Assembly: GCA_013151235.1 (NCBI GenBank)
Contig: JAADIO010000011.1
Coordinates: 1-63,417 of the forward strand
DNA length: 63,417 nucleotides
Origin: Deltaproteobacteria bacterium
GTDB taxonomy: Bacteria > CG2-30-53-67
Direction: 5' to 3'
The notes beneath the pieces are model-generated. The model worked only from the letters and a program-made list of their open reading frames with translations. It did no database searches and had not been told where the DNA came from. Of the stretch, positions 1-63,417 are shown piece by piece; within the stretch, counting starts at the first letter, position 1; each line of letters opens with the position of its first letter. Position numbers and translations under genes: made by a program.

Positions 1-30
1 CCCGAAGGGCGAAGCCGGGCGGAATATCCA

Positions 31-67
31 AGAGGCTTTGACCATTCGGTTGAAGCCTCTCTTTTTT
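31..67 (+). terminator. Intrinsic terminator-like hairpin with U-tract (plus strand)
   Basis: AGAGGCTTTGACC-ATTC-GGTTGAAGCCTCT stem (31-60, with G-U pairs) followed by CTTTTTT. Confidence 0.65.
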
Positions 68-121
68 GTTCACACACGGGATCGCACCGACTGCATTTAT
101 CCTCGGCGTGGTTGGGTCCGT

Positions 122-1945
122 TCAGCCCTGCTCCTCCTTTTTCAATGCACCGAGCGCCCGCAGGGCCGCGGTAATCTCTGCGATGGCCTCCTCCTGTTTC
201 AGAAGCTCTTCAATCTCCCCTGCAACCCGGTCCCGGCCCTCTTTCCGACGTTCACGCCCATGGAGGATCGCATTCCGGGTCCCTTCAATCGTCCGCTTCA
301 GGTGCTCGTCTAATTGGGAAACAAACCGACGGAAGGTCCGGTCGATATTCTGCAGGGTCGCCCAGCGGAGGTTCTCCACATTGTGCATCAGAAGGTCCTC
401 CACCTCGGCAAGGATCCGTTTTCGGACCTGTTTGGTAAGGACTGGACGGGGAAGTACCCAGTCGAGCATCCCCGTCGGGATGGAACTTAAACGGTTGCTC
501 CAACGATGGGTTACCCAGTAAGGTTTTCGAACACGGTCGGGGGTCCCCTTCTCTTTCAGCGGGGTATAGGCAAGATCAAAAAGCTCGCAGGCCGTACGGT
601 GGACCGTATCGAGGAGTTCATTCGCCCGGCCCTGGTGCAGGTTGACAAGATCACCGATCCGCTTCTCCATGTCCCGAGACAACTCGCCGAGATGTTTTTC
701 AAAGAACAGCGGAATATTTTTCTCGATCGCCTTCTTCGCCCGTTCCTCCAGACCGGCACGGCTCGGAACATCCGACAGCTCTCTGCTGACCAGAGTATTA
801 AAATAGCTCCGGGCCTCCTCCCGGAGGTCCCCCGACTGTTCCTCCAGAAATTCGACCACCCGTTTCCGGTCCCCGGCCAGCAGGTCCCCCGCCGTCCGGC
901 GCATCCCCTCGGCCTCTTCCACCTGTCGGTTGAAAAGGGCAAGTTTCTCCTCCAGTACCTCGAGGGGGGTCTCAAGGGACCGCCGCCGCAAACGGACGCG
1001 CCCCCCCAGGTCGTCCAGCAAGTCCCCCGCCTTTGCAGCAATCGCCTGCCGAAGGATTGCACCCTTTTCCGTTTTCAGGAATCCGGTGAGACAGGTTTCG
1101 ACCGCTTCCATTCCACTCTCCCTCCATCCCTGTTCGTCGTCGGCGGTCCGGGCCGCAAGACCGTCGCGTCCCGAAACGGGAAAGATCTCGGGAACCTCTT
1201 GTATGGAAAGTTGTTTCCGGATCACATCTTTCAGAAAGTTCGCACACCGCTTCCGCTCGTCCGAAGAGAGATAATCGATCTTGTTGAGGATAAAGAAGAG
1301 ATGTTTCACATGCCCCTGAACGGCTCGGAGAAATTCCACCTCCACCTCCGTAATCGGCGGGTCGGCCGAAACAATAAAAAAGGCGGCATCACACTGGGAA
1401 AGAAAGTTGATCGTCGACTCGGTATTGTGACGAAAGGTGGAACCGATCCCGGGGGTATCAATGAGGACGACCCCATGCGAAAGGAGACCCGAGGGATGCT
1501 CCACATCCACCTGAGTGACGCCAAGACGATTCTCGGGGTTCCGCTCCTCCGTAACATGGCGTTCCAAAAGTTCAACCAGGGCATCATGGGGACAGCCGAC
1601 GCACTCTTCCCGCTCCCCGTCCTCAAAGGAGACCCAAACCGACCTTTTCGGACCGTACCGGAGAAAGGTCGGGATCGCGGTCAAGGGAACGACGGCCGTC
1701 GGCAGAAGAGGCTCCCCCAGGAGGGCATTCAGGAAAGTGCTTTTCCCCCGTTTGAACTGCCCCAGCACAGCCAGATGGAACCGGTCTCCTTCGAGCCGTT
1801 CCCTGAGTTGAGCCAGGCGTTCTTCGTCAGGCAGAAAATCATCCCCCAGTTTTTCTATGAGTTCGGCGGATCGTTCAAAAAGGGTAATAAGGTCAGGGGC
1901 TGCAACAGGGGTGACGGACGGGGTTCCTTCATTGAAGGAATCCAT
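122..1945 (-). CDS. Bacterial dynamin-like protein (dynamin-family GTPase)
   Basis: G1 LGQFKRGKST, G2 PTAVVPLT, G3 LIDTPG, G4 LNKID, then a long helical/coiled-coil stalk; 607 aa; RBS GGAGG before ATG. Confidence 0.9.
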   Translation of the reverse strand: MDSFNEGTPSVTPVAAPDLITLFERSAELIEKLGDDFLPDEERLAQLRERLEGDRFHLAVLGQFKRGKSTFLNALLGEPLLPTAVVPLTAIPTFLRYGPKRSVWVSFEDGEREECVGCPHDALVELLERHVTEERNPENRLGVTQVDVEHPSGLLSHGVVLIDTPGIGSTFRHNTESTINFLSQCDAAFFIVSADPPITEVEVEFLRAVQGHVKHLFFILNKIDYLSSDERKRCANFLKDVIRKQLSIQEVPEIFPVSGRDGLAARTADDEQGWRESGMEAVETCLTGFLKTEKGAILRQAIAAKAGDLLDDLGGRVRLRRRSLETPLEVLEEKLALFNRQVEEAEGMRRTAGDLLAGDRKRVVEFLEEQSGDLREEARSYFNTLVSRELSDVPSRAGLEERAKKAIEKNIPLFFEKHLGELSRDMEKRIGDLVNLHQGRANELLDTVHRTACELFDLAYTPLKEKGTPDRVRKPYWVTHRWSNRLSSIPTGMLDWVLPRPVLTKQVRKRILAEVEDLLMHNVENLRWATLQNIDRTFRRFVSQLDEHLKRTIEGTRNAILHGRERRKEGRDRVAGEIEELLKQEEAIAEITAALRALGALKKEEQG

Positions 1946-2035
1946 AAAAGAACCTCCTCTCCCAGGGGGATTGCGGGAAGGAGGCAGTAAAGACCGTTGC
2001 CTTTCTGCAAACTCCCACCCTGATTCAAAACTTCC

Positions 2036-2092
2036 GAGCAGGAGTCATCAGTCGGGAAAATCCGACATTTTCCGGGCGGACTCCATCGCCTT
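2036..2092 (-). ncRNA. Fluoride riboswitch (crcB motif) aptamer
   Basis: Minus strand reads GGCGATGGAGTCCGCC-CGGAAAAT-GTCGGATTTTCCCGAC-TGATGACTCCTGC: P1 GGCG/CGCC, conserved GAUG, P2 GTCGG/CCGAC, CUGAUG and pseudoknot GGAGT/ACTCC, matching the crcB consensus. Confidence 0.9.
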
Positions 2093-2099
2093 CTTGAAA

Positions 2100-2128
2100 T
2101 TTATATCGTTCAGGCAGGAATCTGTCAA
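2100..2128 (-). promoter_or_regulatory. Sigma70 promoter driving the riboswitch-dynamin transcript
   Basis: TTGACA (2128-2123), 17-nt spacer, TATAAA (2105-2100); the aptamer's GGCG begins 9 nt downstream of the -10 box. Confidence 0.8.
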
Positions 2129-2195
2129 GAATTATTCCGGATGGAATCCCGGGTTAACCCGGGAAGGTCCCGATTTGAACACCGGCGGACCGGCA

Positions 2196-2618
2196 TCAAG
2201 AAGCCTTTGCCTGCAAGAGGGGGGGTGAGCAAGGCAGGACCCGCCCGCCAAGCAGATGATCCACTCGCCGCACCAGCAGGCGGATATCATAGGGCTTGTA
2301 AAGGATATCAAGGCAACCGTACTTCATAAGCCGCCTTGACGTCACCGGTTCATGGTCGGCCGTAACAAAGATGCTTGGAATCGAGAATCCATCTTTCTGA
2401 AGGCGCCGGATCAGATCGTCACCGTCAAGTTTCGGCATATGAATCTCCGAGATCAGAAGATCAAAGGGCAACCCTTCCACTTCCGCCTCGGTAATCATTG
2501 ACAGGGCTTCCAAACCATCTTGCGCTTCCTGAACCTCGTAGCCCTTCATCCGCAGGGCAAAGGCGATGGTATAACGCACGGCAGGTGCATGATCGGCAAC
2601 CACTATTTTTCGACTCAT
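2196..2618 (-). CDS. Single-domain CheY-like receiver (atypical; phospho-acceptor Asp replaced by Glu)
   Basis: Receiver motifs KIVVADH, DLLISEIHMPKLDG, IFVTA, LYKPY. Confidence 0.8.
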   Translation of the reverse strand: MSRKIVVADHAPAVRYTIAFALRMKGYEVQEAQDGLEALSMITEAEVEGLPFDLLISEIHMPKLDGDDLIRRLQKDGFSIPSIFVTADHEPVTSRRLMKYGCLDILYKPYDIRLLVRRVDHLLGGRVLPCSPPLLQAKAS

Positions 2619-2671
2619 TTTCCCCTCCCTCCTTCGAACAGACAGAAAGATCTCACGGTTTTTCAGGATTC

Positions 2672-2887
2672 GTAACTGCTCAGGTTGCTTCTATTTTCCC
2701 GCAGGACAAAGCGTGAGGAGCGCGGACACCTTCGGCGTATTTTTCATACGTTGAGGATTTGAGCACCGCAACACCCCAAGATCCCTTATTCATCAGGGCC
2801 GCTGAAAGCGACAAAGATAAACTAAGGCGGGGCACGCCGAAGGCGTAACCAGTCATACGGAAAAAGAGTGGTGACCTGAGTAGTTAC
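2672..2887. mobile_element. 216-bp MITE-like element with 8-bp target-site duplication
   Basis: Terminal IRs GTAACTGCTCAGGT / ACCTGAGTAGTTAC (13/14, extending imperfectly to about 36 bp); flanked on both sides by CAGGATTC (2664-2671 and 2888-2895); internal IR CCTTCGGCGT/ACGCCGAAGG. Confidence 0.85.
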
Positions 2888-3102
2888 CAGGATTCCTCCC
2901 AGGTCCCGTTACAGACCTGGCCATGAATGAATCTTTTTTCGGGGAAACCGATATCCCGATGGAGAAACACAACCTTGCCGCAGATCCGGCAATGATAACT
3001 CTCTCCATCGTAGAGGAACCCCCCTTCGTTGTTTTCCCGGTTGAAGTAAACCGGACGGTTCCACTGCATCTTCCCGGCACCGCATTTCGGGCAATTCATC
3101 AT
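2884..3102 (-). CDS. Small zinc-ribbon protein (CxxC...CxxC), function unknown
   Basis: MMNCPKCG...YHCRICGK; strong RBS GGAGG before ATG; downstream of a sigma54 promoter. Confidence 0.7.
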   Translation of the reverse strand: MMNCPKCGAGKMQWNRPVYFNRENNEGGFLYDGESYHCRICGKVVFLHRDIGFPEKRFIHGQVCNGTWEESW

Positions 3103-3170
3103 GGCACCTCCTTCCCCTCGCCTGCATTTTTTAAGATTGAAATGAGGAAGATCTTACGAAACAAAAATAT

Positions 3171-3186
3171 TGCAAATTGAATGCCA
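3171..3186 (-). promoter_or_regulatory. Sigma54 (-24/-12) promoter
   Basis: Minus strand TGGCATTCAATTTGCA has the exact GG-N10-GC spacing of TGGCACG-N4-TTGC. Confidence 0.75.
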
Positions 3187-3270
3187 AAGATACGACCGGA
3201 GTCACACGGAAAAACCAATGTAAGTTCAACCGGTTAGAAAACCGTAGAAAAGGAAGGAGCTGCAAAAAAA

Positions 3271-3313
3271 GACAAAACTGTCACAGTCAAGACCTTTCTG
3301 CGACAATCCTGTC
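3271..3313. promoter_or_regulatory. Pair of palindromic upstream activator sites (putative bEBP enhancer)
   Basis: GACA-AAAC-TGTC (3271-3282) and GACA-ATCC-TGTC (3302-3313), 31 bp apart, about 85-130 bp upstream of the -24 box. Confidence 0.55.
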
Positions 3314-3331
3314 ATCGAGAAATTTCGCGGA

Positions 3332-3988
3332 TTACAGCGATTTGATCCGCTCCAGGTCGCTGTTCCTGCCGAGAACAACCATCATCTCACTGTCTTTGAG
3401 TACCTTTTCCGGATCGATAATCAACTCTACTTTGTTCTCGATGACATCCTTGATGGCAATAATCTGCAGACCGAATTTCCGCCGGAAGTCGAGGTCCCGG
3501 ATCTTCTGTCCGACAATCTTCTTCGAGGGTGCCACCTCCTGTATACTGTACCCCTCGACGAAGGGGATATAATCGATAATATTCTTCGTGCTGATCCTTC
3601 GGGCAAGCCGGATTGCGACATCCTTCTCCGGGAAGACCACCTCCGATGCGCCGAGGGTGGAAAGGATCTTCCCATGGTCCTCTTCGTTGGCCTTGGCGAT
3701 GATCTGCCGGACCCCTAACTCCTTGAGGAATAGGGTGGCCAGAATACTCGATTCCAGGGATTCACCCATGGCAATAATGACAATGTCGTCCGGGTCCAGT
3801 CCAAGGGATTTCAGGAACTCCTTGTTGGTAACGTCGGCCACCATCGCCCTGGAGGCATGGTCTTTCGCTCTCTGTACGGCATCCCGGTCCCGGTCGAGGG
3901 CCACCACATCGGCACCCGCTTCGTAAAGGGTCCTGGCCACATGACTTCCGAACATTCCCAATCCGATAACGACATATTGCTGTTTCAT
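3332..3988 (-). CDS. ktrA: Ktr/Trk potassium uptake system, RCK regulatory subunit
   Basis: VIGLGMFG Rossmann motif, IIAKA, VVFPEKD, TrkA-C domain; follows the KtrB membrane subunit. Confidence 0.9.
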   Translation of the reverse strand: MKQQYVVIGLGMFGSHVARTLYEAGADVVALDRDRDAVQRAKDHASRAMVADVTNKEFLKSLGLDPDDIVIIAMGESLESSILATLFLKELGVRQIIAKANEEDHGKILSTLGASEVVFPEKDVAIRLARRISTKNIIDYIPFVEGYSIQEVAPSKKIVGQKIRDLDFRRKFGLQIIAIKDVIENKVELIIDPEKVLKDSEMMVVLGRNSDLERIKSL

Positions 3989-4012
3989 CTCCGCACCTTT
4001 AAAAAGTCAGGG

Positions 4013-4058
4013 TTGATAAACTCGTTAAAAAGCAGACGGACTTTATGACAAAGCCGTC
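4013..4058. repeat. Degenerate short IR element related to the element at 28352
   Basis: TTGATAAACTCGTTAAAAAG...GACTTTATGACAAAGCCGTC resembles GATGGTGTCGTAAAAAGTC...GACTTTTTACGACTTCATC. Confidence 0.4.
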
Positions 4059-4062
4059 CCGG

Positions 4063-5442
4063 TCAGCCTACCATAATGTTTTCTTCCGGGTAAGAAAAGA
4101 GTTCTTCCTTCCGTTCCCCGGAAATCGCCAAGGCAACGGTGATCGGGCCCACTCTTCCGACAAACATCAGGATCATCAGGATGATCTTGCCTGCCGCCGA
4201 AAGGGTCGGCGTGACTCCGGTGGACAGTCCTACCGTACCAAAAGCGGAAACGGTCTCAAAGAGATACTCTAAAAAAAGCCCGCGGCTCGCCGGATGAGGG
4301 ATATCCCCCAACTCCGTAATCATCAGGGCCATCGTCCCGAGCAGGATCAACAGCAGGGAAAGAAGAATAATGGAGATGGCTCTCGCCACCGTCTCGGAAG
4401 GGACGGTCCTTCGAAAGAGGACCGTATCTTCCCGGGCCTTCCATTTTGAATGGGCCATGGCCAGAAGTACGGCAAAGGAGGTCGTCTTGATCCCGCCGCC
4501 GGTTGAACCGGGAGAGGCCCCGATAAACATGAGAATGATCGTGAAGAGGAGGGTCCCGTTTGTCAGCAGATGGTAATCGACGGTATTGAATCCGGCCGTC
4601 CGGGGTGTAATCGACTGGAAGAGGGCCATGAGCCCCTTTTCGCCGAAAGAGGCACCGGCCAGAGCATTCTTCCATTCCAGCACCAGAAACCCCGCGGCAC
4701 CGGCAATGATGAGAAGACCCGTCATGACGAGGACCGTTCGGGTATGGGTGGAGATGGAGATCCTCTTCTTCTGCAGGAATTTCGCCGCCGTAAATTTCTG
4801 AAGCTCCCGCAGGACCAGGAAACCGAGACCCCCGGCAATGATCAGGACAAGGATGACGCCGTTCACCCAGGGATCGCCCCTGTAATCGACAAGGCTTCGG
4901 GAGAAGAGGGAAAATCCGGCATTGCAAAAGGCCGATACGGAATGGAAAAGGGCTTGGAAAAAGGCCTCCTTTAACGGGAAGAGGGTCCGCCACCGAAAAA
5001 AGAGGAGCGCCCATCCCACCCCTTCAAAAAGGAGGGTCATGATAAAGACGTTCTTCACCAGGGTGGAGACGGAAAGATCGGTCTTGTGGGAGAGGGTTCC
5101 CTGTACGAGTTCCCGACCTTTGAAGGTCAGCCGTCTGCCCAGGACCAAGATCACCACCGTTGAGTAGGTCATGATTCCCAAGCCCCCCATCTGGATCAGC
5201 AGAAGCAGAATCCCCTGACCGGTGGTGGAAAAACGACTCCCGGTATCGACCACGGTCAAACCCGTCACACAGACGGCGGAGGTCGCCGTAAAGAGGGCGT
5301 CGAGGAAGGAGACGGGACCGCCCGCCAGGGAAAAACGGGCGTGGAGGAACACGGCCCCGACCAGAATCGCCAGGGCAAAGCTGCCGATGAGGAGCGTATT
5401 GGGGTGCAAACGTTTGATCCGTCCGAGCATATGATTCGCCAT
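4063..5442 (-). CDS. ktrB: Ktr/TrkH potassium uptake membrane subunit
   Basis: Four pore-loop motifs: SAVCVTGL, SAFCNAGF, PRTAGF, SAFGTVGL; GSTGGGIK; MFVGRVGP. Confidence 0.92.
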   Translation of the reverse strand: MANHMLGRIKRLHPNTLLIGSFALAILVGAVFLHARFSLAGGPVSFLDALFTATSAVCVTGLTVVDTGSRFSTTGQGILLLLIQMGGLGIMTYSTVVILVLGRRLTFKGRELVQGTLSHKTDLSVSTLVKNVFIMTLLFEGVGWALLFFRWRTLFPLKEAFFQALFHSVSAFCNAGFSLFSRSLVDYRGDPWVNGVILVLIIAGGLGFLVLRELQKFTAAKFLQKKRISISTHTRTVLVMTGLLIIAGAAGFLVLEWKNALAGASFGEKGLMALFQSITPRTAGFNTVDYHLLTNGTLLFTIILMFIGASPGSTGGGIKTTSFAVLLAMAHSKWKAREDTVLFRRTVPSETVARAISIILLSLLLILLGTMALMITELGDIPHPASRGLFLEYLFETVSAFGTVGLSTGVTPTLSAAGKIILMILMFVGRVGPITVALAISGERKEELFSYPEENIMVG

Positions 5443-5538
5443 CGGGTATCCCCTCTTTGCCGATCAGCGGAAACTCAAAATAGAAAATACTTACACCATC
5501 CGGGGAAAGGGGTCAAGGCAGAATCCGCTTTCTCTTCC

Positions 5539-5567
5539 TTGACAGCCATGCGGCAAACTTTTATCAT
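5539..5567 (+). promoter_or_regulatory. Sigma70 promoter for mqnA
   Basis: TTGACA-N17-TATCAT 22 nt upstream of the ATG at 5590. Confidence 0.6.
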
Positions 5568-5589
5568 GGGCTGCCTTTCAGGAGATTCC

Positions 5590-6423
5590 ATGATCCGAAT
5601 TGGAGAAATTCCTTACGCCAACTGTACCCCCCTTTTCCATTCCCTGCGAAAAACCGGGGCCGGAAAAAACCTTACCTTTGTTCAGGGAGAACCGGCAACA
5701 TTGAACCGGATGCTCTTTGCAGGAGAGATCGACCTCGCCCCCTCTTCCTCCTTCGAATACGGGCTCCATCCGGACCGCTATCTCCTCATGCCGGATCTCT
5801 CCATCTCCTCCGGCCGGGAGATACAAAGTGTTCTTCTTCTCTCCACCGTTCCTATCGAAAAATTAGGAGGGAAAACATTGGAACTCTCTCCGGCCTCGGC
5901 CACCTCGAATGCACTCCTGCGGATCCTTCTTCACAAGCAATACCGTATCGATTGCCATTATCACCTCACGGAGGGGAAAGCCCATGCTGCAGCCGATGTG
6001 GCCGCCCGGCTTGATATCGGGAACTCGGCGCTCAAGGCCCATCTGCAAAAGAAGGAAGAGGGATTCGTCTATGATCTCGCCGTCCTCTGGAGGGATTTTA
6101 CAGGTCTTCCCTTCGTTTTTGCCCTCTGGATGATCCGGCGGGAAATCGTCGCAACAAAGAAGGAGGAGATCATGCGTCTCGCAGGAACGCTCCGGGAAGC
6201 CCGAAAATACGCGGAAGGCCATTACCCGGAAATCGCCCGGGCGGCAAAGAGCGCCGTCGGCATCGATGCGGACGACCTTGTCCGCTACTGGCAGACCCTC
6301 TCCTACAATCTCGATGACAAAAAGATCGAGAGTCTGGAACGCTATCTCGATTACGCCTGCGAACTCGGCCTCATCCCGGAAAGCCCTTCCCTGAACTTTC
6401 TTCCCTTTTTGCCTTCCAAATGA
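5590..6423 (+). CDS. mqnA: Chorismate dehydratase (futalosine menaquinone pathway)
   Basis: RIGEIPYANCTP, SVLL, SATS, YDLAVLW, GLPFVFALW motifs; start moved to ATG 5590 with GGAG RBS. Confidence 0.85.
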   Translation: MIRIGEIPYANCTPLFHSLRKTGAGKNLTFVQGEPATLNRMLFAGEIDLAPSSSFEYGLHPDRYLLMPDLSISSGREIQSVLLLSTVPIEKLGGKTLELSPASATSNALLRILLHKQYRIDCHYHLTEGKAHAAADVAARLDIGNSALKAHLQKKEEGFVYDLAVLWRDFTGLPFVFALWMIRREIVATKKEEIMRLAGTLREARKYAEGHYPEIARAAKSAVGIDADDLVRYWQTLSYNLDDKKIESLERYLDYACELGLIPESPSLNFLPFLPSK

Positions 6424-6603
6424 TGCGCTTGGCCGGCAGATGTGCCGTCCGCACTTCTGTGGTATCATGGGGCCACAGCAGAGAGTAACGCCGGGGTTTG
6501 TCCCCGACGTAAGTAGCATCCCGGGATATTCTTTTTGCTTGCCCCGTTTGGGGATTCTGTTATATCTTCCCGTTTCAAAATCAACCCAAAAGAAAGGTCA
6601 TCA

Positions 6604-7149
6604 ATGAATCGAGTCCCGAAAAAGATCTTTTTTACCAACGGTGTGGGCATTCACAAGGAAGAACTTCAATCCTTCGAACTGTCCCTGCGGGATGCCGGAA
6701 TCGAAAAGTGCAACCTCGTCACCGTCTCCAGCATCCTTCCGCCGGGGTGCAGACGGATCTCCCGAAAGGAAGGGTTGAAACTCCTCCACCCCGGAGAGAT
6801 CACCTACTGCGTCCTGGCCCGCTGTGCCTCCAATGAACCTCGCAGACTCCTGGCCGCCTCCGTGGGATGCGCCATCCCCATGGACAAGCGGATGTACGGC
6901 TACCTCAGCGAACACCACGCTTTCGGTATGACCGACAGAACCGCCGGCGATTACGCCGAGGACCTGGCGGCGGCCATGCTCGCCTCGACCCTGGGAATCG
7001 AATTCGATGAAGAAAAGAGCTGGGACGAAAAACGGGAGATCTGGAAGATCAGCGGGAAGATCGTCCGGACGAGCAACATCACCCAGTCGGCGATCGTCAA
7101 GAAGGGGTTCTACACCTCCGTCGTAGCGGCGGCGGTCTTTATCTTATAA
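6604..7149 (+). CDS. pdaD: Pyruvoyl-dependent arginine decarboxylase
   Basis: [22 protein letters not shown] (Ser-Ser autocleavage site), [11 protein letters not shown] 6604 with AAAGG RBS. Confidence 0.85.
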
Positions 7150-7407
7150 CCCCACATACCGCCGAAGGGTTTCGGCATCAAGCCAGCCGCCACGGCATTT
7201 CACGCATTGCAGAACCGCCCCCCCCTGAAAGGGAACCTTCCGGAGGGAAGCACCGCAATGCGGGCAGGCAGGAGACAATCCGATTTCTTCCGTGCCCATT
7301 TCTCCTTTGGATCCTCTCTTTTTCTCCAACCATTCCCGGTGCTTCTTCAGGAAGTAATCCTCTTCTTTCCCTTTTTCCACCTCGTCCCATTTGTCTTTCT
7401 TTTTCAC
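7144..7407 (-). CDS. zf-TFIIB-like zinc-ribbon protein with N-terminal charged helix
   Basis: EEDYFLKK helix then CPHCG...[13 protein letters not shown] start at 7407 after GGGAGGGAG. Confidence 0.7.
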
Positions 7408-7544
7408 GGCTCCCTCCCATGTTTCATCTTTCAGAAGAGGATAAACCTTTCCGGAAAGTGAGGTCAAGGAAGAATTCTCAGGAGTTTCCCTCTCCATTAT
7501 GGTATATTGGTGTTCGATAATGAGGCGAAGAAGAGGTAGAACCA

Positions 7545-8195
7545 ATGGGAAAGACCAAGACGCTCATAGCAAAGAGTGTCGCCACTCATTTGATCGGATT
7601 TTCCTTCATCCTGCCGGGGACTCTGCAACGGCGCGGTTTTCTTCGGGCCATGGACCGGATCTTTTCCGGGATGGCCCCTTCCTACGACCGGGCCTGGGAG
7701 AAAATGGGAACATCCGTCGTCCTTGCTCCTCTGGATCGGGCGGCAGGGGAGATCCCCAAACCACCGGCACGGATCGCCGATCTTGCCTGCGGCACGGGTC
7801 CGGCCGCTTTCCGGCTGGCCGACACTTTCCCGGAGGCCCGGATCACCGGGGCCGATATCTCCCGGGCCATGATCGAAACATTCCGGAAAAAGATCCCCCC
7901 GGCAAAAAGGGAGCGGATCTCGGCCCTTGTCTCTCCCTCCGGCCGTCTCCCCTTTGCCGACAACACCTTCGACCTCGTCCTGACCCAGAACGCGCCCCCA
8001 TATCCCGAGGAGATGATCCGCGTCCTCCGTCCCGGCGGCTTCCTCTTCTTTCTCTACTCCTTCGCCTTCATCGCCCCCGTCCGGAGGATCGTTCGGCGAA
8101 GACTTGTCCCCCTCAACCTGTGCGATATCACAATCCGGCGGGCAGGAGAAGGAATGGCGGTCACGGCCGTTAAAGGAAAGAAGGGAAGGGCCTGA
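7545..8195 (+). CDS. Class I SAM-dependent methyltransferase
   Basis: DLACGTG, GADIS, LPFADNTFDLV, RVLRPGG. Confidence 0.85.
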   Translation: MGKTKTLIAKSVATHLIGFSFILPGTLQRRGFLRAMDRIFSGMAPSYDRAWEKMGTSVVLAPLDRAAGEIPKPPARIADLACGTGPAAFRLADTFPEARITGADISRAMIETFRKKIPPAKRERISALVSPSGRLPFADNTFDLVLTQNAPPYPEEMIRVLRPGGFLFFLYSFAFIAPVRRIVRRRLVPLNLCDITIRRAGEGMAVTAVKGKKGRA

Positions 8196-9409
8196 TGGAG
8201 TCCCGAATTGAGTCGATGGCACCCGGCGGCTTTGGTATCGCCCGGATCGAAGGACGTGTCCACTTCGTCCCGGAGACCGTCACGGGGGACGTCGTTGAGA
8301 TCGAAGAGGTGTCGAAGAAGCGACACCACACCTTCTCCCGCCTCGTCCGGATTCTGGAGCCCTCCCCCTCTCGCAGGAATCCCTTCTGCCCCTGGTACGG
8401 GGCGTGCGGGGGATGCGACTTCCAGCACATCACCTACCCCGAACAGCTTCGGATCAAGCAGGAGATTTTCCGCAATCAAATGCAAAGGATCGGGAAGTTT
8501 GAAGATCCGGAAACACCGGAGATCCTCGGTTCCAAGTCAAAAAGAGTCCGGATGCGATTTCAGATCGGAAACGGGGAGGTCGGGCTCTTCCGGCGCAGGA
8601 CGAACCGGATCTGTGCCATGACGGAATGCGCCGTCGCAGATCCGACGATCAACAAAGCACTTCAGGTGATCCGTAAGGGGGTAAAGGAAGCACCGGGAAG
8701 ATCCGCTTTGGAGGGAGAGGTCACTATCATTGCGGCCGGGGGCAAGGCCCACCTGTTCCTTGACCTTCCCTTGCAGCAGGCCATGGCCCTGAGTGAGTCG
8801 ATGAGACCACCCGTCGTCGGCTGCATCCTCGGGAAAAGGGAGATGCGCCGGATCACGGGCAAGCCGTCAATCCCACTCAAAACCGGAGGCGTTCAAATCG
8901 ATCTTCCCGCCGACGTCTTCGTCCAGGCAAACCGCGAGATCAACGAAGCGATCCTCCCGGAGATCCGGGCCTTCATGGAGGGAACAAATAAGGTCGTCGA
9001 TCTCTACTGCGGTTGCGGCAATTTCACCTTCCCTCTCTCCCGGGCATGCGGTGAAGTCACCGGGATCGAAACATCACCGGCCGCCGTCGAATCCGCACGC
9101 AAGGCCGCCCTTCGGGCGAAGATCGGGAACCTCTCCTTTTTCTGCCGGCCCGCCGCCGAAGCAGATCTCTCAGGCACCGGCGGGATCGTCCTCGATCCGC
9201 CCCGGCCGGGACTTTCCAGCGGTCTGATCAAAAAGATACTCCGGGCCCTCCCCCGCCGGATCGCCTATCTCTCCTGTAACCCGGCGACCCAGGCCAGGGA
9301 CCTGCGCCTCCTCGTCGACGGCGGATACACAATAGAATCCATCCGCCTATTCGACATGTTTCCCGAGACCCACCATATCGAGTCCCTGGCGCTGATGAGA
9401 CTGAAATAA
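8195..9409 (+). CDS. rlmD: RNA (uracil-5)-methyltransferase, RlmD/TrmA family
   Basis: TRAM domain, CPWYGACGGC Fe-S motif, FVQAN, DLYCGCG, LDPPRPG, YLSCNP, DMFPETHHIE. Confidence 0.85.
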   Translation: MESRIESMAPGGFGIARIEGRVHFVPETVTGDVVEIEEVSKKRHHTFSRLVRILEPSPSRRNPFCPWYGACGGCDFQHITYPEQLRIKQEIFRNQMQRIGKFEDPETPEILGSKSKRVRMRFQIGNGEVGLFRRRTNRICAMTECAVADPTINKALQVIRKGVKEAPGRSALEGEVTIIAAGGKAHLFLDLPLQQAMALSESMRPPVVGCILGKREMRRITGKPSIPLKTGGVQIDLPADVFVQANREINEAILPEIRAFMEGTNKVVDLYCGCGNFTFPLSRACGEVTGIETSPAAVESARKAALRAKIGNLSFFCRPAAEADLSGTGGIVLDPPRPGLSSGLIKKILRALPRRIAYLSCNPATQARDLRLLVDGGYTIESIRLFDMFPETHHIESLALMRLK

Positions 9410-9416
9410 TTTCCGT

Positions 9417-10655
9417 TCAGACACCGATCCCGATCCTGCCGTAAACTCCGTCGTAGCCCGGCTCGATCTCCACTCTTCCTTCCCGTACCCGGCCGACCGC
9501 CTCGGCCAGAAGGGATGATCCCTCCTCCGCCAGCGCGGCGAGAGAGGTCTTCGTCAGGACCGTATATTCGTCCCCAAAGACGGAGAGAAGACGCCGGTAC
9601 TCCCGGTCCACCCTCTTGCTCCCGACACCGACGCAGAGAATCCCGGAGAGGATCTCCGCCAGCGGGATCAGGGACTGAAAGCCCGTCCCATCGGCAGGAC
9701 CTGCCGGATGATCCCGGTCGGCCAGTTCCTCCACCCGGTGCAGGACCCCGAGAGTAAGCCTCTTTCCACAGACGGGGCAGAGTCCCTTGTGCTTTCTCGT
9801 CTCCGCCGGGGAAAGGCAGATCCCGCATTTCCGGTGTCCATCGAAATGGTACTTCCCCTCCTCCGGGAAGAACTCGACCGTCCCGCCCAGTCCCTTCTCC
9901 CAGCCTCCCCGGAGGGCCTCCCGCACGGCGGGATAGGAAAGGCCCGTCTCGAAGATTGTCGCCTCCCGCATCAGTTTCGGCAGGGAGTGGGCATCGGAGT
10001 TGGAGATCAGGCGTATTCCATCCAGCTGTGTCAGACGCCGGTTCATCGGAGGATCGGAGGAAAGCCCCGTTTCGATCGCCGGGATCTGTGATGCCGGTTC
10101 CCCGTAACATTCCTCAAGAGAGGAAAAGGAAGAAAAAGCGCCGAAGACGGAGAAGTGGGGCGTCCAGGCATGGGCCGGGATCAGGATATTTTCGGGATGG
10201 CTTTCGAGAACGATCCTGAGCAGATCCCGGGAATCGAGTCCGAGGATCGGGCGGCCGTCCGATTCGAGATTCCCGATCCGGGCCAGGGCGCGGTTGATCC
10301 GGGCAACAGAAGAAAGGTCCCGGGCCAGCAGGAGGTGATGAACCTTCCGTGTCCTTCCTTCACGGGAATAGATCGTCGATATCTCGGCGGAAAGGAGGAA
10401 ACGGATCTTCCGTCGGCAGCGTTGAGGAACCTCTCCATCGTTGATGAAGGGCTTTTTCAACCGGTAGAGTCCGGGTTCCGCCGGGGCCAGTTTTTTCCTG
10501 ATTTCAGCCAGCCGCACCGGATGAGTGAAATCGCCCGTCCCCAGGAGGGTCACTCCCTTGAGCTGTGCCCAAAGATGAAGGTTTTCCAGGGTCATGGCCG
10601 GGCTGGTCGAACGGGAGGCGGGGGAGTGGAGATGGAGATCGGCCAGGAATCTCAC
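9417..10655 (-). CDS. Endonuclease Q family protein (PHP domain plus Zn finger), stand-alone
   Basis: ADLHLHS, GTGDFTHP, IPAHAWTP, ETGLSSD, SNSDAHS, GKYHFDGHRKC, CPVCG, PGYDGVYG; GTG start overlaps the upstream stop (GTGA). Confidence 0.85.
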   Translation of the reverse strand: MRFLADLHLHSPASRSTSPAMTLENLHLWAQLKGVTLLGTGDFTHPVRLAEIRKKLAPAEPGLYRLKKPFINDGEVPQRCRRKIRFLLSAEISTIYSREGRTRKVHHLLLARDLSSVARINRALARIGNLESDGRPILGLDSRDLLRIVLESHPENILIPAHAWTPHFSVFGAFSSFSSLEECYGEPASQIPAIETGLSSDPPMNRRLTQLDGIRLISNSDAHSLPKLMREATIFETGLSYPAVREALRGGWEKGLGGTVEFFPEEGKYHFDGHRKCGICLSPAETRKHKGLCPVCGKRLTLGVLHRVEELADRDHPAGPADGTGFQSLIPLAEILSGILCVGVGSKRVDREYRRLLSVFGDEYTVLTKTSLAALAEEGSSLLAEAVGRVREGRVEIEPGYDGVYGRIGIGV

Positions 10656-11779
10656 GACCCCTCCGACTCTCCGGCCGGGACCTCCGCAGGGCCGAGCAGG
10701 AATCTCTGATAATAGGCAAGGAGGAGACAAGTCATGGGGAGGGCAATGATCAGGCCGAAGATCCCCAGGAGTTTCCCCCAGATCGAAAGGGACAAAAGGA
10801 TCATGGCCGGACTCAACCCGGTCACCTTTCCCATCAGCCTCGGCACGAGGATCGTATCCTGGATTAACTGGACCCCAACGAATACCAACCCCGTCAGCGC
10901 CAGGGTCACGGGGAGGCTCCCTCCCGTCTCCAGGGCATGGATCACGGCGAGGAGAAAAGCGGGAATCAGCCCGATCAGCTGGAGATAGGGGATCATGTTC
11001 AGAAGGCCGATGAAAAGGCCGAGCAGGATCCCCAACGGAAGGCCGATGAGGGTGAACCCCGTGGCAAAGAGGACCCCGACCAGGGCCGCTACGGCCGCCT
11101 GGGCCCGGAAATAACGGTTCATGGCGGCATCGAAATCATGAACGAACGCCACCACCTGTTCCCGATAACCCGGGGGGATCATCGACTTCCACCCCTCCCG
11201 GACCCTCGGAAAATCGATGAGAAGAAAGATCAGGTAGAGGAGGATCACCACCAACCCCGCCAGGCCGAGGAGAAAGCTCGCCGTCCCGGTAATGAGCCCC
11301 CAGATCCCCGGCAGGACCTTCCGGACCGTTTCGACGGCAATCTTCCAGAGATTCGCCGTATTGAAGAGGTCCTGGATCTCCTTTTGGGAAGCGTATTCCC
11401 GCACCGCCTTCCAGAGATCGGGCGGAAGCTCTTTCGATGCCCGTTCGGCAATATCGGAATTGTTCACCAAGCCGGAGAGAAGGCTCCCCATATGAGAGAT
11501 CTCTTTCGTCACCATGGGGGTAAGCCATGCCGCAAGGAGTCCCGAGAAAAGGAGGATGAGAATGAGGCTTACAACCACCGCCGTACCGCGGTGAGAGATC
11601 TTCCGCTGGACCCGGACCACGAGGGGATTGATCAGGTAGGCCAGCAGGAGCGCCACGGCAAAAGGGATCAGGACATCGCTGAGAAGGCCGAGGAGGCGGA
11701 TACCACCCCAGAGAAGTCCTGCGGCAAGGACGATCCGGACCACCCGGTCGAAGGTGTAGGGACTTTTGCCAAGGTTCAT
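10652..11779 (-). CDS. AI-2E family transporter (PerM-like)
   Basis: Multi-TM; AYLINP, GLLNMIPY, ILVPRLMG, GLIIALP; ATG 11779 with AAGGAG RBS. Confidence 0.85.
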   Translation of the reverse strand: MNLGKSPYTFDRVVRIVLAAGLLWGGIRLLGLLSDVLIPFAVALLLAYLINPLVVRVQRKISHRGTAVVVSLILILLFSGLLAAWLTPMVTKEISHMGSLLSGLVNNSDIAERASKELPPDLWKAVREYASQKEIQDLFNTANLWKIAVETVRKVLPGIWGLITGTASFLLGLAGLVVILLYLIFLLIDFPRVREGWKSMIPPGYREQVVAFVHDFDAAMNRYFRAQAAVAALVGVLFATGFTLIGLPLGILLGLFIGLLNMIPYLQLIGLIPAFLLAVIHALETGGSLPVTLALTGLVFVGVQLIQDTILVPRLMGKVTGLSPAMILLSLSIWGKLLGIFGLIIALPMTCLLLAYYQRFLLGPAEVPAGESEGS

Positions 11780-11792
11780 CGCCGGCACTCCT

Positions 11793-12395
11793 TTATGATT
11801 CAATAATATAACGACCTTCCAACAACTCTACCGGATCGATGAAAACCACATCGTCCCGCAGGGTCAGCCGCTCCCAACACAGCTCCTCTTGGGAAATCGA
11901 TCGGGGAATTAGGGCAACGGAGAGATGAAGATGGGGAAGAAGCCCCGGCACCGGATTTCTCACTTCGGCCAGCGTCGCCATTACTTCCCCTGCCTGAAGG
12001 AAACAGCCGGGGACGACCCCCGGATAAGGCCGGGTATGGCCATAGAGAGTAAACAGCCGTACATCTTCTTCATCATACTGAACATGGTGGACAAAAATCG
12101 ACCGCCCCAGGAAATCTTTTATAACAGCGACAACCTCTCCCGCTGCCGCAACGGGAATCCGGGTCCTCCCCTTCAGAGAAACAGTTTTACCACGACAGTC
12201 CCGGTAGAGGGCAAGATCGATCCCCTCATGGGGAAGTGGGCGGCATCTCCCCTCCCCCCACCATTCCTCTTCCGCACCGAATAACATGCCGGATATCAGG
12301 ACCCACTCTACAAAGTCAAGATGGTTTGTCGAAATCAGTTCTTGTCCAAAACTCCTAAGCATCAGAAAGTCTTTCCGACGGGAGTTCTTCTTCAT
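11793..12395 (-). CDS. M23-family metallopeptidase-like protein
   Basis: HEGIDL and PHLHLS Zn motifs, LYGH. Confidence 0.7.
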   Translation of the reverse strand: MKKNSRRKDFLMLRSFGQELISTNHLDFVEWVLISGMLFGAEEEWWGEGRCRPLPHEGIDLALYRDCRGKTVSLKGRTRIPVAAAGEVVAVIKDFLGRSIFVHHVQYDEEDVRLFTLYGHTRPYPGVVPGCFLQAGEVMATLAEVRNPVPGLLPHLHLSVALIPRSISQEELCWERLTLRDDVVFIDPVELLEGRYIIES

Positions 12396-13195
12396 ACTTT
12401 CACCACAGGATTCTTCAGTATCCCGATCTCCTCGATGGTCATCTCGATGAGATCCCCCGGCGAGAGAAAGACCGGCGGCGTCCTGGCGAATCCGACGCCG
12501 GACGGCGTCCCCGTAAGGATCACCGTTCCCGGCAGCAGCGTCGTCCCCTCGGAAAGATAGGCAATCAGTTCACGAACGGGATAGATCATGTCGGAAGTGT
12601 GGCCCTCCTGCATGGTCTTCCCATTGATGGTGCAGCGAAGGGAGAGATCCTGTGGATCGGGGATCTCGTCGGCCGTTACCAGGGCCGGTCCCAAGGGGCA
12701 GAAGGTGTCGAAGCTCTTCCCCCGAACCCACTGTCCGCCCCCGCCCTCCTTCTGCCAGATACGGGCCGAGACATCGTTACCGATGGTATAACCGAAGACA
12801 TATTCAAGGGCGGAATCAACCGGAACGTCTTTCACCGCCCGGCCGATCACCACGGCTAACTCCATCTCATAATCGACCTGCGGCGGATCAAGACAGGACG
12901 ACGGCAGGACGACCGGATCGCCGGGATGGACGACGCTGGCCGGATTCTTCATGAAAAGGATCGGATGAGACGGCAGCGGCAATCCGAACTCCTCGGCATG
13001 GCAATGATAGTTGAGCCCGACACAAAGGATGGCCGACGGATTGACAGGCGCGAGGAGTTTTCCGACCCGGACGGTTCTGCCGACCGAATTGAAGCCGGAA
13101 GCAAGATCCCCCGTCACTACATCGGCAACACCTTCCTCCCGGGGCAACCCGTAACAGACACAGCCCTTCTCATCAAGAAAACGGATGATTCGCAT
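12392..13195 (-). CDS. Fumarylacetoacetate hydrolase family protein
   Basis: CVGLNY, DYEMELAVVIG, NDVSAR, GKSFDTFCPLGP, ILTGTPSGVG. Confidence 0.92.
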   Translation of the reverse strand: MRIIRFLDEKGCVCYGLPREEGVADVVTGDLASGFNSVGRTVRVGKLLAPVNPSAILCVGLNYHCHAEEFGLPLPSHPILFMKNPASVVHPGDPVVLPSSCLDPPQVDYEMELAVVIGRAVKDVPVDSALEYVFGYTIGNDVSARIWQKEGGGGQWVRGKSFDTFCPLGPALVTADEIPDPQDLSLRCTINGKTMQEGHTSDMIYPVRELIAYLSEGTTLLPGTVILTGTPSGVGFARTPPVFLSPGDLIEMTIEEIGILKNPVVKV

Positions 13196-13229
13196 GGTAC
13201 AAACTTTATGCTATCCGGCAGTGGGATGT

Positions 13230-13322
13230 CAACCCCAAAAGGGGTCAAGTCTGCTCTTGGCTCTTATTGAAAAAGATGCTAACTAAAAAAGCCAAGAGCA
13301 GACTTGACCCCTTTTGGGGTTG
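13230..13322. repeat. 33-bp perfect inverted repeat with 27-bp AT-rich spacer (REPIN/MITE-like)
   Basis: CAACCCCAAAAGGGGTCAAGTCTGCTCTTGGCT (13230-13262) is the exact reverse complement of 13290-13322. Confidence 0.9.
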
Positions 13323-13337
13323 CTTTGGGTTAAGAAC

Positions 13338-15266
13338 CTACTGTTTCCCGTAGTCCAACGTATCCGGTTTCTGATTTTCCCCGAGGACTCTCCGAAGAGT
13401 ATCGCGCAGCAGCACTCTTCCGTAGGGTTTTCGGAGTACTCCCATAAAACCGTAGGCACGGTAATCGGAGAGGACAGGACTGTCGGAATAGCCGCTGGAG
13501 ACGATCCCCCGCACGGAGGGATCAAGGGCACGAAGCTCCCGAATCGTTTCCTCCCCTCCCATCCCGCCTAAAACGGTCAGGTCAAGGATCACAGCATCAA
13601 ACGGACGGCCTTCTTCCAGGGCTTCACGATAGATCTGCATCGCCTCCCGACCATCGGCGGCAAATTCCGCCTCGAAATGCTCATAACGAAGTAGCATCCC
13701 CGTCACAGAACGAACTCCCTCGTCATCGTCCATCACAAGGATTCTCCTCCTCCCTTCCCGAACATGAGCAAAAGATCCCGGGGCTGAAGCGGTTAATTTC
13801 GGAAATGGTTCCTCCCTGAAGGCAGGGATATAGATGGTAAAACAGCTCCCTTTTCCAAGCTCCGATTCAACGGTAATCGTTCCACCGTGTTTCGCTATAA
13901 TGGAATAGCTGATCACCAAACCCAACCCCATTCCTTTCCTGGATCCTTTCGGCTTGGTCGAGAAGTAGGGATCAAAAATCATGGGCAGATCCTTGCGGGA
14001 GATTCCGGGTCCTTCGTCACGAACGGTGACGCGAACATAATCGCCCCCGGGAAGGGGAGAAACATCATTTTCTTTAAGGAAAACATTCTCTCCTTCAACA
14101 TACACATCTCCCCCCTTCGGCATTGCCTCGCAGGCGTTCTGAATAAGATTTCTGATGGCCTGACCCACTTGGTGGGGGTCGACGAAGACGGGGGCAAGCC
14201 CCTCGGAGAATCGGTAGCGCCCCCGAACCGGTCCGTCCTCAAGGACCGAGGAACAGGCCTCGGTCAGGAACATCGGCAGGGAGACTTCCTCCTTGACGGG
14301 AGCACCGCCGGCGGAAAAGGTGAGAAATCGGTCGGCAAGATCCTTGATCTGGTAGGCGGCCCCTTCGGCATATTTGAGCAGATCATTGACCTCCGCCCCG
14401 GCGGGAAGGAGGGTGCGGACAAAAGAAAGATTACCGATGATCGGGGTCAGTAGATTATTAATATCATGGGCAATTCCTCCGGCGAGGTGCCCGAGCGACT
14501 CGAGATTCCTGCACTTCAGCGTTTCCGCCTCCATCCTCTTCCGGAGTGTAAGATCTTTGGCAACATAAACGGAGGCGGACATTTCTCCTCCCGACCCCCG
14601 GATCGGAGAGGAGGTTACCAGGAGCGGGAGACCCATGTGGCTGTTTTCCAACTCGGCGGTGACCGTCTCCCCTCGCTCCAGCATCTCTTTGTGAGGGCAA
14701 CCTTCAAAAGGCTCCGACAACCCGTGATAGATCTCGTAACAGTATCGGCCGACGATTTCCTCCGGCCTTTCACCCAGAAAATCGGCCAGCGCCTTGTTCA
14801 CCCGGACGATACGACAGGACGGGTCCTGTATCGAGACAAAATCAGGAATCGCATCAAAGGTTTCCCGCCACTCCGAGGCAGCGCGTTCCAGATCGGTTTC
14901 CATCTCCTTTCGTTCCGTTATATCCCGGAAACTTTCAAGAATTCCGAGGAATCTCCCAACCTCGTCATGGAGAGGAGAAGCGATCAACTCGCAGATACGT
15001 TCTCTACCATCTTCCCGAAGATGGCGATGTTCCATCCGAACCGGCCCCCCCTCTTCCCGGACTGATTTGATCGGACACGGGCCATCCACCCCGACACAGC
15101 AATCTTTCGAACCATGAAGAACCGAGTGACAGTAATCACCTTCACGCCCGGCACCTGTAAAGATTCGGGCGGCCCGGTTCATCATTCGGACCCGATGATC
15201 GGAGCCGATCATCAGGACCGGTTCGTCAAGACCGTCAAGGATGGTCCGGAGTGGAATTCCCTCCAT
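13338..15266 (-). CDS. Cytoplasmic hybrid sensor histidine kinase/response regulator (PAS-PAS-HisKA-HATPase-REC)
   Basis: Two PAS domains, H-box GGIAHDINNLL, N-box NLIQNA, DEGPGI, GMGLGL, receiver ILVMDDD...VILDL...KPY; no TM helix seen. Confidence 0.92.
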   Translation of the reverse strand: MEGIPLRTILDGLDEPVLMIGSDHRVRMMNRAARIFTGAGREGDYCHSVLHGSKDCCVGVDGPCPIKSVREEGGPVRMEHRHLREDGRERICELIASPLHDEVGRFLGILESFRDITERKEMETDLERAASEWRETFDAIPDFVSIQDPSCRIVRVNKALADFLGERPEEIVGRYCYEIYHGLSEPFEGCPHKEMLERGETVTAELENSHMGLPLLVTSSPIRGSGGEMSASVYVAKDLTLRKRMEAETLKCRNLESLGHLAGGIAHDINNLLTPIIGNLSFVRTLLPAGAEVNDLLKYAEGAAYQIKDLADRFLTFSAGGAPVKEEVSLPMFLTEACSSVLEDGPVRGRYRFSEGLAPVFVDPHQVGQAIRNLIQNACEAMPKGGDVYVEGENVFLKENDVSPLPGGDYVRVTVRDEGPGISRKDLPMIFDPYFSTKPKGSRKGMGLGLVISYSIIAKHGGTITVESELGKGSCFTIYIPAFREEPFPKLTASAPGSFAHVREGRRRILVMDDDEGVRSVTGMLLRYEHFEAEFAADGREAMQIYREALEEGRPFDAVILDLTVLGGMGGEETIRELRALDPSVRGIVSSGYSDSPVLSDYRAYGFMGVLRKPYGRVLLRDTLRRVLGENQKPDTLDYGKQ

Positions 15267-15471
15267 TTCAAGAATTCTCCTTCCATGGTATCTGTTTGAA
15301 AAGTAACGAAGATTCCAGATCTTCGCAAGACTTGGTCAACAAACAACTCTTAACGGGTATTTATCAGCCAAGGGACTCTTTTCTGAGATTGCTTTTTTAA
15401 TTGAGATGAAATTATGAATCAGTTAAGATGATCCAGTTTATTCACTTTATTGGTTTTTCCTTGGAGCAAAA

Positions 15472-16572
15472 ATGATTATCGGAATCGTCGGCCTTCCCAA
15501 CTGCGGCAAGACCACCCTCTTCAACGCGCTGACGAAGGGAGAGGCCGAGACCGCTCCCTATCACCAGGCCGGTGCGGAGGCCAATATCGGGATCGTCAAG
15601 GTTCCGGATGCCCGGGTCGACCGGCTGAGCGAAATTTTCAAGCCGAAGAAGACGACCCATGCCACGGTAGAATTCGTCGATCTTCCGGGGCTCCCCCGGG
15701 GAAGCGTGGCCGAAGGAACAAAGGTTACCGACTTTCTGAAGCGGGCCCGGGAGGTAGACGCCCTGGTTCATGTGGTCCGGGCCTTTGAAGACGACACCGT
15801 CCCCCATCCGGCGGGCTCGGTCGATCCCCTCCGGGACGTGGAAGATCTTGAGGTGGAGCTGATCCTGAGTGACCTGGCCATTATCGAAAAGCGGTTGGAG
15901 CGGGTAGAGGCGGCCCTGAAAAAAGGGGTGGAAAAGGGCAAACACGAAAAGGAGAAGGCGATCCTCGACCGCTTTCGTACGGCACTGGAGGAGGAAAAAC
16001 CGCTCCGAAATATCGTCATCGAAGAGGCGGAGGAAAAACTGATCCGGGGCTACCGCTTCCTGACTCTTCAGCCCCTCATTATCGTACTCAACGTCGGGGA
16101 GGGGGAGATCGGATCGGAAAAGGCCGATCTTCTTGCAAAGGATGTAGCCTCCCGCTTTCCAGGTGAAAAGAGCCGGGTCGAACTTCTTTCCGCAAAGATC
16201 GAGATGGAGATGGGGCAGCTTCCCGCCGACGAGGCAACTCTCTTTATGGAGGACCTGGGTTTGACCGAGTCGGCGATGGAGCGGCTGATCCATACCTGTT
16301 ACGATCTTTTAGGACGGATCTCCTTCCTCACCGCCGGGGAGGATGAGGTCCGGGCCTGGACAATCCCCAAAGAAACCCCGGCCGTTCAGGCCGCCGGTGC
16401 GATCCACTCCGACATCGAGCGGGGTTTCATCAAGGCGGAGGCGATCACATTCAACGACTTCATCGCCGTCGGTTCCTTTGCCAAGGCTCGGGAGGCAGGG
16501 ACGCTCCGTCTCGAGGGGAGGGACTACATCGTCCGGGACGGAGAGATCGTCCATTTCAAGTTCAATGTATAA
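15472..16572 (+). CDS. ychF: Ribosome-binding ATPase YchF
   Basis: GIVGLPNCGKTT, FVDLPG, VRAWTI, AGAIHSD, EGRDYIVRDG, HFKFNV. Confidence 0.95.
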   Translation: MIIGIVGLPNCGKTTLFNALTKGEAETAPYHQAGAEANIGIVKVPDARVDRLSEIFKPKKTTHATVEFVDLPGLPRGSVAEGTKVTDFLKRAREVDALVHVVRAFEDDTVPHPAGSVDPLRDVEDLEVELILSDLAIIEKRLERVEAALKKGVEKGKHEKEKAILDRFRTALEEEKPLRNIVIEEAEEKLIRGYRFLTLQPLIIVLNVGEGEIGSEKADLLAKDVASRFPGEKSRVELLSAKIEMEMGQLPADEATLFMEDLGLTESAMERLIHTCYDLLGRISFLTAGEDEVRAWTIPKETPAVQAAGAIHSDIERGFIKAEAITFNDFIAVGSFAKAREAGTLRLEGRDYIVRDGEIVHFKFNV

Positions 16573-16590
16573 ATCGGAACCGAGGAGACT

Positions 16591-18381
16591 ATGACCGACA
16601 AATCAGAGAACATTCGCTGGAACCTGACGAGACTCTACGCCTCACCGACCGACCCCGCCATTGATCGCGATATGGAAGAAGCGAAAAAGGGGGTCCGCTC
16701 TTTCCGGGAGAGCTACCACGGCAAAATCGCCGCCGAGGGATTTACCTCGCAGGAACTGCTCGACTCGGTACAACAGATCGAGGCGATCCAGGAACAGGCA
16801 CTGAAACCCTACGGGTACGCCCAGCTCCTCTTCGCCGCCGACACGGAGACCGCCGTTCATAAAGAGCTGGTCCAGAAGTGCCGGGAGTTCTTCGCCGCCC
16901 TCAGAAACGAGATTCTCTTTTTCGAACTGGAGATCATCGCCATCCCCAATGACCGCTTCGAAAAATTGGTGGGGGGTGATCTCCTGTCGGAATACCGGCA
17001 CTACCTCCGCCATCTCCGGATTTTCAAGCCCTACACCCTTTCCGAGAAGGAAGAGCAAGTGATCAACCTGAAGGACGTCACCGGCAAGGAGGCCTTCTCG
17101 CAGCTCTTTGAGGAGTTGACTGCCTCCTTCCGCTACCGCCTGAACCTCGAAGGAGAAGAGCGGGAGTACACCGGCGAGGAGCTTCTGTCCATGCTCCACC
17201 GTCCCGAGGCCGAACTTCGGGAGCAGGCCTTTACCGCCTTTCTCGAACGGCACGGGGAAAACAGCCTGGTTCTCTCGTCGGTCTTCAATAACATCTTCCT
17301 CGATCACGGCGGGGAGTGCAATCTCCGGGGTTACGACTCCCCCATCACGGCCACGCACCTCACAAATGAGTTGAGTGACGAGACCATCGAATCGATGATG
17401 TCGGTCACTGAAGAGAATTACCCCCTGGCCCGGGAATATTTCCGTCTGAAGGCCGAACTGTTGGGAATAAAAAAACTGAAAAACTGCGATGTCTATGCGC
17501 CGGTGGCCGAGGTCAACCGGAACTATACCTTTCCCGAAGCCCGGGAGATGGTCCTTGCGGCCTTTGAGACCTTCGATCCTCAGATGAAACGGATCGCCAA
17601 GGGATTTTTCGACGAGGCCCGCATCGATTCCGCCATACGCCCGGGGAAGACGGGCGGCGCCTTCTGCGCCGGGCTGACCCCGACGCTCCCCCCCTATGTC
17701 CTGCTGAACTTTACCGGGAATCTCCGGGACGTGGCGACCCTGGCCCACGAATTAGGACACGGGATCCATTTCACCCTCGCCGGGAGACAGCGGCTGATGA
17801 ATTACGACGCCGTTCTCCCCATGGCCGAGACGGCCTCCGTCTTCGGTGAGATGCTCCTGACGAAACGGCTCCTCTCACAGGAAAAAGACCCGGCGGTCCG
17901 AACGGCCATTCTCTGTGCGAGGATCGAGGACATTATCGCCACCACCTTCCGCCAGAATGTCCTCACCCGTTTCGAACAGAAGACCCACGACAAACGGAGC
18001 GAGAAGCTCCTCAGTCCCGAGGAATTCTGCGATTTCTGGTGGGAGGAAAACGGCCGTCTCTTCGGCGATACCGTGGAGATGATCCCCGCCTACCGATGGG
18101 GATGGAGCTACATCAGCCACTTCATCCACGCCCGTTTCTACTGCTATAGCTACGTCTTCGGCGAACTGCTCGTCCTCTCCCTCTACAGAAAATACCAGGA
18201 AGAGGGAACGGCCTTCGTCCCCCGCTATCTCGACCTCCTCGCCTCCGGAGGCTCCGACAGCCCGCCGAACCTGCTGGCAAAAATCGGGATCGATGTGAAC
18301 GACCGGGCCTTCTGGAAGATGGGTTACGATCTCGTCCGGGACCTGCTGGAGGAATTAAAAACAACCCTCCGGGACCGGTAG
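16591..18381 (+). CDS. pepF: Oligoendopeptidase F (M3B family)
   Basis: WNLTRLY, GKTGGAFC, TLAHELGHGIH, AETASVFGE, HFIHARFYCYSY. Confidence 0.9.
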   Translation: MTDKSENIRWNLTRLYASPTDPAIDRDMEEAKKGVRSFRESYHGKIAAEGFTSQELLDSVQQIEAIQEQALKPYGYAQLLFAADTETAVHKELVQKCREFFAALRNEILFFELEIIAIPNDRFEKLVGGDLLSEYRHYLRHLRIFKPYTLSEKEEQVINLKDVTGKEAFSQLFEELTASFRYRLNLEGEEREYTGEELLSMLHRPEAELREQAFTAFLERHGENSLVLSSVFNNIFLDHGGECNLRGYDSPITATHLTNELSDETIESMMSVTEENYPLAREYFRLKAELLGIKKLKNCDVYAPVAEVNRNYTFPEAREMVLAAFETFDPQMKRIAKGFFDEARIDSAIRPGKTGGAFCAGLTPTLPPYVLLNFTGNLRDVATLAHELGHGIHFTLAGRQRLMNYDAVLPMAETASVFGEMLLTKRLLSQEKDPAVRTAILCARIEDIIATTFRQNVLTRFEQKTHDKRSEKLLSPEEFCDFWWEENGRLFGDTVEMIPAYRWGWSYISHFIHARFYCYSYVFGELLVLSLYRKYQEEGTAFVPRYLDLLASGGSDSPPNLLAKIGIDVNDRAFWKMGYDLVRDLLEELKTTLRDR

Positions 18382-18412
18382 AGGAGACCGAACCGGCCCA
18401 CCGGGAGATGCC

Positions 18413-18919
18413 ATGTCGCGGCTTTTAATCGACGGCTACAACCTGCTCCATACCTCCCCCTCCGGTACGCAGAAACGAGAGGAAACGGAGGTCCTGCTGG
18501 AAAAACTCCGCCGCTACAAACGGTACCGAGGGCACCGTATCACCGTGGTCTTCGACGGCTACGAGGGGGGGATGCCGCTGGAAGGGAAAGAACGAATCAA
18601 GGGAATCACCGTCATCTACTCGAAGTTGGGGGAGAAGGCCGACCAGGTCATTATGCGGATCGCCCGGGAATGGGGCGGCTCCTGCGTGGTGGTCACCTCC
18701 GACCGGGAGGTCGCCGATGACGTGGAACGCTCCGGCGCCGCGGTGATCGGCTCTCCCGATTTCATGGAGCGACTGGAGATGGTGGAATATCTTACCCTGA
18801 AGGGAGGAGCGGAGGCAGAGGAACAAGAGGGGGGAAGACTCAATACGCGAAAGAAGGGAAATCCCCGCCGCCGGTCGAAGCGGGAGCGGGCGAAGGCACG
18901 CAGGCTGAAAAAACTATGA
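18413..18919 (+). CDS. NYN-domain (YacP/Rae1-like) ribonuclease
   Basis: LLIDGYNL, VVFDG, KADQVI, VVTSDREV; basic C-terminal tail. Confidence 0.85.
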   Translation: MSRLLIDGYNLLHTSPSGTQKREETEVLLEKLRRYKRYRGHRITVVFDGYEGGMPLEGKERIKGITVIYSKLGEKADQVIMRIAREWGGSCVVVTSDREVADDVERSGAAVIGSPDFMERLEMVEYLTLKGGAEAEEQEGGRLNTRKKGNPRRRSKRERAKARRLKKL

Positions 18920-19911
18920 CATCGGCAGACCCCCGCAAGGAAGGAGAAAAAAGTACCGTGCCGCAGGAGATAACCTTCCGTATCCCTCCGGAGGGGAAGG
19001 GACAGCGAATCGACCTCTTCCTCTCTCGATTCGAGCCAACGGCGGAACTCTCCCGCTCCCGGATCCAGGAACTGATCGGAAGCGGGCATATCCTCGTAAA
19101 CGGGTCCCCCGTGAAGAGCCATGCAAGACTCGCGGGCGGCGAGACCATCCACGTTACCTTGCCGGAACCCCGGCCCCTTGATCTCCTTCCCGAAGCGATC
19201 CCCCTCGAGATCCTGTATGAAGACGCCGACCTGATCGTCCTGGACAAACCGGCAGGAATGGTCGTCCACCCCGCACCCGGAAACCCCTGCGGAACCCTGG
19301 TCAACGCCCTGCTCCATCACTGCAGCGATCTCTCCGGAATCGGGGGCGTGGAACGGCCGGGGATTGTCCATCGTCTCGACCGAGAAACCTCGGGAATTAT
19401 GGTGGTTGCCAAAAACGATCCGACCCACCGGAATCTTTCGGCCCAGCTCAAGAACCGGCAGGTGAAGAAGATCTATCTCGCTATCGTCCGGGGGAATGTC
19501 CGGAGTGACTCCGGGAAGATTGAGGAACCGATCGGCCGCCACGACCATCACCGGAAGAAGATGACCGTTCATCCATCGCATGGACGAACGGCGCTGACCC
19601 TCTACCGGGTGGAGAAACGTTTCGACGGATTCACCCTCCTTTCGCTCCGTCTTAAAACCGGCCGGACCCACCAGATCCGGGTCCACCTCTCCCATCTCCA
19701 CTATCCCATCGTCGGTGATTCCGTTTACGGCGGGAAAAATGCCGGAAGAGTCCGCATGGGGAACCTGGAGATCGCCGTCTCCCGGCAGATGCTTCATGCC
19801 CATATACTCGGGTTTACCCACCCCACGACGGGAGAATACCGGGAATTCGCCGCACCAATCCCGCCGGACATGGAGGAGATTCTTCTCTTTCTCCGGCAGG
19901 GAACGATTTGA
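18916..19911 (+). CDS. rluD: 23S rRNA pseudouridine synthase, RluA family
   Basis: S4 domain, KPAGMVVHP, GIVHRLDRETSG, TGRTHQIRVH, QMLHA. Confidence 0.9.
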   Translation: MTSADPRKEGEKSTVPQEITFRIPPEGKGQRIDLFLSRFEPTAELSRSRIQELIGSGHILVNGSPVKSHARLAGGETIHVTLPEPRPLDLLPEAIPLEILYEDADLIVLDKPAGMVVHPAPGNPCGTLVNALLHHCSDLSGIGGVERPGIVHRLDRETSGIMVVAKNDPTHRNLSAQLKNRQVKKIYLAIVRGNVRSDSGKIEEPIGRHDHHRKKMTVHPSHGRTALTLYRVEKRFDGFTLLSLRLKTGRTHQIRVHLSHLHYPIVGDSVYGGKNAGRVRMGNLEIAVSRQMLHAHILGFTHPTTGEYREFAAPIPPDMEEILLFLRQGTI

Positions 19912-19977
19912 CCTTGACACCTCCCCCGCTCCTATTATATATTTCATCAAAATTTTTTTCGTGAAGGAGCAGGACAG

Positions 19978-20424
19978 ATGAATGTGATTTTAAGAGAAAA
20001 TGTGGACAACCTTGGCAAGATCGGCGATATGGTCAAGGTAAAACCCGGTTATGCCAGGAATTATCTGATTCCATCCAAAAAGGCCATTGAAGCCACGGTC
20101 CGGAACGTCAAACAGTTGGAACACCAGAAAAAAATGGTACAGGACCGGGTTTACAAAAACCTCAAGGACGCCGAAGTGGTCGCAAAACGGATTGAGGCGC
20201 TCTCTGTGACCCTCTCGCAGCGGGTGGGCGAAAACGACCGTCTCTTCGGCTCGGTCACCTCGATGAATATCGCCGCCGCCCTGCAGGAAGAAGGGCTTGA
20301 GATCGACAAGAGGCAGATTCAGTTAGAGGAACAGATCAAACAGCTGGGTGTTTACACGGTCCCCATTAAACTGCATTCCGAGGTCACCGCCAATCTGAAA
20401 GTCTGGGTTGTGGAAGAGAAGTGA
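19978..20424 (+). CDS. rplI: 50S ribosomal protein L9
   Basis: VKVKPGYARNYLIP, RLFGSVT, IKQLGVY. Confidence 0.97.
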   Translation: MNVILRENVDNLGKIGDMVKVKPGYARNYLIPSKKAIEATVRNVKQLEHQKKMVQDRVYKNLKDAEVVAKRIEALSVTLSQRVGENDRLFGSVTSMNIAAALQEEGLEIDKRQIQLEEQIKQLGVYTVPIKLHSEVTANLKVWVVEEK

Positions 20425-20625
20425 TCTGAAACACCTTCGTCACCGGCAATCAATATTTCTTGACAAAGCGCTTTCTTTCCGGATTGCGCTGAATAAGATC
20501 TAAGTGGTCCTGTCCGTAAATGCTGTGACGCACCGAGAGGGTTGCAGGACAGTCTCATCAAGGCGTGCGACTGAGGCGTACCCCCTGTGCTACGGTGCAG
20601 GGAGCACAACTGTGAGGGAAAAGGT

Positions 20626-23271
20626 ATGCTCCCGTCCGGCAAAATCCTTGAAAAAGTCCCCCCCCAGAACATCGAGGCGGAACAGGCCATCCTGGGGGCT
20701 ATTCTGCTTCAGAACTCCTCGCTGAACAAGGCGATGGAGGTCATCCGGGACGACGATTTCTACAAAACCGCCCATCGGAAGATCTTTGCCGCCATGGTGG
20801 AGATGAGTAAGGCCGGTGAGGCGATCGACCTGGTGACTCTGCGGGACTATCTTCTTCGCACGGAGCACATTGATGCCGTCGGCGGGGCGGCCTACCTGGG
20901 ACAGCTCACCGATGTCGTCCCGACCGCAGCGAACGTTCTCCACTATATCCGGATCGTCAAGGAAAAGTCCCTCTCCCGAAAACTGATCAGTACCGCGACG
21001 GAAATCGTTCAGGAAGGATTCAAGGAAGAACTGTCCGTGGAAGAACTCCTCGAGATGGCGGAAAAGAGGATCTTTGAGATCACCGGGGAGAAGGTCCGCC
21101 AGGGGTTTGTCGACATCCGAACGATCGTCAATGACAGTTTTGAAGTCATCGAAAAGCTCTACGCCAAGAAGGAACTCGTCACCGGCGTCCCCACCGGATT
21201 CACCGATCTCGACACCAAAACATCAGGCTTTCAACCTTCCGATCTCATTATTGTGGCGGGCCGACCTTCCATGGGAAAGACCGCCTTGTGCCTGAACATC
21301 GCCCAGCACGTGGGAATCAAAAAGAAACAGCCCGTGGCCATTTTTTCTCTGGAAATGTCCAAAGAGCAGCTCGTGATTCGCATGCTCTGCGCCGAAGCCC
21401 GGGTGGATGCCCACCGGCTCCGGACGGGGCAGCTCGGCAAGACCGACTGGCCGAAACTGACCACCGCAGCGGGGGAACTCTCGGAGGCCCCGATCTATAT
21501 CGACGACACCCCGGCCATCTCCGTTCTTGAAATGCGGGCCAAAAGCCGCAGGCTCATGCTCGAACACGGCCTGTCGATGATCATGGTCGATTATCTTCAG
21601 TTGATGCGCGGGCAGGCCGGCGCCGAACGCAGGGAACAGGAAATCTCCGAAATCTCCCGTTCTCTGAAGGCGCTGGCCAAGGAACTGAACGTTCCGGTCA
21701 TCGCGTTGTCCCAGTTGAACCGGAGCGTGGAATCCCGTACGGATAAGCGTCCCATGCTCGCAGATCTCAGAGAGTGCGTCACGGGGGATACGCTCGTACT
21801 CCTGAAGAACGGCGAACGAGTACCCATCCGGGAACTTGTCGGAACCCGCCCGGAGGTCATCACCATGGATGAAGAGGGGCATTTCCGGTCGGCACAAAGC
21901 GAAATCGTCTGGAAGGTCGGCGTCCGCAAGGTCTATGCCCTTCATCTCTCGAGCGGCCGAACTATCCGGGTCACGGCAGACCACCGTCTTTTAGGGGTGG
22001 ACGGATGGAAACGGACGGCGGAATTGAATGTGGGTGACCGGTTGGCGATGGCCCACCGTCTACCTGTCCCTCCGGTCACGGAACATTGGCCCGATAACCA
22101 TGTCATCCTCCTGGGACAGCTCATCGGTGATGGAAGCTATCTGAAGGGGCAGCCGATCCGATACACCACAAACTCCGAAGAGAACAGCCGCACTGTCGAA
22201 GGGGCTGCTGCCGAGGCATTCGGGATGACAGTCCGTCGCTATCCGGGAAAGGGATCCCGGCATCAACTGCTCCTCTCCGGCAATGGAAACCGTTGGCATC
22301 CCGGCGGCGTAAACAAGTGGTTGCACGAATTAGGGGTCTTTAATCAACGCTCACATGAAAAAAGGATTCCCCGCAAAGTGTTTCGTCTCGGCAACCGCCA
22401 ACTGGCTCTCCTGCTGAGCCATATGTGGGCAACAGATGGGACGATCTACACCCGGAAACCGGGACAGCGGGGGGGAAATGCCATTCATTACAGCACGAAC
22501 AGTCCGGATCTTGCCGCAGATGTTGCAGCTCTTCTTCTGCGGCTCGGCATCGTCGCACGGATCCAGAAGGTTCAAAAAGGGAACTATCGGCCCACCTACA
22601 TGGTACAGATTACCGGAGTTGAAGCCCAGAAGGCTTTTCTCTCTCTTGTGGAACCGGTCGGTCCTCGCAAGGTTCAGGCGGAAAGACTCCGGAAGGTTCT
22701 GGAGGAAGTCCGGCCCAACCCGAACGTAGACACCCTGCCGAATGAACTCTTCGGACGGGTCAGGAGACTCATGAAAGAACAGGGCATTTCCCAGCGCACC
22801 ATGGCAAAGATGCGGGGCACTTCTTACGGAGGCGCCTCTCATTTCAGGTTCGCACCCTCCCGTTCCACCTTGTCCGACTATGCCGAGATTCTCGATGATG
22901 ACCTCTTACGGAACCACTGTACCAATGACCTTTTTTGGGACCGCATCGCCTCGATCCGGCCGGAAAGGGAAGAGGAGGTCTACGATTTGACTGTGCCGAA
23001 GTATTCAACATGGCTGGCGGACGGGATCGTGAGTCATAACTCGGGCGCCATCGAGCAGGACGCGGACGTCATTCTCTTCGTTTACCGCGAAGAGGCCTAC
23101 AAAGAATCGGAGGAGAACCGGGGCAAGGCGGAAATCATCATCGGAAAACAGCGAAACGGCCCTACCGGAATGGTTCCTCTTCATTTCGAAAAGAGATACA
23201 CGCTCTTCCAGAACTTCAGCCCCCGTGACCAGGAAAGTGTCTATGCCGATTCAGCGCCCTACCACAGCTAA
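20626..23271 (+). CDS. dnaB: Replicative DNA helicase DnaB containing an intein
   Basis: PPQNIEAEQAILG, AGRPSMGKT, FSLEM, VDYLQL, LSQLNR, DLRE..SGAIEQDAD, KQRNGPTG; start placed at ATG 20626. Confidence 0.96.
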   Translation: MLPSGKILEKVPPQNIEAEQAILGAILLQNSSLNKAMEVIRDDDFYKTAHRKIFAAMVEMSKAGEAIDLVTLRDYLLRTEHIDAVGGAAYLGQLTDVVPTAANVLHYIRIVKEKSLSRKLISTATEIVQEGFKEELSVEELLEMAEKRIFEITGEKVRQGFVDIRTIVNDSFEVIEKLYAKKELVTGVPTGFTDLDTKTSGFQPSDLIIVAGRPSMGKTALCLNIAQHVGIKKKQPVAIFSLEMSKEQLVIRMLCAEARVDAHRLRTGQLGKTDWPKLTTAAGELSEAPIYIDDTPAISVLEMRAKSRRLMLEHGLSMIMVDYLQLMRGQAGAERREQEISEISRSLKALAKELNVPVIALSQLNRSVESRTDKRPMLADLRECVTGDTLVLLKNGERVPIRELVGTRPEVITMDEEGHFRSAQSEIVWKVGVRKVYALHLSSGRTIRVTADHRLLGVDGWKRTAELNVGDRLAMAHRLPVPPVTEHWPDNHVILLGQLIGDGSYLKGQPIRYTTNSEENSRTVEGAAAEAFGMTVRRYPGKGSRHQLLLSGNGNRWHPGGVNKWLHELGVFNQRSHEKRIPRKVFRLGNRQLALLLSHMWATDGTIYTRKPGQRGGNAIHYSTNSPDLAADVAALLLRLGIVARIQKVQKGNYRPTYMVQITGVEAQKAFLSLVEPVGPRKVQAERLRKVLEEVRPNPNVDTLPNELFGRVRRLMKEQGISQRTMAKMRGTSYGGASHFRFAPSRSTLSDYAEILDDDLLRNHCTNDLFWDRIASIRPEREEEVYDLTVPKYSTWLADGIVSHNSGAIEQDADVILFVYREEAYKESEENRGKAEIIIGKQRNGPTGMVPLHFEKRYTLFQNFSPRDQESVYADSAPYHS
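21775..23040 (+). mobile_element. 422-aa intein with LAGLIDADG homing endonuclease
   Basis: Begins CVTGDT (block A), TADHR (block B), LLGQLIGDG and LSHMWATDG LAGLIDADG-like motifs, VYDLTV (block F), ends SHN followed by Ser; removal restores DLRE|SGAIEQDAD. Confidence 0.95.
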
Positions 23272-24385
23272 GATCAACCTCCAGGCCCTCCGCCGGAATC
23301 TGCAGACGGTACGAAATCGGATCGGCGAAACCAGGGAGATCTTTGCCGTCGTCAAGGCCAATGCCTACGGTCACGGAGCGATGGAGGTCGGACGAGTTCT
23401 GCAGTCGGAGGGAATCAGCCACTTCGGTGTGGCGACCTTGGAAGAGGGAACGGAACTCCGCCGGAACGGGATTACAGGCTCGATCACGATCTTAGGGGGA
23501 CTCCTTCCCGATCAGTTCGAGGGCCTGTTTGAATATGACCTGACCCCGGCCGTCTATAACATGGAATGGGCCGAACGCCTCTCCCGGAAGGCCGTCCGGC
23601 ACCGCAAGACAATTCCGGTACAGATCAAGGTGGACACCGGCATGGGGCGTCTCGGGTTTTCCGCCGGGGAGGCCCCGGAACGGATCGCCGCCATCACCGA
23701 CCTCCCCGGTCTGAAGATCATGGGGGTCTTCTCCCATTTTGCCTTTGCCGACCTGGACAATCCGGAATGCGTACAGGCGCAATCCGCAGCCCTTTCCCGG
23801 ATACAGAAAACGGTGGGGGAGAAGGGCATCTCCATCCCCTTCTGGCACCTCTCAAACAGCGGCGCCGTTCTGGCCTTTCCGTCCGCCCTGTTCAACATGG
23901 TCCGACCGGGAATCATGCTCTACGGAATCGCTCCTTCGGAAGACTTCTCTCTGCAAGAACCCCTTGCCCCGGTCCTCTCCTGGGAGACCCGGATCATCCA
24001 TCTCAAGGAGGTCCCGGCCGGGACTCCCCTGAGCTACGGTCACACCTTCGTCACCGGACGACCGAGCCGGATCGCCACACTCCCGGTCGGATATGCCGAC
24101 GGCTACCCCCGCCGCCTTTCCAACCGGGCACAGGTTCTTCTCCACGGCCACCGGGCCCCCGTGGTCGGCCGGGTCACCATGGACATGACCCTAATCGATG
24201 TAACCGGAATTCACGAAACAGCGCTGGGGGACCGTGTGACCCTCCTCGGAAAAGACGGTGGAGAGGAAATCACGGCCTGGGAGCTCGCCCGATGGAACGA
24301 CTCCATTGCCTATGAGATTCTCTGCGGTATCCGGCGCCGGGTCCCGCGTATCTATCATGATCCGTCGCCGGACCGTCCGGTCTGA
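23243..24385 (+). CDS. alr: Alanine racemase
   Basis: AVVKANAYGHG PLP-lysine motif, KVDTGMGRLG, VRPGIMLYG, GYADG, GRVTMD, YEILC. Confidence 0.95.
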   Translation: MPIQRPTTAKINLQALRRNLQTVRNRIGETREIFAVVKANAYGHGAMEVGRVLQSEGISHFGVATLEEGTELRRNGITGSITILGGLLPDQFEGLFEYDLTPAVYNMEWAERLSRKAVRHRKTIPVQIKVDTGMGRLGFSAGEAPERIAAITDLPGLKIMGVFSHFAFADLDNPECVQAQSAALSRIQKTVGEKGISIPFWHLSNSGAVLAFPSALFNMVRPGIMLYGIAPSEDFSLQEPLAPVLSWETRIIHLKEVPAGTPLSYGHTFVTGRPSRIATLPVGYADGYPRRLSNRAQVLLHGHRAPVVGRVTMDMTLIDVTGIHETALGDRVTLLGKDGGEEITAWELARWNDSIAYEILCGIRRRVPRIYHDPSPDRPV

Positions 24386-24396
24386 AGGAGTTTTTC

Positions 24397-25167
24397 GTGC
24401 TGCATCTGCTTGAAATGCTGGGTCAACTGATCATGAGCTTTTTGGAAGAGACGGGGAAGGTTTTCCTCCTCTTCGGTCAGGCCCTGCGGTGGAGCCTTCG
24501 CCGCCCCCTTTACGCCCGGCTTATCATCCGGCAGATGTTGGAAGTGGGCGTTAATTCCATCCCGGTCGTTTTGATCACGGCCACCTTTACCGGGATGGTC
24601 CTGGCCCTGCAGACCCACACCGGCTTCCAGCGATTCAACGCGGAAAGCCTCGTGGGCACGGTCGTCGCCCTCTCCATGACCCGGGAATTAGGACCGGTGT
24701 TGACGGGGCTGATCGTTGCCGGACGGGCCGGTTCCGCCATGGCCGCGGAGCTGGGAACCATGCGGGTGACGGAACAAATCGACGCCCTCTACACCCTGGC
24801 GACGAACCCGGTCAAATACCTCGTGGTCCCCCGTCTCATCGCGGGAATCCTCATGCTGCCGGTGATGACCGTGCTGTCCGACATCGTCGGGATCTACGGC
24901 GGCTTCTTTGTCAGCGTCCGGGTTCTGGATGCCAACCGGACCATCTATCTGCGACGGACCTGGGACTTCCTGCAATTCAGCGACATCTACAGCGGTCTCG
25001 TCAAAGCAGCCTTCTTCGGTCTGGTCATTTCACTGATCGGATGTTATAAGGGATTTTACACCCGCGGCGGCGCAGAGGGGGTCGGACGGGCCACCACCGG
25101 TTCCGTGGTGATCTCCTCCATGGTGATCTTGATTTCCGACTACATCCTGACGGCCGTTCTCTTTTAA
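24397..25167 (+). CDS. mlaE: Mla/MCE ABC transporter permease
   Basis: RELGPVLTG, GRAGSAMAAELGTMRVTEQIDAL, GGAEGVGRATT. Confidence 0.93.
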   Translation: MLHLLEMLGQLIMSFLEETGKVFLLFGQALRWSLRRPLYARLIIRQMLEVGVNSIPVVLITATFTGMVLALQTHTGFQRFNAESLVGTVVALSMTRELGPVLTGLIVAGRAGSAMAAELGTMRVTEQIDALYTLATNPVKYLVVPRLIAGILMLPVMTVLSDIVGIYGGFFVSVRVLDANRTIYLRRTWDFLQFSDIYSGLVKAAFFGLVISLIGCYKGFYTRGGAEGVGRATTGSVVISSMVILISDYILTAVLF

Positions 25168-25195
25168 GGCCGAGGAAAAGGGACAGCGCGAACAA

Positions 25196-25975
25196 ATGAT
25201 CAAAATCGTCGATCTCTATAAATCTTTTCAGGCAAAACCGGTCCTGCAGGGTGTGAATCTCGACATCCGGGACGGCGAGAGCATGGTGATCATCGGCGGG
25301 AGCGGTACGGGAAAGAGCGTTCTCATCAAGCATATCATCGGGATTCTGCGTCCCGACAGCGGTCGGATCTATGTTACGGGAGACGAGGTCACCCTGATGA
25401 ACGAGCAGGAGCTGAACGACATGCGAAAAAAGTTCGGGATGCTCTTCCAGGGCGCCGCCCTCTTCGATTCGCTCAGTGTCTGGGAAAATGTCGGATTCGG
25501 ACTTAAGCAACATTCCGCACTATCGAATGATGAAATCTTTGAAATCGCCACGGAAAAGCTTGCCATGGTCGGGCTCTACGGGGTGGAGGAACTCCGTCCG
25601 TCGGAACTTTCCGGGGGGATGCAAAAAAGGGTCGGCCTGGCCCGCGCCATCGCCATGGAACCGGAGATCCTTCTCTACGACGAACCGACGACCGGACTCG
25701 ATCCGATTAACGCCGACATGATCAACAACCTGATCATCGAGATGCGGGAGAAATTAAAGGTCACCTCCGTGGCGATTACCCACGACATGGTCAGCGCCTA
25801 CAAGATCGCCGACCGGATCGCCATGATTCACCAGGGGAAAATTATTGAAGTGGGAACGCCCGAAGAGATCCGGACCACCGACAACCCCTACGTTCGTCAA
25901 TTCATTTCGGGCAACGCCGAGGGACCCATTACGGAAGATCTGGAAAAAGCACTGATGGAGAGGAGCGGCAAATGA
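25196..25975 (+). CDS. mlaF: Mla/MCE ABC transporter ATPase
   Basis: GGSGTGKS, LFQGAALFDS, LSGGM, YDEPTTGLDP, ITHD. Confidence 0.92.
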   Translation: MIKIVDLYKSFQAKPVLQGVNLDIRDGESMVIIGGSGTGKSVLIKHIIGILRPDSGRIYVTGDEVTLMNEQELNDMRKKFGMLFQGAALFDSLSVWENVGFGLKQHSALSNDEIFEIATEKLAMVGLYGVEELRPSELSGGMQKRVGLARAIAMEPEILLYDEPTTGLDPINADMINNLIIEMREKLKVTSVAITHDMVSAYKIADRIAMIHQGKIIEVGTPEEIRTTDNPYVRQFISGNAEGPITEDLEKALMERSGK

Positions 25976-27387
25976 AACTGACACCTGAAACCAAGGTGGG
26001 CATCATCGTATTTCTCGGGATCATGATTCTGACCTACATGTCCTTCCAGGTCGGGGAATTCCGGGTTTCCAAAAATGTCGGGAAATCGATTAACCTCATC
26101 TTCGACTCCGTGGCCGGGCTGAGCAAAGACGCCTCCGTGCAGGTCGCGGGCGTCGAGGTCGGCAAGGTATACAAGATCAGCCTCGTCAACGGAAAAGCTC
26201 ACGTCAATGTCCGGATTTATGCCGATCTCAATATCGACCGGAAATCCCGTGCCTATATCCGGTCGGTGGGACTTCTGGGCGACAAGTATATCGACATCGC
26301 CCTGGGAAATTCCGGAAGTTATCTGAAAGACGGCGGCACCCTCATCTCCCCGCCGGAGAGTGAAGACATCGGGAAACTCGTGGGCAAGCTCTCCTCCATC
26401 GCCGACGATTTCAAGGAGGTCTCTTCATCCTTGAGAAACACATTGGGCGGTACCGAAGGGGAGGCCTCCATCCGGCAGATCCTGAAAAATTTCCGGGACC
26501 TCGGCATCACCCTCAACCGCATGGTCGGCCGAAACGAAGAACGCTTCACCCACATTATGGAAAATATCGATCAATTAAGCGGAACGCTCAACCAAACCCT
26601 TGGAGCACACCGGGCGGACATCGATCAGACCCTCACCAACGCACGCTCGGCGAGCACCTCCCTGGACAGCATCTTCCGAAAGGTCGATGAGGGGCAGGGG
26701 ACGATGGGGAGACTCATCAACGAAGACGACCTCTCGGAGAACCTGAATCAGGCCCTCGTTTCCGCCAACGACGTACTGGGGGTCAAGAAGAAGTACCGCA
26801 CCTACGTCGGGCTACGGACGGAAGATCTGGTGGAGGCGAAAGACGCCAAGGGATATGTCTCGCTGGAGCTTCTCCCGAGGAAGGACAAGTTCTATCTTTT
26901 CGAGCTGGTCAGTCCCGAAGGGACCAAGGGAAATCGGTCGCAAAGCCGGACGGTAAGCCATATCACGAACAGCGGCCCCGGCGCCGGGTCCGCATTCTTC
27001 CCTGTTGACGTCACCCAAACCGTCGTAAAAGAAAAAACCTCAGACCGCCTCATGTACACGGCCATGTTCGGCAGGCGCTTCGGTCATACTTCGCTCAGGC
27101 TCGGTCTGGAGGAGAGTGCCGGCGGAATCGGAATCGACCACACCTTCTTCGGAAACCGGCTGGGACTCCACCTGGATCTCTGGGATTTTCAGGGAGATAA
27201 CAGCTTCGGCGGCAGCGCCCATGCCAAGGTCCGGGCCGACTTCAACTTCCTGAAATATTTCTACCTCAACGCCGGATACGACAACTTTCTGAACAACGAG
27301 GACTCCTCCCTCTTTTACGGGGCCGGGATCAAATTCAACGACGAGGATATCAAGGACCTTTTCAGCCTCCTCCCGCTCAAACGCTGA
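25972..27387 (+). CDS. mlaD: MCE-domain protein with long helical stalk and C-terminal beta-barrel-like domain
   Basis: N-terminal TM, MCE motifs VAGL..VQVAGVEVGKV and GLLGDKYIDI, helical middle, C-terminal alternating aromatic/Gly beta-strands; 471 aa. Confidence 0.85.
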   Translation: MKLTPETKVGIIVFLGIMILTYMSFQVGEFRVSKNVGKSINLIFDSVAGLSKDASVQVAGVEVGKVYKISLVNGKAHVNVRIYADLNIDRKSRAYIRSVGLLGDKYIDIALGNSGSYLKDGGTLISPPESEDIGKLVGKLSSIADDFKEVSSSLRNTLGGTEGEASIRQILKNFRDLGITLNRMVGRNEERFTHIMENIDQLSGTLNQTLGAHRADIDQTLTNARSASTSLDSIFRKVDEGQGTMGRLINEDDLSENLNQALVSANDVLGVKKKYRTYVGLRTEDLVEAKDAKGYVSLELLPRKDKFYLFELVSPEGTKGNRSQSRTVSHITNSGPGAGSAFFPVDVTQTVVKEKTSDRLMYTAMFGRRFGHTSLRLGLEESAGGIGIDHTFFGNRLGLHLDLWDFQGDNSFGGSAHAKVRADFNFLKYFYLNAGYDNFLNNEDSSLFYGAGIKFNDEDIKDLFSLLPLKR

Positions 27388-27399
27388 AAAGAAAGTAAC

Positions 27400-28317
27400 A
27401 TGGCAAACGAAAAATATACACAAAAAAGATCCGGTACCGGGACCAGCGCATTCGGGAGTCCGGGACGTATCAGTCACGATGCCACCAAATTTTATAAAAG
27501 CAGATTGTATGAAGGCTTACGTGATACCAAGAAGGTCCGATATATTGAAAACAAAATTCCTGCAAAAAACATCAACAAGATCTTCTGCAAATCCAGTGAA
27601 AAAATGGACGAGTTGCCTGATAACAGTATCCATTTAATGGTGACTTCACCTCCCTATAATGTATCCAAAGAATATGATGATAATTTGAGTTTGAACGAAC
27701 ACTTAAATTTACTCAATACTGTTTGGCGTGAAACGTATCGTGTTTTGGTTCCCGGCGGCCGTGCATGTATCAATGTTGCCAATCTTGGCAGAAAACCTTA
27801 CATCCCGCTTCATGGCTACATCATAGAAGGCATGCAAAAAATTGGTTATCTTATGCGTGGTGAAATCATATGGAACAAGGCTTCAAGCGCAAGTCCTTCA
27901 ACAGCTTGGGGAAGTTGGCTTTCCGCCGCGAATCCCGTGCTAAGGGATATTCACGAATATATTCTGGTTTTTTCCAAAAAAACATTTTCAAGAAAGAAAA
28001 ACGATCCGGAAAACACCATTAAAAAAGAAGAATTTCTTGAATGGACAAAAAGCGTATGGACCTTTCAGGCCGTTTCAGCAAGACAAATCGGACATCCGGC
28101 TCCCTTCCCTGAAGAATTGCCCCACCGACTGATTCAGTTATATACGTTCAAGGACGATGTTGTTTTGGATCCCTTTGTTGGAAGTGGATCAACCTGCCTT
28201 TCCGCGGTAAAAGACGAACGAAATTATGTGGGATACGATATCGATTCTGAATATGTAAAATCGGCGGAGAAAAGAATTGCCGACTATACCAATCAGTTAC
28301 AATCATCTCAACAATGA
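27400..28317 (+). CDS. Orphan site-specific DNA methyltransferase (N4-C/N6-A, beta class)
   Basis: VTSPPYN catalytic motif before HPAPFP and VLDPFVGSGST SAM motif; visibly AT-richer than flanks. Confidence 0.9.
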   Translation: MANEKYTQKRSGTGTSAFGSPGRISHDATKFYKSRLYEGLRDTKKVRYIENKIPAKNINKIFCKSSEKMDELPDNSIHLMVTSPPYNVSKEYDDNLSLNEHLNLLNTVWRETYRVLVPGGRACINVANLGRKPYIPLHGYIIEGMQKIGYLMRGEIIWNKASSASPSTAWGSWLSAANPVLRDIHEYILVFSKKTFSRKKNDPENTIKKEEFLEWTKSVWTFQAVSARQIGHPAPFPEELPHRLIQLYTFKDDVVLDPFVGSGSTCLSAVKDERNYVGYDIDSEYVKSAEKRIADYTNQLQSSQQ

Positions 28318-28351
28318 CGTCGGATCTTATGGTTTATCAACAATAAAGGAA

Positions 28352-28464
28352 GATGGTGTCGTAAAAAGTCGTTTTCCGGATTCCGTTCGTCCTGAGCCGG
28401 CCGAAGGGCCTGTCCTGAGCCGGCCGAAGGGTCGAAGGGCTTCGCGACTTTTTACGACTTCATC
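28352..28464. mobile_element. 113-bp MITE-like element with 6-bp target-site duplication
   Basis: 20-bp terminal IRs (18/20) GATGGTGTCGTAAAAAGTCG / CGACTTTTTACGACTTCATC; AAGGAA on both flanks (28346-28351, 28465-28470); internal 20-bp direct repeat GTCCTGAGCCGGCCGAAGGG twice. Confidence 0.85.
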
Positions 28465-28477
28465 AAGGAAATACCGG

Positions 28478-29845
28478 ATGTCCGCAAAAAAATCAAAAAC
28501 CGCCTATGTCTGTTCGGAGTGCGGCGCCGATCATCTGAAATGGGTCGGGCAGTGTACGAACTGCAACGGCTGGAACACACTGAAGGAGTTCCATCCCGGC
28601 GGCGGGAATGGTACGGAAAGAAGCTGGACCACGGGATACGCCGGCACCGAACCCAGGGTGGAAATCCTCAGTCAGGTCGGGGAACCGGACCATCTCCGGA
28701 TCACAAGCGGGATGGGGGAATTCGATCGCGTCATCGGCGGCGGGTTTATCCCGGGGGCGGTCATTCTGCTGGCCGGCGCTCCCGGCTCGGGCAAGAGTAC
28801 CGCCCTGCTGCAGATCCTGGCCCATGCCTCCCGCCAATACCGTACGCTCTATGTATCGGGAGAGGAATCGCTGGAACAGATTGCGGGCAGGGCCCGCCGG
28901 ATCGGCCTGCCGACGGAAAATCTCCGGATGCTTTCGGACACTTCCGCGGAGAGGATCTGTGAAATCGCAGACCGGGAGAAACCGGCGATCATGGTCATCG
29001 ACTCCATTCAGGTCATGTATCACGAGGGCGTCGATGCCGCCCCCGGCGGAGTCTCCCAGGTCCGGGAATGCACCGCCTTCCTGACCCGCTATGCCAAGGC
29101 AAACAATATGATTCTGCTTCTCATCGGGCACGTGACAAAGGACCAGAACCTTGCGGGGCCGATGACACTGAGTCATATCGTCGATACGCAGATCATGTTG
29201 TCCTCCACGGACGACTCACGCTTCAGGATCATGCGGGCCACGAAAAACCGTTTCGGGGCCGTCAATGAGGTCGGGCTTTTCGCCATGACCGGCAAGGGAC
29301 TAAAGGAAGTCAAGAATCCTTCGGCCATGTTTCTGAGCCGCTCCGATGATCCGAAACCGGGCAGTGTCGTCAATGTTCTCTGGGAGGGAAGTCGCCCCCT
29401 GTTGGTGGAGATCCAGGCCCTGGTCGTAGAATCACAGTACGGCAACGCCCGACGGCTCGGTGTAGGCGTGGAACAAAACCGGATCGCGATGCTGCTGGCG
29501 GTATTGACGAGGCATGGCGGACTCTCTACCGCGGACCAGGACGTCTTCGTGAATTGTGTGGGAGGCATTCGTGTCAGCGAAACAAGCGCCGATCTGGCCG
29601 TGATCTTGGGGATTGTTTCCAGCTACCGGGACGTGGCGATCCCTCATGACCTTTTCGTCTTCGGTGAGGTCGGTCTTTCCGGGGAGATCCGTCCGGTCCC
29701 GAACGGAGAGAGCCGGATCCATGAAGCCTGTAAACACGGCTTCAAAAAGGCGATCCTCCCGAAGGCCAATCTCCCGAAACGTCCCGGAGCCGACATGGAA
29801 ATCATCGGCGTCGGGAACATCTCAGAAGCACTTGACGCTCTGTAG
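28478..29845 (+). CDS. radA: DNA repair protein RadA/Sms
   Basis: CSECG..CTNC Zn finger, GAPGSGKST, YVSGEES, VIDSIQ, KNRFG, Lon-like C-terminus; start at ATG 28478. Confidence 0.95.
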   Translation: MSAKKSKTAYVCSECGADHLKWVGQCTNCNGWNTLKEFHPGGGNGTERSWTTGYAGTEPRVEILSQVGEPDHLRITSGMGEFDRVIGGGFIPGAVILLAGAPGSGKSTALLQILAHASRQYRTLYVSGEESLEQIAGRARRIGLPTENLRMLSDTSAERICEIADREKPAIMVIDSIQVMYHEGVDAAPGGVSQVRECTAFLTRYAKANNMILLLIGHVTKDQNLAGPMTLSHIVDTQIMLSSTDDSRFRIMRATKNRFGAVNEVGLFAMTGKGLKEVKNPSAMFLSRSDDPKPGSVVNVLWEGSRPLLVEIQALVVESQYGNARRLGVGVEQNRIAMLLAVLTRHGGLSTADQDVFVNCVGGIRVSETSADLAVILGIVSSYRDVAIPHDLFVFGEVGLSGEIRPVPNGESRIHEACKHGFKKAILPKANLPKRPGADMEIIGVGNISEALDAL

Positions 29846-29887
29846 TGTCGGCGCATCCGCCCGACGCTTCTCTTTCAAGGAGTACCG

Positions 29888-31588
29888 ATGCTGCGGGACC
29901 TGCGCATCCGTGACTTTGCCATTATCGAAGACCTCCTTTTGACCTTTGACGCCGGCCTCAATATTATCACCGGCGATACGGGAGCCGGGAAGTCGATCCT
30001 CATCGAGGCGCTCGGCCTGATCCTGGGAGGACGGGGATCCGTCGACATGATCCGCACCGGTGCGGAGGAGGCACGGATTACGGCCCGTTTCGATCTCTCA
30101 GGCCATCCGGAAAAGGCAGCATCCCTTGCCGCCCTCGGATTAGAAGTCGACGAAGATGAACTGATCATTCATCGAGCCTTGAGCCGAAACGGAAAGGGCC
30201 GTGTGGCCGTGAACGGGGACCCTGCCACGGTAAGGATGCTCACCCAAATCGGCGAAGGTCTCGTCGATATCCATGGCCAACATGAACATCACTCCCTCCT
30301 CAAACGGGAGAATCACCTGGCCCTTTTAGATGCCTTCGGCGGCAGCGGCGATCTTCGATCCGCATACCGCGCCGCCTATGACGAACTGACCGGATTGCAG
30401 AAGGAGCTGGAGAAACTCGATCAGGAGGAGCAAGACCGGGAACGCCGCATTGATTTCCTCCAATTCCAGATCGACGAGATCGATGCCGTGGCCCCGGTAC
30501 CGGAAGAGGACGAAGCTCTGGAAGAGGAGGTCCGCCTCCTCTCCCATGCCGAACGGATCACCGAACTGGCAGCGGAGTCCTACAGGCTCCTCTATGAAGA
30601 GGAAGACTCTCTGTACGACCGGGCAGGGAGGCTTTCGGCGCTGCTTTCGTCCCTCTCCGAGTTCGACGGACGGGCAAGCGGGATTGCCGATGCGTGCGAG
30701 GAGGTGAAGTTCCGCCTGGAAGATATGGCCCATTCCCTGCGGGACCATGCCGGGGGGATCGAGTCCGATCCGGCAAAACTGGCCGACCGGGAAGACCGAC
30801 TGGAGAAACTGAGAACGCTGAAACGGAAATACGGGGGGACGCTCGCCGAAGTCTTTGACTACCGGCGAAAAGCGGAAGAAGAACTCCACCGCCTGCACAG
30901 GGCCGGAGAAAACCGATCCCGCCTGGAAGAAGATTTCCGGAACCGGCTTGCCCGAACGGTCGACCTGGCCGGCAAACTCTCCGCCAAACGGCACCGGGCT
31001 TCACAACGACTGGAAGAACGTCTGGAACAGGAGCTGGCCGGTCTGGCCATGGCCGGGACCCGCTTCGCCGTCGAAATCGTTCCCGTAAAACCGGGAGGCA
31101 AGGACTTACAAGACGGGAAGGGAGGGACCCTGACCCCGACCGGATACGACCGGGTCGAATTTATGGTCTCACCAAACCCGGGAGAGGAGGCCAAGCCCCT
31201 GGTGCGGATTGCCTCCGGAGGAGAGCTTTCCAGGATCATGCTCTCCATCAAAACCGTCCTGGCCGGTGTGGATCGGGTCGGCGTCCTGATCTTCGACGAA
31301 GTCGATTCCGGTGTCGGAGGCGGAATTGCTGAAATCCTGGGAAAAAGGCTCCGGGAGGTCGCCGAAGGACGACAGGTCATCTGCATCACCCATATCCCCC
31401 AGGTCGCAAGCCAGGGACAGCATCACACCCATATCGCAAAAGAGGTCATTCGAGGGAGAACCTCCGTCTCGGCACACCCCCTGACGCAAGAAGAACGGGT
31501 CCGGGAGATCGCACGAATGCTGGGCGGAGTCGAAATCACGGAGACTACGATCCGTCATGCTGAAGAGATGCTCAACCGGACCGCATGA
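29888..31588 (+). CDS. recN: DNA repair protein RecN
   Basis: ITGDTGAGKS, IHGQHEH, ASGGELSR, IFDEVDSG, ITHIPQVAS. Confidence 0.95.
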   Translation: MLRDLRIRDFAIIEDLLLTFDAGLNIITGDTGAGKSILIEALGLILGGRGSVDMIRTGAEEARITARFDLSGHPEKAASLAALGLEVDEDELIIHRALSRNGKGRVAVNGDPATVRMLTQIGEGLVDIHGQHEHHSLLKRENHLALLDAFGGSGDLRSAYRAAYDELTGLQKELEKLDQEEQDRERRIDFLQFQIDEIDAVAPVPEEDEALEEEVRLLSHAERITELAAESYRLLYEEEDSLYDRAGRLSALLSSLSEFDGRASGIADACEEVKFRLEDMAHSLRDHAGGIESDPAKLADREDRLEKLRTLKRKYGGTLAEVFDYRRKAEEELHRLHRAGENRSRLEEDFRNRLARTVDLAGKLSAKRHRASQRLEERLEQELAGLAMAGTRFAVEIVPVKPGGKDLQDGKGGTLTPTGYDRVEFMVSPNPGEEAKPLVRIASGGELSRIMLSIKTVLAGVDRVGVLIFDEVDSGVGGGIAEILGKRLREVAEGRQVICITHIPQVASQGQHHTHIAKEVIRGRTSVSAHPLTQEERVREIARMLGGVEITETTIRHAEEMLNRTA

Positions 31589-31624
31589 TCTCCCGTCCTG
31601 GAACCAGTCAAAAAGAAGAGGGCA

Positions 31625-32347
31625 ATGGCCTACGAAGCTCGGGACTACAGAAACCGGATGGAAACGAAAGACCTGGTCTCTTTCCAGGTAATGATCAAGG
31701 AGACCGATCTTGCAATCTCGGCCGTCTCGGACCTGAGCGAAGAGGCCCACCGACACCTCCGGGAGATTCGCAGGGGGCTGGAGCAGTATCTCCGGAAACA
31801 TCCGGAATTTCTCTCCGCCATGGAACCTTTGACCGTAAACCCGGATGCACCTCCCCTGATCCGGGAGATGGCCAAAGCGGGAGAGGCGGCCGGTGTCGGT
31901 CCCATGGCCGCCGTCGCCGGAGCCGTGGCCGAGGCCGTCGGGCGGAAACTGCTGGCGCAAAGCCCTGAGGTCATCGTGGAAAACGGGGGGGACATCTTTC
32001 TTGTTTCGAAACGGGAACGGATCATCTCGATTGAGGCCGGGGATTCCCCCTTCAGCCGACACATCGGGATCCGGATCGGGAAGGCCTCTCCCCTTGGAAT
32101 CTGTACATCCTCCGGGACCGTCGGCCATTCCATCAGCTTCGGAAAGAGTGACGCCGTCTGTGTCCTCGCCCCGTCGGCAGCCCTGGCCGACGCAGCGGCG
32201 ACCGCCGCCGGAAACCGCGTACAGGGACCGGGGGATCTCCGGGAAGCCCTCGATTTTCTCGCACAGATCCCGGGGATCTCCGGCGGACTCATTGTTTTCG
32301 GAAAAAAAATGGGGGCATGGGGAGAGGTGGAACTGGTCAAACTCTGA
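31625..32347 (+). CDS. UPF0280 family (ApbE-like) protein
   Basis: GVGPMAAVAGA, VIVENGGD, GICTSSGTVGHS, ALADAAAT. Confidence 0.85.
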   Translation: MAYEARDYRNRMETKDLVSFQVMIKETDLAISAVSDLSEEAHRHLREIRRGLEQYLRKHPEFLSAMEPLTVNPDAPPLIREMAKAGEAAGVGPMAAVAGAVAEAVGRKLLAQSPEVIVENGGDIFLVSKRERIISIEAGDSPFSRHIGIRIGKASPLGICTSSGTVGHSISFGKSDAVCVLAPSAALADAAATAAGNRVQGPGDLREALDFLAQIPGISGGLIVFGKKMGAWGEVELVKL

Positions 32348-32406
32348 GCAACAGGGAACCTTCGCGGAGTTTCGGAAGGAAGAAAATCCCTACGAAAAAA
32401 AAAGAG

Positions 32407-32436
32407 TTGACAAGATCAAATCCGAGTGTGTATAGT
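32407..32436 (+). promoter_or_regulatory. Sigma70 promoter of rho with long leader
   Basis: TTGACA-N18-TATAGT with TG upstream of the -10 box, about 225 nt before the start codon. Confidence 0.6.
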
Positions 32437-32661
32437 GGAGGTATACCTGATCCGATAAATCCTTAGAATCATAACTTTTCCGTCTGCCGGATCTACCGAA
32501 CAAGTCCAAGAGGTTTCCAAACTTCCACAAACTCATTCTTGAACGTCCATCATTCAAACCGAAGTTTAGTATACCGCCTCAACGATTGCCGGAAGGAACT
32601 TACATAAAAACAGAATTTTTTTTAATATCCGCTTCACGCACAACCTTTTGGAGGAGTATGC

Positions 32662-34098
32662 ATGTCGATTAAAGAGAAAAGCGTAAGGAGAAGGATCAAG
32701 GTCGATCCGGACAAAGGGAAAGAAGTCGCAGATGTGCCGAAAAATACGGATGCCGATCCGGAAGAGGAATCTTCTCCCCCCGAAATTGTCCGGCCTCCCG
32801 AGAAACGGAGCAACGGATCGAAACGGGATATTGTCTTCAACGAGAACAGCCTGAACATCGTGGCCTTGAAAGAAAAGAGTATCGCCGACCTCAACAAGGT
32901 TGCCAAGAGCATGAAGGTCGAAGGGGCCAGCGGAATGCGGAAGCAGGAGTTGATCTTTGCGATCCTTCAGGCACAGACGGAAAAGAGCGGCTTCATCTTC
33001 GGCGAAGGGGTCCTGGAAACCCTGCCCGACGGTTTCGGATTCCTCCGGTCCCAGGACTACAACTACCTGCCGGGCCCCGACGATATCTATGTCTCGCCTT
33101 CCCAGATCCGGCGGTTTAATCTCCGGACGGGAGATACCATCTCCGGCCAGATCCGGCCACCCAAGGAGACGGAGCGTTATTTCGCCCTCCTCAAGGTCGA
33201 GGCCGTTAACTATGAAGACCCGGAACGGGCCAAGGACAAGATCCTGTTCGACAACCTGACCCCGCTCTATCCGGATGAACGCCTTACCCTGGAACGGGAG
33301 AGTGAAGAACCCTCCACCCGGGTGGTCGATCTTCTGGCTCCCATCGGCAAGGGACAAAGAGGCCTGATCGTCTCTCCGCCGAAGGCCGGCAAGACCATGC
33401 TCCTTCAGAATATCGCCAACTCGATTACACAGAACCATCCCGAATGTGTTCTGATCGTACTTCTCATCGACGAACGGCCGGAGGAAGTGACGGACATGGC
33501 CCGCAGCGTCCAGGGCGAGGTGGTCAGTTCCACCTTCGATGAGCCGGCCCAGCGCCATGTGCAGGTGGCCGAAATGGTAAGCGAGAAAGCAAAGCGCCTC
33601 GTGGAACATAACAAGGATGTCGTCATCCTTCTCGACAGCATTACCCGCCTGGCCCGAGCCTATAACACCGTCGTTCCTTCAAGCGGGAAGATTCTTTCCG
33701 GCGGGGTCGACTCCAACGCCCTTCACAAACCGAAGCGTTTTTTCGGCGCCGCCCGGAATATCGAAGGGGGCGGCAGTCTCACCATCATTGCGACGGCCCT
33801 CATCGATACGGGAAGCCGGATGGACGACATTATCTACGAAGAGTTCAAAGGGACCGGGAACATGGAGATTCATCTGGAGCGGAAACTCCTGGAAAAACGG
33901 ATCTTCCCGGCCATCGACATTCCCCGCTCGGGAACCCGGAAAGAGGAACTCCTGGTTGACAAGGACGATCTCAACCGGATCTGGATCCTGCGGAAGCTCC
34001 TTCACCCCATGGGTGTCGTAGAAAGCATGGAATTTCTTCTCGACAAGCTGAAGGGAACCAAGGACAACAAGGAATTCCTGGCCGCCATGAACCAGTAA
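32662..34098 (+). CDS. rho: Transcription termination factor Rho with N-terminal extension
   Basis: [67 protein letters not shown]. Confidence 0.97.
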
Positions 34099-34117
34099 CA
34101 ACCGGCGGGACATTGAC

Positions 34118-34408
34118 TCAGGGAAGGAGTTTTTCCAAGTCGTCGGAAGAGATGCCGTTGATTCGGAGGACTTTCACTCTCGAGTGTTCTCCCTTGAGGA
34201 GGGTAATCTTTGACTTGGCGATACGGAGTTTCTTGGCAAGGAATTTGATGCACTGCCGGTTGGCGGCCCCCTCCACGGGGGGCGCGGTAATTCGCAGTCG
34301 AAGGACGGCTTCCGCAACGCCCACAACCTGATCCCGCGAGGCGCCGGGCTGGATCCGGACCCGCAGCGTCATCCCCTCCGGATCTTCTTTCATCACACAA
34401 TCCAGCAT
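34118..34408 (-). CDS. yggU: DUF167/YggU family protein
   Basis: RVRIQPGA, ITAPPVEGAAN, GEHSRVK. Confidence 0.85.
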   Translation of the reverse strand: MLDCVMKEDPEGMTLRVRIQPGASRDQVVGVAEAVLRLRITAPPVEGAANRQCIKFLAKKLRIAKSKITLLKGEHSRVKVLRINGISSDDLEKLLP

Positions 34409-34917
34409 CAGATCATCCGGACATCGCTGTCGATACGCAGTTCCTCCTCGATGACCTTCTGGTCCTGATCGAGGATCTTCTTGTAGGAATCAACAAGACT
34501 CCCCACTTTGGCAAGGAATTCCCGACGTATCCGTTTGAGGTGATCGATCCCGTTTTTCAAGGCGGCCTCCTCCTCCCGTGCCCCCTGGAGGATCTCCGCG
34601 GCCTTGAGTTCCGCCTCCCGGACGATCTGCCTCCCCTTTTCTTCAGCCCGTTTCCGTTCTTCCTCGAGGAGTTGTTGCAACCCCTCCAAGGTCTTGCGCA
34701 TGGAGTCCTCCCGCTCCTTGATCTCCGAGAACTCCCGTTCCTTCTTTTCCAGAGCCTCCTTCAGGGAATTTTTCTTGATGATCAGTCCCTCCATCTCCAA
34801 CGTGATCATCTCCAGAAAGGTCTCCACCTCTTTCACATCGAAACCGCGGAAGGCCGTGGAAAACTGTTTCTTTTTGATCTCGAGGGGACTTAGGCTCGTA
34901 AGGTTTTCTGCCGACAT
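34408..34917 (-). CDS. divIVA: DivIVA-domain protein
   Basis: LSPLEIKKKQFSTAFRGFDVKEVETFL N-terminal motif followed by coiled coil. Confidence 0.85.
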   Translation of the reverse strand: MSAENLTSLSPLEIKKKQFSTAFRGFDVKEVETFLEMITLEMEGLIIKKNSLKEALEKKEREFSEIKEREDSMRKTLEGLQQLLEEERKRAEEKGRQIVREAELKAAEILQGAREEEAALKNGIDHLKRIRREFLAKVGSLVDSYKKILDQDQKVIEEELRIDSDVRMI

Positions 34918-34938
34918 AGAAACCTCCTCTTGTGCCGC

Positions 34939-35235
34939 CTACCGTATCCGGAAGGCGATTTCACTCAAGGTTTTCACAACAAAAAGATCCACAAAATAGA
35001 GCAACAGGATCAGGACAAAAGGAGAAAAATCAATCCCGCCGGCCATGGGAAGATAGCGCCGGATCCGGTAAAGTGCCGGTTCCGTCGCCCCCCGCAGAAA
35101 GCGGATGATCGGATTGTAGGGATCCGGATTCACCCAGGTAACCAGCGCGGCAATAATCACAATCCAGATATAGGCTTGAAGGATCATATGGAGGATCTGG
35201 GCAAATGCGCCCAGAAAATTACCGAAGACAAACAT
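34939..35235 (-). CDS. yggT: YggT family membrane protein
   Basis: TWVNPDPYNP, ATEPAL, GIDFSPF. Confidence 0.9.
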   Translation of the reverse strand: MFVFGNFLGAFAQILHMILQAYIWIVIIAALVTWVNPDPYNPIIRFLRGATEPALYRIRRYLPMAGGIDFSPFVLILLLYFVDLFVVKTLSEIAFRIR

Positions 35236-36054
35236 CTATTTCTTCTCCTTTCCCAGTTCGATTGACCGTTGCGTCGCCGCCGCCACCGCATTGGAGAGAA
35301 CCGCACGGAATTTTCCCTTCTCCAACGCATGGAGCCCCGCGATCGTGGTCCCCCCCGGCGACGTCACCATGTCTTTGAGTTCACCGGGATGACGCCCGCT
35401 TTGAAGGGCCATTCCCGCCGCCCCCCGGACGGTCCAGACGGCCAGTCGGTTTGCCGTCTCCCTGGGGAGTCCCTGCCGCACACCGGCATCGGAAAGGGCC
35501 TCCAAAAGGACGAAGACATAGGCCGGTCCCGAACCGGAAAGACCGGTCACCGCATCAATCATCTTTTCGGGGACTTCCACCGTCTCACCGACGGCATCGA
35601 GCAGTTGCAGGGCCGTCTTCTTCCCGGCGCTCTTGACCCGACCGTTATAGGCCAGTGCCGAAACTCCCTCTCCGATCAGGGCCGGGGTATTCGGCATCAC
35701 CCGCACAACAGAGACCGGACTTGCCAATTCTTCCTCTATCCGTGCGATGGGAACGCCGGCGGCAATGGAAATGACCAGTTTTTTCGCCGTCACCGCCGGG
35801 GCAATCTCGCGAAGCACGGCATCGATTACCTGGGGTTTGACGGCCAGGACAACGACATCGGCCCAGGCCGTCAGTTCCACATTGTCTTTCGCGGCCTTGA
35901 CCTTGAATCCGCCCGTCGTGGCCCGAAGTTTTTCCGGATCCGGATCATGGACCCGGATATCGCCGGCAGAAGCAACCTTCGCCGAAAGCCACCCTGCGAG
36001 GAGGGCACCTCCCATATTGCCGGTCCCGATCAATCCGATCTTCGTTTTTTTCAT
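35236..36054 (-). CDS. proC: Pyrroline-5-carboxylate reductase
   Basis: IGTGNMG, AVKPQ, RVMPNTP, SGSGPAY, VTSPGGTT. Confidence 0.95.
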   Translation of the reverse strand: MKKTKIGLIGTGNMGGALLAGWLSAKVASAGDIRVHDPDPEKLRATTGGFKVKAAKDNVELTAWADVVVLAVKPQVIDAVLREIAPAVTAKKLVISIAAGVPIARIEEELASPVSVVRVMPNTPALIGEGVSALAYNGRVKSAGKKTALQLLDAVGETVEVPEKMIDAVTGLSGSGPAYVFVLLEALSDAGVRQGLPRETANRLAVWTVRGAAGMALQSGRHPGELKDMVTSPGGTTIAGLHALEKGKFRAVLSNAVAAATQRSIELGKEKK

Positions 36055-36093
36055 CTTCGTCTCATCTCCACCGGAGCCGGGAACTCCGGCCGG

Positions 36094-36780
36094 TCAGCGG
36101 CGTTCACCAAAGAGAAGGGTTCCCACACGAACCATCGTTGCCCCCTCTTCTACGGCGACTTCAAAATCGTGGCTCATCCCCATGGAGAGATGCGTCATGG
36201 GCGTCCCGATAAGTCCTTCGGCATTGACCCGGTCCCGGAGTTCCCGGAGCCGCCGATAAATCGGCCTTCCTGATTCAGGGTCAGCGGAATACGGAGGAAT
36301 GGTCATCAACCCCTGAAGCTGAAGATGCGGCATCCCGGCAACCGCTTCAATCAGATCCGGCGCCTCGTCCGCCGCCACACCCGACTTACTCGTTTCTCCC
36401 GAGATATTGACCTGCACCAGGACGGGAAGACGCTTCTCCCGCTTGCCGGCCTCCCGTTCCAGTGCCTCCGCTACACGCAGACTATCGACGGATTGGACCA
36501 TTTCAAAAAGGGACACGGCCAGGGAGGCCTTATTGGTCTGAAGGTGGCCGATCAGATGCCAGGGGATTTTCTTCCCGATTGATGCGATTTTTTGCCGAGC
36601 CTCCTGGACCCGGTTCTCCCCCAGGACCTCAACTCCCGCGGCAATCGCCTCCTCTATGCGGGAGACCGGGACGGTCTTGCTGACCGCGACAAGGGTCACC
36701 GAATCGGGGTTGCAACCGACCTTCCGGGACGCCCGGAAAATCCGGGTTTGAATCTCTTCCAGATTGCGGACAATCGACAA
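36094..36780 (-). CDS. yggS: PLP homeostasis protein
   Basis: VAVSKT, GENRVQE, WHLIGHLQTNK, GLMTIP, LSMGMSHD, VRVGT. Confidence 0.95.
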   Translation of the reverse strand: MSIVRNLEEIQTRIFRASRKVGCNPDSVTLVAVSKTVPVSRIEEAIAAGVEVLGENRVQEARQKIASIGKKIPWHLIGHLQTNKASLAVSLFEMVQSVDSLRVAEALEREAGKREKRLPVLVQVNISGETSKSGVAADEAPDLIEAVAGMPHLQLQGLMTIPPYSADPESGRPIYRRLRELRDRVNAEGLIGTPMTHLSMGMSHDFEVAVEEGATMVRVGTLLFGERR

Positions 36781-36811
36781 GGGTTCGCCTTTCTTCCCCC
36801 GGGGGAGTCAA

Positions 36812-37627
36812 CTACTCCTCTTCCCGGAGCATGATCAAGGCCATCATCCGACCGGTCTCCCCTCCCCCGTTTTTCCGGTAGGAATAAAAGGTCCGTGGAT
36901 GACAGGCGGTACAGAGATCGACATGAAAGATACGGTCTTCCTCCAGCCCGCTTCCGAGCAACGCAAGGTGATTCATTTTCCGCAGATCGAGATAGACGGA
37001 ACCCTTCCTGCGGGACAGAACCTCCCCGGCCTCCGGCAAAAGGTGTTCCACCTCTTCTGCAATCTCCTCTCCCACTTCGTAACAGTCCCGTTCAATGGCC
37101 GGGCCGACGGCTGCATAAAGTTCCGCCGGCAAGGAGTGGAAGTCTCCGGCCATCCGCCGGACCACATGAGACAGGATCGATCGAAGACTCCCTGCCCGCC
37201 CTGCGTGGACCGCAGCGATGACCCGATGGACCGGATCGTAAAGAAGGACCGGAACACAATCGGCCGTGAGTACCCCGACGGCCACTCCCGGCTGGTCCGT
37301 TACGATGGCATCCGCTTCCGCCTGCCGGAATTCCACGGCGGGCGTCTCCTTTCGTTCAATCCGGATCACCCGGCTGCCATGAACCTGTTTCACCGTGTAG
37401 ACCTCCGGATTCCCCGCTTCGAGTGCCTTGATAAACACGCACCGGTTGATCTCCACCAGGTCCGGATCCTCCCCGACATTGAGGCTCAGGTTCATGGTCC
37501 CGTAGGCCCCCGCGCTGACACCTCCGATGCGGGTGCTGAAGCCGTGACGGATCTCCGGCAACGCCTCCAGGACCGGAACGGAATAGAACTTCACACCTTC
37601 ATGCACATGAACATTGTATTGCTTCAT
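36812..37627 (-). CDS. pgeF: Peptidoglycan editing factor / purine nucleoside phosphorylase (YfiH/PgeF)
   Basis: HGFSTRIGG, QVHG, ADAIVT, TADCVPVL, HAG, FYSYR; ATG 37627 overlaps the upstream stop (ATGA). Confidence 0.9.
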   Translation of the reverse strand: MKQYNVHVHEGVKFYSVPVLEALPEIRHGFSTRIGGVSAGAYGTMNLSLNVGEDPDLVEINRCVFIKALEAGNPEVYTVKQVHGSRVIRIERKETPAVEFRQAEADAIVTDQPGVAVGVLTADCVPVLLYDPVHRVIAAVHAGRAGSLRSILSHVVRRMAGDFHSLPAELYAAVGPAIERDCYEVGEEIAEEVEHLLPEAGEVLSRRKGSVYLDLRKMNHLALLGSGLEEDRIFHVDLCTACHPRTFYSYRKNGGGETGRMMALIMLREEE

Positions 37628-39399
37628 TCTTCCGCTTCCGTTTCTTCCGGTCCCCGGCAGACACCGCAACGCCCGCAACGCAGGTCCTCCGGACAGGGTG
37701 GCGTATAACTGCCCGTATTCGCCCTTTCGTACTCGCGAAAGAGGTAGTCTCTCCGGCACCCCTCCCCGACAATATCCCAGGGAAAAATCTCCTCCCGCTC
37801 TCTCGGCCGGAAGGGCCAGTCCCCGGCCCCCAAGGGATCCCGGCGGAGAACCCGGCTCCAGTTTCCCCGGTCCCGAACCACGGACAAGATCAGTGCCGAG
37901 AGCCTTCGATCTCCACGCGCAAACATCCCCTGGATGATCGCCCATTTCGGGAGATCATGAATCACCGTAATATTCCCTTCACGGCGCAGATTTTTTTTAA
38001 TATATCCTATTTTATTCGTCAATGCATCTTTTTTATTCATGGGAAACCACTGGAATGGAGTGGCCGGCTTCGGCACGAAACAGTTCAGACTCACCGTAAT
38101 CCTGCCGATCCGCCCCCGGGGTTTCCCTTCATCAAGCTGGACCTTCTTCATCTTCCGCACCAGTTCGACAATGGCATGGATGTCCGATTCTTCCTCAAAA
38201 GGGAGCCCCACCATGAAGTAAAGCTTGAGATTCAGGACCCCCGCAGCAAAGACCCGTTTTGCCGCACCGAGGATCGTCTCCTCCGTCAGGTCCTTGTTCA
38301 TCCGGTCCCGCATCCGCCGGCTCCCCCCTTCCGGCGCCAGCGTAACGGTCTTGTGCCCACTCTCCACCAGTGCATCAAGAAGGGTCGGGGTCAGTGAATC
38401 GGCACGGAGGGAGGAGACGGAAATTCCCGCCCCCTGCCGCCGCAGGCTTTTGAGCAGACCCTCCATGTACGGATAATCGGAAACCGCCGTACCGACGAGG
38501 CCGATCCGGTCGGAAAGTGTCAACCCGGCCCGAACCGACTCGAGGACGGCGGAAAGTGGTCGGAAACGGGGAGGGCGATAGAGATACCCTGCGGCACAGA
38601 AACGGCAGTGCCGGCCGCACCCCCGGTCGAGTTCGATCAGGAACATATCGTTCAGTTCCGTTTCGGGAGTGAGAATCCTGGAAACCGTGGGAAAACGGGA
38701 AAGGTCTGTAATCCGGCGGCGGGAAATCCGCTCCGGGAAACCGGGCGACGGTTCAACCCTGCTTATCCGACCGTAAGAATCAAAATTAAAGGTATAGGCA
38801 GAAGGAATGTAGACCCCGGGAAGATTTCGTAAAACGGGAAAAATTTCATCCGTGGGGGGAAACGAGGATGCGGAAACTCCGGCAATCCGGTCCAGCACTT
38901 CCGGAAGAAGTTCTTCTCCTTCTCCCACGAAGATCAGATCGGCAAAATCGGCTATCGGTTCCGGGTTAAGGGTCACGGCCACGCCGCCGATCCAGACCTG
39001 CGGATCGCGGCCGGGGCGTCTCTCCTCCCGGAGCGGCGGGACTGCGCCCCCCACCAGAATCTCCGCCAGGTGAACGTAATCGAGCTCGAAAGAGACGGAA
39101 AAGGCCAGGACATCAAAGGAGGCAAGGAGACTTCCCGATTCAAGGGACCGGTACAGCTCCCGTACATTTCCGGTTTTCTCCCTCTCTTCCCGGTCCGGCA
39201 GAAAAACCCGCTCACAGGAAATATCGGACCGCAGATTCAGCAGATGATAAATCGTCTGGAATCCGAGGTTGGACATCCCCACAGGATAGGTGTTCGGATA
39301 GACCAGGGCCACGCGGAGCCCGCCCGGCACGGGGTTCCATCTCTCGCCGTATTCGGAGGCAAGGCGTCCTCTCCGTTTCTCCTCAAAGGTACGAAACAT
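37624..39399 (-). CDS. Radical SAM protein with N-terminal B12-binding-like domain and Cys-rich C-terminus
   Basis: YPNTYPVGMSNLG, RGCGRHCRFC (CxxxCxxC), TLAPEGGS, KLYFMVGLP, FVPKPATPFQW, C-terminal CPEDLRCGRCGVC. Confidence 0.85.
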   Translation of the reverse strand: MFRTFEEKRRGRLASEYGERWNPVPGGLRVALVYPNTYPVGMSNLGFQTIYHLLNLRSDISCERVFLPDREEREKTGNVRELYRSLESGSLLASFDVLAFSVSFELDYVHLAEILVGGAVPPLREERRPGRDPQVWIGGVAVTLNPEPIADFADLIFVGEGEELLPEVLDRIAGVSASSFPPTDEIFPVLRNLPGVYIPSAYTFNFDSYGRISRVEPSPGFPERISRRRITDLSRFPTVSRILTPETELNDMFLIELDRGCGRHCRFCAAGYLYRPPRFRPLSAVLESVRAGLTLSDRIGLVGTAVSDYPYMEGLLKSLRRQGAGISVSSLRADSLTPTLLDALVESGHKTVTLAPEGGSRRMRDRMNKDLTEETILGAAKRVFAAGVLNLKLYFMVGLPFEEESDIHAIVELVRKMKKVQLDEGKPRGRIGRITVSLNCFVPKPATPFQWFPMNKKDALTNKIGYIKKNLRREGNITVIHDLPKWAIIQGMFARGDRRLSALILSVVRDRGNWSRVLRRDPLGAGDWPFRPREREEIFPWDIVGEGCRRDYLFREYERANTGSYTPPCPEDLRCGRCGVCRGPEETEAEE

Positions 39400-39436
39400 G
39401 CTTCACGGCCGGATTCATTGCATTGCAACCATGCAA

Positions 39437-40582
39437 TCAATCCAGCTGCTTTCTCAGAAAAGTGGGGACATCCAGGTCATTCGCATCATAATTCCCCCGC
39501 GTGTCCAGGTCCAGGTTCAATCTCCCTTTTCGCAGGTAGGTCGGTGTCTCGACGGCCTTTCCGCCGGCGAAGGTTTCAAAGTTGACCGCCTTCTTCAATA
39601 CCGTCTCCTCCGCATCCGCCGGAGCTTCCTCGAAACCGGTGGCGATCACCGTCACCTTCAGGGAATCCCCCAGGTTCGGGTTGATGGCGGAGCCGAAGAT
39701 GATGTTGGCTTCTTCATGGGCCTCTTCCTGGATAATACTGGTTGCCTCATTGATCTCATAGAGGGTCATCTCTTCCGTCCCGGTGATATTGATGAGGACC
39801 CGACGGGCCCCGTCCATGGAACCGTCTTCAAGGAGGGGCGAAGAGATCGCCTTGTGCGATGCCTCGACGGCCCGCCCTTCGCCGGTGGCAATCCCCGTCC
39901 CCATGACGGCACGGCCCCGGCCGGTCATGATGGCCCGGACATCGGCGAAGTCGACATTCACCAGCCCCGGCGTGGTGATCAGGTCCGAGATCCCCTGCAC
40001 CGCCTGGCAAAGGACGTCATCGGCGATCTTGAAGGCATCAAAGAGGGGGGTGGTCTTGTCGATGATCCCCAACAGACGCTGGTTCGGAATGACAATCACC
40101 GTATCGACGACCTCCTTCAGGTCGGCCAATCCCTGTTCGGCCTGGAGTGCCCGCTTCTTCCCCTCGAAGTTGAAGGGCTTCGTCACCACACCAACGGTCA
40201 GCGCCCCGGCCTCCCGCGCCAGCCGCCCGATCACCGGCGCGGCGCCCGTGCCGGTCCCCCCTCCCAGACCCGCGGTGATGAAGACCATGTCCGCGTCCTG
40301 GACACACTCCTTAATCCGCTCCTGATCCTCCAGCGCCGCCTGGCGGCCGATCTCCGGGTTCGCCCCGGCCCCCAGCCCCTTGGTCACCTTCGCACCGATC
40401 TGGAGTTTCAACGGTGCCAGATTGCTTCCCAGTACCTGGGAATCGGTGTTCACCGCGACAAAATCGACCCCCTCCAGTGCGGAGTGAATCATGGTGTTGA
40501 CGGCATTGTTCCCGCCGCCTCCCGCCCCGATGACGGTGATTTGTGCCTGCCGCATCACTTCTTCCGCAAATTCAAACTTCAT
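39437..40582 (-). CDS. ftsZ: Cell division protein FtsZ
   Basis: [22 protein letters not shown]-terminal [10 protein letters not shown]. Confidence 0.98.
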
Positions 40583-40621
40583 CGGCTCTCCCCCTTTCTA
40601 TAAAGTTAAAAAAATCATTCC

Positions 40622-40657
40622 CGGCGGAGCCCCCGCTCAACGGGTGCTTCTCCGCCG
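40622..40657. other. GC-rich intercistronic stem-loop between ftsA and ftsZ
   Basis: CGGCGGAG (40622-40629) pairs with CTCCGCCG (40650-40657), with inner CCCG/CGGG. Confidence 0.55.
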
Positions 40658-40663
40658 ACCCTT

Positions 40664-41893
40664 TCAGAAGAATTCCCCCAGCCATCGTTTCATTCGTACC
40701 CAGGTCTTATTGAACAGGCCTTCGCCGGAAGGGGACAGGGCCGAATCGGCCAGGTTTTCAAACCCATACTGCACCAGCCCGATCGCCGTCGCGTACATAG
40801 GGCTGGAAATCACATCCACCAGCCCGCCGATGTCCCGGGGTTTCCCCAGGCGCGCCGGCAACTGCATGACCTCTTCGGCGATCTCCACGACCCCCTCCAG
40901 GAGGGCCGTTCCCCCCGTCACAACAAGGCCGGAGGCAATCATGTCTTCATATCCGGTTTTGACGATTTCCCGCTTGATCAGGCTGAACAGTTCTTCCACA
41001 CGGGGTTCAATGATCTCGCTCAAAATTTGTCGGGAGAGGATGCGAGGATCCCGTCCCCCGACACTGGGCACCTCAATCGTCTCGTCATCCCGGACCAGAG
41101 CGGTCTTGGCACAGCCGTATTTGATCTTGATCCGTTCGGCCTCACTGATCGGCGTCCGGATCCCGACGGAGATGTCATTGGAAACATTGTTCCCGCCGAG
41201 GGAGAGGACCGACGTATGCCAGATACTCCCGTCGAGGAAGATCACCATGTCCGATGTCCCGCCTCCTAAATCGACGAGGGCCACCCCTAATTCCTGCTCC
41301 TCCGGTGTTAAAACGGCAAGGCTTGAGGCAAAGGGTTCCAGCACAATACCCTTGACCTCCAACCCCGCCCGGTTGCAGCTCTTAATAATGTTGTGGACCG
41401 ACGCAACGGCTCCGGTGACGATATGGACCTCCGCCTCCAGCCGGACACCGGAGATCCCGACGGGGTCCTTGATCCCGTCCTGGTCGTCGACAATATATTC
41501 CTGGGGGAAGACATGGAGGACCTCACGATCGAGAGGAATGGAGATGGCCCGGGCCGCATCGATCACGCGGGCTACATCCCCGCGGCTGACCTCCCGGTCC
41601 TTCACGGCCACCACACCCCGGCTGTTCAAACCTTTGATATGCCCGCCGGCGATCCCGGCATAAACGGAATTGATCTCCGTTCCCGCCATCAGTTCCGCCT
41701 CTTCGACGGCCCGCTTGATCGTCTCGACCGTGCTGTCGATATTAACGACGACCCCCTTCCGCAAGCCCTTGGAGGGGCTGGTCCCCAGCCCGATGATCTC
41801 AATCTTCCCTTCGGCGTTTTTTTCACCGATCATCGCACAGACCTTGGTGGTCCCGATGTCAAGCCCTACGACGAGGCGATCCTTCTTCGGCAA
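40664..41893 (-). CDS. ftsA: Cell division protein FtsA
   Basis: GLDIGTTK, VDLGGGT, VVTGG, YATAIGL, C-terminal amphipathic WVRMKRWLGEFF. Confidence 0.97.
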   Translation of the reverse strand: MPKKDRLVVGLDIGTTKVCAMIGEKNAEGKIEIIGLGTSPSKGLRKGVVVNIDSTVETIKRAVEEAELMAGTEINSVYAGIAGGHIKGLNSRGVVAVKDREVSRGDVARVIDAARAISIPLDREVLHVFPQEYIVDDQDGIKDPVGISGVRLEAEVHIVTGAVASVHNIIKSCNRAGLEVKGIVLEPFASSLAVLTPEEQELGVALVDLGGGTSDMVIFLDGSIWHTSVLSLGGNNVSNDISVGIRTPISEAERIKIKYGCAKTALVRDDETIEVPSVGGRDPRILSRQILSEIIEPRVEELFSLIKREIVKTGYEDMIASGLVVTGGTALLEGVVEIAEEVMQLPARLGKPRDIGGLVDVISSPMYATAIGLVQYGFENLADSALSPSGEGLFNKTWVRMKRWLGEFF

Positions 41894-41962
41894 TGTCTCT
41901 TCCTCCCTACGGGGTCACAACTTCCCCGTCCCTTCTCTTTCCAGTTTGGAACGGCCATTCCT

Positions 41963-42808
41963 TCATGAGGCCACCTTTCGGACAACCCGGACCGGTCTTG
42001 CCGTTCGGACCACCACCTGATTCCGGAAACGGAGATCAATCGACTTGACCTTCCATTTGCGGTCCGCCAGGTCTTCCACGACCCGTTTCAGCCGGACAAG
42101 CTTCTGCAGAAAATCCTCCGATCCGCAGCAGATCTCAAAACCACCGGTCGAGGGATGGAGAATGAGCCCCCGGCGGGAGGACAATTCGATCTCCCCGATC
42201 TCCGACGGCGGAGGGTAACCGAAATTCTCCATGGTCTCCACCAGACACAGGGCCGCCCGCAACTCTTCCGTTGACGGTTTCCCTTTCTCCCGGACATGGA
42301 GCAACGGAAGAGGGGAACTCCTTTTCCCCCGGATACGCTCCAGGACCCGGCCTTCCCGGTCAACCAGCCGGTCACCTTCCGCGGTCCGGAGGCGGGCAAA
42401 GGGACGCCTTTCCCAAATCTTCAGATAGACATGATCCGGCAGTTCCCGCCGCAGGAAGGCCTCTTTTACGTAAGGCTCACGTTCGAGGTCCTGCTGCACC
42501 TGCCGCAGAGGGAGCCGAAAGATATTGGTCTTCAGGCGCCTTTCATAACGCCGGGCCACCTCTTCCGGCAAGTGATGATCGCCCACGATGGTAATCTCTT
42601 TCACTTCAAAATAAGGCGAGGTCAGCAGAGCATGAACGCCCGCGGCAAAAACCGAAAGGACCAGCAGAGCCGACAGGACCTTGCCCCCCTGCACCCCCCA
42701 TCGCCACAATGTTTCGCGACGTTTATTTTGACCCGTCTTCTGTTTGCGGACCTTCCGGAGAAGGAGTCTTCTTGAATTCCGGATCCGCTTGGTATGATAA
42801 TCTCTCAT
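41963..42808 (-). CDS. ftsQ: Cell division protein FtsQ/DivIB
   Basis: Basic N-terminus, TM, POTRA (RELPD..IWERRP), IDLRF; position between ddl and ftsA. Confidence 0.88.
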   Translation of the reverse strand: MRDYHTKRIRNSRRLLLRKVRKQKTGQNKRRETLWRWGVQGGKVLSALLVLSVFAAGVHALLTSPYFEVKEITIVGDHHLPEEVARRYERRLKTNIFRLPLRQVQQDLEREPYVKEAFLRRELPDHVYLKIWERRPFARLRTAEGDRLVDREGRVLERIRGKRSSPLPLLHVREKGKPSTEELRAALCLVETMENFGYPPPSEIGEIELSSRRGLILHPSTGGFEICCGSEDFLQKLVRLKRVVEDLADRKWKVKSIDLRFRNQVVVRTARPVRVVRKVAS

Positions 42809-42918
42809 CGCAACGTACCATTTCGGTGATCCGGTTTATTATAGTGATTACTTTTCGTCTTTAACCTTGCCTTTTCCATGCCTTGCTTTTCTCCATGTTC
42901 CTCATGGTGAATCCCTTT

Positions 42919-43875
42919 TTATTTTTCCTTTGACTCCCCGCCGGCCTTATTCCCGCGCAACGCTGTTTCTAAAATCCGCTCCACCAATTCCCCGAAAGGG
43001 ATCCCCGCCGCCTGCGCCGCCTTGGGCAGCAGACTGGTCGCCGTCATCCCGGGGATGGTGTTGACCTCAAGGACGGAAGGCCGCATCCCTTTGGCCAGGA
43101 TCAGGTCGACCCGGCTTACGCCCGAACAGCCGATCAGGCGATGAACCCGAAGAGCCGCCTGCTGAACCTTCCGGGTCACCGCCGGGGAGAGGGGCGCCGG
43201 AACCAGGTATTCCGTATCCCCCGATTCATACTTGGCGGCAAAATCATAAAAGCCTCCTGCGGGCCGGACCTCCACCACCGGCAGGGGGGTCTGGTCAAGA
43301 ATCCCGACCGTCACCTCCCGTCCGGGGACATATTGTTCCACCAGGACCTGATCGGAATAGGCCAGCGCCTGCCCGACAGCCTCCTGCAATTCACGGAAGG
43401 TTGCAACCCGGGCGATTCCGATGGTCGATCCTTCGTCGGCCGGTTTCACGACGGCCGGATAGGGGATACCGGAATAACGCTTCCTCCGCTCCTCGATGAC
43501 AACGAAATCGGGCGTAGGGATCCCGTGATAACGGAGGAGCTTCTTTGTAAGGATCTTGTCCATGGCAACGGCGCTGGATTTCACGCCGGAGCCGGTATAA
43601 GGAATGCCCAGGACTTCGAGAAGCCCCTGCACGGTCCCGTCCTCTCCCGCCTTCCCGTGGAGGCAGATAAAGGCAACCTCAATGCCGTGCCGCCGGATCA
43701 GCGAGACAAGATTTTCGGCCGCATCGAGGGAAACGGCTTTGTAACCCTTTTTCCGCAAGGCTTGAAGGACGGCCGTACCGCTCTTCAGGGAGACCTCCCG
43801 CTCCGACGAGGCCCCGCCCATCAGGACACCGACCTGCATCGATTTCAGGCTGCGCTTTTTCCGCTTTGCTTTCAC
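42919..43875 (-). CDS. ddl: D-alanine--D-alanine ligase
   Basis: GGASSEREVS, LHGKAGEDG, YDFAAKY, EVNTIPGMT. Confidence 0.96.
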   Translation of the reverse strand: MKAKRKKRSLKSMQVGVLMGGASSEREVSLKSGTAVLQALRKKGYKAVSLDAAENLVSLIRRHGIEVAFICLHGKAGEDGTVQGLLEVLGIPYTGSGVKSSAVAMDKILTKKLLRYHGIPTPDFVVIEERRKRYSGIPYPAVVKPADEGSTIGIARVATFRELQEAVGQALAYSDQVLVEQYVPGREVTVGILDQTPLPVVEVRPAGGFYDFAAKYESGDTEYLVPAPLSPAVTRKVQQAALRVHRLIGCSGVSRVDLILAKGMRPSVLEVNTIPGMTATSLLPKAAQAAGIPFGELVERILETALRGNKAGGESKEK

Positions 43876-43885
43876 AAAAGGTCCC

Positions 43886-44773
43886 TCATTCCTGACAACA
43901 CCCGCCGGGGGGAAAATCTCCTACCAGACGGATCTCCGGTTTCAGCACAATGCCGAAGCGCCCCTTCACTTTTTCCCGTACCTTCCCGATCAATTCCAGC
44001 ACATCCACGGCCCGGGCATGACCCCGGTTGACAATGAAATTGGCATGAACCTCCGAGACCTCGGCATCCCCCACCCGAACCCCCTTCATTCCGCAGAGAT
44101 CAATCAACCGTCCCGCCGTCTTGCCGGGGGGGTTTTTAAAGACACAGCCGGCCGAGGGGAGCGAAAGGGGCTGCTTCTTCTTTCGTTCGGCCCAAAGTTT
44201 TCGGATCGTCCTGAGAATCACGCCGGGGTCCCCTTGTTCCAGAATCAATTCCGCCTCCACGATCAGGCGGTCGTCCGGGAGTCCCGACTTGCGATATCCG
44301 AAGTCGATCCGGTCGGCCTCCCATCGTTCGAGCCGACCGTTCCGGTCCATCATCGTGACCGCCGTCAGGCGATCCGAGATCGACCCGTCACCTGTTCCGG
44401 CATTCATCCGGACGGCCCCCCCGACCGTCCCGGGGATCCCGGCAAGAAACTCCAGCCCCCCCCATCCCTCCCGGGCCAGGGACTGCAGAAGTTCCGGCAG
44501 AAGCATCCCGGCGCCGACCCGAAGATTCTCTCCTTCACGGTCCATTGCCTTCAAGGCACGCATCATAATCACCCTCCCCCGGATCCCGGCATCGGCCACA
44601 AGCAGGTTGCTCCCCCCGCCGACAACGACGATCTCCTCCCCCGGCGGGAGCCCGCGAAGAAGTTCGGCAAGATCCGAAATCGCGGCGGGGCGGTGGAAAC
44701 GATCGGCCGGCCCCCCGATTCTCCAGGTCGTATGCCATGCCATCGGCTCATCAAAAAGGATCTCCCCGCTCAC
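43886..44773 (-). CDS. murB: UDP-N-acetylenolpyruvoylglucosamine reductase
   Basis: [39 protein letters not shown]. Confidence 0.95.
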
Positions 44774-46149
44774 GCCTCGCCCAATCTCCGCAGCAATTCC
44801 TCTCCAACCTTATAGATATCGCCGGCCCCCAGGGTCAAGACAAGGTCTCCCGGCTGCAGACGGGAAAGAAGGTGATCCACGATCTCCTCCTTCTTCGGGA
44901 TCAAGGTCACATCCCGGTGCCCATGTCCCTGGATCCCCCGCATCAGTCCCTCGGCGGTCACACCGGGAATCGGGGTCTCTCCCGCCGCATAGATTTCCGT
45001 CAGCACGAGAAGATCGGTCTGATTGAAGGCGGTGGCAAACTCTTCGAGGTGGTCCCGTGTCCGGGTGTAGCGATGCGGCTGAAAAATCGTGACCACGCGA
45101 CCGGCCTGCATTCCTCTCGCCACCGACAGGGTCGCCTGAATCTCCGTAGGGTGGTGACCGTAATCATCGACGATCCGGATCCCTCCGGCCTCTCCGACAA
45201 GCGTGAAGCGGCGCTGCACACCGGCATAGGTCGTGAGTCCCTCCCGGATCACGTCCGGGGTCAGCCCCAGTTCCACCCCTACGGCAATGGCCGCCAAGGC
45301 GTTGAGAACGTTGTGGAGTCCGGGGGCTCCCAGTTCGAATTCTCCGATTGATTTCCCGCACAAGGTCACTTCAAAAAAACTTTTCAAACCGTTCTGACGG
45401 ATACGGGAAGCCCTCAGATCAACCTGGGCGGATGTGCCGTAGGTAAAGAACCGCTTCTTCACGCCGGGGATCAGCCCCTGTACGTGCAGGTCGTCGACGC
45501 AGAGTATGGAGAGCCCGTAAAAAGGGACCTTGTTGATAAATTCAAGAAAGGTACTTTCGATCTTCTCCAGGCTCCCGTAAAAATCGAGATGCTCCGCATC
45601 GATGTTGGTCACCACGGCGACGGTGGGAGAAAGCTGCAGGAAAGAGCCGTCCGACTCGTCGGCCTCGGCGACCAGAAAATCGCTCTGCCCGAGCCGTGCG
45701 TTGCTTCCGAGACTGTTCAGCCGTCCGCCGATTACGATGGTCGGGTCGATCCCCCCGTATCCGAGGACCGTCGCAATCATGGAGGTCGTCGTCGTCTTTC
45801 CATGGGCGCCGGCCACGGCAATCCCGTATTTCATCCGCATCAGCTCCGCCAACATCTCCGCCCGGCGGATGACCGGGATTAACCGGGCCTCGGCCGACCG
45901 AACCTCCGGATTGTCCCGGGAGACCGCCGAAGAGATCACCACCACGTCCACATCCTTGACATTGGCCTCACAATGGCCGAGATAAACCTGTGCCCCCAGA
46001 TCCCGGAGCCGCTCCGTCACCGCCGTCTCCTTGAGATCGGACCCGCTGACACGGTGTCCCAGATTGATCAGCACCTCGGCGATTCCGTTCATTCCCGAGC
46101 CGCCGATCCCGACGAAATGGACTTTCCGGGCCTTCTTGTATCGGTTCAT
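44770..46149 (-). CDS. murC: UDP-N-acetylmuramate--L-alanine ligase
   Basis: [34 protein letters not shown]. Confidence 0.97.
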
Positions 46150-46208
46150 CTACACTCCCAAAACCTTTTTCCCGTTTTTGAAACGTCCGCCTTCCCGGCT
46201 CATTCCAT

Positions 46209-47309
46209 TCATCGTTCCTCTGCCATCATCCGTTCCAGATCGTCCACCAGATCTTTTGCAGCCGCAGGCCGCGCACACTGCCGGGCAGCATTGCTCATCC
46301 GGGCCAGCACCTCCCGGTTTCCCAGCAACTCCCGAACTTCGGCAGACAAGCGCTCCGGGGCCAACTCCTCCTCGGCAATCAGCCTGGCGGCACCGGCCTC
46401 TTCCAGCACCCGGGCGTTCTTGAACTGATGATCGTCGGCCGCATAAGGAAAGGGGATCAGTACCGCAGGAAGTCCCGCCGCACACAGTTCGGAAAGAGCG
46501 ATCGCCCCGGCACGGGAGATGGCCAGATCCGCCGCCTGATAGGCCGGCGCCATTTCGTAGAGATAAGCTTTCACCACCGCCCGGACTCCGGCCTCCCGGT
46601 AAGCCTGTCCTGCCGCTTCCGCATCGGCATCCCCGGTCTGATGGAGGAACTGAATCTCCGGATCGTTTCCTTTCATTTTCCGCACCATCTCCATCACCGC
46701 CGTGTTCACTGCATGCGCTCCCCGGCTTCCGCCGATGACCAGGACCAAGGGAAGTTCCGGGTCCAGACCGAAGAAGGTTCTGGCCGATCCGGAGTCCCCT
46801 TCCCATTGAAGCGATCGGATCGGATTGCCGAGCTTCCGCACCTTCCGCTTCGGAAAAGATTCCGCCGCTTCGTCGTAGGCGGTATAAACCCGGTCTGCAA
46901 TCCATCCCAGGAGGCGGTTCGTCAAACCGGGGACACTGTTCTGTTCCTGAAGAACGATCCTCCGGCCGGACAAAAACCCCCCGAAAGCCAGAGGACCCGA
47001 GGCATACCCGCCGACGCCGACCACCACATCGGGCCGGAAGGACCTCAGGATCGACAGGGAACGGAGAAGGGCAAAGGGAAGTTGCAGAAACGCCCGCAGC
47101 TGTTCCCCTTTTCTCTTTCCCTTCAGACCACTCACGGGAATCGTTTCCAAATCAAACCCCTCTTTCGGGAGGATCCGGGTTTCCAGTCCTCCCTCCGTAC
47201 CGACAAAAAGGATCGCACCTTCGGGATCCCGGCGGAGGATCTCCCGGGCCAGCGTGATCCCCGGATAGAGATGACCTCCCGTTCCCCCGCCGGCAATAAC
47301 GGCCCTCAT
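46209..47309 (-). CDS. murG: Lipid II N-acetylglucosaminyltransferase
   Basis: AGGGTGGH, GGYAS, EQN, GNPIR, GGSRGA, RAGA, HQFKNA; ATG 47309 overlaps the ftsW stop. Confidence 0.96.
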   Translation of the reverse strand: MRAVIAGGGTGGHLYPGITLAREILRRDPEGAILFVGTEGGLETRILPKEGFDLETIPVSGLKGKRKGEQLRAFLQLPFALLRSLSILRSFRPDVVVGVGGYASGPLAFGGFLSGRRIVLQEQNSVPGLTNRLLGWIADRVYTAYDEAAESFPKRKVRKLGNPIRSLQWEGDSGSARTFFGLDPELPLVLVIGGSRGAHAVNTAVMEMVRKMKGNDPEIQFLHQTGDADAEAAGQAYREAGVRAVVKAYLYEMAPAYQAADLAISRAGAIALSELCAAGLPAVLIPFPYAADDHQFKNARVLEEAGAARLIAEEELAPERLSAEVRELLGNREVLARMSNAARQCARPAAAKDLVDDLERMMAEER

Positions 47310-48400
47310 CTTTCCCGCGTCCACTTCGAGATATTCAAAAGAATCCCGACTCCGATAAAGGTCATGAGGAGCGAAGATCCTCCATAACTGAGCAGCGGCA
47401 GGGTCAACCCCTTCGTCGGCAGCAGGCCGACAACCACGCTCAGGTTTAACAGTGCCTGGATGGAAACCATCCCCGTCAACCCAAGGGCGAGATAGCGGCC
47501 GAAGGGGTCGACGGACCGAAGGGCGATCAGCATCCCCCGGTACAAAAAGATCGCAAAGGCCGCCACCACGATGACCGCCCCGATAAAGCCGAGTTCCTCT
47601 CCGATGATGGCAAAGATGAAATCGGTGTGCGGCTCCGGCAGGAACAGTCGTTCCTGATGTCCCTGGGCAAGACCTGTCCCGATCACCCCCCCGCTGCCGA
47701 TGGCGAGAAAGGACTGGATAATCTGGAACCCCGCACCGGCGGCATCCTTCCAGGGATGCAGAAAGGCCATGAAACGGCGGCGCCGGTAGGCCGCTCCCAT
47801 GATCAGAACATAGAGGAGAGGAATCGACACGAGAACGAGCGAAAAGAGGTAGCGAAGCCGCGTCCCCGCCATGAAGAGCATCAGCATGACCACCGCAGCA
47901 AGACTGACGGCCGTCCCGAGATCGGGCTGCAAAAGCATGAGCATGAAAAAGACTCCCAGGATGACCACGTAGGGGGTAAAACCGTAGGCGAAGTCCTTGA
48001 TCTTTCCCTCCTTTTTCTTCAGGGAATGCGCCATGTAGAGGATCAAGCCCAGCTTGGTCATCTCCGACGGCTGGAACTTCACCCCGCCGACCTGCAGCCA
48101 CCGCTGGGCTCCGCCGACCTTGACCCCGATGCCGGGGATCAGGACCAGGATCATCAGGAACAGACAGAGTCCCAGAAAGGGAAAAACGAAATAACGAAGA
48201 TGGACATAGTTGAAATTTGCAGCGAGGAACATCCCGCAAAGCCCGAGGAGTGCGAAGATCATCTCCCGCTTCAGAAAAAAGTATTCATCGTGGTAGAGGT
48301 CCATGGCCATGTAGGCGCTGGCTGAATAGACCATGACCACCCCCAGAACACAGAGGAAGAGAACATCGGCCATGAGAATCTTGTCAAAGGACTTCTTCAT
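47306..48400 (-). CDS. ftsW: Peptidoglycan glycosyltransferase FtsW
   Basis: MVYSAS, GAQRW, QPSE, QPDLGT, LPEPHTDFIF, LPTKG, SYGGSS. Confidence 0.96.
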   Translation of the reverse strand: MKKSFDKILMADVLFLCVLGVVMVYSASAYMAMDLYHDEYFFLKREMIFALLGLCGMFLAANFNYVHLRYFVFPFLGLCLFLMILVLIPGIGVKVGGAQRWLQVGGVKFQPSEMTKLGLILYMAHSLKKKEGKIKDFAYGFTPYVVILGVFFMLMLLQPDLGTAVSLAAVVMLMLFMAGTRLRYLFSLVLVSIPLLYVLIMGAAYRRRRFMAFLHPWKDAAGAGFQIIQSFLAIGSGGVIGTGLAQGHQERLFLPEPHTDFIFAIIGEELGFIGAVIVVAAFAIFLYRGMLIALRSVDPFGRYLALGLTGMVSIQALLNLSVVVGLLPTKGLTLPLLSYGGSSLLMTFIGVGILLNISKWTRER

Positions 48401-49752
48401 TGTTCACCCTTCAAGCGCGCGACCTCGGCGCAGAAAACCGCTCCCCGTTCCTCGAAATCGGTGAACATGTCAAAACTGGCGCACCCCGGAGAAAGGAGAA
48501 CGACATCACCCGGATGGGCCGACTCAAAAGCTCTCCGCACGGCCTCTTCCATCGACGCCGCACGTTCAATCCTCGTCGTACCGGTCAGGTCCTGCTCCAT
48601 CCGGTTCGCCGCCTCCCCGATCAGAACGAGCGTCGCGACCCTTTCGGTTACGGCCGTCCGCAGATCCCGGTAATCGCTCCCCTTGCCCTGCCCCCCCGCA
48701 ATGAGGTGGACCGGGACCTTGATGCTCTCCAGGGAACGGACCACGGCGCCCACATTGGTCCCCTTGGAATCGTTGATGAACCGGACCCCCGCCACTTCCC
48801 CGACCGACTCCATCCGGTGGGGCAGACCCGGAAATTCCTGCAAAGCCGACCGGACCGCCGAAAGCGTGCAGCCGGAGACCAGGGCCGCGGCGGAAGCGGC
48901 CAGGGCATTCTCCAGGTTATGGAGACCGGGGATCCGGATCGCCTCAACGGGAAGGATCTCTCCCCGGAACAGCGGAAGTTCGGAGATCATTTTGCCTCCT
49001 GCGGCATAAACTCCCCCGGCAACTTCCCGCTGCCGGCTCACCGGCACAACCTGTGCCCGAAGGTCTCCGGCCAGAGCGACACAGCGGTCGTCATCAAAAT
49101 TCATCACGGCAAAGTCACCTTCCCCCTGATTCCTGAAGATGCGGGCCTTGGCGGCGGCATACTCTTCCATCCCTGGATAACGATTGAGATGGTCCGGCGA
49201 CAGGTTCAACAGGACCGCCACATGGGAACGGAAGGAGGCGATCCCTTCCAACTGAAAACTGCTCAGTTCAACCACCCGGTCGGGAGGCGCTCCCTCGTTC
49301 CCGACAAGACTCGTCAGGGGGGTCCCGATGTTCCCGCAAACGTCGACTTCGCGTCCATCCGCCCGCAGCATGGCGCCGATCAGCGAGGTCGTCGTCGATT
49401 TTCCGTTCGTGCCGGTCACCCCGATGTAGGTTCCCGGAAGGAGACGATAGCCAAGCTCAACCTCGCTGATGATCTCCACCCCTTTCTTTCGGGCTTCCAT
49501 GAGAGGGCCGGTTGACAGGGGAACGCCGGGACTTACCACGATCAGGTCCGCATCCATGAAGTCCGTCTCTCCGTGGCCGCCCGTCTCCACGGAAATACCC
49601 GGAGAAAGTTGCGCCAGAGCGGACGAAAGAAGATCCCTCGGTTTGGCATCGGTCACCCGGACGTGCGCACCTCGATCCAGAAGGACGTTGGCCGCGGCAA
49701 TCCCGGAACGGGCCAGCCCCACCACAACGATCTTCTTTTCCCGGACGTCCAT
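48397..49752 (-). CDS. murD: UDP-MurNAc-L-Ala--D-glutamate ligase
   Basis: GLARSG, SPGVP, TGTNGKSTTT, ELSSFQL, NDSKGTN, SPGCASFD. Confidence 0.96.
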   Translation of the reverse strand: MDVREKKIVVVGLARSGIAAANVLLDRGAHVRVTDAKPRDLLSSALAQLSPGISVETGGHGETDFMDADLIVVSPGVPLSTGPLMEARKKGVEIISEVELGYRLLPGTYIGVTGTNGKSTTTSLIGAMLRADGREVDVCGNIGTPLTSLVGNEGAPPDRVVELSSFQLEGIASFRSHVAVLLNLSPDHLNRYPGMEEYAAAKARIFRNQGEGDFAVMNFDDDRCVALAGDLRAQVVPVSRQREVAGGVYAAGGKMISELPLFRGEILPVEAIRIPGLHNLENALAASAAALVSGCTLSAVRSALQEFPGLPHRMESVGEVAGVRFINDSKGTNVGAVVRSLESIKVPVHLIAGGQGKGSDYRDLRTAVTERVATLVLIGEAANRMEQDLTGTTRIERAASMEEAVRRAFESAHPGDVVLLSPGCASFDMFTDFEERGAVFCAEVARLKGEQ

Positions 49753-49812
49753 CTCCAATCGGCCTTCCACGTTTAAGGTCTGCACTTCGGTTCGTCTTCC
49801 TTATTCCGGCGG

Positions 49813-50895
49813 TTATCGCAGCTTCAGTGTTCCCAGGGCCATGAGGGCCAGGATGATCGAAATGATCCAGAACCGCACAATGATTTTCGGCTCCGCCCAT
49901 CCCTTCAGTTCATAGTGGTGATGGATCGGCGCCATTTTGAAGACCCGCCTGCCCGTCAGCTTAAAACTGGCCACCTGGATGATCACCGATAATGCCTCGA
50001 TCACAAAGATCCCGCCGATCAGGATCAACAGGATCTCATGCTTGCTGATCACCGCCACCGTACCGATCGCCGCGCCCAACGCAAGGGACCCGATATCCCC
50101 CATAAAAACCGAGGCGGGATAGGTATTGAACCAGAGAAAACCGAGACTGGCGCCGGTCATGGAAAAGCAGAAGAGGGTGAGTTCCCCCACCCCCTTGACA
50201 TAGGGGATCTGGAGATAATTGGCGAACTTCACATTCCCGGTGGCATAGACGATGACGGCATAGACGAGAGAGGCGATCATCACCGGCCCGATGGCAAGTC
50301 CGTCAAGTCCGTCGGTAAGATTCACGGCGTTGGACGTTCCCACAATAACGAACATGGCAAAGGGAAGATAGAACCATCCCAGGTCGGGCATCGCCTTCTT
50401 GAAAAACGGAAGAGGCAGGCTGGTGGTAATGGAGTCCTCCGGATAAAGGATCAGGATCAGGCAGATCACAAAGGAGAGAACAATCTGAAGGGCGAACTTC
50501 TCCCGGGGGCGAAGACCTTCGGAACGATTCTTCGCAAGTTTGATGGAATCGTCGAGTAAACCGATCAGCCCGAATCCGAGAGTGGCCGTCAGGACCAACC
50601 AGACATACCGGTTGGTCAGATCCGCCCAGAGGAGCATCGAGACAAAAATGGAGATCAGGATCAGCAGTCCCCCCATGGTCGGGGTCCCCGATTTTTTCTG
50701 ATGGTTCTGCGGACCGAGCATCCGGATCTTCTGCCCGACATGATACTGTTTCAGACGATTGATCAGGAAGGGACCGACGGCCAGGCTGACCAGCAGAGAG
50801 GTCAGGGCCGCAACAACGGTCCGGAAGGTGATATACCGGAAGACGTTGAAAATCTTAATCGATTCATGTAATGGATAGAGGAGATGATAGAGCAT
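49813..50895 (-). CDS. mraY: Phospho-MurNAc-pentapeptide transferase
   Basis: [31 protein letters not shown]. Confidence 0.97.
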
Positions 50896-50984
50896 TTCTG
50901 TTTCTCAACCCTTCCGGATGCACACAAAAAGAGGACAAAACACCGCCTCCCGGCGCTGCCCCTCCCGGTTCCCGAACAATTGCC

Positions 50985-52388
50985 TTACTCCGTATTTCTC
51001 AATTCTTCCACAATCTTTTCCAACCCCACTCCCCGGGAGGCCTTGATCAGGACCCGGTCCCGGGTTTCCAGGATCTTCACCAGATTATCAAAGGCTTCCC
51101 GTGCATCCGCACAGCATGCCACATGATGTTCATCCATCCCGCAGCGTTGCGCCTCGTCGGCAATCCATCGGGCCTGCGTCCCCACGGCAATGAGACGGGC
51201 AATCGGACCTTCGGCGATCATCCGGCCGACCGTCCGGTGTGCCGTTTCACTGAAGTCACCTAATTCCAGCATGTCGCCCAAGACGGCGATATTTCTCCGG
51301 TTCCCGCCAAGGTCCGCCACGGTCTGCAGGGCCGCCGTCACCGAAGCCGGATTGGCATTGTAGGCATCGTTGATCACTTCGGTTCCTCCGGGCAGGAGGA
51401 AGGATTCCCACCGCATCCCGGGGAGAGTACAGTCAGCAAGCCCTTGTTGGATCTCGGGAAGTGGGACTCCTGCAACCAGCGAGGCGGCGGCCGCAGCCAG
51501 AGCGTTACCGACCTGGTGCCGTCCCGGTTTCGACAGCCGAACGGCAACCTCTTCCCCTTGATAAGAGAGTCGAAAATGAACCGCCCCTCCCTCTCCGGAG
51601 GTAATCTCCGCCGCCCTTACATCCGATGAAGGATGGATCCCGAAAGTGATCACCCGTCCCCGAACCTTCTCCGCCAGGGCATAAACCCTGGGATCGTCCC
51701 GGTTCAGGACCGCCCAGCCATCTTCGGGAAGATCATCGAGGATCTCCGCCTTGGCCCGGGCAATCTCCTCAACGTTTTTCAGGATCATCAGGTGCGCCGC
51801 CGAAACGTTGGTAATCACCACAATGTTGGGCCGGGCGATCTCCCGAAGACGAGTAATCTCTCCGCTCCCGCTCATCCCGAATTCCACTACCGCCGCCCGG
51901 GTTTCCGGCCCGAGGCCGAAAAGACTCAAGGGAACCCCGATATGATTGTTCAGGTTCCCCAGGGAACGGTGGGTCTTACGGCCGATCCTGAGGATGGAGT
52001 AGATCATCTCTTTGGTTGAGGTCTTGCCGTTGGTCCCCGTGACCGCCACCAAGGGGAGCGAAAACTGCATCCGGTGATAATGGGCCAGGTCCTGCAGCGC
52101 CCGCAGCGTGTCGGGAACGGCAATCAGGCTCGCTTCGCTGAGGGAGGCATGCTCCGGGTCCGGCGCCTCCGGCGCCCACCCCTCCCGCACGATCCGGCCC
52201 AGTGCCCCCTTCTTCAGGGCCTCCCCGGAAAAATCATGGCCGTCAAAACGTTCCCCGCGAATCGCGACGAAGAGTTCACCGCCCCGGATGGTCCTCGAGT
52301 TGATCTCCACGCCGGTGAAACGGAGATCCTTCCCTCCCCGGAGGAGCTTTCCGCCCGTCGCCTTCAGGACATCCGCCGTCGTCAGCAA
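50985..52388 (-). CDS. murF: UDP-MurNAc-tripeptide--D-Ala-D-Ala ligase
   Basis: RFDGH, TGTNGKTSTK, NNHIGVP, DAYNANP, LGDMLELG, KASRG; TTG start chosen from GAGGA RBS (ORF open to 52433). Confidence 0.93.
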   Translation of the reverse strand: MLTTADVLKATGGKLLRGGKDLRFTGVEINSRTIRGGELFVAIRGERFDGHDFSGEALKKGALGRIVREGWAPEAPDPEHASLSEASLIAVPDTLRALQDLAHYHRMQFSLPLVAVTGTNGKTSTKEMIYSILRIGRKTHRSLGNLNNHIGVPLSLFGLGPETRAAVVEFGMSGSGEITRLREIARPNIVVITNVSAAHLMILKNVEEIARAKAEILDDLPEDGWAVLNRDDPRVYALAEKVRGRVITFGIHPSSDVRAAEITSGEGGAVHFRLSYQGEEVAVRLSKPGRHQVGNALAAAAASLVAGVPLPEIQQGLADCTLPGMRWESFLLPGGTEVINDAYNANPASVTAALQTVADLGGNRRNIAVLGDMLELGDFSETAHRTVGRMIAEGPIARLIAVGTQARWIADEAQRCGMDEHHVACCADAREAFDNLVKILETRDRVLIKASRGVGLEKIVEELRNTE

Positions 52389-52398
52389 CTTTCGTTCC

Positions 52399-53880
52399 TC
52401 ATAACGTAAACCTGCATCCGTAATCTTGTGCAATGACTTTTCTCACCTCTTCCCGATCGTCAAAATGAAACCGCTTCTCCCCGATAATCTGGTAGTCTTC
52501 ATGCCCCTTCCCGGCCACGACCACGATGTCCCCCGCTTCCGCCGACGAGACTCCCTGCCGAATCGCCTCCCGACGGTCCCCGATCACCTCCACGGCAGAT
52601 CGTCGATCTTCTCCGATCCCGGTGAGGATCTCCCCAAGAATGGCGCCGGGGTCCTCGGTCCTCGGATTATCGGACGTCACGATCACCCGGTCGGAGAGCC
52701 GGGCGGCTACCGCTCCCATGAGAGGCCGCTTCCCCCGGTCCCGGTCCCCGCCGCACCCGAAGACGGTAATCACCCGACCCCGGCAGACTTCCCGAACCGT
52801 CTTCAACAAATTCCGCAGGGCATCGTCGGTATGGGCATAGTCCACCACCACCGTAAAACCCGCCCCGGAAATCTTTTCAAACCTCCCCGGCACGACGGAA
52901 AGACCGGCAATCCCTTCCTGCAGGATCTTCGCCGGAAGACCGAGAGTCACACCGGCTGCCACCGCAGCCAACAGGTTGGCAACATTGTAACTCCCGCTCA
53001 GAGTCGATTCGATTGCGATCGTACCGACCGGCGTTTTGACCGTCAGGGTCAGGCCATCGATGGTATTGTGAAACTGCTCAACCTGGAAATCCGCCTTCTC
53101 GTACAAGGCAAAGGTCCGGACCTCTCCTTTCGTCTCCTGCACCAGCCGACGTCCCCAGGGATCATCAACATTGATCAGGGAGACCGTCTCTTCCTTGACA
53201 TAGGTTTCCGTGAAAAGTTCAGCCTTGGCATGATAGTAGTTCTCCATGGTTTCATGAAAGTCCAGGTGGTCCCGGGTCAGGTTCGTGAAGACCCGAAGAT
53301 CAAAACAACATTCCCGCACCCGTCCGATCGCCAGGGCATGGGAGGAGACCTCCAGAACAGCCGCCGTCATCCCCGTTTCCTTCATCCGGTGGAGCAACTG
53401 CTGCACCTGTAACGACCGGGGCGTGGTATTGGGGGCCGGCAGGGTCTTACCACCCACCTCGTAACGAAGCGTCCCGATCAACCCCGCCGGACGACCGGCG
53501 GCCTTCAGAATGCTCTGGATCAAGAGAGAGACCGTCGTTTTCCCGTTGGTCCCGGTAATCCCGACGGTGGTCAATTCCCGGGAAGGATATCCCCAGAAAG
53601 CCGCGGAAACCCGGGCCAGGGCATCGACCGTATCAGGGACACGGACGGCGGCAACGCGCTCTAAAGGTTTCGCTTCTTGCAGGATCACCGCCACAGCCCC
53701 TCTTTCAATCGCTTCCCCGATATGTGCATGTCCATCGGTATGCTCCCCTTTCACCGCCACAAAGAGATCGCCCGGCTCCACCTGCCGGGAGTCATCCCGG
53801 ATGGAAGAGATCTCAATGCCCTCCGCTTCGCCCTGAACCTCCGCACCCGGAAGCGCCTGCAGAAGATCCACTAACAGCAT
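52399..53880 (-). CDS. murE: UDP-MurNAc-dipeptide--meso-diaminopimelate ligase
   Basis: TGTNGKTT, EVSSH, DHLDFH, DYAHT, DNPR (mDAP specificity), GKGHE. Confidence 0.96.
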   Translation of the reverse strand: MLLVDLLQALPGAEVQGEAEGIEISSIRDDSRQVEPGDLFVAVKGEHTDGHAHIGEAIERGAVAVILQEAKPLERVAAVRVPDTVDALARVSAAFWGYPSRELTTVGITGTNGKTTVSLLIQSILKAAGRPAGLIGTLRYEVGGKTLPAPNTTPRSLQVQQLLHRMKETGMTAAVLEVSSHALAIGRVRECCFDLRVFTNLTRDHLDFHETMENYYHAKAELFTETYVKEETVSLINVDDPWGRRLVQETKGEVRTFALYEKADFQVEQFHNTIDGLTLTVKTPVGTIAIESTLSGSYNVANLLAAVAAGVTLGLPAKILQEGIAGLSVVPGRFEKISGAGFTVVVDYAHTDDALRNLLKTVREVCRGRVITVFGCGGDRDRGKRPLMGAVAARLSDRVIVTSDNPRTEDPGAILGEILTGIGEDRRSAVEVIGDRREAIRQGVSSAEAGDIVVVAGKGHEDYQIIGEKRFHFDDREEVRKVIAQDYGCRFTL

Positions 53881-55652
53881 CACCCGCTCCCATTGACCTG
53901 TGCCAAGGTTGCCTTCCGGTTGTTGCACCGAGTCAGGACCCATTCCGGTGATTGCGGCGGGACCACCCGGAGGTAACGGAGGGTCCGTTCCGCAATCCGC
54001 CGAAAAGCCGGCGCCGCCACAAGGCCGCCGTAGTAGTATCTTCCATGAGGTTCATTCACCACGACGATCAGTGCGAATTCCGGCCGGTCGACCGGGACAA
54101 AACCGACAAAGGAGCCGATATAATCCTTCCGGGAATACCGTCCCAGTTCGGGATCGAATTTCTGGGCCGTCCCCGTCTTCCCGGCCACCCGGAATCCCGG
54201 AACCCCGGCTTTCGGCGCCGTCCCCCCTTCCGAGACCACCGCCTCCATACACCGGATGAGGAAATCCGCCGTCTGACGCGAGATCACCCGCCGACGAACC
54301 TGGGGAGGGAATTTCCGCACGACGTTTCGGTCCTCGTCGATCACCCGTGAAACCACATAGGGCTGCATCCGGACCCCTTCGTTGGCAATGGTGGCCACGG
54401 CGGAAACAACCTGGAGCGCCGTCACCGAAAGCTCCTGCCCCATGGAAAGCGAGGCCTCGGAGAGTCCCGACCACTCTTTCGTGGGACGCACCATGCCGTT
54501 TGCCTCGCCGGGGAGATCGATCCCGGTCTTCTTCCCGAAACCGAAGTCGGTGATGTAACGGTAAAAATCCTTTTCATCAAGATGTTCTCCGATCTTGATC
54601 GCTCCGATGTTACTGCTCCGCTGGAGGATCTGCCGGACGGTGAGCCATCCATATTCATGGGTATCATGATAGATGGTGGTACGGAACCGATAGGCGCCGT
54701 TTTCGCAGTAAAAGATATCCTTCGGATGAATCACACCCCGGTCGAGAGCGGCAGCCAGTGTCACAAGTTTAAAGGTGGAACCGGGCTCGAAGTTTTCCTG
54801 GATCGCCAGATTTCTGCGATCCCGGGCAGAAGCTTCACAAAACTTGTTCGGGTCGAACCCGGGATAGCTCGCCATGGCGAGGATCTCGCCGGTTTGCGGA
54901 CGGATCATCACCGCCGTCCCGGAGAGGGCCTGGTTCTCTTCGACGGCATTTTTCAGTTCCTCCTCCGCAATGTGCTGGATCACCCGGTCGAGGGTCAGGA
55001 CCAGGTGATTCGCCCCTGCAGGTTTGATAAATCCTTCCCCTTCATCCATGATCTTCCGCCGCTTGGCATCCACACTGGCCAGAAAGTATCCCGGTTTCCC
55101 CTTGAGAAGGGCATCATACTTGTATTCGATCCCTTCGAGACCTTCATTGTCCATCCCGACAATCCCGAGGACGCCTGCGGCCATCGTGCGGTTGGGATAA
55201 AACCGCTTGCTTTCATAGAGGGCATGAATTCCGTTGAGGCCGGCCTGCCCCAATCTTTTCAGAATGGAGGGGTTACATTTCCGGGCGATCCATACAAACT
55301 GTTTCTTCTTCATCAGGCTTTTCAGGATCCGACGGCGGCGCTTCCCGGTCATACGCGCCAGGATCCGGGCGGCGGCCGGCTTGTTCCCGACCTGCGATGG
55401 AACGGCATAGAGGGAAACCGTATCCACACTGATGGCCAGTTCCCGCATCTCCCGGTCGTAGATCGTACCCCGCTTGGGCATGATCTTGACAATTCGCATC
55501 TGCTGTTTCTCCGCCCGTTCCCGTAACTTCCGGTGATCGCGAATCTGGAGAGCGTAAAGACGATAGACCACCAGGGCATATCCGACGGCAAAGAGAGCCA
55601 TCACGAGATACGCCTTGACTGGAAAATAATCTTTCGAGGCTTTTTTTCTCAT
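53880..55652 (-). CDS. ftsI: Cell division transpeptidase PBP3
   Basis: RGTIYDR, EPGSTFK (SxxK), SSN, KTGT; no PASTA domain seen. Confidence 0.95.
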   Translation of the reverse strand: MRKKASKDYFPVKAYLVMALFAVGYALVVYRLYALQIRDHRKLRERAEKQQMRIVKIMPKRGTIYDREMRELAISVDTVSLYAVPSQVGNKPAAARILARMTGKRRRRILKSLMKKKQFVWIARKCNPSILKRLGQAGLNGIHALYESKRFYPNRTMAAGVLGIVGMDNEGLEGIEYKYDALLKGKPGYFLASVDAKRRKIMDEGEGFIKPAGANHLVLTLDRVIQHIAEEELKNAVEENQALSGTAVMIRPQTGEILAMASYPGFDPNKFCEASARDRRNLAIQENFEPGSTFKLVTLAAALDRGVIHPKDIFYCENGAYRFRTTIYHDTHEYGWLTVRQILQRSSNIGAIKIGEHLDEKDFYRYITDFGFGKKTGIDLPGEANGMVRPTKEWSGLSEASLSMGQELSVTALQVVSAVATIANEGVRMQPYVVSRVIDEDRNVVRKFPPQVRRRVISRQTADFLIRCMEAVVSEGGTAPKAGVPGFRVAGKTGTAQKFDPELGRYSRKDYIGSFVGFVPVDRPEFALIVVVNEPHGRYYYGGLVAAPAFRRIAERTLRYLRVVPPQSPEWVLTRCNNRKATLAQVNGSG

Positions 55653-55688
55653 CCTGACTCTCCCCACGGGATACGATCGGGGGTGCGG

Positions 55689-56024
55689 CTACTTGACATA
55701 CAGGATCTGCCCCTCTTCGGGCAGGTGCAGATGCAATTTCTTTCGGGCACGACTCTCCACCCGATCGAGTGAGATCGAAGTCGCATATTCCAGAAGCAGA
55801 TTGCGCTTCTCCTGTTTCAACTTCCGGTTCTGCTCTTTCAGACAGGCAATCTCATAACCAACCCGGACATACTGCGTCCGTTCCCAGACGGAACAAACCC
55901 CGACCAGAACACAGAAAAATACCACGAAGAGAATGGGAAGGCGCACCCGGAGCGGGGTACGGTCCCGCTTGGAAAGGATGTCGATTTTCTGGGTCCCCGT
56001 GAAAACCCTGGGGGCATAATTCAT
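55689..56024 (-). CDS. ftsL: Cell division protein FtsL
   Basis: Single TM plus leucine-zipper coiled coil, RVESRARKKL; between rsmH and ftsI. Confidence 0.85.
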   Translation of the reverse strand: MNYAPRVFTGTQKIDILSKRDRTPLRVRLPILFVVFFCVLVGVCSVWERTQYVRVGYEIACLKEQNRKLKQEKRNLLLEYATSISLDRVESRARKKLHLHLPEEGQILYVK

Positions 56025-56968
56025 TTTTTCTTCCCTCTTTTTTCTGCAATCCGGAGCTTCGCGCTACGAGCGGAAAGGTTCTCCCGCACCTCTTCCTCGG
56101 TGGGGAGGATCGGTCGCCTTGTGACCCGCCGCAGGACCGGCTCTTCCTTACAGACACAGACCGGAAAATCGGGGGGACAGACACACCCCTTCGCCAGCCG
56201 ATGAAAAAACCGTTTTACAATCCGGTCCTCAAGAGAATGAAAGGAAATAACACAGAGCCTTCCACCCTCCCGAAGGAGATCGACGGCCCCGGCCAAACCC
56301 TCCTCCAGCGCCGCAAGCTCTCCATTGACGGCAATCCGCAGGGCCTGAAAGGTCCGGGTCGCCGGATGAATCCTGAACCGACGCGCCCCGGGCAGCGCCT
56401 TCTCCACCAGGTCCGCCAGCTCCTTTGTGGTCCGGATGGGATGATCCTCCCGGACCCGGCAGATAGCATCCACGATGGGACGCCACCGTCTCTCCTCACC
56501 GAAACGGATGAGAATCCCCTTCAGCGTATCCCGATCCTCCCGATTCACCAGATCGCAGGCGGTAGGGATTTCGGCCTGCTGGTCCATCCGCATATCGAGA
56601 GGCGCATCGTGAAGGAAGCTGAACCCCCGTTCCGGCGAAGCCAACTGAAAGGTGGAAACACCGAGGTCCATCAGGATCCCGTCGACAACTTCGATACCCA
56701 GGGTCTCCATCCGGGAGCGAATCTCCCGGAAATTTCCCTGAACCGGCGTAAATTGAGAACCGAACGGGGCAAGTCGTTCCGCAACCCGGACAACCGCCTC
56801 GGAATCGCTGTCGAAACCGACCAGCCGTCCCTCCGGGGAGAGCCGGTTGAGAATTCTCTCTGCATGGCCCCCGCCCCCCAGGGTGCAGTCGACATAGATC
56901 CCGTCCGGATCGATCCGCAAGCCCTCGATCGACTCCTTCCACAACACCGGCAGATGCTTCATGGGCAT
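56021..56968 (-). CDS. rsmH: 16S rRNA m4C1402 methyltransferase
   Basis: HLPVL, DCTLGGGGH, DLGVS, PLDMRM, HPATRTFQALRI, SFHSLEDR, SAKLR. Confidence 0.97.
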   Translation of the reverse strand: MPMKHLPVLWKESIEGLRIDPDGIYVDCTLGGGGHAERILNRLSPEGRLVGFDSDSEAVVRVAERLAPFGSQFTPVQGNFREIRSRMETLGIEVVDGILMDLGVSTFQLASPERGFSFLHDAPLDMRMDQQAEIPTACDLVNREDRDTLKGILIRFGEERRWRPIVDAICRVREDHPIRTTKELADLVEKALPGARRFRIHPATRTFQALRIAVNGELAALEEGLAGAVDLLREGGRLCVISFHSLEDRIVKRFFHRLAKGCVCPPDFPVCVCKEEPVLRRVTRRPILPTEEEVRENLSARSAKLRIAEKRGKKK

Positions 56969-57031
56969 TCGGCATGAAACGTTTTCGCTCCCTGTATCAT
57001 AAGGACCGCCAGGAACGATCGGTTTACCGGA

Positions 57032-57433
57032 CTAATAGATCGTTTGCAGGTTTTTGCCATGGATGACGGCTACATCAAGATCCGTTGCCAGTCGCTCTTT
57101 TTGGATCGCCTGGATACCCCGGCTGCAGTTGGAGAAGTATTTGAAGTCGCTGTAAACACCGACGATCTGGAAGATATTCTTCAGGTATCCACTCATACCG
57201 GAAAGAGCAAGACCCCCGCCGGCATCCTTCTGCTTGCCGGCGGTCTGCGACAATTGCTTCAGACTCAGGAAATTCACATGGCTCACAGCCCCGAGATCGA
57301 GAATGGAAAAGGCATACCCCCTCAAACGGTAACGATCAATAATGGAGCAAATCCTCTTCATGTCCTCTACGTCGATATCACGATCGAGCTTGAGGACCAT
57401 GACCTTCACCTTGTCCTGATTCAGGCTTCCCAT
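57032..57433 (-). CDS. STAS-domain (anti-anti-sigma-like) protein
   Basis: ILDLGAVSHVNFLSL, GGGLALSGMSGYLKNIFQIVG; between mraZ and rsmH. Confidence 0.75.
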   Translation of the reverse strand: MGSLNQDKVKVMVLKLDRDIDVEDMKRICSIIDRYRLRGYAFSILDLGAVSHVNFLSLKQLSQTAGKQKDAGGGLALSGMSGYLKNIFQIVGVYSDFKYFSNCSRGIQAIQKERLATDLDVAVIHGKNLQTIY

Positions 57434-57520
57434 TCCATCGCCCTCCCTGCCCGGATGCTTTCCGAACCGGACCATTCATCGTTCCATTCCGCAAGAAACC
57501 GACTTCCGCAGGAGCGTTCC

Positions 57521-57958
57521 CTACAACCCAAGCTGCTGCAGAGCCTCCTCCACGTTCAAGGTTTCCTGCACCCGGCCTTCCACTTCCTCCTCCCAACGCT
57601 GCCGGTTCCACACCTCGATCCTGTTCAACATCCCGACAACCACCGTCTCCCGGCTGAGGTCCGCATGGTTTCTCAGGTCTTGAGGAATCAGGATCCGTCC
57701 CTGCTTGTCAAAACCGCATTCCGCCATGGAACCCAAGACCCAGCGAAAAACGGCCTCCTGATCCGGGGTCCTGAACTGATTGAATTTTGTCTCTTCGAGG
57801 GTTTTCCAGACGGAGAGGGGATAGGCACGAAGACAGCGATTATGCTTGACAAGAATCAGTTTTTCTTCAAAATTATCGGCAAAGACTTCGCGGAACTTTG
57901 CCGGAAAATTGAGTCTTCCCTTGGCATCAATGTTGTGATTGAAGCGGCCTCTGAACAC
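57521..57958 (-). CDS. mraZ: Transcriptional regulator MraZ
   Basis: FRGRFNHNIDAKGR, DKQGRILIP, RIEVW; GTG start at 57958. Confidence 0.95.
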   Translation of the reverse strand: MFRGRFNHNIDAKGRLNFPAKFREVFADNFEEKLILVKHNRCLRAYPLSVWKTLEETKFNQFRTPDQEAVFRWVLGSMAECGFDKQGRILIPQDLRNHADLSRETVVVGMLNRIEVWNRQRWEEEVEGRVQETLNVEEALQQLGL

Positions 57959-57963
57959 TTTGT

Positions 57964-57990
57964 CCCCACTCTCTCCCACATTTACCCACT
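57964..57990 (-). promoter_or_regulatory. MraZ-binding direct repeats
   Basis: Minus strand AGTGGGTAAATGTGGGAGAGAGTGGGG: three GTGGG boxes at 10-bp period immediately upstream of mraZ. Confidence 0.8.
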
Positions 57991-58179
57991 ATGAGACAAA
58001 GTATAGCCACGGAAAAAACCAATTGTCAAGGATAATATTGAATTTATCAAGAGTTATAATACATTTCCCCCCGATGAAAAAGATGGGCGTTTTGACAAAA
58101 AAACCTACCAATATGAATATTTTATTGTGAGTTTACCGGTATTCGGGGAGAGGAAGGGTCCGGAGTGGGGAAGAATCTT

Positions 58180-58944
58180 TCATGGAAGGTTGTTGCGTAT
58201 ACAATTCTCTACGTATTCCTTTGCGCCTCTTAAGGCCTCCGTCATGGAAGACCCCCGTGCCAGAGAAGCACAGAGAGCGGCGGAGAAGCGGCAGCCGCTT
58301 CCATGGAGATCCCCCGGCACGCGGGGAGAGGCAAAGGAGAAAAATTTCTTACCATTATAGAGAAGGTCGACGGGGTCCCCGGCAAGATGCCCTCCGGTGA
58401 TCACCACGTTTCTCGGCCCCAGGTCGTGAATCCTTCTGCACATCTCCCGCAGCCATTCACGCTCGGACGGACCCGCCCCGCGACTGACGGCGCTGAAGGC
58501 CTGCGCCTCCGCCAGATTCGGCGTCACGACCGTCGCCAGGGGGAAAAGCTCTTCCACCAGGGCCTTGCGTCCCTCCTCTTCCAGGAGAGGGATCCCGTTG
58601 GATGAGAAGAGGACCGGATCGATAACCACCACCGGCGGGGCGAAATGTTTCAGAAGACGGGCCAGAACCCGCACGTTTTCCTCCGTCAGGAGCATTCCCG
58701 TCTTGAGCCCGTCGATCCGCTCCCCCTGCAGGATCGTTTCCAGTTGCAGGGCAAAGGCCTCCGGCGCCACAGGAAAGGTCCCCCGAACCCCCTGACCATC
58801 CTGCGCCGTCAGGGCGGCGATCACGGAACGGCCGGACACGCCAAAACGATCAAAGGTTCGCAGATCGGACTGAATCCCCGCCCCACCCGTCGGATCGGCC
58901 CCGGCAACGGTCAACACCTTCAGGATCGGATCTTCACATATCAT
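58180..58944 (-). CDS. thiD: Hydroxymethylpyrimidine/phosphomethylpyrimidine kinase
   Basis: AGADPTGGAGIQSD, KTGML, DPVL, TPNLAEA, TGGH, HGSGC. Confidence 0.9.
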   Translation of the reverse strand: MICEDPILKVLTVAGADPTGGAGIQSDLRTFDRFGVSGRSVIAALTAQDGQGVRGTFPVAPEAFALQLETILQGERIDGLKTGMLLTEENVRVLARLLKHFAPPVVVIDPVLFSSNGIPLLEEEGRKALVEELFPLATVVTPNLAEAQAFSAVSRGAGPSEREWLREMCRRIHDLGPRNVVITGGHLAGDPVDLLYNGKKFFSFASPRVPGDLHGSGCRFSAALCASLARGSSMTEALRGAKEYVENCIRNNLP

Positions 58945-58957
58945 TTAATACCCCCAT

Positions 58958-60322
58958 CTACACAACAAGGCTCCCGACGAAATCCGTTAACTGTTCCAGG
59001 GTCGCGCATTCTCTTAAATCATCACAATAGGGCTTGTACTGCATCACGACATTGGTGGCGGAATACCAGAACTCTTCTTCTTCCGGGTTAAGCCAGATGG
59101 TTCTCCGGACCCGCTCCGTGATCCTGCGGAAGGTCTCCACCTTCGGATCGTTCCAGTTGTTCTCTCCGTCACCCAGGACAATCAAGGTCGTATCCTTATC
59201 CAGCGCACTGGAGTATTTCTCGAGGAAGGTCTCAAATGCGATCCCGTAATTCGTGAGCTGCCCCAGACCGATACGGTGCTGCTTGACCGCCTTCTCAAAG
59301 GCCGTTTCTAGATTGTGTTCTTTGAAATAATAGGAAATCTCATGGGCGGTACGAACAAAGATGAAGGAGCGAATTTTGGAAAACCGGTCCTGCAATCGGT
59401 ATAACAGCAGAAGCATCAGATGGGCCTCGTAGGCCACGGACATCGAAATATCGCAAAGGGCGACGATCTTTCCTTTTTTGCGGCGGTGAACCCGCCGGCG
59501 AAGATCAAAGGGAACACCGTCATAGCGGAGGGAACTGCGAATCGTGTTCTTGATATCCAGACTGCCGTGATGCGCCCGCTTCTCCCGACGGATCAATGCG
59601 TCTTTCAGTTTCTGGGCAAGCTTCTCCACGGCTTCCTTTACCCGGGCATGTTCCTTGAGAGTCAGGCGGTCGAATTTAATCATCGAAATCGTCCGCTGCC
59701 GCTCCCAGGGAAGAAGCTTTTCCTGGGCGGGCCTTGCCGTCCTCTTCTCCTGCAACAGATCCTGCGCATCCTGCAAGCGCCTCCGCAGAAATTCGCTCAA
59801 TGCCTCCCGCTGATCCCGGGTCATCTGATAGGAAGCCTCCGTATAGGCCTCTCGTTTGTCCTGAATGACCCGGATCGCCTTGCGTACCTTTTCCCGTTTC
59901 GACTTCGAAAGCGGACGGTCCGACAACTCTCCTTCGCCGATCTCCACGGTGTCCTCTCCCCGGACCAGATCGAGAAGCCCATCCACCTCTCCCTCAATGT
60001 AGTCTGCAAGAAGTTTTTCCGTTTGGTCGCCCTCCCTGCGCAGCTCTCCCGCAAACTCCAGCGCCTCGAGCTTGACGACGGAATCGAGCTGCTCAAATTC
60101 CAGGGGAGAGTGATCTTCAAAAAACCGATGAAACAACCGGATGAATTTCGGCCGGTCCCTGCTCTGCTTGATAAAACAGCCCTGCAGGGCGAAGAGAAAT
60201 TGTTCACGGTCTAAAAGCTCAATCTCTTTCAGTGCCGTGACGGCATCGTGCAACGACGAAGTGGCGATGGGAAAACCATTGTACCGCAGAAAATTCGCGA
60301 ACTGGAGCAGGACGGAAGTCAC
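58958..60322 (-). CDS. VWA-domain protein, CoxE-like
   Basis: FANFLRYNG, LDIKNTIR, MIDAS LCDISMSV, TNYG, VLGDG, WLNPE. Confidence 0.82.
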   Translation of the reverse strand: MTSVLLQFANFLRYNGFPIATSSLHDAVTALKEIELLDREQFLFALQGCFIKQSRDRPKFIRLFHRFFEDHSPLEFEQLDSVVKLEALEFAGELRREGDQTEKLLADYIEGEVDGLLDLVRGEDTVEIGEGELSDRPLSKSKREKVRKAIRVIQDKREAYTEASYQMTRDQREALSEFLRRRLQDAQDLLQEKRTARPAQEKLLPWERQRTISMIKFDRLTLKEHARVKEAVEKLAQKLKDALIRREKRAHHGSLDIKNTIRSSLRYDGVPFDLRRRVHRRKKGKIVALCDISMSVAYEAHLMLLLLYRLQDRFSKIRSFIFVRTAHEISYYFKEHNLETAFEKAVKQHRIGLGQLTNYGIAFETFLEKYSSALDKDTTLIVLGDGENNWNDPKVETFRRITERVRRTIWLNPEEEEFWYSATNVVMQYKPYCDDLRECATLEQLTDFVGSLVV

Positions 60323-61236
60323 CGGTCATCTCCCAGGATCCGGGCCGAGTTCTGCAGGATCGTATCCATATCGGTCTTGTACTTGCTGATAATCCCCAGC
60401 GTCTTCCGGAGCTCATCGGCTTCGAGATTCCGGATATTCAGAGTCAGCAACGATTCCGCCCAGTCGATGGTCTCGGAGATGGCCGGTTTTTTCTTGATGT
60501 CCAGGTCGCGGATGCGGTGGATAGAGCGGACTAATTTATTGATCAGCGACTTGTCCATATCGGGAAACCGGGAGGCCACGATCTTGCATTCCAGCTCCTG
60601 CGACGGATAGTCAATGAAGAGATGAAGGCACCGCCGCTTGAGGGCATCACTCAAATCCCGGTTGGCATTGGACGTCAGAAAGACCATGGGAATCACCCGG
60701 GGCTTCCGGGTCCCGAGTTCGGGGATCGTAATCTCATAATTGTTCAGCACCTCCAGCAGGTAGGCCTCAAACTCCGGGTCCGGCTTGTCCACTTCGTCGA
60801 TCAGCAGGACCGACTGCTCCTCCGAAGTGATGGCCCTCAGCAGGGGCCGCTGCAACAGGAAATGATCGGAGAAGAAGGCGTTTTCCAGTTCATCCAGGGA
60901 TTGGATCGCCTGAGAGAGATCACGGGCGGAGTCGACCAGCTCATGGATCTTCTCTTTCAGCAACTGCGTGTAGAGAAGCTGCTTGGCATACTCCCACTCA
61001 TAAATCGCCTTCGTCTCATCGATCCCCTCATAACATTGCAGATGGATCAACTCCCGGTGCATCGCCTTTGCCATGGCCCGGGCCAGCTCCGTCTTCCCGA
61101 CACCGGCCGGCCCTTCCACCAGGACGGGACGCTGCATCCGGATCCCTAAATAGACGATCGTTGCAATCTCTTTCGAGGCGATATACTTCTGCTTCTTCAA
61201 TGCCTTGGATACATCTTTGACGGATTTGATCGACAC
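60319..61236 (-). CDS. MoxR-family AAA+ ATPase, CoxD-like
   Basis: EGPAGVGKT, LQCYEG, LLIDEVDK, LTSN, DALKRRC; GTG start 61236 with GGAG RBS. Confidence 0.88.
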   Translation of the reverse strand: MSIKSVKDVSKALKKQKYIASKEIATIVYLGIRMQRPVLVEGPAGVGKTELARAMAKAMHRELIHLQCYEGIDETKAIYEWEYAKQLLYTQLLKEKIHELVDSARDLSQAIQSLDELENAFFSDHFLLQRPLLRAITSEEQSVLLIDEVDKPDPEFEAYLLEVLNNYEITIPELGTRKPRVIPMVFLTSNANRDLSDALKRRCLHLFIDYPSQELECKIVASRFPDMDKSLINKLVRSIHRIRDLDIKKKPAISETIDWAESLLTLNIRNLEADELRKTLGIISKYKTDMDTILQNSARILGDDR

Positions 61237-61349
61237 GGGTACACACTCCATTCTCATAAGACGCCCGGCCAACCCCGGGCATATTTTGAACAGCTTGTAA
61301 AAAGAAGTCGGATTGATGACAACAATATTACATAGCAACAGAGCCGTCA

Positions 61350-61545
61350 AGGGCGATTGCCCGGCAACTCGGTCTGGATCGCAGAACGGTGGCAAGCTAC
61401 ATCCGGAACGGGGAATTCCCCCAATATCAGGTGGTGAATCGGCGGTCGGGATTGACCCTACCAATGATCAAGGATTGGCTCGGGCAAGAGGACTATCCGG
61501 CGGCCCCGGTACACGATCCGGTGCAACTCCAGGGCGATATGGGGC
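61350..61545 (+). pseudogene. IS21-family IstA transposase N-terminal HTH relic
   Basis: Translates RAIARQLGLDRRTVASYI...RRSGL..MIKDWL..EDY..., resembling the IstA N-terminus; no DDE domain, istB or start codon. Confidence 0.6.
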
Positions 61546-61655
61546 GTTGGGGGGGGCACACACATGACATTCTTGAGGTAAACTTTCAGGGAGCACCATC
61601 GGGGATAGTTAACTTACATTCAGCGGTTTACCCGGGGCGGCCACCCAAACAATGA

Positions 61656-63206
61656 TTATGCCCTTCTCCTCTTTGCCAGGTAAATCAGCAGGAGGGGAAG
61701 AAGAAGGAAGACAAGATCCGGTCCGGCAGGGGCGCCCTGACGAAGGGCGCAGCCGCCCCCACCCCCTCCACCGCCACCGCTGCTGCCGGTGGAAAGGCCG
61801 CCGGCCTCCACGGCCGGTCCGCCGGCATCCGTGATGACACCGTCCGCCGTGAGGTCGTCGTCGCCCCGTTTCCCGTCCACGAAGTGGAGGGTGATGGTAT
61901 GCCCGCTGATCTCGGCCCCCGTGGTTCCGTCATAACTGAACTTGTACCAGTGATCACTTGTGTTATCCGGCGTCGGGCCGTACATGTAGTAGGCGTTGAC
62001 CGTCGTGTCGGACGGGAGATAGATCGTCACGGTCGTCCCCTGTCCGCTTCCGACCTTATTCACTTTGAAACTGAAGAGACCGTAGGGAAAGGTCGTGTTG
62101 CTGCTCGGGCCGCTTGCCGGCTTCGGCAGGGAGGTTGCGGCCGTGATCGTCTCCCCCGATCCCTTCGCCTTGAGCGTCACGGCGGCGTCACCTGCCGTGT
62201 AGAGGGAGGCGACACCCGGCTCATCGGCATCGGCCGTTCCGTCCCTGTCCCCGTCGTAATCTGCTGGAATCGGACCAAGCAATCGTGTCAGGACAATCCT
62301 TGAAGAATTATAATTATTGCCCTCATTCCCTACAAGAAGGATCCGTCCGTCCGGCAATTGCACAATATCACGATAACTTTCACCGTCATACTGGATCACC
62401 CCCTTTGTCCCGAAGGAGGTGTCGGGCGAGCCGTCACTGTTGTAGTAAAGGAGAAACGAGCCTTCAATAGGGGATGACGAACTCTTACATGCACCAAGGA
62501 CGTAGATTTTCCCGTCGGGCTGCAGAACGTGGTCAGAAACCCAGCATGAGTCGTAACTTCGATCATCAGTGTACGTTACGACGCCGTTTGTCCCAAAGGT
62601 CGTATCGAGGGTCCCGTCACTGTTGTACCGGAGGACAACGGCATCTCCCGTGGCAGAGGTCTCGCCATCCCCAACCAGAAGGATCTTGCCGCTATTCATG
62701 GGAAGGACGCTGCCCCCCGACATATCACTATTGCTTACGACGCCGTCCGTTCCGAAGGTGGTGTCAAGGGTCCCGTCACTCTTGTACCGAAGCAGGAAAG
62801 AGAAAACGCCGCCAGAGGAGGAGCAGTCCCCGGTAACAAGGATTTTGCCGCCTGAGTCTGTATGCATCTCATAGTCCTTGCAGGAGGAATTAGAAGCAGG
62901 TGAATAGGTTACCGTACCTCCCGATCCGAAGGATGTGTCTATTTTACCATCGGACGTGTAACGTTGTATGAATAATTTTGCCGAACCACCCGTAGCTGGA
63001 TAGGACCTCCAAACAACGAGGATCTTACCATCGGACTGTATGATCACATCATCAACATCATTATCCGTGCCTTGGCCATCATGACAGATGACGGAACCGT
63101 TCGTCCCGAAGGTGGTGTAAGCATCCCCCTCCGCGGCCGTTGCGGCCGGGATGCTTACTGAAAACAGGAAAAAGACGGAAAAGATAACAGCGGCGAATCT
63201 CTTCAT
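61656..63206 (-). CDS. Secreted/surface protein with delta-60 repeats, choice-of-anchor-U-like domain and Gly-rich Cys-TM-basic C-terminal sorting signal
   Basis: Signal peptide; five xDTxFGxxGxV repeats with QxDGKI; YGLFSF..DGKRGDDD..DAGGP domain; GGGGGGGGGC + TM + KRRR tail. Confidence 0.8.
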   Translation of the reverse strand: MKRFAAVIFSVFFLFSVSIPAATAAEGDAYTTFGTNGSVICHDGQGTDNDVDDVIIQSDGKILVVWRSYPATGGSAKLFIQRYTSDGKIDTSFGSGGTVTYSPASNSSCKDYEMHTDSGGKILVTGDCSSSGGVFSFLLRYKSDGTLDTTFGTDGVVSNSDMSGGSVLPMNSGKILLVGDGETSATGDAVVLRYNSDGTLDTTFGTNGVVTYTDDRSYDSCWVSDHVLQPDGKIYVLGACKSSSSPIEGSFLLYYNSDGSPDTSFGTKGVIQYDGESYRDIVQLPDGRILLVGNEGNNYNSSRIVLTRLLGPIPADYDGDRDGTADADEPGVASLYTAGDAAVTLKAKGSGETITAATSLPKPASGPSSNTTFPYGLFSFKVNKVGSGQGTTVTIYLPSDTTVNAYYMYGPTPDNTSDHWYKFSYDGTTGAEISGHTITLHFVDGKRGDDDLTADGVITDAGGPAVEAGGLSTGSSGGGGGGGGGCALRQGAPAGPDLVFLLLPLLLIYLAKRRRA

Positions 63207-63417
63207 GAAATTCCTTCTTATTCTGTGGATGTGATAAGAAAATATGAGTGCCGGAGATATACCAAGAAAGGCATATGGAAATCATATGCACTCTGCAATA
63301 ATACTGTCAAAAATAAAATCATACCGTGAATTTGTCTTTTAATTACAAGGTGCTATAGGATGTTTCCATGAAAAGGCAGAACAGGGTCGGCAACAACATC
63401 CGAAGATTCAGGACCGG

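Follow-up and report, generated by a model that had tools for sequence, protein, structure and literature searches.

In the window analysed here, a 63,417-nucleotide stretch of deltaproteobacterial DNA, a dynamin-like GTPase gene stands behind a fluoride riboswitch, and the whole is quite probably best explained as a fluoride ON switch serving a solo GTPase of the BDLP/IniA type, a member of the fluoride regulon that is absent from the literature searched. The initial annotation had placed a promoter, an aptamer, a leader, and a GTPase gene one behind the other on the minus strand, and all four elements were found where it had put them (Table 1). Its reading of the arrangement, that the riboswitch controls the dynamin-like GTPase, is supported by conservation of the pairing in unrelated lineages and by fluoride-regulon genes in the neighborhood. 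Judged by sequence, fluoride riboswitches regularly target this dynamin subfamily, which in some genomes is their only target.

Promoter, aptamer, and leader

The proposed TTGACA-N17-TATAAA promoter is borne out by direct reading of the minus-strand letters. In two related genomes (G002 and G005) the motif CTTGACA-N17-TATA(A/T)A stands at a constant distance from the aptamer, and CTTGACA is invariant across these two and the source genome (G000). A consensus promoter scan reported no promoter in positions 1-2700; its rule demands a T at position 6 of the -10 box, which is why the TATAAA promoter is missing from its list, and the assignment of this putative promoter rests on direct reading together with conservation. 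Transcription is predicted to start about 7 nt 3' of the -10 box, a few nucleotides ahead of helix P1. On the other side of the promoter, a terminator-like hairpin parts it from the response-regulator gene upstream.

The crcB-type aptamer was recovered by the Rfam covariance model RF01734, with a match that spans the full model (positions 1-64 of 64), that a whole-genome search returns identically, and beside which no other Rfam family reaches its cut-off in the window. Aligned to the RF01734 consensus the element reads GGCGAUGGAGU...CUGAUGACUCCU, with P1, P2, and the invariant loop/tail pseudoknot nucleotides present; the pseudoknot strands are those that we take to correspond to the published fold of the class. 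The helices covary over 92 related aptamers, with 93.9% of cells paired and double-sided changes in seven of eight pairs, in an alignment that was fitted to the covariance model. By its covariance-model match the element is confirmed as a genuine fluoride riboswitch, with a predicted response to fluoride, and the order on the minus strand (promoter 2128-2100, aptamer, ATG at 1945) places it in the 5' leader of the gene. The source genome holds two aptamers in 2.62 Mb, so that the chance of finding one within 450 nt upstream, on the same strand, of a given gene is about 2e-4.

The leader, put at about 90 nt in the initial annotation, measures 86 nt from the end of the aptamer (2032) to the ATG, and its folds predict an ON switch in which the ribosome-binding site becomes unmasked. 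In the minimum free energy (MFE) fold, where the aptamer is free, the G-rich strand GGGUGGGAGU pairs with the aptamer 3' strand (2045-2036), and in a fold constrained to keep the aptamer closed it pairs instead with the C-rich sequestor CCUCCUUCCC; the GGG.GGGAG of this switching strand is kept in G000, G002, and G005. The Shine-Dalgarno sequence GGAGG (1957-1953) lies inside the 3' hairpin arm GGGAGAGGAGG, and the UUCUUUU that follows abuts the AUG; the G002 leader has an equivalent hairpin with U7. We propose that transcription from a sigma-70-type promoter would yield an RNA that folds over its first ~60 nt into a canonical fluoride aptamer. When fluoride is absent, the aptamer 3' strand (ACUCCUGCUC) would pair with the downstream G-rich strand, so that the C-rich strand could form a hairpin with the Shine-Dalgarno region; this hairpin, with a U-tract behind it, would block translation and probably terminate transcription too. 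When fluoride is present, the aptamer pseudoknot would close, the G-rich strand would capture the C-rich strand, and the ribosome-binding site would be exposed. A hairpin with a T-rich tail precedes the start codon in only 24 of 56 orthologue leaders, so the termination component would not be general; taken whole, the leader has a modest MFE z-score (-0.9), and for the G005 leader the OFF state is not cleanly seen in the unconstrained fold.

Table 1. Features of the riboswitch-dynamin locus (window coordinates).
Feature	Position	Strand	Basis or remark
-35 box TTGACA	2123..2128	-	read directly from the letters
-10 box TATAAA	2100..2105	-	17-nt spacer after the -35 box; read directly, conserved in related genomes
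Fluoride riboswitch aptamer (crcB motif, RF01734)	2032..2099	-	48.1 bits, gathering score 34, E 2.9e-10
Aptamer helix P1	GGCG 2090-2087 with CGCC 2078-2075	-	RF01734 alignment
Aptamer pseudoknot strands (presumed)	GGAGU 2084-2080 and ACUCC 2045-2041	-	published fold of the class
G-rich switching strand GGGUGGGAGU	2011..2020	-	MFE and constrained folds
C-rich anti-Shine-Dalgarno strand CCUCCUUCCC	1975..1984	-	5' arm of sequestor/terminator-like hairpin; folds and conservation
Hairpin 3' arm GGGAGAGGAGG (1963-1953) and UUCUUUU (1952-1946)	1946..1963	-	letters, folds
Dynamin-like GTPase P0001, 607 aa, solo gene	122..1945	-	Pfam Dynamin_N 91.4 bits, cut-off 27
Terminator-like hairpin closing the upstream response-regulator gene (2196-2618, -)	2137..2152	-	
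13-bp hairpin 3' of the dynamin stop codon	31..60	.	T-run on the + strand, on the side of the convergent tRNA-Ala

Recurrence of the pairing and its gene neighborhoods

A survey for aptamers upstream of dynamin genes, which the initial annotation had suggested for genomes and which here took in metagenomes too, finds that the pairing recurs. Orthologues were gathered by genome search and by an alignment-based scan of metagenomes, peptide patterns drawn from a single protein being too specific (one locus, L011). Eleven of the 401 genomes sampled have an orthologue, and in seven of the 11 an aptamer that reaches the Rfam cut-off lies directly upstream; the remaining four comprise one with an aptamer of 24.2 bits, two with none found at the orthologue (G328 and G095), and one that is cut by a contig end. 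The dynamin gene is lacking in nine of 14 genomes of the source phylum. In the metagenomes, where several of the 80 orthologue loci are near-duplicates, chance would give 2.6 loci with a same-strand aptamer in the 450 nt upstream; the count is 56, and the dynamin gene is the first gene behind the aptamer in 56 of the 80. The custom aptamer model, R1, was trained mostly on dynamin-linked aptamers (seven of eight), and when the 14 lowest-scoring of the 56 were rechecked with Rfam, 12 reached the cut-off. Among the 24 other loci there are five in which an aptamer heads a same-strand gene string containing the dynamin gene, and 13 with no aptamer anywhere in the locus sequence examined.

Aptamer-bearing members are spread throughout the family tree, and in G007 a paralogue (33% identical) lies in third place behind an aptamer, preceded by Na_H_Exchanger and Usp genes. 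Searches of G002, G005, G135, and G044 with RF01734 return no match besides the dynamin aptamer, and in the source genome and G363 there is one further match; CrcB is present yet not riboswitch-linked in G000, G002, G005, G363, and G044. Outside the source phylum, a fluoride riboswitch precedes a dynamin gene in two of 19 sampled riboswitch-bearing genomes, and the dynamin-linked class is therefore not rare. At the level of sequence, the pairing is conserved across unrelated lineages.

The neighboring genes, as assigned by domain matches, place the dynamin gene among the classic genes of the fluoride regulon: enolase, Na+/H+ exchanger, CrcB, H+-PPase, Usp, and MutS. The 59 ORFs downstream of the dynamin gene in the metagenome loci include nine for enolase, eight MFS, and five Na_H_Exchanger; the 18 ORFs that follow other aptamers at these loci include six Na_H_Exchanger, three enolase, one H_PPase, and one CRCB; and the 41 upstream ORFs of loci without a proximal aptamer include eight enolase, three Na_H_Exchanger, three MutS_V, two Usp, and one CRCB. 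In the source genome only a hairpin and a convergent tRNA-Ala gene lie 3' of the dynamin gene. The end of the window's contig (C36) joins the end of C9 via a 24-nt overlap, and a tblastn search for homologues of the G002 Na_H_Exchanger and MFS proteins hidden at contig edges of the source genome gave none at E <=1e-5. There is no fluoride exporter in the window, as had been noted at the outset: in the source genome CrcB is matched only on contig C25, and CLC twice, on C8 and on C17.

The dynamin-like protein and its relatives

The 607-residue product, P0001, has a Dynamin_N match over residues 58-222 within a G domain of about residues 56-276, in agreement with its annotation as a dynamin-like GTPase. 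Its G1-G4 motifs (G62..G67 K68 S69; T89/T93; D163 T164 P165 G166; N221 K222 D224) are invariant in 26 family members. The AF2 model (mean pLDDT 78.4) has helices at 19-52, 279-455, and 493-600 that form long neck/trunk bundles, and the top Foldseek matches, over ~600 columns, are IniA (6j72, E 1.3e-21) and BDLP (2j69, E 1.8e-20); the best PDB sequence match is also BDLP (2j68, E 1.2e-37, query 40-343). By these matches the protein adopts a BDLP/IniA fold; its GTPase motifs are intact, and GTPase activity is predicted. At the tip, the loop PYWVTH(K/R)W (residues 475-482), in which P475, W477, and W482 are invariant in the 26 members, is a candidate membrane-binding loop that is aromatic and without a hydrophobic segment, in a region (464-481) modeled at pLDDT below 50. 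The protein has no transmembrane segment or strongly hydrophobic paddle, the highest 19-residue Kyte-Doolittle mean being 1.35.

Membership of the named NCBIfam families was rejected in each case tried: DynA (NF052648) scores 75.7 bits against a cut-off of 1600, CrfC (NF007368) 28.6 against 1146, and LeoA/HP0731 (NF041922) 19.6 against 325. The protein is a member of a distinct, widely distributed dynamin subfamily that falls below the cut-offs of these models. Orthologues with 45-47% identity are present in several cultured Moorella/Neomoorella species. An ESM Atlas search returned only 'dynamin family' clusters and no functional lead. The source genome has no other true Dynamin_N protein, three further matches being short P-loop matches of 21.2-25.6 bits.

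IniA (PDB 6J72/6J73) is an isoniazid-inducible mycobacterial dynamin-like protein with a role in membrane fission. It resembles P0001 in its chain of ~600 aa and in its G domain with helical neck and trunk (TM 0.49-0.52), although the two are only 19% identical. IniA is encoded in the iniBAC operon with a second dynamin-like gene, under protein regulators, unlike P0001, whose gene is solo and riboswitch-controlled; IniA is induced by chemical stress, and P0001 likewise stands behind a predicted fluoride switch. BDLP of Nostoc punctiforme (2J68/2J69/2W6D), the best sequence match and the second-best fold match, shares its domain order with P0001 and carries a hydrophobic paddle, whereas the equivalent tip of P0001 is the conserved aromatic loop; to our knowledge no inducer of BDLP has been described. 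DynA of Bacillus subtilis, which has been implicated in membrane repair and stress protection, is a dynamin-family GTPase like P0001, but is a fusion of two dynamin modules of ~1190 aa.

Candidate roles and their standing

In the portions of the fluoride literature available to us, the gene classes behind fluoride riboswitches are exporters, Na+/H+ antiporters, pyrophosphatase, HAD proteins, enolase, formate hydrogenlyase, mutS, and K+/Cl- transport. The RF01734 riboswitches that those portions place before crcB, eriC-F, Na+/H+ antiporter, enolase, pyrophosphatase, and formate-hydrogenlyase genes are of the same full-length aptamer class as the one described here, and like it they lie in a 5' leader and follow ON logic, with the aptamer 3' strand competing with the expression platform. 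They differ in that a dynamin-like GTPase is not among their named targets in these portions, in which no dynamin or GTPase is mentioned; the accessible text of a 2024 fluoride-resistance review has no occurrence of either word. A full-text search, whose scope excluded Baker et al. 2012 and its supplements, found no paper that joins 'fluoride riboswitch' or 'crcB motif' with 'dynamin'. The suggestion that the pairing is undescribed apparently holds for the literature searched.

One explanation for the pairing, raised in the initial annotation beside membrane remodeling, is compensation: metal-fluoride complexes (AlFx or MgFx with GDP) trap GTPases in a form like the transition state, and the cell would overproduce the dynamin to replace inhibited molecules, or as a decoy. 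Overproduction of enolase and pyrophosphatase under fluoride is thought to replace inhibited enzyme, GDP-AlFx trapping of dynamin G-domain dimers is established biochemistry, and a PDB title with GDP-AlFx-bound OPA1 is among the structure matches. Most operon partners of the dynamin gene are phosphoryl-transfer enzymes sensitive to fluoride (enolase, His_Phos_1 mutase, HAD-type hydrolase, H+-PPase, and Metallophos), and the GTPase motifs of P0001 are intact. Simple compensation is nonetheless weakened, and we consider it unlikely, because this is the sole true dynamin-family gene of the source genome, which leaves no other such protein to back up, and because the predicted ON switch suggests a gene wanted specifically under fluoride and not topped up; one-for-one binding of fluoride by a protein decoy would be implausible at millimolar concentrations. 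Similarly doubtful is a GTP-driven scaffold or regulator that controls co-expressed enolase, phosphoglycerate mutase, Na+/H+ exchanger, and MFS transporter in place of membrane remodeling. It would fit the tight packing of many loci, where the dynamin gene either overlaps the next gene at its stop codon or lies no more than 4 nt from it, the next gene coding for enolase, His_Phos_1, HEAT/HAD, or Prenyltrans-toroid proteins. It would also fit the Na_H_Exchanger gene that begins 15 nt after the G002 dynamin gene, and there is precedent for non-membrane roles in E. coli dynamin homologues that reportedly regulate a diguanylate cyclase. The partner varies by locus, however, no partner family occurring in even a fifth of them, and the dynamin gene stands alone in G000 and G005.

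That the dynamin gene is a mere passenger between the riboswitch and the transport or glycolytic genes it serves has in its favor the G002 order, in which an MFS gene follows the Na_H_Exchanger gene, and the same-strand ORF found within 300 nt downstream of the dynamin gene in 59 of 80 metagenome loci. Against this, the dynamin gene is monocistronic in the source genome, which largely refutes the reading for the window, and no same-strand ORF of at least 100 aa lies close behind it in G005; with its first place behind the aptamer in most metagenome loci, and with aptamer-bearing members across the family tree, a passenger is very improbable. It is scarcely credible that the protein is an Eleos-type (LeoA/LeoBC) anti-phage dynamin whose gene lies behind the riboswitch by chance. 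The PADLOC matches on which this would be based (LeoA 66.9 bits, LeoBC 63.7 bits) are partial and reflect general dynamin homology, the NCBIfam LeoA/HP0731 score falls far below its cut-off, and no second dynamin partner is seen, with Dynamin_N in 0 of 59 downstream and 1 of 41 upstream neighbors and none adjoining in the window. What is conserved around the gene is the fluoride regulon and not a set of defense genes; with paired LeoA and LeoBC genes absent, an Eleos system was rejected.

We tentatively favor a role in which P0001 would bind the cytoplasmic membrane via its aromatic tip loop and, by GTP-driven assembly, maintain or reseal the membrane under fluoride/HF stress, a form of membrane upkeep that would resemble that of other stress-induced bacterial dynamins. 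It is conceivable, with about the same reserve, that the subfamily acts as a dedicated effector of fluoride stress and makes up a new tolerance class beside Fluc/CrcB and CLC-F. Fluoride may also act on its GTPase cycle directly: the G-domain dimer could be locked by GDP-metal-fluoride, such that fluoride would both induce the protein and drive its assembly on the membrane. This would make fluoride the first physiological trigger to be defined for a bacterial dynamin. The roles of bacterial dynamins are poorly defined and most have no established small-molecule inducer, and the conserved fluoride switch offers a clean, testable condition in which one subfamily would be needed. The fluoride 'super-regulon' has so far been described as exporters, pH and ion homeostasis, and fluoride-sensitive enzymes, and a dynamin as sole riboswitch target in several genomes, with crcB unlinked there, suggests an unrecognized side of fluoride toxicity, which could be membrane damage or the trapping of nucleotide hydrolases. 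If the subfamily is such a dedicated effector, in some anaerobes the dynamin would be the only gene under direct fluoride sensing.

Conservation of the aptamer-dynamin pairing

The main result of this analysis is the conserved pairing of a fluoride aptamer with a dynamin gene, in which a real aptamer and a real dynamin-family GTPase stand in conserved cis-linkage within fluoride-response loci. In the window, the Rfam search proposed in the initial annotation returns the fluoride riboswitch model (RF01734) at 48.1 bits against a gathering score of 34 (E 2.9e-10), the sole Rfam family to exceed its cut-off across the 63-kb window, and the 607-aa product scores 91.4 bits with Pfam Dynamin_N (cut-off 27). 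The annotated succession of promoter, aptamer, leader and dynamin-like GTPase gene is borne out throughout, and the aptamer is a typical representative of its established class, from whose published fold we presume its pseudoknot. A consensus promoter scan lists no promoter for the riboswitch gene, because its rule demands a T at the last -10 position.

Features of the riboswitch locus in the window, of the G007 paralogue operon (locus L108, G007:C146:5000-9600) and of proteins joined to the dynamin gene in metagenome loci
Feature	Position	Strand	Remark
-35 box TTGACA	2128-2123	-	direct reading; 17-nt spacer to -10 box
-10 box TATAAA	2105-2100	-	direct reading
Aptamer core	from 2090	-	begins GGCGAUGGAGUCCGCC, ends ...CUGAUGACUCCUGC
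Fluoride aptamer RF01734	2032-2099	-	Rfam model match, full length
Shine-Dalgarno GGAGG	1957-1953	-	then UUCUUUU, then ATG at 1945
Dynamin ORF	122-1945	-	607 aa; Pfam Dynamin_N
Upstream receiver-domain gene	2196-2618	-	own terminator-like hairpin 2152-2137 at its end
Hairpin 3' of dynamin stop codon	31-60		
L108 aptamer	4115-4182	-	
L108 Na_H_Exchanger	2865-4070	-	
L108 Usp	2426-2902	-	
L108 dynamin paralogue	621-2399	-	593 aa
Joined protein, L047	2237-3124		about 290-305 aa
Joined protein, L065	5779-6681		about 290-305 aa
Joined protein, L071	3606-4520		about 290-305 aa
Joined protein, L042	3863-4738		about 290-305 aa
Joined protein, L053	5747-6619		about 290-305 aa

A homologue occurs in 5 of 14 genomes of the window's phylum, with an aptamer above cut-off directly upstream in the window's own genome (G000), G002 and G005; in G012 a contig end falls inside the gene, and the upstream region is not assessable. 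Orthologues (E <= 1e-80) were found in 11 of 401 sampled genomes, and seven of these carry RF01734 above cut-off directly upstream (G000, G002, G005, G135, G363, G212 and G044); the region upstream in G157 scores 24.2 bits, below the cut-off, and G328 and G095 have no aptamer directly upstream. The dynamin aptamer is the sole RF01734 match found genome-wide in G002, G005, G135 and G044, and one of two in G363 and in G000; five of these six genomes carry CrcB, G135 being the one in which it was not found. RF01734 exceeds its cut-off in 23 of 150 sampled genomes, and outside the window's phylum two of 19 carriers (G044 and G135) have the aptamer on the orthologue of the window's dynamin gene. 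In G007, another of the five homologue carriers in the window's phylum, an aptamer is followed by Na_H_Exchanger, Usp and, as third gene, a paralogue only 33% identical to the window protein, so that fluoride control extends to a second, divergent dynamin lineage.

The metagenome scan was queried with two protein motifs of the dynamin family, so that it did not select on RNA. From the 531 relatives that it returned we kept the best 80 (40-50% identity) and searched them with an eight-aptamer covariance model. Across the 491,859 bases of these best 80 of 531 loci there are 80 aptamers of at least 25 bits, and in 56 of the 80 loci one precedes the dynamin gene by no more than 450 nt on the same strand, with 2.6 expected at random. 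The 24 loci lacking a proximal aptamer include six whose upstream sequence is shorter than 300 nt and five (L027, L033, L037, L043 and L046) in which an aptamer heads a same-strand string of genes ending in the dynamin. When the 14 lowest-scoring proximal aptamers were rechecked with Rfam, 12 reached the gathering score and two (L100 and L049) fell short. Helices P1 and P2 covary: in the alignment, which was fitted to the model, 93.9% of their cells are paired, with double-sided changes in seven of eight pairs. Aptamer-bearing members are spread throughout a FastTree tree of 84 proteins, and of the 19 lacking an aptamer, 13 fall within a single clade, where the dynamin gene follows enolase. 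The survey of crcB motifs upstream of dynamin genes thus finds the pairing recurring across sampled genomes and metagenomes, and control of the dynamin by a fluoride riboswitch is strongly supported and generalised.

Full-text searches of the accessible literature returned no link between the fluoride riboswitch or crcB motif and dynamin; crcB with dynamin gave only unrelated work, bacterial dynamin-like proteins with riboswitches nothing on fluoride, and fluoride riboswitch with GTPase nothing relevant. In the portions available, Weinberg et al. 2010 (PMC2864571) names mutS, K+/Cl- transport and formate hydrogenlyase, and Stockbridge and Wackett 2024 (PMC11139923) covers exporters, Na+/H+ antiporters, pyrophosphatase, HAD, enolase and formate hydrogenlyase and mentions neither dynamin nor GTPase (0 occurrences); the available parts of Sherlock and Breaker 2020 (PMC7266159), McCown et al. 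2017 (PMC5473149) and PMC9971707 do not discuss a fluoride-dynamin association. The suggestion that the pairing is unpublished holds as far as discussion in the searchable literature goes, and the association may sit unremarked in some published gene table. Its interest is that a distinct, widespread dynamin subfamily is a regular, sometimes the only, riboswitch-controlled fluoride-response gene.

The riboswitch unit and its leader

In G000 the riboswitch serves the dynamin gene alone. The window comprises contig C36 in full, within a 2.62-Mb assembly of 73 contigs. Its left end (1-100) overlaps by 24 nt the end of contig C9 (G000:C9:9224-9639), where tRNA-Ala(GGC) is followed by a 271-nt tandem duplication in which the 3' end of the tRNA recurs together with about 70 nt. 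From this join and the contents of C9, only a hairpin and a convergent tRNA lie 3' of the dynamin stop codon; the repeat, next to the dynamin gene, has the look of an att-like scar or of a repeat collapsed in assembly. Genes for TrkA and TrkH are situated farther upstream of the receiver-domain gene, and the order TrkH, TrkA, stand-alone receiver is conserved upstream of the riboswitch in G000 (2196-5442) and G002 (L011 1075-4202). K+ transport genes are among the earliest classes tied to the crcB motif in the available part of Weinberg et al. 2010 (PMC2864571); here they fall outside the riboswitch unit, immediately upstream of it in both genomes.

The dynamin gene is the sole convincing Dynamin_N gene in G000. 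The second fluoride aptamer of this genome (C19:20635-20699, or L002 1501-1565, minus strand; 36.1 bits) sits 5' of a gene for an NADHdh-family (NuoH/HyfC-like) membrane subunit, a target that fits the known formate-hydrogenlyase class. The window contains no fluoride exporter, as initially annotated; contig C25 carries CrcB, and C8 and C17 carry the genome's two CLC genes. The crcB gene (C25:3620-3958) has no Rfam match within 1.5 kb, and crcB without a riboswitch link is implied also in G002, G005, G044 and G363.

In the unconstrained fold of the leader, the aptamer 3' strand (2045-2036) pairs with GGGUGGGAGU (2020-2011) and CCUCCUUCCC (1984-1975) pairs with GGGAGAGGAGG (1963-1953, Shine-Dalgarno included), the latter hairpin being followed directly by UUCUUUU and AUG. 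With the aptamer core barred from outside pairing, mimicking the ligand-closed pseudoknot, the G-rich strand switches partner to the C-rich strand. The leader is thus predicted to be, probably, of the usual three-strand ON design, in which fluoride would expose the ribosome-binding site and may additionally stop termination. G002 (same genus; U7) and G005 (another genus) retain the promoter boxes, the two switching strands and the Shine-Dalgarno/U-tract. The overall MFE of the leader is not unusual (z = -0.9), the free fold of G005 does not give a clean OFF state, and a hairpin with T-tail is found in only 24 of 56 orthologue leaders.

The dynamin protein and its possible role

Across 26 family members the G1-G4 residues are invariant and a tip motif, PYWVTH(K/R)W, is conserved. 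The AF2 model, at a mean pLDDT of 78.4, combines N-terminal helices with a G domain and long helical bundles and leaves loop 464-481 poorly defined; Foldseek ranks IniA 6j72 (E 1.3e-21) and BDLP 2j69 (E 1.8e-20) at the top. By sequence, BDLP 2j68 is the closest of the solved structures (E 1.2e-37), ahead of the Campylobacter DLP pair, IniA and the mitofusins. No transmembrane segment was found, the highest 19-residue Kyte-Doolittle mean being 1.35. Homologues of 45-50% identity, named "dynamin family protein", occur in Moorella/Neomoorella and in MAGs labelled Deltaproteobacteria, Planctomycetota, Kiritimatiellae, Caldilineae and Caldatribacterium. Assignment to DynA, CrfC or LeoA is rejected, as the protein reaches the NCBIfam cut-off of none of them, and a LeoA/LeoBC defence system was rejected because the PADLOC matches are partial and the partner gene is absent.

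We tentatively favour the reading that the dynamin may act in membrane maintenance under fluoride/HF stress, because it shares the fold of the membrane-active BDLP/IniA group, because the co-regulated genes serve membrane proton and ion balance, and because IniA and DynA are precedents for dynamins induced by stress. The entry of HF and acidification of the cytoplasm, central to fluoride toxicity in the available part of Stockbridge and Wackett 2024 (PMC11139923), point the same way. Less favoured readings are that induction compensates for metal-fluoride trapping of the dynamin's own GTPase, that the protein is a scaffold for its operon partners, that the gene is a passenger, or that it encodes a defence dynamin.

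Neighbouring genes

The genomic context of the dynamin gene is the fluoride regulon. By Pfam, the 59 same-strand ORFs just downstream include enolase (9), MFS (8), Na_H_Exchanger (5), HEAT_2 (5), Prenyltrans toroid (4), His_Phos_1 (3) and Usp (1); the 18 ORFs behind other aptamers in the metagenome loci include Na_H_Exchanger (6), enolase (3), H_PPase, CRCB and Metallophos (1 each); and, where loci lack a proximal aptamer, their 41 upstream ORFs include enolase (8), Prenyltrans (5), Na_H_Exchanger (3), MutS_V (3), Usp (2) and CRCB (1). Two or more aptamers occur in 17 loci, and in seven (L064, L075, L076, L083, L090, L091 and L098) they are divergent, back to back and less than 300 nt apart, one for the dynamin and the other for an opposite-strand enolase or Na_H_Exchanger gene.

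In L091 and L040 the number of aptamers rises to at least three. L073 has two in tandem (902-966 and 1020-1093, plus strand, 54 nt apart; 50.2 and 38.2 bits), both exceeding the Rfam cut-off and preceding a 123-aa ORF, a layout that could be cooperative or take two inputs.

The dynamin gene is repeatedly coupled to genes for proteins of about 290-305 aa, with overlaps or gaps of at most 4 nt (examples in the table; further such neighbours are upstream ORFs in L056, L060, L068, L086 and L099). A Prenyltrans alpha-alpha toroid domain is present in some of these proteins, and others fuse HEAT repeats with HAD; DUF6062 proteins are a further recurrent type in the orthologue loci, and all three types may be further unrecognised members of the fluoride regulon.
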